From positions 1 through 5,696 of the IMG/VR virus record IMGVR_UViG_3300045988_033111: a stretch of DNA of 5,696 nt; one strand, 5' to 3'. The notes beneath the pieces were generated by a model that saw only the letters and a program-made list of their open reading frames with translations, was not told the origin of the DNA and did no database searches. Origin of the DNA: a virus. Within the stretch, counting starts at the first letter, position 1. Each line of letters begins with the position of its first letter. The translations under genes and the position numbers were made by a program. Shown here in pieces: positions 1 through 5,696 of the stretch.

Positions 1-55
1 AAAAAGCCATTGCGTCCCTAATCGAAAGAAACGCGGAAACAGATAAGTCATACGC
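1..55. repeat. Terminal redundancy of a circular assembly. 1..55 is identical to 5642..5696, giving a unit length of 5641 nt.
   Basis: The string aaaaagccattgcgtccctaatcgaaagaaacgcggaaacagataagtcatacgc occurs at both ends. The rep reading frame continues in phase across the junction. Confidence 0.95.
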
Positions 56-122
56 AGAGCAGCTAAAGGACAAGGAAGCATCCATGTCCAAAAAGATGAG
101 CAAAGCCAAAGGTGTATTTTGA
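1..122 (+). CDS. VP4: C-terminal end of replication initiator VP4, continuing the ORF that starts at 4744. Codons are phased at 3, 6, 9 and so on, with stop TGA at 120..122.
   Basis: Position 1 equals 5642, which is codon position 2 of the 4744 frame. Translation reads (E)KAIASLIERNAETDKSYAEQLKDKEASMSKKMSKAKGVF*. The non-redundant join 4744..5641 plus 1..122 is 1020 nt, or 339 aa. Confidence 0.9.
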   Translation, partial: KAIASLIERNAETDKSYAEQLKDKEASMSKKMSKAKGVF

Positions 123-134
123 CACTTTGGTGTC
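121..134 (+). other. Small hairpin, gacac-tttg-gtgtc, overlapping the rep stop codon.
   Basis: Perfect 5-bp inverted repeat (121..125 with 130..134) and a 4-nt loop. Confidence 0.5.
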
Positions 135-184
135 ACTCAGCCAAGTAACTATCAAGTATGTTACTTGGCTGAGTATTTTATTTC
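135..184 (+). terminator. Intrinsic-terminator-like hairpin downstream of rep.
   Basis: Perfect 15-bp stem: actcagccaagtaac (135..149) pairs with gttacttggctgagt (160..174). The loop is 10 nt (tatcaagtat), followed by ATTTTATTT at 175..183. Confidence 0.65.
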
Positions 185-190
185 ATATTG

Positions 191-231
191 ACATGCGCGC
201 GCGCGCACGTAATCGCGCACGCACGCGCATG
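191..231. repeat. Alternating purine-pyrimidine CG/CA tract that is prone to Z-DNA or hairpin formation.
   Basis: 191..211 and 214..231 alternate R-Y perfectly and include (GC)6 at 195..206. The ends catgcgcg (192..199) and cgcgcatg (224..231) are inverted repeats, and gcgcg (201..205) can pair with cgcgc (214..218). The tract is a GC-only island in AT-rich flanks. Confidence 0.8.
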
Positions 232-287
232 AGATTATCATTATTTATTATTAACTTGTTGTAGTCGTAATAGTAGGGAGTGTTGAA

Positions 288-371
288 ATGTTGAATACCA
301 TGAATTTTTATCCTTGGAACGATATTTTCTGGATTATTTTGATGTTGATACTTTTGTGGATAACTTGTTGA
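288..371 (+). CDS. Candidate 27-aa hydrophobic peptide, MLNTMNFYPWNDIFWIILMLILLWITC. It is uncertain because it overlaps the repeat array.
   Basis: ATG at 288 is preceded by GGGAG (276..280) with a 7-nt spacer. Stop TGA is at 369..371. The C-terminal 14 residues are strongly hydrophobic. It falls below the size cut-off of the ORF track. Confidence 0.25.
   Translation: MLNTMNFYPWNDIFWIILMLILLWITC
355..363 (+). promoter_or_regulatory. Perfect consensus DnaA box, TGTGGATAA (TTATCCACA on the - strand).
   Basis: Exact 9/9 match at 355..363. Near-matches are TGTGGAAAA at 448..456 (8/9) and cGTGGAAAA at 419..427 (7/9). Confidence 0.5.
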
Positions 372-392
372 ATTGTTGAAAGTGTAGCAATA

Positions 393-412
393 TGCACAAA
401 ACCATTTGTGCA
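393..412. promoter_or_regulatory. Perfect palindrome TGCACAAA-N4-TTTGTGCA, either an operator-like site or an ssDNA hairpin.
   Basis: 8-bp arms at 393..400 and 405..412 with spacer acca. It lies between the two copies of the ~50-nt repeat. Confidence 0.6.
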
Positions 413-467
413 ACTTTTCGTGGAAAACCTGTTAAAAATGTTGAAAGTGTGGAAAAATCGAATTAAA

Positions 468-538
468 GGCCGTCCGACGAGCGAAACCGGAAGGTCTCGT
501 CATGCTCTTCGCACGGCGCACCGCGCCTACCGCATGAC
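468..538 (+). other. GC-rich structured island with nested hairpins, a candidate ssDNA structural element.
   Basis: Three stems: gacgag (476..481) with ctcgtc (496..501), tcatgc (500..505) with gcatga (532..537), and inner ggcgc (515..519) with gcgcc (523..527). There is an abrupt shift to high GC between AT-rich flanks, and no ORF longer than 11 codons. Confidence 0.45.
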
Positions 539-579
539 ATTCAAGGCAAAGTACATCTAAACTTTTTTTCAAAAACCTC

Positions 580-608
580 TTGACAAATAAGCAAAGTTGT
601 GGTATAAT
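580..608 (+). promoter_or_regulatory. Consensus sigma-70/sigma-A promoter with an extended -10.
   Basis: TTGACA (580..585), a 17-nt spacer, and TATAAT (603..608) preceded by TGg (600..602), giving TGnTATAAT. An A/T-rich UP-like tract, actttttttcaaaaacc, lies at 561..577. Confidence 0.8.
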
Positions 609-634
609 CCAATTAAAGAAAGGGGATAAAGACT

Positions 635-811
635 ATGGAAACTTTAAGAGCAACGTACAAAGACCTTGACACAGAGACCTTGAGATGGATGGACTACAAA
701 TTCAAGCACTGCAACAGCGATTGCGAAAAATGCCCATGTAACGACATAAGCTACCGTTGTGAATACATCCACGCGCTAGCAAAAGACGAACTAAACAGAA
801 GAGAAAAATAA
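635..811 (+). CDS. 58-aa Cys/His-rich small protein of unknown function, possibly zinc-binding.
   Basis: ATG at 635 is preceded by AGGGGA (621..626) with an 8-nt spacer. Sequence: METLRATYKDLDTETLRWMDYKFKHCNSDCEKCPCNDISYRCEYIHALAKDELNRREK, stop TAA at 809..811. The metal-ligand pattern is HC-x3-C-x2-C-x-C-x6-C-x3-H. The ORF is framed by a consensus promoter and a terminator, and is below the ORF-track size cut-off. Confidence 0.65.
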   Translation: METLRATYKDLDTETLRWMDYKFKHCNSDCEKCPCNDISYRCEYIHALAKDELNRREK

Positions 812-817
812 TTTCAG

Positions 818-847
818 AACAGGGCTTGACAAGCCCTGTTTTTTTTG
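818..847 (+). terminator. Rho-independent terminator after the 58-aa ORF.
   Basis: 9-bp stem acagggctt (819..827) with aagccctgt (831..839) and a short loop, followed by a T run extending to 846. Confidence 0.8.
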
Positions 848-889
848 ATACAACATAAATAGTTAGACAGCGGAAAGAGCTGTTTTACA

Positions 890-1039
890 ATGCCATTTAT
901 ACAAAATAACTTAAGAAAGAAGGTGTCTGCTCTGTCTATCAAGGAAATCGACGCGCTGTTTAACAACATCCGCAAAATCTTGGCCATGCTGGACAAGATT
1001 TATCACGCAATAGAGGGTAACAACAAACCCGAGGAGTGA
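890..1039 (+). CDS. Candidate 49-aa helical protein, MPFIQNNLRKKVSALSIKEIDALFNNIRKILAMLDKIYHAIEGNNKPEE.
   Basis: ATG at 890 has a weak SD (ggaaagag, 872..879). Stop TGA is at 1037..1039, and its last codons GAGGAG form the SD of the next ORF. It shares an in-phase 15-nt repeat with the next ORF. Caveat: a promoter-like TAGACA-N16-TACAAT at 864..891 overlaps its start codon. Confidence 0.4.
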   Translation: MPFIQNNLRKKVSALSIKEIDALFNNIRKILAMLDKIYHAIEGNNKPEE

Positions 1040-1044
1040 CAAAA

Positions 1045-1266
1045 GTGAAAACATGGAACGTAAGAGACCAGACCGATACGAAACTCATGGAGGAATTGAC
1101 GCGAACCTACAAGGAAATCGACGCCGCTTACAAACTGCTACGACAGGCCGCAAAGTACGACGACGCAAAGTTTTACCTTGACATGGTCTTCAGAAAAAAA
1201 GCAAAAGCGACAGAAATTGAGGTAGAAATCCTCAGAAGGGAAATCAACCATGGGAAAGAGGAGTAA
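1045..1266 (+). CDS. 73-aa charged helical protein of unknown function. The ORF track extends it to GTG 1036.
   Basis: GTG at 1045 lies 8 nt downstream of GAGGAG (1031..1036). Sequence: KTWNVRDQTDTKLMEELTRTYKEIDAAYKLLRQAAKYDDAKFYLDMVFRKKAKATEIEVEILRREINHGKEE. The stop ends at 1266, overlapping the next gene by 17 nt. Confidence 0.6.
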   Translation: MKTWNVRDQTDTKLMEELTRTYKEIDAAYKLLRQAAKYDDAKFYLDMVFRKKAKATEIEVEILRREINHGKEE

Positions 1267-1369
1267 AGTCCGCAAATCCAAAGACGCAAAAATTTACAAC
1301 AAGACCGCACGAAAAACCAAGGCCATCAACCTTGGGAGCGGCGCAATGAGAGGGGGAATCCGCCTGTGA
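1250..1369 (+). CDS. 39-aa highly basic DNA-binding/packaging peptide, J-like and ORF8-like as in gokushoviruses.
   Basis: Sequence MGKRSKVRKSKDAKIYNKTARKTKAINLGSGAMRGGIRL has 12 K/R in 39 aa and the C-terminal MRGGIRL ending typical of small basic microvirus peptides. SD-like aaggga lies upstream, and stop TGA is at 1367..1369. It is below the ORF-track cut-off. Confidence 0.75.
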   Translation: MGKRSKVRKSKDAKIYNKTARKTKAINLGSGAMRGGIRL

Positions 1370-1464
1370 GCGCTGTATTCGCAAGCATGACTATGGCATT
1401 TCTCGCAGCGGGGTTCTACCTCGTCATTAACGCAATCAACATCATCAAAGACTGGTTCGAATAA
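1366..1464 (+). CDS. 32-aa hydrophobic single-pass membrane peptide, (M)SAVFASMTMAFLAAGFYLVINAINIIKDWFE.
   Basis: GTG at 1366 overlaps the upstream stop (GTGA) and sits 8 nt after gagaggggga (1348..1357). In-frame ATGs occur at 1387 and 1393. Stop TAA at 1462..1464 overlaps the SD of the next gene. It fills an otherwise unexplained 106-nt gap in a compact genome. Confidence 0.5.
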   Translation: MSAVFASMTMAFLAAGFYLVINAINIIKDWFE

Positions 1465-1475
1465 GGAGAAAAAAC

Positions 1476-1712
1476 ATGAACGTATACGGAATTTTCGATA
1501 GCTGTGTGATGGGCTACATCACCATCTTCACCGAACGAGAAGACAAGGTGGCGGAGCGCAATTTTAAAATTGCGCTCACCGACGAACACAACATGATGAG
1601 CAAGACGCCGAGCGACTATCGACTGGTGCGACTGGCAAAATTCGACGAGAAAACGGGCCTGTTTGAGAACGAAAAGGAGAACATTTTCGATGGCGTATCG
1701 CTCAGTAAGTAA
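1476..1712 (+). CDS. VP5: 78-aa conserved Microviridae non-structural protein (VP5/ORF5-like).
   Basis: AGGAG (1464..1468) lies 7 nt before ATG 1476. The pattern YGIFD...ERNFKIAL...PSDYRLVRLAKFDEKTG resembles the YxIFD / DYxL..G.FD..TG layout of gokushovirus ORF5-type proteins. This is recognition from memory, not a search. Confidence 0.7.
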   Translation: MNVYGIFDSCVMGYITIFTEREDKVAERNFKIALTDEHNMMSKTPSDYRLVRLAKFDEKTGLFENEKENIFDGVSLSK

Positions 1713-2184
1713 TTTCCGAGAAACTGCAACAGCAAAGCCGACCGAGGCCGGGGAAACCGTGAGGCGCACATACCTCTGGGAGCGCAACGAAAAAGGCGAA
1801 AAGGTGCTGAGACTCGACCAGACCATTGACCAACAGGCAGAAATCGACAGCTATCTCGAGGAAACCAAACTTGAAAACATCATCCGACGAGCAAGCATCG
1901 ACCCGGACATTGCAGCACGTATCAAACCGGACATCGGGGGCGGCATCCAAGACTTCACCGAGGCGCCGCAGAATCTGGCCGAACTCCAGAACATCATGAT
2001 GCGAGCAGAGCAAATCTGGGACGAGGTGCCGAAAGAAATCAAGCTCAAGTTTGACAACGACGTGGACAAATTCATCGCAAGTTTTGGAACCGTCGAATGG
2101 GCCAAAAATCTGGGCATCTACCAAGAAAACCAGGTCGAAACCAAAGCAACTGAGGCAACGGAGGCAACGGAGGCCAAAGAATGA
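1690..2184 (+). CDS. VP3: Internal scaffolding protein VP3, 164 aa from ATG 1690. The ORF track starts it at TTG 1663.
   Basis: AGGAG (1675..1679) lies 10 nt before ATG 1690. The block QDFTEAPQNLAELQNIMMRAEQIWDEVPKEIKLKFDNDVDKFIA matches the conserved gokushovirus VP3 core. Stop TGA (2182..2184) overlaps the VP1 ATG as ATGA. Confidence 0.8.
   Translation: MAYRSVSNFRETATAKPTEAGETVRRTYLWERNEKGEKVLRLDQTIDQQAEIDSYLEETKLENIIRRASIDPDIAARIKPDIGGGIQDFTEAPQNLAELQNIMMRAEQIWDEVPKEIKLKFDNDVDKFIASFGTVEWAKNLGIYQENQVETKATEATEATEAKE
2149..2175 (+). repeat. 9-nt tandem repeat x3 (ACNGAGGCN) encoding TEA-TEA-TEA at the VP3 C-terminus.
   Basis: actgaggca acggaggca acggaggcc. The last unit supplies GGAGG (2169..2173), 7 nt upstream of the VP1 ATG. 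Confidence 0.85.
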
Positions 2185-3821
2185 ACAGAAACAAAGATGC
2201 AGGATTCAACCAGGTACCGCGCCTGGACATCACGCGAAGTCGATTCAAACGGCGGCAGGACGTCAAATTAACGCTAAATGCAGGACAACTTATTCCGTTC
2301 TATGTGGATGAAGTGCTCCCGGGTGACACCTTCAGTATTGACCAAGCGGCGATTATCCGCATGACGACGCCCATTTTTCCGGTCATGGATAACTGTCACA
2401 TGGACATTTATTATTTTAACGTCCCTTGCAGAATCCTATGGAAAAACTTCAAACGATTCATGGGCGAAAACAATACGGGGCCATGGACACAGACTCAGGA
2501 GTACTACATTCCGCAGGTCAGAGTAACCGGCACCGCAGAAAAACCGGCACCTTATGAGGGCAGCATCCTTGACTACATGGGTATTCCGACCAAGGTAAGC
2601 AAGGGAGAAGATACGGCATTCACTATCAACGCGCTGCCCATGAGGGCGTATGCTATGATATGGCAGGAGTGGTTCAGAGACCAAAACGTGGATAACCCGG
2701 CCATCAACAGCGATGCAGACGCGACTATAAACTACACGGACGACGAGACCAAGGGCATGGACGCGGCAAAGCCGGATTTGGAGTACATTCTCCAGAACGC
2801 GTACACAGGCGGCAGACCTCTTCCGGTCAACAAGTACCACGACTATTTCACATCGGCTTTACCGAATCCGCAGAAAGGCCCTTCAGTACAACTTCCGCTG
2901 GAAGGAAACGCTCCAATATTCGGATATTCAGACGTCAATCGAACAGAATTAAGTACCACCGGAGTGCTGCAAAAAATCGAAAACCAAACCAGACCTTTAG
3001 GCATTGTAGGATACACACCCAACCAGACAGAAATCTACTTAGGCGCAAGAATGGACAACGTAACATCGGCAACCATCAATCAGCTGAGGCAAGCATTTCA
3101 AGTACAAAAATACTACGAACAGCTAGCACGCGGCGGCTCTCGCTACCGTGAGATGGTTTACTCGCTGTTCCACACCAAAATCAGCGATAAAACGGTACAA
3201 ATCCCGGAGTATCTGGGTGGAACACGTATCACCATCAACATGAGTCAGGTCATCCAGACCAGCGGGACAACGACGGAAAGCCCGCAGGGCAACACTGCAG
3301 CAGTAAGCGTTACGCCGTACAACGGCAGTATGTTCACCAAGAGCTTTGAAGAACACGGCTTTGTTATCGGGGTGTGCTGCATCCGGCATGACCATACCTA
3401 CCAACAGGGCTTAGAGCGTATGTGGAGCCGAAAAACCAATCTGGATTTCTATTACCCGGTCTTCGCAAATCTGGGAGAGCAAGCAATTCTCAAGAAAGAA
3501 CTGTACCTCACCGGAACAGCAACGGATGAACAGGCATTCGGCTATCAAGAAGCTTGGGCTGAATACCGGATGAAACCGAACCGCATCAGCGGCAAATTCC
3601 GCAGCAACGCGACCGGGACGCTGGACAGTTGGCACTACGGAGACAACTACACGGAAACGCCGAGCTTAAGCCAGGCATGGATGAAAGAAGGAGACTCCGA
3701 AATTCAGCGGACTCTGGCAGTGGACAACGAACCGCAGTTTATCATGGACACCATCATCGACAACACCAGCGTCAGACCGATGCCCATGTACAGCATCCCG
3801 GGACTCGTTGACCATCACTAA
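2181..3821 (+). CDS. VP1: Major capsid protein VP1 (Microviridae F-type jelly-roll capsid), 546 aa.
   Basis: Full-length ORF with hallmark gokushovirus VP1 blocks: [107 protein letters not shown] and [13 protein letters not shown]. Confidence 0.95.
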
Positions 3822-3836
3822 ACAGGAAAGGGGGAA

Positions 3837-3865
3837 AGCCCGGGGCGACACCCCGGGCTATTTTT
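3837..3865 (+). terminator. GC-rich hairpin plus T tract between VP1 and VP2, a partial terminator or attenuator.
   Basis: 9-bp stem agcccgggg (3837..3845) with ccccgggct (3851..3859) and loop cgaca, then aTTTTT (3860..3865). The VP2 ATG follows immediately. Confidence 0.65.
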
Positions 3866-4744
3866 ATGGGACTCTTAACAACAATAGGATTACCACTGCT
3901 CAAAATGGCAATACCGAGCATTGCAGGAGCAGCAGCAAACAAGCTCTTTGGCACAAGCGGAAGCTACGGACAGCAAGGGCAATCTAACAGTCAAAGCAGC
4001 GGTTCCAGCTGGTCCCAAGGCACAAGCGACAGCGGAAGCACAAGCAGCGGAGGCACAAACGACGCTGTAAACAAAAGCATCGCAGCACTTGCAAACCAAC
4101 TAAGCCAAGGCAGCATGGCCGGACAGCAAAAATACAATCGCAATTCCATGCTTATGCAGATGGGTTATAATACCTTGTCGGCAATCCAGCAAGGCGTATA
4201 CAATCACATCGAGCAGCAAACAGCGATGAGCTACAACAGCGCCGAAGCCGCAAAAAACAGAGCATGGCAAGAGCAGATGAGTAACACATCCTACCAAAGA
4301 GCAGTCGAGGATATGAAAAAAGCTGGCATCAACCCTATCTTGGCATACACACAGGGCGGAGCAAGCACACCGAGCGGAGCGCAGGGAACAATCGGCAGCG
4401 CAAGCATGGGCATGGCATCCAGTAGCGCGCTGGGAGCAACGGCATTACCGGGCATCAAACAAGACGGCAGCTGGAGCCAACACAGCGAAGCATGGAGTCA
4501 TGCAGAAAACGCAGCACAGAGCATCCAGCAAGCTATCATGTCGAGCAGCACAAACCCTGTCAGACTCAGAGGAGACATGGAGCGCATTGCAGAGGCAGCA
4601 GCAGAAGGCGCGACGAACCTTAGAAAGACGATGGCAAGCGCACTCGCGAGCGACGAAGCAAAAGCCAACGCAAGAAACAGTCTCGAAAACATGAGAAGGA
4701 ACGGATTCACCGGCTACATGAGCATAAATCCGAGAGGTAAATAA
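3866..4744 (+). CDS. VP2: DNA pilot / minor capsid protein VP2, 292 aa.
   Basis: A hydrophobic N-terminus is followed by an S/G/Q-rich low-complexity segment (~3950..4070). The conserved block [24 protein letters not shown] is typical of gokushovirus VP2. Stop TAA (4742..4744) overlaps the rep ATG as TAATG. Confidence 0.85.
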
Positions 4745-5696
4745 TGGGATGCAATAAACCGCTAATCCGGTTTTATGTACCTCATGACAGAGAGGCGAGT
4801 GGGCGAGTGTACTCACTCGCCTCTTTTAACGAGATACACAAGACCAAAATGACGTACGAAAATTTAATGTACCGCAAAGATGTAATGTTGATACCATGCG
4901 GACAGTGTACAGGGTGCAGACTACGCAAACGCAAAGACTGGGCAACGCGGATGGAGCTGGAAGCATACGGCCACAGCAAAGAAAGCGTCTGGTTTATCAC
5001 GCTAACGTACGATGATGACCATGTACCAACGCAAGACACCGAAACAGGCGAAATCTACAAAGGTGGCATAAACATCTGGAAAGGCATCTCAGAGCGTCCA
5101 AGAACAACGCAAACGCTGAGCGTGGAGGATACCCAACTCTTCATCAAAAGGCTCAGAAAGGCCGTCAAAGAGCCTCTGAGATACTTTTTAGCCGGAGAGT
5201 ATGGAGACAACACGGCAAGACCACACTATCACATGATACTGTACGGGTGGCGTCCAGACGACTTAAAACCTATACACAAGCTATCCAGACACGGCCACTA
5301 CACAAGTGATAAGCTGGTCAAAATCTGGGGGCAAGGTGCAGTTGACATAGCACAGGCAACACCGGAGACATATAATTATGTTGCAGGATATGTAACCAAA
5401 AAGCTATACGGAAACGACAAAAAGCGTTACCAAAAAATGGGTTTAATACCTCCATTTTGCACAATGAGCCGAAAGCCGGGACTCGGAGACCAATGGTTTC
5501 AAGACCATCAAGAGCGACTCTGGCAACAGGGATACATACAGCTTACCAACGGCAAGAGAGCAGCCATCCCAGAATACTACTGGCGAAAACTGGAAGCGGA
5601 GAATCCTGAAAAAGCGTGGAGAATCAAACAGTATCGGCAAGAAAAAGCCATTGCGTCCCTAATCGAAAGAAACGCGGAAACAGATAAGTCATACGC
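4744..5696 (+). CDS. VP4: Replication initiator VP4 (HUH rolling-circle endonuclease). The ORF is open to the window end and continues at 1..122, 339 aa in total.
   Basis: GAGG (4734..4737) lies 6 nt before ATG 4744. Motifs: MGCNKPL start, CGQCTGCR, motif 1 FITLTY (4993..5010), HUH motif HYH (5224..5232) in RPHYHMILY, and the tyrosine motif Y-VAG-Y-VTKK (5377..5403). It has no stop inside the window, so it is absent from the ORF track. Confidence 0.92.
   Translation, partial: MGCNKPLIRFYVPHDREASGRVYSLASFNEIHKTKMTYENLMYRKDVMLIPCGQCTGCRLRKRKDWATRMELEAYGHSKESVWFITLTYDDDHVPTQDTETGEIYKGGINIWKGISERPRTTQTLSVEDTQLFIKRLRKAVKEPLRYFLAGEYGDNTARPHYHMILYGWRPDDLKPIHKLSRHGHYTSDKLVKIWGQGAVDIAQATPETYNYVAGYVTKKLYGNDKKRYQKMGLIPPFCTMSRKPGLGDQWFQDHQERLWQQGYIQLTNGKRAAIPEYYWRKLEAENPEKAWRIKQYRQEKAIASLIERNAETDKSY
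5642..5696. repeat. Second copy of the terminal redundancy, identical to 1..55.
   Basis: Exact 55-nt match to the window start. Confidence 0.95.

Follow-up and report, generated by a model that had tools for sequence, protein, structure and literature searches.

The window, that is the whole stretch of 5,696 nucleotides analyzed here, carries an array of TGTTGAA repeats which, judging from their sequence and arrangement, are most likely landing sites for the DnaA protein of the host. Nine such boxes, five DnaA-trio-like trinucleotides and an AT-rich candidate DUE probably form a phage-borne copy of a bacterial origin unwinding system (BUS), i.e. a cassette for host-DnaA-dependent unwinding of the double-stranded replicative form. 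Host DnaA is the likely binder because the cassette stays constant while VP4 diverges, because canonical DnaA boxes occupy the same register as the repeats, and because the geometry is of the origin type. The origin-unwinding core is a known element, and what would be new is its presence in a new kind of replicon. In the literature searched, no paper was found that connects DnaA boxes or trios with Microviridae or Gokushovirinae, and the first-pass annotation likewise knew of no description of such arrays in Microviridae.

The genome in the window is that of a gokushovirus, circular and complete, and since the first 55 nt recur at the end, its unit length is 5,641 nt. Gokushovirus WZ-2015a, known from faeces of humans and monkeys, is ~91% identical to it. 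VP1 is located at 2181-3821 and VP2 at 3866-4744, while VP4 (Rep) starts at 4744, runs across the junction and stops at 120-122. The sole long non-coding stretch (123-634) extends from the VP4 stop to a strong promoter and holds the repeat array. This promoter (580-608) is a perfect sigma-70 promoter, TTGACA-17-TATAAT, upstream of a 58-codon ORF. An ORF at 1476-1709 matches a PHROG annotated as 'DNA binding protein' (VP5-like). No Rfam family reached the gathering score; tpke11 was placed at 172-243, on the CG tract, with 28.8 bits against a threshold of 43. A conserved hairpin resembling a Rep origin lies at 129-174 and, together with GGTGTCA(C), is the better candidate for the Rep-iteron and nick-hairpin role in this genome. 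Possible nick sites for VP4 are the loop of the hairpin at 135-174, on either strand, and AACTTGTTG. AACTTG, which we take to resemble the phiX174 origin, is no more than a lead for the Rep nick site; the inversion of the cassette in two relatives (L094 and L099, described below) would move it to the opposite strand.

Exact copies of TGTTGAA start at 281, 289, 366, 374 and 439, all on the plus strand, and the count over both strands of the genome gave zero copies outside 281-445, as the first-pass annotation had judged by eye. Variants with one deviation occur at 257 (TGTTGTA), 343 (TGTTGAT), 430 (TGTTAAA) and 448 (TGTGGAA). The annotation had arranged the repeats as three doublets (281/289, 366/374 and 430/439) on one face of the helix. 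The doublets and their spacings (85 and 64 nt) were confirmed, but the scheme is incomplete, as the region contains about nine boxes in three clusters with internal spacings of 8-11 nt. Likewise, the imperfect direct repeat was recovered (348-374 versus 412-438, 67% identity; 371-393 versus 436-458, 83%), and the duplicated GTGGA(T/A)AAC element was traced to TGTGGATAA at 355-363, CGTGGAAAA at 419-427 and TGTGGAAAA at 448-456. The element given in the annotation as GTGGATAAC is a perfect DnaA box, TTATCCACA. TGTTGAA(A/T)A itself is the reverse complement of TT(T/A)TCAACA, a recognized variant of the DnaA box.

All nine boxes are direct repeats in one orientation, with start-to-start spacings of 8, 9 or 11 nt, and are distributed over 281-297, 355-382 and 419-456. 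The trio-proximal pair on the plus strand (281-297), which corresponds to the first doublet of the annotation, consists of the 8-mer TGTTGAAA abutting the 9-mer TGTTGAATA. Cluster A (355-382, plus strand) comprises TGTGGATAA (355-363), the dinucleotide ct, TGTTGAAT (366-373) and TGTTGAAAG (374-382), and is directly followed by a degenerate TGTAGCAAT at 383-391. Cluster B (419-456, plus strand) comprises CGTGGAAAA (419-427), the dinucleotide cc, TGTTAAAAA (430-438), TGTTGAAAG (439-447) and TGTGGAAAA (448-456). The box at 355-363 reads as the perfect TTATCCACA on the minus strand, the one at 448-456 matches the relaxed consensus TTWTNCACA exactly and the one at 419-427 differs from it by one mismatch. 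The proximal pair, TGTTGAAA(T) and TGTTGAATA, has three mismatches per box to TTATCCACA and one per box to TTTTCAACA. Clusters A and B are separated by a palindrome, TGCACAAA-N4-TTTGTGCA, with a conserved TTGTGCAAC (393-414). In a clade of relatives at 57% another palindrome (CGTCAAAATGACG) takes its place and TTGTGCAAC is retained. A single-stranded hairpin of the A-site type, in which the first box of cluster A (352-362) would face 391-401, was considered and dropped, as DNA folding favours a hairpin at 393-412 and the pairing is lost in relatives whose first cluster A box is TGTTGAAAA.

The clustering was assessed by dinucleotide-preserving shuffling of positions 241-470. At least five copies of TGTTGAA occurred in 0 of 20,000 shuffles (mean 0.24, maximum 3). 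Any 7-mer with at least five copies was found in 61 of 5,000, so that the clustering within the window by itself is significant but not overwhelming. The decisive support for the array is its conservation among relatives.

Upstream of the proximal pair, the five trinucleotides TAG TCG TAA TAG TAG (262-276, plus strand) resemble DnaA-trios, 3'-GAT-5' when read from the boxes. Their centre is A in four cases and C in the fifth. Across 60 distinct sequences four of the trios do not vary in their T, A and G, and the centre of the variable one is only A or C. In the strand-separation assay with B. subtilis, substitution of A by C at the trio centre keeps opening, whereas G, T and U reduce it; the assays of strand separation (BHQ) and crosslinking are described in PMC8287927. 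The two bases that are permitted at the variable centre are thus those that work in vitro, and this was counted in favour of the DnaA-trio reading. Between the trios and the first box lies a G-rich spacer of 4 nt, GGAG (277-280, plus strand), whose length is constant in the relatives. GGAG could also be a ribosome-binding site for a doubtful ORF at 288-371. On the other side of the trios, positions 234-263 (plus strand) form the candidate DUE, an AT-rich and easily melted segment with TTATT and TTGT motifs, which have been reported as single-strand motifs for E. coli DnaA (2024 review). No other 30-bp duplex of the genome is less stable (nearest-neighbour dG -29.0; genome mean -40.7), and in 90 of 92 relatives the equivalent position ranks among the least stable 1%. 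Within this segment, A(C/T)TTGTTG at 253-261 is invariant, and CTTGTTG is constant across the 60 distinct sequences.

Pelliciari et al. (2021) defined the BUS by a box with no more than two mismatches to TTATCCACA or to a species-specific motif, a first trio that lies 0-16 bp from the better box (with a peak at 10-13), a tandem pair of boxes, three or more trios (NAN, with 3'-GAT-5' as consensus) on a strand running 5'-trios-boxes-3', and an AT-rich element beyond them. In the window the distal 9-mer of the tandem pair is placed 12 nt from the first trio (the 8-mer plus the 4-nt spacer), five trios are present at 262-276, and the AT-rich element at 234-263 lies past them. The trio strand runs 5'-trios-spacer-boxes-3', which is the direction needed for oligomer formation. 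With three mismatches to TTATCCACA, the proximal boxes belong to the published class only if TT(T/A)TCAACA is the motif of the host. A union position pattern was additionally built only from seven published Firmicutes origins. Positions 268-297 of the window have two mismatches to this pattern, whereas the best of 2,000 block-shuffled genomes had at least four (0/2000 at three or fewer).

Relatives were gathered by protein similarity of VP4 and VP1, a route that introduces no bias towards the motif, and separately by the motif. The set comprises 96 distinct genomes whose VP4 is 44-100% identical to that of the window. Among the distinct protein-selected genomes, 75 of 79 carry the array just downstream of VP4, and in these TGTKGAW reaches 29.6 per kb in a 300-nt module versus 0.24 elsewhere on the same strand, a ~120-fold enrichment. 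The unwinding module was found in 92 of the 96 relatives in the form A(C/T)TTGTTG TAG NNG TAG TAG TAG, a 4-nt G-rich spacer and (T)GT(T/G)GAAA (T/A)GTTGAA(T/A)A. Three of the four exceptions (L083, L066 and L097) are truncated contigs that end no more than ~140 nt past VP4, and the fourth (L108) is a chimeric assembly. At the DNA level, the non-coding region matches 45 GenBank records of gut gokushoviruses, compared with 14 retrieved by megablast with the whole genome. When the same search pattern was run on all viral contigs, more than 120 loci were retrieved, nearly all of them microvirus-sized with VP4 ~20-90% identical. The few matches outside the microviruses resemble canonical DnaA origins with (TAG)n, 4 nt, TGTGGATA TGTGGATAA and more boxes. 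One of them is a 140-kb phage (L314), taken up below, and these matches count in favour of the DnaA reading. The cultured gokushoviruses Chp2, phiMH2K and SpV4 were also checked and none of the three has the module, which is thus not essential to the subfamily.

The individual boxes vary in a manner expected of alternative sites for one protein. At the first box, at the first box of cluster A and at the first and fourth boxes of cluster B, TGTTGAAAA is swapped for TGTGGATAA or TGTGGAAAA in ungapped register; compared between relatives, TGTTGAAAA and TGTGGA(A/T)AA stand in for one another without a shift of register. Depending on the lineage, cluster A begins with TGTGGATAA, TGTGGAAAA or TGTTGAAAA. 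In most relatives cluster B reads TGTGGAAAA cc TGTTGAAAG TGTTGAAAG TGTTGAAAA, and its first and fourth boxes can take either the TGTGGAAAA or the TGTTGAAAA form. The 57% clade has TGTGGAAA as its proximal box, and relatives have TGTGGAAAA, with one mismatch to TTATCCACA, at this position. The distance from the trios to the cluster is fixed at 157/158 nt, even in a clade where the intervening DNA is unrelated. The whole cassette (253-456, plus strand), from the edge of the DUE through trios and spacer to the third box cluster, behaves as a single unit. It is 90-96% identical at the nucleotide level between genomes whose VP4 proteins share only 44-45% of their amino acids, which indicates that its exchange or conservation does not depend on Rep. 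Two relatives, L094 and L099, have precisely this cassette in inverted form, whereas the orientation of the VP4-proximal hairpin, CG/CA tract, GC-rich element and promoter is unchanged. Such a clean inversion indicates that the cassette works as an autonomous double-stranded DNA unit, whichever strand is packaged. Architecture, conservation, constraints on spacing and independence from both Rep divergence and orientation are direct observations, from which we infer binding of DnaA, unwinding and a role in replication.

The main competing explanation retains DnaA as the binder but not the unwinding. The array would then titrate host DnaA and stall host initiation, like datA or the B. subtilis clusters, or it would tune the promoter at 580-608 according to the level or nucleotide state of DnaA. 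With nine boxes on a replicative form present in many copies, titration would be effective, the conserved box cluster of T5-like phages has been judged non-replicative, and the last box belongs to a 21-nt repeat (448-468) whose other copy, at 598-618 and 86% identical, falls on the -10 region of the promoter. However, neither a sink nor a regulatory site needs trios with invariant T-A-G and a centre limited to A or C, an exact 4-nt spacer with a 12-nt geometry, or the least stable duplex beside the trios in 90 of 92 genomes. For promoter tuning, the inversion moreover shifts the cassette relative to the promoter and is tolerated in two genomes. We regard this explanation as unlikely, though it fares better than the others.

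The first-pass annotation had interpreted the region as an iteron array and had named VP4 and the 58-aa Cys-rich protein as possible binders. Its description of conserved, non-coding repeats of a protein-binding type that are tied to replication holds, but a reading as iterons for a phage protein is not supported. If VP4, the VP5-like protein or the 58-aa protein bound the repeats, these would serve in recognition of the rolling-circle origin, copy control or packaging. Rep-binding iterons are typically direct repeats in tandem close to an origin, the Rep-origin-like hairpin is only ~100 nt away, and the phage encodes the 'DNA binding protein' match at 1476-1709. Against this, repeats and Rep do not co-vary, given the high identity of the cassette between genomes with strongly diverged VP4, and the repeats and perfect host DnaA boxes substitute for each other. 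The same words, together with trios, are also found in an unrelated 140-kb phage (L314) from the same metagenome, which carries intergenic TGTTGAAA AGTTGAAAA and TTTTCAACA boxes in the same TGTTGAA dialect. Finally, the 58-aa ORF next to the cassette is not conserved, as L005, L092 and L109 have other genes there. Binding by a phage protein is accordingly quite improbable.

It was also considered that the repeats are a by-product of a structured transcript or of coding in the 27-codon ORF at 288-371 (MLNTMNFYPWNDIFWIILMLILLWITC), the latter already raised in the annotation. This ORF is intact in ~57 of 92 genomes, GGAG is positioned 7 nt upstream of its ATG, and pN/pS is 0.26 in frame compared with 0.83 and 1.12 in the other frames. 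The signal of coding is nevertheless weak, with codon position 2 as variable as position 3, and the ORF is interrupted by stops in close relatives, including one with a 99% identical VP4. It covers no more than the interval that separates the first pair from cluster A and is missing in the 57% clade, which retains 8-12 repeats. Thus, its translation leaves the repeats unexplained. The distance between trios and cluster, which is kept where the sequence is unrelated, also speaks against both coding and RNA structure, and the Rfam families were all below threshold. An origin of the repeats in coding or transcript structure is very improbable.

Bacterial genomes were searched as well. Against 5,426 E. 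coli genomes the non-coding region gave no match and no integrated copy; apart from this search it gave only a trivial match of 63 nt to a plasmid. A scan for triplets of TGTTGAA in 185,579 species genomes yielded at least 120 loci matching the array, and among the matches listed there was no locus with microvirus genes and no integrated copy. Those listed are mostly 8-nt tandem repeats of Bacteroidota or coding repeats, and one match, in Ruminococcus (L192), is a lone triple with no trios. A recombination site for integration (dif/XerCD-like), to which the presumed resemblance of TGTTAAA to a portion of the XerD arm in E. coli dif would point, or a functionless low-complexity tandem repeat, as suggested by the simple (TGTTGAAN)n arrays common in Bacteroidota genomes, is the least credible explanation of all, given that no integrated copy was found in the E. 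coli genomes or among the at least 120 species-genome matches listed, that the 11+6+11 architecture (28 bp with two arms and a 6-bp spacer) is absent, and that the phage array has a fixed, position-specific layout conserved across clades.

The dialect of the boxes offers a clue to the host, since TT(T/A)TCAACA points to Clostridia or Mollicutes. Taken together with consensus promoters and strong Shine-Dalgarno sites, it suggests a host among the Firmicutes or Mollicutes.

Under the preferred reading of the cassette as a BUS copy, the incoming single strand would be converted to the double-stranded replicative form, whose boxes would then be bound by ATP-DnaA of the host. Starting at the proximal pair, DnaA would oligomerize along the trio strand and open the AT-rich segment at 234-263, with the downstream clusters at their fixed distance of 157/158 nt feeding or stabilizing the complex. 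The opened segment might allow helicase and primase of the host to start or boost replication of the replicative form. Alternatively, opening could expose single-stranded DNA for the phage Rep. Textbook replication of microviruses such as phiX174 depends on nicking of the origin by the phage Rep and does not need DnaA, which weighs against the DnaA reading. It is a tentative proposal, and one we consider possible rather than probable, that a large lineage of gut gokushoviruses carries a complete, mobile origin core of the host type and that its replicative form is opened, and perhaps theta-replicated, by DnaA besides rolling-circle replication by Rep. The occurrence of the cassette in more than 100 gut microviruses suggests that tiny ssDNA phages borrow the initiator of their host. 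If so, this would be the first case of a DnaA-dependent replication step in an ssDNA phage and of a full BUS outside a chromosome, and among the most abundant ssDNA phages of the gut a major branch, still uncultured, would depend on, or manipulate, the master initiator of the host. Such a cassette could also explain the plasmid-like persistence or amplification of microviruses in Firmicutes or Mollicutes of the gut. With 200 bp it would provide initiation research with a natural minimal unwinding system, and it would extend the DnaA-trio system past chromosomes, which according to a 2024 review is unseen even for plasmids.

Several known systems share individual features with the cassette. The Rep iterons of CRESS-DNA viruses and geminiviruses are, as in the window, short direct repeats near a conserved hairpin in the main intergenic region. 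However, they co-vary with Rep, whereas the repeats of the window are constant over VP4 identities of 44-100%. Loci of the datA type and other DnaA-titrating clusters have several boxes outside oriC, as does the window. To our knowledge, such titrating or inactivating loci possess neither trios nor a DUE, whereas both are present and conserved here. In E. coli, low-affinity DnaA arrays are phased at 11 nt, and clusters A and B differ from them with 8-9 nt, a point against the DnaA reading. At the theta origins of plasmids (RK2 oriV, P1 oriR, pSC101 and F) host DnaA is recruited via R-type boxes near an AT-rich region, but it only assists the plasmid Rep bound to its own iterons, and an interaction of DnaA with the single-stranded DUE of a plasmid has not been published (2024 review). 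The window differs from these origins in having trios, and a separate set of iterons was not found in the cassette. The closest phage precedent is the DnaA-box cluster of T5-like phages, a conserved non-coding cluster of ~8 boxes in the iss region that mixes consensus boxes with TTATCAACA and TTATTAACA variants, and whose commonest variant box is TT(T/A)TCAACA (bioRxiv 10.1101/866236). Its authors described it as reminiscent of oriC and argued that it is non-replicative. In T5 the boxes form pairs 3 bp apart in inverted repeats, and trios or a DUE are undescribed. The array of the window lacks pairs of this type and combines direct repeats with trios and a DUE.

In layout, the cassette resembles the BUS, which in incC of B. 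subtilis consists of a pair of DnaA boxes, DnaA-trios and an AT-rich DUE (Richardson 2016/2019; Pelliciari 2021). Both share the order and strand of DUE, at least three trios, a 4-nt GC spacer, an 8-mer and a 9-mer, with boxes that point to the trios. The trio-strand oligonucleotide oHM558 of B. subtilis reads TAGTAGAAGTAATAGTAG GGCC TGTGGATT TGTGGATAA, with the trio end TAGTAG, and aligns with positions 262-297 of the window, TAGTCGTAATAGTAG GGAG TGTTGAAA TGTTGAATA, in trios, spacer, 8-mer, 9-mer, strand and order. An 8-mer abutting a 9-mer with a 12-nt spacer is common to the window, B. subtilis, Listeria, C. botulinum and C. acetobutylicum, and the 12-nt distance between box and trio is found in S. 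aureus as well. A 4-nt GC spacer is present in the published Firmicutes modules and is GGAG in C. acetobutylicum, as in the window. In the published origin table, boxes of the TGTTGA type occur in origins of Clostridia: C. botulinum has (TAG)6 GGCT TGTTGATA TGTTAATAA, C. acetobutylicum ...TAGTAGTAG GGAG TGTGGATT TGTTGATAA, and Ruminococcus albus TGTTGAAAA ACC TGTTGAAAA. TT(T/A)TCAACA is used as DnaA box in the origin tables for these three species and for C. jejuni, is the DoriC motif for Chlamydophila and has been proposed as the mollicute DnaA-box consensus; TTTTCAACA is the box motif for some species of the published table and for mollicutes. Extra box clusters at a fixed distance occur in both systems, and the 157/158 nt of the window recall the helical phasing of the distal boxes in B. 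subtilis incC. Unlike the BUS, the cassette is mobile and invertible, its proximal boxes are both of the variant type, its distal clusters have a spacing of 8-9 nt, and it resides in the 5.6-kb genome of an ssDNA rolling-circle phage and not beside dnaA on a chromosome. An oriC as a locus is chromosomal and usually next to dnaA/dnaN, whereas this module lies between VP4 and small phage ORFs. It is no oriC, but it would work like the core of one.

The window carries a hairpin directly 3' of the VP4 stop codon (positions 129-174), with arms at 135-149 and 160-174 and a loop at 150-159. Compensatory changes occur at four of nine stem pairs among the relatives compared, and the loop word CTATCAAG (149-156) does not vary over a range of 44-100% VP4 identity. 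The sequence GGTGTCA(C) is located upstream of the hairpin and is present in two copies in the 57% clade, a group of relatives. The complement of the loop is ACTTGATAG, which is similar to the nick core CTTGATA of phiX174 and pC194. For a rolling-circle origin recognized by Rep, this hairpin is a better candidate than the TGTTGAA array, although the nick-like motif is positioned on the minus strand here. Due to a T-run on its 3' side, the hairpin may have a second role as terminator of VP4 transcription.

The hairpin is followed by an alternating purine-pyrimidine CG/CA tract (192-230), which separates it from the AT-rich element. This tract is prone to form Z-DNA and is part of an imperfect palindrome with arms at 185-209 and 214-238; it is kept in most relatives and missing from L001 and L109. 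In two related genomes, L092 and L094, the invertible cassette with the putative DnaA boxes is bordered on either side by similar GC-rich inverted sequences. A GC-rich element with nested hairpins is positioned at 466-541 of the window (GACGAG...CTCGTC, and GTCATGC...GCATGAC around GGCGC-ACC-GCGCC). It is kept in close clades, has an analogue in the 57% clade (a GGCGCT-AAA-GCGCC hairpin) and does not change its orientation where the cassette inverts. Possibly, it acts as a complementary-strand priming signal or as a terminator.

The last of the boxes, together with its flank (448-468, TGTGGAAAAATCGAATTAAAG), recurs as a direct repeat of 21 nt (86%) at 598-618 (TGTGGTATAATCCAATTAAAG), where the consensus promoter has its extended -10 region. 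This repeat may hint at an influence of DnaA on the promoter. Among the boxes lies a hydrophobic ORF of 27 codons (288-371, MLNTMNFYPWNDIFWIILMLILLWITC), which starts within one box, ends within another and is preceded by GGAG 7 nt upstream. The ORF is unbroken in approximately 57 of 92 genomes with a pN/pS of 0.26, is shortened in close relatives and is missing from one clade. Its product is possibly a dispensable small membrane peptide.

Among the relatives, L108 (8.8 kb) is a chimeric assembly, in which the microvirus genes give way to tailed-phage portal, Mu-F and terminase genes straight after the VP4 hairpin. L095 (10.9 kb) has about twice the size of a microvirus and harbors TGTTGAA clusters at two sites. 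Several relatives, e.g. L108 and L109, encode a Peptidase_M15 domain protein.

Among the matches listed from genome contigs (L115-L234), Bacteroidota genomes show many intergenic 8-nt tandem arrays of the type (TGTTGAAN)n, with variants such as CGTTGAAT and GGTTGAAG. The inverted array often comes after them, so that long hairpins can form. Neither trios nor a connection to the phage module were found for these listed arrays.

The 140-kb contig L314 (IMGVR_UViG_3300045988_157119), which belongs to a large dsDNA phage and shares its source metagenome with the window, harbors an intergenic region (2134-2500) with an AT-rich stretch, (TAG)4, GTCG, TGTTGAAA AGTTGAAAA and several TTTTCAACA boxes, surrounded by genes for RNA ligase, dCMP deaminase, gyrase/topoisomerase and ThyX. 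Judged by its sequence, this region looks like a DnaA-type origin sharing the box dialect of the window. In Chlamydia phage 2 (Chp2, AJ270057), the intergenic region at 2812-2960 contains no trios. It harbors two exact relaxed-consensus DnaA boxes (TGTGCAAAA), which are positioned 12 nt apart inside A-tract repeats, and 3' of this pair a hairpin with a 14-bp stem exposes TCTACTTGATC as its loop on the plus strand.

Follow-up and report, generated by a model that had tools for sequence, protein, structure and literature searches.

Does a microvirus carry a self-contained accessory gene of the moron type? This question is raised by a short open reading frame, orf58, which lies between its own promoter-like and terminator-like sequences near the beginning of the viral record IMGVR_UViG_3300045988_033111. 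Microviruses count among the commonest phages of the human gut, and a moron, in the sense of Hendrix and Juhala, is a gene added between core genes of tailed dsDNA phages and equipped with its own promoter and terminator. The prevailing view is that microvirus genomes of about 5 kb hold almost no accessory genes and that gene exchange among them is rare (PMC9239249). The initial annotation, made from the sequence alone, had nevertheless proposed a moron-like self-contained cassette at this locus. This proposal is supported by purifying selection on orf58, by its absence from the closest relatives, by a promoter and a covarying terminator, and by a second promoter-like site (P2) in that terminator. 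The best explanation of positions 579-854 taken as a whole, with a probability of roughly 0.7, is an autonomous moron-type expression unit upstream of a core promoter, and high confidence is placed in its architecture and in the accessory nature of orf58.

Genome context

The window, i.e. the whole stretch of DNA analysed (5,696 nt), represents one circular genome of 5641 nt since its positions 1-55 recur at 5642-5696, and it is a complete gut gokushovirus, an ssDNA microvirus. The genes downstream of the cassette slot are conserved core ORFs, and the neighbours of orf58 gave profile matches to Phage_F, Chlamy_scaf, Phage_ORF5, pilot-protein PHROGs and phrog_10695. A moron would be expected to differ in nucleotide composition from neighbouring core genes; the GC content of orf58 (41.2%) is lower than that of the genome (48.2%) and of VP1 (50.5%), and it is near that of the adjoining non-coding region (38.9%) and of the small core ORFs (43.2%). 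Terminator-like hairpins are also present in the window after VP1 (3837-3859) and after VP4 (135-174). Neither an integrase nor a repressor was found in the genome. A 16-kb contig in which a related virus is linked to conjugation genes of Clostridia type was considered as a prophage and set aside, because its single junction and its overlapping viral copies, 86% identical, indicate that it may be chimeric.

The expression unit around orf58

The elements of the unit are listed in Table 1. A TTGACA-17-TGgTATAAT promoter with an A/T-rich UP tract, followed by a short ORF with a Shine-Dalgarno sequence and closed by an intrinsic terminator, had been read from the sequence beforehand, and all these elements lie where they had been placed and go beyond what is expected by chance.

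Table 1. Coordinates in the window of the features of the orf58 expression unit and its flanks.
Feature	Position	Strand	Description
A/T-rich UP-like tract AAACTTTTTTTCAAAAACC	559..577	+	Putative, read from sequence; directly 5' of the P1 -35
Direct repeat CTTGACAA, left copy	579..586	+	8 nt; brackets the cassette
Promoter P1	580..608	+	TTGACA 580-585, 17-nt spacer, TG 600-601, TATAAT 603-608
Shine-Dalgarno AAAGGGGAT	619..627	+	Read from sequence; 7 nt 5' of the ATG at 635
orf58 (family A)	635..811	+	From the ORF list; 58 aa, hydrophilic; stop TAA 809-811
Intrinsic terminator	817..846	+	Arms 817-828 and 830-841, U8 tract 839-846
Direct repeat CTTGACAA, right copy	825..832	+	8 nt; brackets the cassette
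Promoter P2 in terminator	826..854	+	TTGACA 826-831 (hairpin tip), 17-nt spacer, TGa 846-848, TACAAC 849-854
Core leader start AGTTAGACAGC...	861..885	+	With small hairpin; downstream boundary of the slot

P1 scores 12/12 with an extended -10 (TGgTATAAT, 600-608), is the single site of its type in the window and was found in none of 200 dinucleotide-preserving shuffles. Across the 59 distinct related genomes sampled, a P1 site scoring at least 10/12 is present in 53 and is perfect in 25, and the TG of the extended -10 is present in 52. Most related genomes also have a tract of TTTCAAAAA(A)C type ahead of the -35 hexamer, and a purine-rich AGAAAGG-type leader is kept before the first ORF. P1 fits the housekeeping sigma-70/sigma-A extended -10 consensus (TTGACA, 17 +/- 1 nt, TGnTATAAT), with a transcription start predicted near position 615. 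That it suits the polymerase of the host is an assumption; scans of 185,579 species genomes with the family-A profile and with VP1, made to find the host or cellular homologues, gave no match.

The terminator begins 6 nt past the orf58 stop codon and has the 12-bp stem followed by a U8 tract of an intrinsic terminator. Its RNA fold (-16.4 kcal/mol, z = -4.39) was equalled by 0/200 shuffles. In 14 distinct versions of this element collected from relatives, 93.6% of the cells are paired and 4 pairs are changed on both sides, a level of covariation reached by 0/500 shuffles. The same terminator was found after cassettes of families A, B, F and H and also after cassette remnants. While the stem varies, the TTGAC at the tip of the hairpin is unchanged in all 14 versions, and a TAnAnn hexamer is always located 15-18 nt downstream of it. 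The core leader, kept in both clades of relatives as AGTTAAACAGCAC...GTGCT and containing a hairpin of -10 kcal/mol (z = -4.35), lies 6 nt past the -10 of P2 and would thus be the 5' end of the P2 transcript.

Content of the slot in related genomes

Among the 59 genomes, the slot is occupied, singly or in pairs, by 55-65-aa proteins from at least seven unrelated families, or it holds no intact cassette gene. Family C/D was found in 18 genomes, E in 14, B in 11, A (the family of orf58) in 8, F in 5, G in 3 and H in 1-2; several genomes have two-gene arrays and 11/59 have no intact cassette ORF. All of the families are hydrophilic (GRAVY -0.3 to -1.1) without a transmembrane segment, and they occur in microvirus records only. 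The GenBank records that contain cassette ORFs annotate none of them as genes, and no description of the slot was found in a limited literature search.

The presence or absence of orf58 among related microviruses was examined, as had been proposed: the closest relatives are without it and have unrelated ORFs, remnants or nothing in its place. Relatives with Rep at least 97% identical have different cassettes, and where VP4 is 97-99% identical, the slot is either empty or taken by family B, a remnant of B or remnants of C/D. In KT264788 (VP4 99% identical), an unrelated 65-aa ORF stands between a homologous promoter and terminator, and KT264789 has a deletion remnant of that same ORF; PV067914 has a degraded family C/D remnant (insert end ...ALDPENW), and in L011 the slot is empty. 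Disruption of the ORF with promoter and terminator kept, the pattern that had been taken beforehand to suggest a small RNA, was not observed, family A being replaced and not decayed in close relatives and undisrupted in every homologue seen. A deletion between the two copies of CTTGACAA would leave one promoter, as is found in the empty-slot genomes.

The relatives form two clades, about 50% identical in VP1 and about 45% in VP4, which have cassette families in common, and the identity of these cassettes across clades (85% for B, 67% for A and 64% for C/D) is above that of the core. The P1 spacer and leader track the cassette type only weakly (medians of 71-72% vs 65-67%), and two clade I genomes (L040 and L044) combine clade-II-type P1 variants with cassettes of families F and G. 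Mosaicism extends to VP2, with 98% vs about 50% identity among genomes with near-identical Rep. Genome comparison shows, at the level of sequence, that co-circulating microviruses acquire, lose, swap and pair these cassettes by recombination, and orf58 itself is, as judged from this comparison, dispensable and swappable.

Supply of transcripts to the core genes

In the proposed mechanism, the incoming ssDNA would be converted to the double-stranded form, on which the host housekeeping RNA polymerase would fire P1, and the short leader and strong Shine-Dalgarno sequence would lead to high early synthesis of the 58-aa protein. The intrinsic terminator would then stop most of the P1 transcripts while its tip and 3' side double as P2, which, together with any read-through, would supply the core genes (orf49 through VP1). 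With this arrangement of terminator and P2, it is proposed that the dosage of the cassette is insulated from that of the core genes.

The alternative that survives best reads P1 as the main promoter of the genome, the hairpin as an attenuator and orf58 as the first cistron of a core operon, the core genes being supplied by read-through. Family-D genomes, which belong to the same clade as the window, and pig-clade family-A genomes have P1 without terminator or P2, and P1 must therefore drive everything in them; moreover, P1 is kept in 53/59 genomes regardless of the cassette, and the -10 of P2 in the window (TACAAC) is suboptimal. On the other hand, the genomes with an empty or remnant slot (L008, L011, L049, L012/L077, L002 and L042) keep a P2-type site as the sole promoter-like site before the core genes, P1 having been lost or never present, and the TTGAC at the hairpin tip with its -10-like hexamer is maintained at a spacing of 15-18 nt through the covariation of the stem. 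The attenuator arrangement is thus considered unlikely, and it bears only on the supply of transcripts to the core genes and not on the accessory and swappable nature of orf58.

Since P2 is the sole promoter in cassette-free genomes, P1, orf58 and the terminator would together be an autonomous addition on the 5' side of the core promoter. The full insulation predicted for the cassette is however limited to the lineage of the window and to others having the terminator/P2 element, because in some relatives the P1-type site is the sole promoter and drives the core genes too. Even in the window, the core genes may depend mainly on read-through from P1, as its P2 -10 is without the conserved final T, and the unit would then be less autonomous.

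The orf58 protein and its family

Judged from its substitution pattern, orf58 is a real coding gene. Its dN/dS of 0.05-0.25 indicates purifying selection, and in one relative (L045) the protein is identical although pS reaches 0.25. About 30 family-A homologues were found, as were 20 homologous clusters, every one on contigs of at most about 5.9 kb, and divergent members are likewise the first gene after a P1-like promoter. A deep profile search of 1.84 billion representative proteins recovered 15 representative clusters of the family, its matches being small relatives and three long repetitive proteins that match the cysteine stretch alone.

The pattern HC-x3-C-x2-C-x-C-x6-C-x3-H, which had suggested a small metal-binding fold, is literally present in orf58 (H25, C26, C30, C33, C35, C42 and H46), but only part of it is a property of the family. 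Both histidines and C35 are dispensable, whereas C26, C30, C33 and C42 (C-x3-C-x2-C-x8-C) are invariant in the approximately 30 sequences, at identities down to 36% and including A2, A3 and more distant members. These four residues are candidate metal ligands, as in Cys4 zinc mini-domains. The AF2 model (pLDDT 80) has four helices, the net charge is about -1 (pI 6.1), the sequence gives no sign of a basic surface, and the GRAVY of -1.11 is accompanied by no hydrophobic stretch. Taken together, orf58 is probably a small helical domain with a four-cysteine metal site, zinc being the probable metal.

Sensitive profile and structure searches with the 58-aa sequence, as had been advised, revealed no known family or fold. 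Searches of Pfam, PHROGs and PADLOC gave no significant match for orf58, for 20 aligned family members or for representatives of the other cassette families, and no PDB match was obtained for orf58. Foldseek found no match in the PDB (best E = 3.1) and, in BFVD, a near match only to another microvirus ORFan (E = 0.026). Consistent with the view that the protein has no assignable Microviridae motif, orf58 has no profile match to the known core proteins (VP1-VP5, VP8/J), while its neighbours do match known families. No known zinc fold could be assigned either, the protein having neither paired CxxC knuckles nor a PDB match. A radical-SAM/[4Fe-4S] protein was rejected: the CX3CX2C motif is present, but orf58 has only 58 aa and no Pfam radical-SAM match. 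A PDB profile match (E about 1), to a Kunitz-type seed protein from a plant, was regarded as a chance match, which probably accounts for the spurious 'trypsin inhibitor' name of P0004, and the JGI label 'polyferredoxin' on P0018 has no domain match behind it.

Possible roles of the cassette proteins

As orf58 is not basic, it most likely binds a host or competitor protein, and such a role favours counter-defence, host takeover or superinfection exclusion over the control of DNA elements of the virus. A metal-stabilised early protein hitting a host or competitor factor is thus seen as the likeliest role, a functional class given even odds. No link of orf58 to a specific defence or host pathway was found, Foldseek against PDB and BFVD gave no structural analogue, and no cassette family matches known anti-defence proteins in PHROGs or Pfam. 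For the slot as a whole, it can be tentatively suggested that gut gokushoviruses keep seven or more mini-protein families as a recombining pool of their own, in a promoter-proximal slot insulated by a fused terminator-promoter, and that these proteins serve as factors of counter-defence or inter-virus competition.

Among the functions suggested initially was a regulator acting on the upstream iterons or palindrome. In this reading, orf58 would bind the iterons, the GC palindrome or the conserved hairpin and control replication or transcription, which agrees with its location next to the non-coding control region and with the frequency of Cys4 modules in nucleic-acid-binding proteins. However, the hairpin and iteron-type region are kept in genomes without orf58 or with unrelated cassettes, the protein is slightly acidic, and a regulator of core elements should not be dispensable among genomes with Rep 97-99% identical. 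Because these elements persist without the gene and orf58 is not basic, a regulatory role is judged very unlikely.

Similarly low odds are given to the cassette proteins being the missing lysis factors of gokushoviruses, which are not known to have a recognised lysis gene. Small phages with single-gene lysis encode short proteins of great diversity for this purpose, and peptidases are listed only for other microvirus families (PMC9239249). None of the cassette families has the hydrophobic segment of such proteins, however, empty-slot genomes exist although lysis should be essential, and a conserved transmembrane ORF of 32-38 aa (window 1366-1464) is a better lysis candidate.

Finally, a small RNA of about 230 nt from promoter to terminator with an incidental ORF, compatible with the compact, terminator-bounded transcript and with a sub-threshold Rfam match on the opposite strand (terminator-like STnc320, E = 0.8), is extremely improbable given the dN/dS values, the absence of amino-acid change at pS up to 0.25, the invariance of the cysteines in homologues whose DNA no longer aligns, the strong and conserved Shine-Dalgarno sequence and the lack of any Rfam family match above threshold.

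Meaning of the slot

The slot represents a hotspot where accessory genes are gained, lost, swapped and stacked in a family thought to be nearly free of them, and each cassette gene is predicted to bring its own signals for strong early expression. A terminator that doubles as a promoter would allow a capsid-limited genome to add a highly expressed gene with the dosage of the core undisturbed. We know of no host-takeover, anti-defence or exclusion function of this kind in the microvirus family, and the slot provides a short list of 55-65-aa candidates for these functions. They are directly testable, as the approach of PMC7062461 allows a microvirus genome to be made synthetically and its cassette to be replaced. 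If the suggestion of a counter-defence pool is true, family A would be a new class of metal-dependent inhibitors, and these viruses would be the smallest known phages with an exchangeable anti-defence arsenal.

Comparison with known systems

As with the morons of tailed phages, a promoter-ORF-terminator unit lies between conserved genes, the gene being flanked by its own promoter and terminator as read at the sequence level, and it is present at one locus in some genomes and absent or replaced in near-identical ones, dispensable and recombined across lineages. It differs from them in its carrier, a microvirus whose 5.6-kb ssDNA genome shows no sign of lysogeny, and hence no prophage-expressed benefit to a lysogen is expected; the terminator also carries the core promoter; and the slot is filled with interchangeable ORFan families restricted to microviruses instead of genes captured from hosts.

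Accessory regions, counter-defence hotspots and anti-CRISPR loci of phages have been described as a concept (bioRxiv 10.1101/2023.04.06.535777), together with the regulatory-sequence logic of accessory and anti-CRISPR loci (PMC11065993). The slot resembles these loci in being a fixed locus with conserved flanks and small, mostly acidic proteins of fast turnover, preceded by a strong early promoter that is predicted here. Unlike anti-CRISPR loci, it has no adjoining aca-type HTH regulator and no homology to known anti-defence proteins in the libraries searched, and insulation would be provided by a terminator and not by a repressor.

In microviruses of the phiX174 type, gene dosage is set by constitutive sigma-70 promoters together with intrinsic terminators that are leaky. 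The window shares with these viruses promoters for the host polymerase, hairpin/U-tract terminators and a single coding strand, but while the signals of phiX174 partition core genes, those of the window surround a gene that is dispensable and exchangeable, and one of its terminators is merged with a promoter. Another fast-diversifying microvirus module, as summarised in PMC9239249 citing Kirchberger et al. 2021 PNAS, is the hypervariable region of the DNA pilot protein, which leads to superinfection exclusion and whose diversification is thought to be driven by inter-virus conflict. According to that summary, it sits inside a structural gene of temperate microviruses, while the slot is a separate small-gene array at a promoter with its own transcription signals.

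As a functional analogy only, the slot can be compared with integrons, in which a conserved promoter is likewise followed by interchangeable short ORFs, here one or two, each with a Shine-Dalgarno sequence. Unlike integrons, it has neither an integrase nor attC-like recombination sites, and cassettes seem to be exchanged through homology of the conserved sequences on either side.

Gene layout and expression signals of the cassette

The window represents a single gokushovirus genome, circular and 5641 nt long, and has a terminal redundancy of 55 nt (1-55 = 5642-5696). The closest GenBank entries are the faecal 'Gokushovirus WZ-2015a' records KT264788 and KT264789, at ~91% identity over 91% of the genome. 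Ahead of the small core genes lies a cassette made of a promoter (P1), a 58-aa ORF (orf58) and a terminator. The initial annotation had proposed here a consensus extended -10 promoter with an A/T upstream tract, a good SD and a strong terminator, and all of these signals were confirmed. P1 (TTGACA, 17-nt spacer, TGgTATAAT) matches at 12/12 positions, carries the extended -10 TG and is the top-scoring promoter site of the genome, its exact pattern occurring once in the window and in 0/200 shuffles. The terminator, a 12-bp hairpin with a U8 tail located 6 nt past the end of the ORF, has a folding energy of -16.4 kcal/mol (z = -4.39).

Features of the gokushovirus genome, in window coordinates
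Feature	Position	Strand	Remark
Rep/VP4	4744, across junction, to 122	+	
Non-coding region	123-634		
Inverted repeat	135-174		probable terminator
Imperfect palindrome	185-238		
Iterons	~280-460		
Conserved hairpin	499-538		40 nt upstream of P1
A/T tract	559-577		upstream of P1
P1 -35	580-585		TTGACA
P1 extended -10	600-608		TGgTATAAT
SD	619-627	+	AAAGGGGAT, 7 nt ahead of ATG at 635
orf58	635-811	+	
Terminator	817-841		
P2 -35	826-831		TTGACA
P2 -10	846-854		TGaTACAAC
Conserved leader	861-934		ahead of first core gene
Leader hairpin	865-885		
Small conserved ORFs	890-1464	+	coding strand + for every gene
32-aa ORF	1366-1464	+	
VP5	1476-1712	+	
VP3	end at 2184	+	
VP1	2181-3821	+	
Hairpin between VP1 and VP2	3837-3859		terminator-like
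VP2	3866-4744	+	

Elsewhere in the genome, the 32-aa ORF encodes one hydrophobic helix (MSAVFASMTMAFLAAGFYLVINAINIIKDWFE), and its counterpart in KT264788, KT264789 and PV067914 is a 38-aa hydrophobic ORF at the equivalent position; as a candidate gokushovirus lysis or membrane factor it is favoured over the cassette proteins. The hairpin between VP1 and VP2 is strong (9 bp, 8 of them G-C pairs) and followed by AUUUUUAU, implying that VP2 and VP4 are transcribed less than the capsid genes, like phiX174-type dosage control. VP2 is mosaic: among genomes sharing at least 96% Rep identity with the window, VP2 is either 91-98% or only ~50-67% identical, reminiscent of the hypervariable pilot-protein regions reported in other microviruses.

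orf58 is a gene encoding a small four-cysteine protein

orf58 is a genuine gene. Sequence and profile searches recovered homologues in 20 clusters at 36-97% identity, ~54-64 aa long except for one that was probably called too long, and all borne on contigs of at most ~5.9 kb. When 1.84 billion representative proteins were searched with a profile and no filter, 15 clusters similar to orf58 were recovered and no more, namely 12 of small proteins of like kind and 3 of long repetitive proteins matching just the Cys stretch. Codon alignments of the loci gave pairwise dN/dS values of 0.05-0.25 for divergent pairs, which rules out an sRNA as the functional product, and the protein of the related locus L045 is exactly that of orf58 yet 25% of the synonymous sites differ.

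Within the family (family A), the only invariant residues are C26, C30, C33 and C42 together with L16, E52 and R56. The Cys/His pattern initially annotated is present in the window, but its seven ligands are not conserved as a set: some members have Ser or Asn in place of H25, others Tyr or Asn in place of H46, and several Asn, Phe or Tyr in place of C35. Consequently, the conserved signature is C-x3-C-x2-C-x8-C. The AlphaFold2 model built from the family alignment is a four-helix mini-domain (pLDDT 80, pTM 0.64) in which the cysteines are predicted in the turn between helices 2 and 4. orf58 carries a putative four-cysteine metal site, for which Zn would be, by analogy, the most likely metal.

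The family had no match in Pfam, PHROG or PADLOC scans nor in a PDB sequence search, and a PDB fold search with the model was also without match (best E = 3.1); its sole near-significant structural neighbour was a further microvirus ORFan, of 66 aa. No relatives were found among 185,579 bacterial and archaeal species genomes or in phage records outside microviruses.

Unrelated cassettes occupy the same slot

When aligned with its closest relatives, the window shows homology through the promoter that is lost at ~622 and regained at ~818, at the terminator. In KT264788 the gap is filled by an unrelated 65-aa ORF (family B) whose stop codon lies within the terminator hairpin, KT264789 has a deletion from the promoter spacer into the family B ORF, and in PV067914 a third family survives as a degraded remnant, the insert there ending in ...ALDPENW, which is characteristic of the C terminus of family C/D. 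Pig microviruses, on the other hand, have 65%-identical orf58 copies though the rest of their genomes hardly aligns with the window.

A census of the slot was anchored on the conserved 38-nt hairpin (window 501-538) 40 nt upstream of the promoter. Matches in 37 IMG/VR and 29 metagenome contigs, with GenBank records, gave 59 distinct sequences, in which a P1-type promoter followed the anchor with at least 10/12 matches in 53, perfectly in 25 and with TG in 52, and a purine-rich SD leader lay downstream of it. The next ORFs, of 55-65 aa, belong to at least seven unrelated families (by genome: C/D 18, E 14, B 11, A 8, F 5, G 3 and H 1-2), present singly or as two-gene arrays (C/D+E, F+A, G+B, F+B, B+F, C/D+H, G+H). 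An intact cassette ORF is missing from 11 of the 59 genomes; among these are slots that are truly empty (L008, L011, L049), remnants left by deletion and one lost start codon.

All the families are hydrophilic, none has a transmembrane segment and none gave a Pfam, PHROG or PADLOC match. Those tested (A, B, C/D and E) are restricted to microvirus records, with nearly all copies unannotated; their ORFs are intact in KT264788, KT264790, KT264798, MG945135/136/138/157/199/381/780 and MT135258, and in nearly all of these records no annotated feature lies beneath the match.

Identity to the window separates two clades, I (VP1 76-100%, VP4 83-100%) and II (VP1 ~50%, VP4 ~45%), and families A, B, C/D, F and G are common to both. 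As judged from these sequences, cassette type is not congruent with the core phylogeny. In clade I, the slot of genomes whose VP4 is at least 97% identical holds family A, family B, a remnant of B, remnants of C/D or nothing at all, and cassette proteins are more alike across clades (up to 85% identity for B, 67% for A, 64% for C/D) than are capsid and Rep. The P1 spacer and leader track cassette type only weakly overall (medians 71-72% vs 65-67%), with clear cases in two clade-I genomes (L040 and L044) that have a clade-II-type promoter (TTGACT...TAGAAT) with F and G cassettes. Taken together, the comparisons indicate that cassettes are gained, lost and exchanged by recombination, sometimes with their promoter. 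Even in the most divergent family-A members (P0016, P0018, P0019), the gene is the first past the post-Rep non-coding region, behind a P1-like promoter.

A promoter-like element is embedded in the terminator

The terminator contains a second promoter-like element (P2), with its TTGACA at the hairpin tip and, 17 nt on and just beyond the U tract, a -10 hexamer that is weak against consensus. This arrangement ends the arrays closing in families A, B, F and H as well as cassette remnants. Among 14 distinct terminator versions the lower stem varies (CAGGGC, GAGGG, GAGGC, GGGGC, TAGGC) with pairing retained: 93.6% of cells are paired, 4 pairs are altered on both sides and 0/500 shuffles reach the covariation score. 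TTGAC is invariant in all 14, with a TAnAnn hexamer 15-18 nt downstream every time.

In the three empty-slot genomes and in the remnant-bearing L012/L077, L002 and L042, P1 is missing or destroyed and the P2-type element is the sole promoter-like site upstream of the core genes; P2 is therefore functional, if those genomes are viable. Conversely, clade-I family-D and pig-clade family-A genomes have P1 without terminator or P2, and their cassette stop codon abuts or overlaps the following gene, which implies that P1 drives all genes there. Thus no genome lacks both promoters. In the window the two occur together, one on either side of the cassette, which is bracketed by copies of an 8-nt direct repeat, CTTGACAA (579-586, 825-832).

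The conserved leader starts 6 nt past the P2 -10, and its hairpin (-10 kcal/mol, z = -4.35) would lie at the 5' end of any transcript started at P2. In the first core ORF, the conserved part apparently begins at a non-ATG codon, CTG 932 (TTG in L049), 6-7 nt past a AGGAGGTG-type SD, and the window ATG at 890 is not conserved among relatives.

Non-coding region and a possible host link

Thirteen nt past the Rep (VP4) stop codon lies a perfect 15-bp inverted repeat followed by AUUUUAUUU, overlooked by a simple terminator scan; as RNA it folds with -25.2 kcal/mol (z = -5.65), and it is probably the terminator closing the VP2-VP4 transcription unit. The imperfect palindrome downstream is alternating and CG-rich (CATGCGCGCGCGCGCACG...CGCGCACGCACGCGCATG); its Rfam match to tpke11, on the minus strand, fell below threshold (28.8 bits, gathering score 43, E = 0.004), and its fold was not better than shuffles (z = -1.0). 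The iterons, of TGTTGAAA(G/A)TGT type, are candidate Rep-binding or origin repeats.

The conserved hairpin (GTCATGC...GCATGAC around GGCGC-ACC-GCGCC) is nearly identical across two clades with only 45-50% identical Rep and capsid, and in L082 its outer stem is compensatorily changed (GTCACGC...GCGTGAC). Judged by folding energy alone it does not stand out (DNA z = -1.5). It may serve as a replication, complementary-strand or recombination signal.

The sole hint at a host comes from contig OGYO01000869.1 (16,174 nt; loci L053 and L067). On it, a clade-II relative spans ~1.16 genome units and adjoins ~10 kb with genes for topoisomerase III, a CD1107-like mobile-element protein, NlpC/P60, a VirB4/TraG-like ATPase and TrbL/VirB6. 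These non-viral genes are conjugative-element genes of Clostridia type, and the only plasmid match was a Subdoligranulum variabile plasmid at 71% DNA identity. Either a microvirus has been integrated into, or captured by, a conjugative element of Clostridia, or the assembly is chimeric. TGTTGAAAA repeats, similar to the window iterons, are present in relatives and at the virus/conjugative-element junction.

Proposed role of the cassette and comparison with known systems

Sequence and comparison establish the consensus promoter, the SD, a coding sequence under selection, a terminator that covaries and has a conserved promoter-like element embedded in it, and a cassette that is dispensable and exchanged. 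In the proposed mechanism, the host housekeeping polymerase would transcribe P1 strongly and early once the double-stranded form exists, most P1 transcripts would end at 840-847, and the core genes would be supplied from P2 and by read-through. The orf58 product would bind a protein and target the defence or physiology of the host, or competing microviruses. Such a role is suggested by the resemblance of the locus to the accessory regions of other phages (10.1101/2023.04.06.535777), by the small size, mostly acidic or neutral character and first place in transcription order of the proteins, and by rapid cassette turnover among near-identical genomes.

A DNA regulator, one option of the initial annotation, is disfavoured, since the putative target elements are kept in genomes without the gene and orf58 is not basic. 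Lysis factors are likewise disfavoured by the absence of a transmembrane segment and the existence of empty slots.

A literature search, whose coverage is incomplete, found no account of this slot. In this microvirus family, accessory repertoires are reported to be very limited and genes to be little exchanged (PMC9239249). As read from the genomes compared, the organisation is unusual, with a promoter-proximal slot, interchangeable arrays of one or two genes and an insulator in which terminator and promoter are fused, and so is the content, at least seven families of ORFans exclusive to these viruses. Known microvirus hypervariable regions sit within VP1 and the VP2 pilot protein (PMC7062461, PMC9239249), whereas the variability described here occupies a separate gene slot. 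In function, the cassette is a moron or accessory region with textbook transcription signals; its carrier, a 5.6-kb ssDNA microvirus, is unusual.

What the first reader, a model, noticed from the sequence alone, without database searches (positions are those of the whole stretch)
1366..1464. Unannotated 32-aa transmembrane peptide coupled to the J-like gene: candidate single-gene lysis or membrane effector
The sequence is (M)SAVFASMTMAFLAAGFYLVINAINIIKDWFE, one hydrophobic helix of ~25 residues with a short polar tail. Its GTG overlaps the upstream stop (GTGA) behind a G-rich SD, and its stop overlaps the SD of VP5, so the gap is fully used. Gokushoviruses lack a homolog of the phiX174 lysis protein E, and for most of them the lysis function is unassigned. 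A small membrane peptide in the late operon is a plausible candidate.
Basis: inference. Interest (0 to 1): 0.65.

Follow-up and report, generated by a model that had tools for sequence, protein, structure and literature searches.

The report
Accessory membrane micropeptide gene in gokushovirus
The 32-codon reading frame between the small DNA-binding protein gene and VP5 of this gut gokushovirus is a real, conserved gene for a one-helix membrane peptide, but about a third of close relatives have cleanly lost it, so it is an optional add-on (perhaps a lysis helper) and not the virus's essential lysis gene.

Summary
GTG 1366 overlaps the J-like stop (GTGA). The frame encodes MSAVFASMTMAFLAAGFYLVINAINIIKDWFE, and its TAA (1462-1464) overlaps the VP5 Shine-Dalgarno sequence.

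It is a real gene. Of 65 genomes in this clade, 41 carry the cassette in the same slot and 40 of those keep it open. It comes as two diverged alleles, 32-33 aa and 38 aa. pN/pS is 0.41-0.46 in frame, against 0.8-1.8 out of frame. Indels are in frame, the start codon is always valid, and the motif I-(D/N)-I-I-K-x-W is conserved. AlphaFold2 gives one helix, and hydrophobicity is in the top 0.4% of the genome.

It is also dispensable. In 24 of 65 close relatives it is missing cleanly, with VP5 starting at the same overlapping GTG. Losses interleave on the flank tree. These genomes have no substitute hydrophobic ORF and no peptidase.

Unrelated or distantly related hydrophobic micro-ORFs occupy the same post-J slot in other gokushovirus lineages. 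Intact micro-ORFs occur almost only in genomes without the M15 peptidase, though that pattern rests on few independent events.

Best reading: an accessory inner-membrane peptide made in step with late proteins, most likely a lysis enhancer or timer. It matches no Pfam, PHROG, NCBIfam, PADLOC or PDB family. Function is untested.

The parts
864..891 (+). Promoter-like site (TAGACA-16-TACAAT) at the head of the transcription unit that contains the micro-ORF
   Evidence: No terminator-like site on the + strand lies between here and 3837.
1250..1369 (+). J-like / VP8-type basic DNA-binding protein gene (39 aa, ends MRGGIRL). Its stop TGA is overlapped by the micro-ORF start.
   Evidence: phrog_10695, E=2e-8. 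It is 92-97% identical in relatives, with pN/pS 0.05-0.09.
1348..1357 (+). SD-like GAGAGGGGGA inside the J-like gene, 8 nt upstream of GTG 1366. It encodes the invariant RGG of J.
   Evidence: In cassette-less relatives the same element serves VP5.
1366..1464 (+). Micro-ORF: GTG start, 32 codons, TAA stop. Product: MSAVFASMTMAFLAAGFYLVINAINIIKDWFE.
   Evidence: It is conserved in frame in 40 of 41 cassette-bearing relatives. pN/pS is 0.41 (95% CI 0.25-0.63) for the 32-aa allele.
1369..1446 (+). Hydrophobic, uncharged helix (residues 2-27), the predicted membrane span
   Evidence: KD19 2.03; summed Hessa-scale dG about -0.15 kcal/mol. (helix over residues 2-31, pLDDT 95).
1435..1455 (+). Conserved juxtamembrane motif I-(D/N)-I-I-K-x-W (residues 24-30). 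I26, K28 and W30 are invariant across both alleles.
   Evidence: pN/pS of motif plus tail is 0.16, against 0.53 for the span.
1462..1469 (+). TAA stop of the micro-ORF overlapping the SD (AAGGAGA) of VP5
1476..1712 (+). VP5 (Phage_ORF5, PF20577). Here it has its own ATG and SD. In cassette-less relatives it starts at the GTG that overlaps the J stop.
3837..3859 (+). Strong terminator-like hairpin after VP1, the probable end of the late transcription unit

Best explanation
The ORF is a real accessory gene. It sits in a cassette of about 110 nt inserted exactly between the stop of the J-like/VP8 gene and the start of VP5.

Proposed mechanism:
- It is transcribed with the late morphogenesis genes.
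- It is translated by coupling to the abundant J protein (GTGA overlap, weak GTG start), so the peptide accumulates in proportion to late gene expression.
- The product is a single alpha-helix of 32 aa here (38 aa in the other allele) that inserts into the host cytoplasmic membrane. The N-terminus is probably outside, and the short K/R/W-containing tail sits at the cytoplasmic face.
- The virus can complete its cycle without it.
- Its most likely job is to perturb the envelope late in infection, accelerating, timing or otherwise enhancing host lysis and release. This is the accessory role that the M15 peptidase appears to fill in neighbouring gokushovirus lineages. It is not the sole lysis gene.

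What is shown: it is a coding gene under purifying selection, it has a hydrophobic helical product, it lies in the late operon with coupled initiation signals, and it has a presence/absence distribution with repeated loss.

What is inferred: membrane insertion and topology, and above all the lysis-enhancing role.
For: Coding gene:
- 41 of 65 clade genomes carry the cassette in the same slot. 40 are open, one is truncated, and one of the open ones has an in-frame 10-codon deletion.
- The start is always a valid start codon: GTG, once ATG, once TTG.
- pN/pS is 0.41 for allele A and 0.46 for allele B, with bootstrap CIs excluding 1. The other two frames give 0.8-1.8 and carry stops. The third codon position is the most variable.
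- Substitutions are hydrophobic-to-hydrophobic or small-to-small, and the motif I-(D/N)-I-I-K-x-W is kept.

Membrane helix.

Late operon without an intervening terminator.

Dispensability:
- 24 of 65 genomes lack it, and their VP5 starts at the same overlapping GTG.
- Absences interleave with allele B on the J+VP5 tree.
- The cassette-less junction equals allele B with the DNA between the two TGA triplets removed.

Link to lysis:
- No M15-type peptidase occurs in any of the 65 genomes. 73 of 80 genomes of the neighbouring clade have one, and none of the 75 evaluable genomes there has a micro-ORF.
- In the L120 group, three genomes with peptidase lack the micro-ORF, one with peptidase holds only a decayed remnant, and the one without peptidase has an intact 33-aa hydrophobic micro-ORF.
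- Other hydrophobic micro-ORF families occupy the same coupled post-J slot in unrelated gokushoviruses.
- The ORF meets the SD, TMD and 25-codon criteria used for sgl candidates (PMC7693330). A 37-residue single-TMD lysis protein exists (Lys-M; bioRxiv 10.1101/2023.05.22.541694).
Against: - There is no experimental data of any kind, and the host is unknown. No prophage or relative was found in 185,579 species genomes.
- 24 genomes have neither the micro-ORF nor a peptidase, so whatever lyses the host in this clade does not need this gene.
- The peptidase/micro-ORF complementarity rests on very few independent evolutionary events. It also has an exception: L122 carries both.
- Only about 1 in 7 ssRNA-phage ORFs that met the same SD/TMD/length criteria had any lytic or toxic effect in E. 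coli (PMC7693330).
- The predicted insertion energy is only marginal, a summed Hessa-scale value near 0 (scale values from memory).
- The tail charge is weak in allele A (-1 in this window), so topology is uncertain.
- Synonymous variation is low in the C-terminal motif codons. Part of that conservation could therefore be at the RNA level, upstream of the VP5 start.
Confidence: 0.4

Rival explanations
1. Primary single-gene lysis protein. The peptide is the lysis effector of the genomes that carry it. It would either block a membrane step of cell-wall synthesis, like phiX174 E or Lys-M, or form lesions. Relatives without it would use a different, unrecognised lysis gene.
For: - It has the size, single TMD, SD and late expression expected.
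- The clade lacks a peptidase, and gokushoviruses lack E (PMC7062461).
- Invariant interface residues K28 and W30 suggest a specific partner.
- In ssRNA phages, close relatives can carry lysis genes at different places, and such genes turn over quickly (PMC7693330).
Against: - The cassette is missing cleanly from 24 of 65 close relatives, with several independent losses.
- Those genomes carry no alternative coding hydrophobic small ORF.
- All other small ORFs (orf890, orf1036) are shared by carriers and non-carriers.
- A six-gene gokushovirus without such a gene lyses E. coli (PMC7062461).
Confidence: 0.15
2. Conflict gene. The membrane peptide blocks DNA delivery by superinfecting relatives (superinfection exclusion aimed at the VP2 pilot tube or its receptor), or it counters or evades a host membrane-associated defence.
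For: - It has a patchy presence/absence pattern, two deeply diverged alleles, and a pN/pS four to nine times that of the flanking genes. These are typical signatures of conflict genes.
- Many known exclusion proteins are small membrane proteins (general knowledge, not tested here).
Against: - No similarity to any PADLOC, PHROG or Pfam family.
- The allele does not track VP2 or VP1 lineages in any obvious way.
- A relaxed pN/pS is also expected for any transmembrane helix.
- It does not explain the apparent complementarity with peptidase genes.
Confidence: 0.2
3. Translational spacer or leader. The cassette matters because it uncouples VP5 from J and gives VP5 its own ATG and strong SD. The peptide itself has no function.
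For: - Cassette-less genomes start VP5 at the coupled GTG. Cassette genomes give VP5 an ATG with AAGGAG.
- Synonymous diversity is low in the last codons before the VP5 RBS.
Against: - There is frame-specific purifying selection over the whole ORF, including the N-terminal two thirds (pN/pS 0.51-0.53).
- Hydrophobicity is maintained across two alleles that are only 28-41% identical.
- At least three further, unrelated hydrophobic peptides sit in the same slot elsewhere.
- The frame relation to VP5 is not conserved: the offset is 110 nt here and 111 nt in L007.
Confidence: 0.08
4. Morphogenesis helper. The peptide tethers replication, packaging or the VP2 pilot protein to the membrane and so raises yield. 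This resembles the non-essential small protein K of phiX174, which raises burst size (from memory).
For: It lies among morphogenesis genes (J, VP5, VP3, VP1) in one operon, and it is dispensable.
Against: There is no evidence for co-variation with any structural gene, and the core morphogenesis genes are the same with and without it.
Confidence: 0.1
5. Not a gene: a chance open frame in an intergenic spacer.
For: A 31-codon interior stays open in 20% of shuffles. The mRNA fold is unremarkable (z = -1.36).
Against: - It is open in 40 of 41 carriers, and pN/pS CIs exclude 1 only in this frame.
- As a control, a second conserved hydrophobic ORF in the same genomes (288-371) fails exactly these tests, with 11 internal stops and 4 indels among 60 relatives.
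Confidence: 0.03

Closest known systems
phiX174 lysis protein E (Bullavirinae; Pfam Microvir_lysis)
   Same: It is a small membrane protein of a microvirus with one N-terminal transmembrane helix. It is expressed from the abundant late mRNA at a low relative rate.
   Different: - E is 91 aa, overprinted inside scaffold gene D, and has an essential proline in the helix. It is present in all phiX-like phages and essential for lysis. These facts are from established knowledge.
- This peptide is 32-38 aa and free-standing. No allele in the A2 alignment contains a proline. It is absent from a third of close relatives.
- It has no sequence similarity to any Pfam family.
Small single-gene lysis proteins of ssRNA phages (e.g. 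37-residue Lys-M, which blocks MurJ)
   Same: It has the same size class and one TMD. It meets the same candidate criteria of SD, TMD and at least 25 codons (PMC7693330; 10.1101/2023.05.22.541694). The family is lineage-restricted and evolves fast.
   Different: There is no homology, and the target and phenotype are unknown. Sgl genes are needed by every phage that relies on them, whereas this gene is optional within one clade.
Holins / pinholins
   Same: It is a small helical membrane protein with a charged C-terminal tail that would accumulate during late gene expression.
   Different: It is far below the usual holin size. No endolysin gene is present in any of the 65 clade genomes. Peptidase-bearing gokushoviruses almost never have the micro-ORF.
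phiX174 protein K (non-essential small membrane-associated protein that raises burst size; from memory)
   Same: It is a dispensable small hydrophobic protein of a microvirus, made with other phage proteins.
   Different: K is overprinted across genes A, B and C and has no sequence resemblance. Its mechanism is itself unclear.
Type I toxin peptides (Fst/Ldr, TisB, BsrG and similar)
   Same: It is a 20-40 aa peptide with one hydrophobic helix followed by a short charged tail.
   Different: There is no antisense RNA context and no family match. It is encoded by a lytic ssDNA virus inside a structural operon.

Membership tests
phiX174 E lysis protein family (Microvir_lysis) | Sequence match to the family profile | tested here: not met
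   Pfam scans of both alleles and of the neighbour-clade peptides found no such hit.
phiX174 E lysis protein family (Microvir_lysis) | Overprinted within the scaffold gene, with an essential proline in the TMD | tested here: not met
   The ORF is free-standing between J and VP5. None of the 34 unique A/B-allele variants contains a proline.
Single-gene lysis (Sgl) proteins, defined by function | Expression alone causes host lysis without a muralytic enzyme | not testable with these tools
   Needs inducible expression in a suitable host.
Single-gene lysis (Sgl) proteins, defined by function | Candidate criteria: at least 25 codons, a plausible SD, a predicted TMD | tested here: met
   Criteria are from PMC7693330.
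Single-gene lysis (Sgl) proteins, defined by function | Needed by, and so retained in, every closely related lytic genome that lacks another lysis gene | tested here: not met
   24 of 65 genomes lack it and have neither a peptidase nor another coding hydrophobic ORF.
Holins | At least one TMD and a charged, usually basic, C-terminal tail | tested here: inconclusive
   One TMD is present. Tail net charge is -1 in this window, mostly +1 or 0 elsewhere in allele A, and -1 to +3 in allele B.
Holins | Encoded with an endolysin that it releases | tested here: not met
   No peptidase or endolysin was found in 65 clade genomes. The micro-ORF is absent from 75 of 75 evaluable genomes in the neighbouring clade, where 73 of 80 loci carry the peptidase.
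Type I toxin-antitoxin peptides | Overlapping or adjacent antisense RNA antitoxin | tested here: inconclusive
   No Rfam family matches anywhere in the window. No promoter-like site was found on the minus strand near 1366-1464. No dedicated search was done.
Gokushovirus post-VP8 coupled micro-ORFs (grouping proposed here) | Start codon overlapping the stop of the J-like/VP8 gene, 19-42 codons, one hydrophobic helix, immediately followed by the next core gene | tested here: met
   The window meets it. So do alleles A and B, L121 and L122, and a 27-28 aa family found at 12 sites in environmental contigs.

The most novel reading that the evidence does not exclude
The slot directly after the VP8/J gene is a subfamily-wide hotspot where gokushoviruses keep, swap and reinvent translationally coupled membrane micropeptides. 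These peptides would be the long-missing lysis effectors, or lysis timers, of gokushoviruses. They would turn over as sgl genes do in ssRNA phages and be interchangeable with acquired M15 peptidases.
Probability: 0.15. Interest if true: 0.8.

Novelty: new member of a known kind. Interest (0 to 1): 0.5.

Why it matters
How gokushoviruses lyse their hosts is an acknowledged gap. They are among the most abundant ssDNA phages of the gut. They lack the phiX174 E gene, and only some carry a peptidase.

This work gives a defined, conserved and easily synthesised candidate membrane effector. It comes with two natural alleles and many natural knock-outs in near-isogenic backgrounds, which makes the question directly testable.

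It also shows that genes of 27-42 codons are systematically missed in microvirus annotation. None of the nine GenBank relatives annotates this one. The position after the DNA-binding protein gene repeatedly hosts such peptides.

If the peptide targets a cell-envelope step, it would be a new 'protein antibiotic' lead. If it does not, it still shows that a 5.6-kb virus can afford an optional membrane microprotein.

Tried and rejected
- **Other small hydrophobic ORF in the genome (288-371, MLNTMNFYPWNDIFWIILMLILLWITC).** I considered it as an alternative lysis candidate shared by carriers and non-carriers. It is rejected as a gene: among 60 relatives there are 11 internal stops, 4 indels and 2 lost starts, plus lysines inside the 'helix'. 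It is probably a conserved DNA element.
- **Readthrough or frameshift fusion of the peptide to VP5.** Rejected, because the frame offset between the two starts is not conserved (110 nt here, 111 nt in L007).
- **Conserved RNA structure or known RNA family over 1340-1490.** The fold z-score is -1.36, and there are no Rfam hits.
- **A conserved helix face (helical periodicity of conservation).** Not significant, p = 0.08 and 0.23, so I make no claim about a packing face.
- **Family assignment.** Pfam, PHROGs, NCBIfam, PADLOC and a PDB profile search gave only sub-threshold noise.
- **Wider homologues.**
  - phmmer against 1.84 billion representatives found one protein, 91% identical.
  - The motif scan of IMG/VR returned only this clade.
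  - A motif scan for the L122-type peptide gave only chance hits.
- **Host.** No relative of VP1 or of the peptide was found in 185,579 species genomes.
- **Tool limits.** The search for homologous proteins refuses queries under 40 aa. The search for related loci refuses single short peptides.
- **Peptidase association in the 110 diverse contigs.** Not informative, because only one contig had a detectable peptidase.

Full report
**Context.** The window is a complete circular gokushovirus genome of about 5,640 nt; bases 1-56 repeat 5641-5696.
- Its genes are VP4 (4744 through the junction to about 121) and three small ORFs (635-811, 890-1039, 1036-1266).
- These are followed by a 39-aa J-like/VP8-type basic protein (1250-1369; phrog_10695) and the ORF in question (1366-1464).
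- Then come VP5 (1476-1712; PF20577), VP3 (to 2184; Chlamy_scaf), VP1 (2181-3821) and VP2 (3866-4744).
- A promoter-like site at 864-891 and a strong terminator-like hairpin at 3837-3859 bracket orf890, orf1036, J, the micro-ORF, VP5, VP3 and VP1. No + strand terminator lies in between.
- The closest GenBank records are gut 'Gokushovirus WZ-2015a' and Microviridae sp. genomes from human, monkey and pig faeces, at 82-91% nucleotide identity. None annotates anything between J and VP5.

**The observation.**
- GTG 1366 overlaps the J stop (ctGTGA).
- GAGAGGGGGA lies 8 nt upstream.
- The product is (M)SAVFASMTMAFLAAGFYLVINAINIIKDWFE.
- TAA 1462-1464 overlaps the AAGGAG that serves the VP5 ATG at 1476.
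- The peptide has a 27-residue uncharged run. Its hydrophobicity is reached by only 0.37% of all six-frame 19-mers of the genome.
- AlphaFold2 models one continuous helix over residues 2-31 at pLDDT 95.
- The open frame by itself is not remarkable, since 20% of shuffles stay open. The case rests on comparison with relatives.

**Is it a gene?** I collected 64 relatives: 9 from GenBank and 55 IMG/VR contigs found through VP5. I then located the J end and VP5 start in each.
- In all 65 genomes the J stop is TGA and is overlapped by a valid start codon.
- 41 genomes carry an insert of about 88-126 nt at exactly this point.
- In 40 of them the frame from the overlapping start is open to a stop just before the VP5 SD.
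- There are two allelic classes:
  - Allele A is 32-33 aa (24 genomes, including the window).
  - Allele B is 38 aa (15 genomes; e.g. MNIMIAVGTGATIIAMCSAAFALIAMGIDIIKNWRKSK).
  - One further B-derived copy has an in-frame 10-codon deletion.
  - One A-type copy is truncated to 21 aa.
- A and B are only 28-41% identical. They share the hydrophobic character and the C-terminal motif I-(D/N)-I-I-K-x-W, with I26, K28 and W30 invariant.
- Nei-Gojobori pN/pS is 0.41 (bootstrap 95% CI 0.25-0.63) within A and 0.46 (0.30-0.70) within B.
- The same alignments read in the other two frames give 0.8-1.8 and contain stops. Third codon positions vary most.
- The flanking genes are far more constrained (J 0.05-0.09, VP5 0.10-0.16). 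The micro-ORF is therefore under real but relaxed purifying selection, as expected for a transmembrane helix.
- A built-in negative control exists. A second conserved hydrophobic ORF (288-371) fails the same tests, with 11 internal stops and 4 indels in 60 relatives.
- A one-residue variant of the window peptide is in NCBI nr as a 'hypothetical protein' of a Microviridae MAG, and small clusters exist in the large protein collection. Gene callers have therefore occasionally picked it up.

**Is it essential?** It is not. In 24 of the 65 genomes the cassette is absent altogether.
- The same GTG (or ATG) that overlaps the J stop then opens VP5 directly, as (V)S-x-N-V-Y-G....
- That junction is what results if the DNA between the TGA of the J stop and the TGA within the ..ATGAGC.. 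start of allele-B-type VP5 is removed. It is therefore a one-step deletion across a 3-nt repeat.
- On a tree of the flanking J+VP5 sequence, allele A is nearly monophyletic. Allele B is paraphyletic with cassette-less genomes interleaved, which implies several independent losses. Status is scattered on VP1 and VP2 trees, consistent with recombination.
- Cassette-less lineages are themselves diverse and under purifying selection, so they are viable viruses.
- A scan of all + strand ORFs of at least 20 codons found no other small hydrophobic ORF in these genomes except the non-coding 288-371 element. None of the 65 genomes encodes an M15-type peptidase.
- The literature agrees that gokushoviruses lack an E-like gene. 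It also shows that a six-gene enterogokushovirus (VP4, VP5, VP3, VP1, VP2, VP8) lyses E. coli (PMC7062461). Core genes can therefore suffice for lysis by an unknown route.

**Wider distribution.** The peptide family as such is confined to this clade.
- A motif scan of IMG/VR, phmmer against 1.84 billion representatives, and a scan of 185,579 species genomes found nothing further.
- There is no Pfam, PHROG, NCBIfam, PADLOC or PDB match.

The slot, however, is used elsewhere.
- In neighbouring gut clades (VP5 30-37% identical), KT264793 (L122) has a 39-aa peptide, MITFLAIMFSMIACYAIIVGSVYLTIMMVDDIKKWRNEK. It starts at the same GTGA overlap and carries a recognisably related D-D-I-K-K-W tail.
- MG945382 (L121) has a different 33-aa hydrophobic peptide there.
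- One IMG/VR genome (L208) holds a decayed remnant of the L122 type.
- Among 110 diverse IMG/VR gokushovirus contigs selected only for 'MRGGIRL-stop overlapped by GTG', a further family of 27-28 aa peptides recurs 12 times directly after the J-like gene, followed there by VP4. The consensus is M-x-x-F-K-K-x-L-A-W-A-G-W-V-I-A-A-L-Q-G-V-L-S-Q-L-P-Q.
- That family also shows a frame-specific pN/pS of 0.39-0.69. Three singleton hydrophobic micro-ORFs turned up as well.

**Relation to peptidases.** Accessory M15 peptidases are the only lysis-associated genes recognised so far in gokushoviruses (PMC3394797, PMC9239249).
- In the neighbouring clade sampled through its J protein, 73 of 80 loci carry the peptidase, and 0 of 75 evaluable loci have a micro-ORF.
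- In the window's clade, 0 of 65 have the peptidase and 41 of 65 have the cassette.
- Within the small L120 group, the three genomes with peptidase lack the micro-ORF. One genome with peptidase has only the remnant. The one genome without peptidase has an intact micro-ORF.
- L122 has both.
- This looks like complementarity, and it is the only comparative hint to function. It rests on a handful of independent events and is not corrected for phylogeny.

**Interpretation.**
- Shown: it is a translationally coupled, conserved, dispensable gene for a hydrophobic helical 32-38 aa peptide in the late operon.
- Inferred, insertion and timing:
  - The peptide inserts into the cytoplasmic membrane. The summed insertion energy is marginal, about 0 to -1.8 kcal/mol.
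  - Topology is guessed as N-out/C-in from the basic tail of allele B.
  - Its amount tracks J synthesis.
- Inferred, function:
  - It acts on the envelope late in infection.
  - I rank 'accessory lysis enhancer or timer' first (about 0.4), because it reconciles dispensability with the peptidase pattern and the precedent of tiny Sgl peptides (PMC7693330; 10.1101/2023.05.22.541694).
  - The rivals are a conflict or exclusion function (0.2), a primary lysis gene (0.15), a morphogenesis helper (0.1), a mere spacer for VP5 translation (0.08) and no gene at all (0.03).
- The base rate is sobering. Only about one in seven ssRNA-phage ORFs with an SD, a TMD and at least 25 codons had any effect when expressed (PMC7693330).

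**Verdict.** The ORF is a new, family-less member of a known kind, the small phage-encoded membrane peptides. It has an unusually clean natural presence/absence series and sits in a slot that recurrently hosts such peptides. That makes it a good experimental handle on gokushovirus lysis, but the evidence argues against it being the essential lysis gene.

Noticed in passing
window 288-371 (+), within the non-coding stretch 121-634: There is a second small hydrophobic ORF of 27 aa, MLNTMNFYPWNDIFWIILMLILLWITC. It is highly conserved at the DNA level in 60 relatives but carries internal stops, indels or lysines in many, so it is not a gene. The region contains repeated TTGTTGAAA(T/G)TGT-like motifs (about 283-300, 364-385, 437-455). 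It may be a replication or regulatory element.
   Followed up: partly
window 580-842 (+): A perfect sigma-70-type promoter with an extended -10 (TTGACA-17-TGnTATAAT, 580-608) drives a 58-aa cysteine-rich ORF (635-811; CxxxC, CxC and further Cys). A terminator-like hairpin follows at 816-842, making a self-contained mini transcription unit. The ORF is detectable in only about 17 of 65 clade genomes and matches no family.
   Followed up: partly
window 190-235: A long alternating purine-pyrimidine, GC-rich run (gcgcgcgcgcacgtaatcgcgcacgcacgcgcatg) follows VP4. In relatives it produces spurious His/Ala-rich ORFs such as MHAHAHVIAHAHVH... Its function is unknown.
   Followed up: no
window 1-56 and 5641-5696: This is an exact terminal repeat. 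The window is a circular genome of about 5,640 nt cut inside VP4.
   Followed up: yes
L220, L237, L268-L270, L281, L290, L292, L297, L309, L320 (IMG/VR contigs), directly after the J-like/VP8 stop: This is an unrelated recurrent 27-28 aa micro-ORF family (MxxFKKxLAWAGWVIAALQGVLSQLPQ-like). It starts at the same GTGA overlap and is followed by VP4. Frame-specific pN/pS is 0.39-0.69. It suggests that the post-VP8 slot is a general site for coupled hydrophobic micropeptides in gokushoviruses.
   Followed up: partly
L121 2290-2391; L122 5057-5176; L208 around 900-960: Neighbour-clade genomes carry other peptides in the same slot: L121 has 33 aa (MIEMASAITVICCGVAIIMMAVRMMMDKNKEDK) and L122 has 39 aa with a DDIKKW tail. 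L208 keeps only a decayed remnant of the L122 type, and it also has a peptidase.
   Followed up: partly
whole genomes: window clade versus L128-L207: M15-type peptidase genes are absent from all 65 genomes of the window's clade. They are present in 73 of 80 loci of the neighbouring clade, upstream of the J-like gene. How the 24 genomes with neither a peptidase nor the micro-ORF lyse their host is unexplained.
   Followed up: partly
window 890-1039 and 1036-1266 (+): Two small soluble helical ORFs of 49 and 76 aa (the latter begins KTWNVRDQ) are conserved across this clade, and more distantly in the neighbouring gut clades. They match no family and are not annotated in most GenBank relatives.
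   Followed up: no
window 1340-1435 (RNA): The minimum-free-energy fold pairs the SD-like GAGAGGGGGA with UCUACCUC inside the micro-ORF and encloses the GTG start. The stability is not significant (z = -1.36), so I did not pursue it as a regulatory hairpin.
   Followed up: partly
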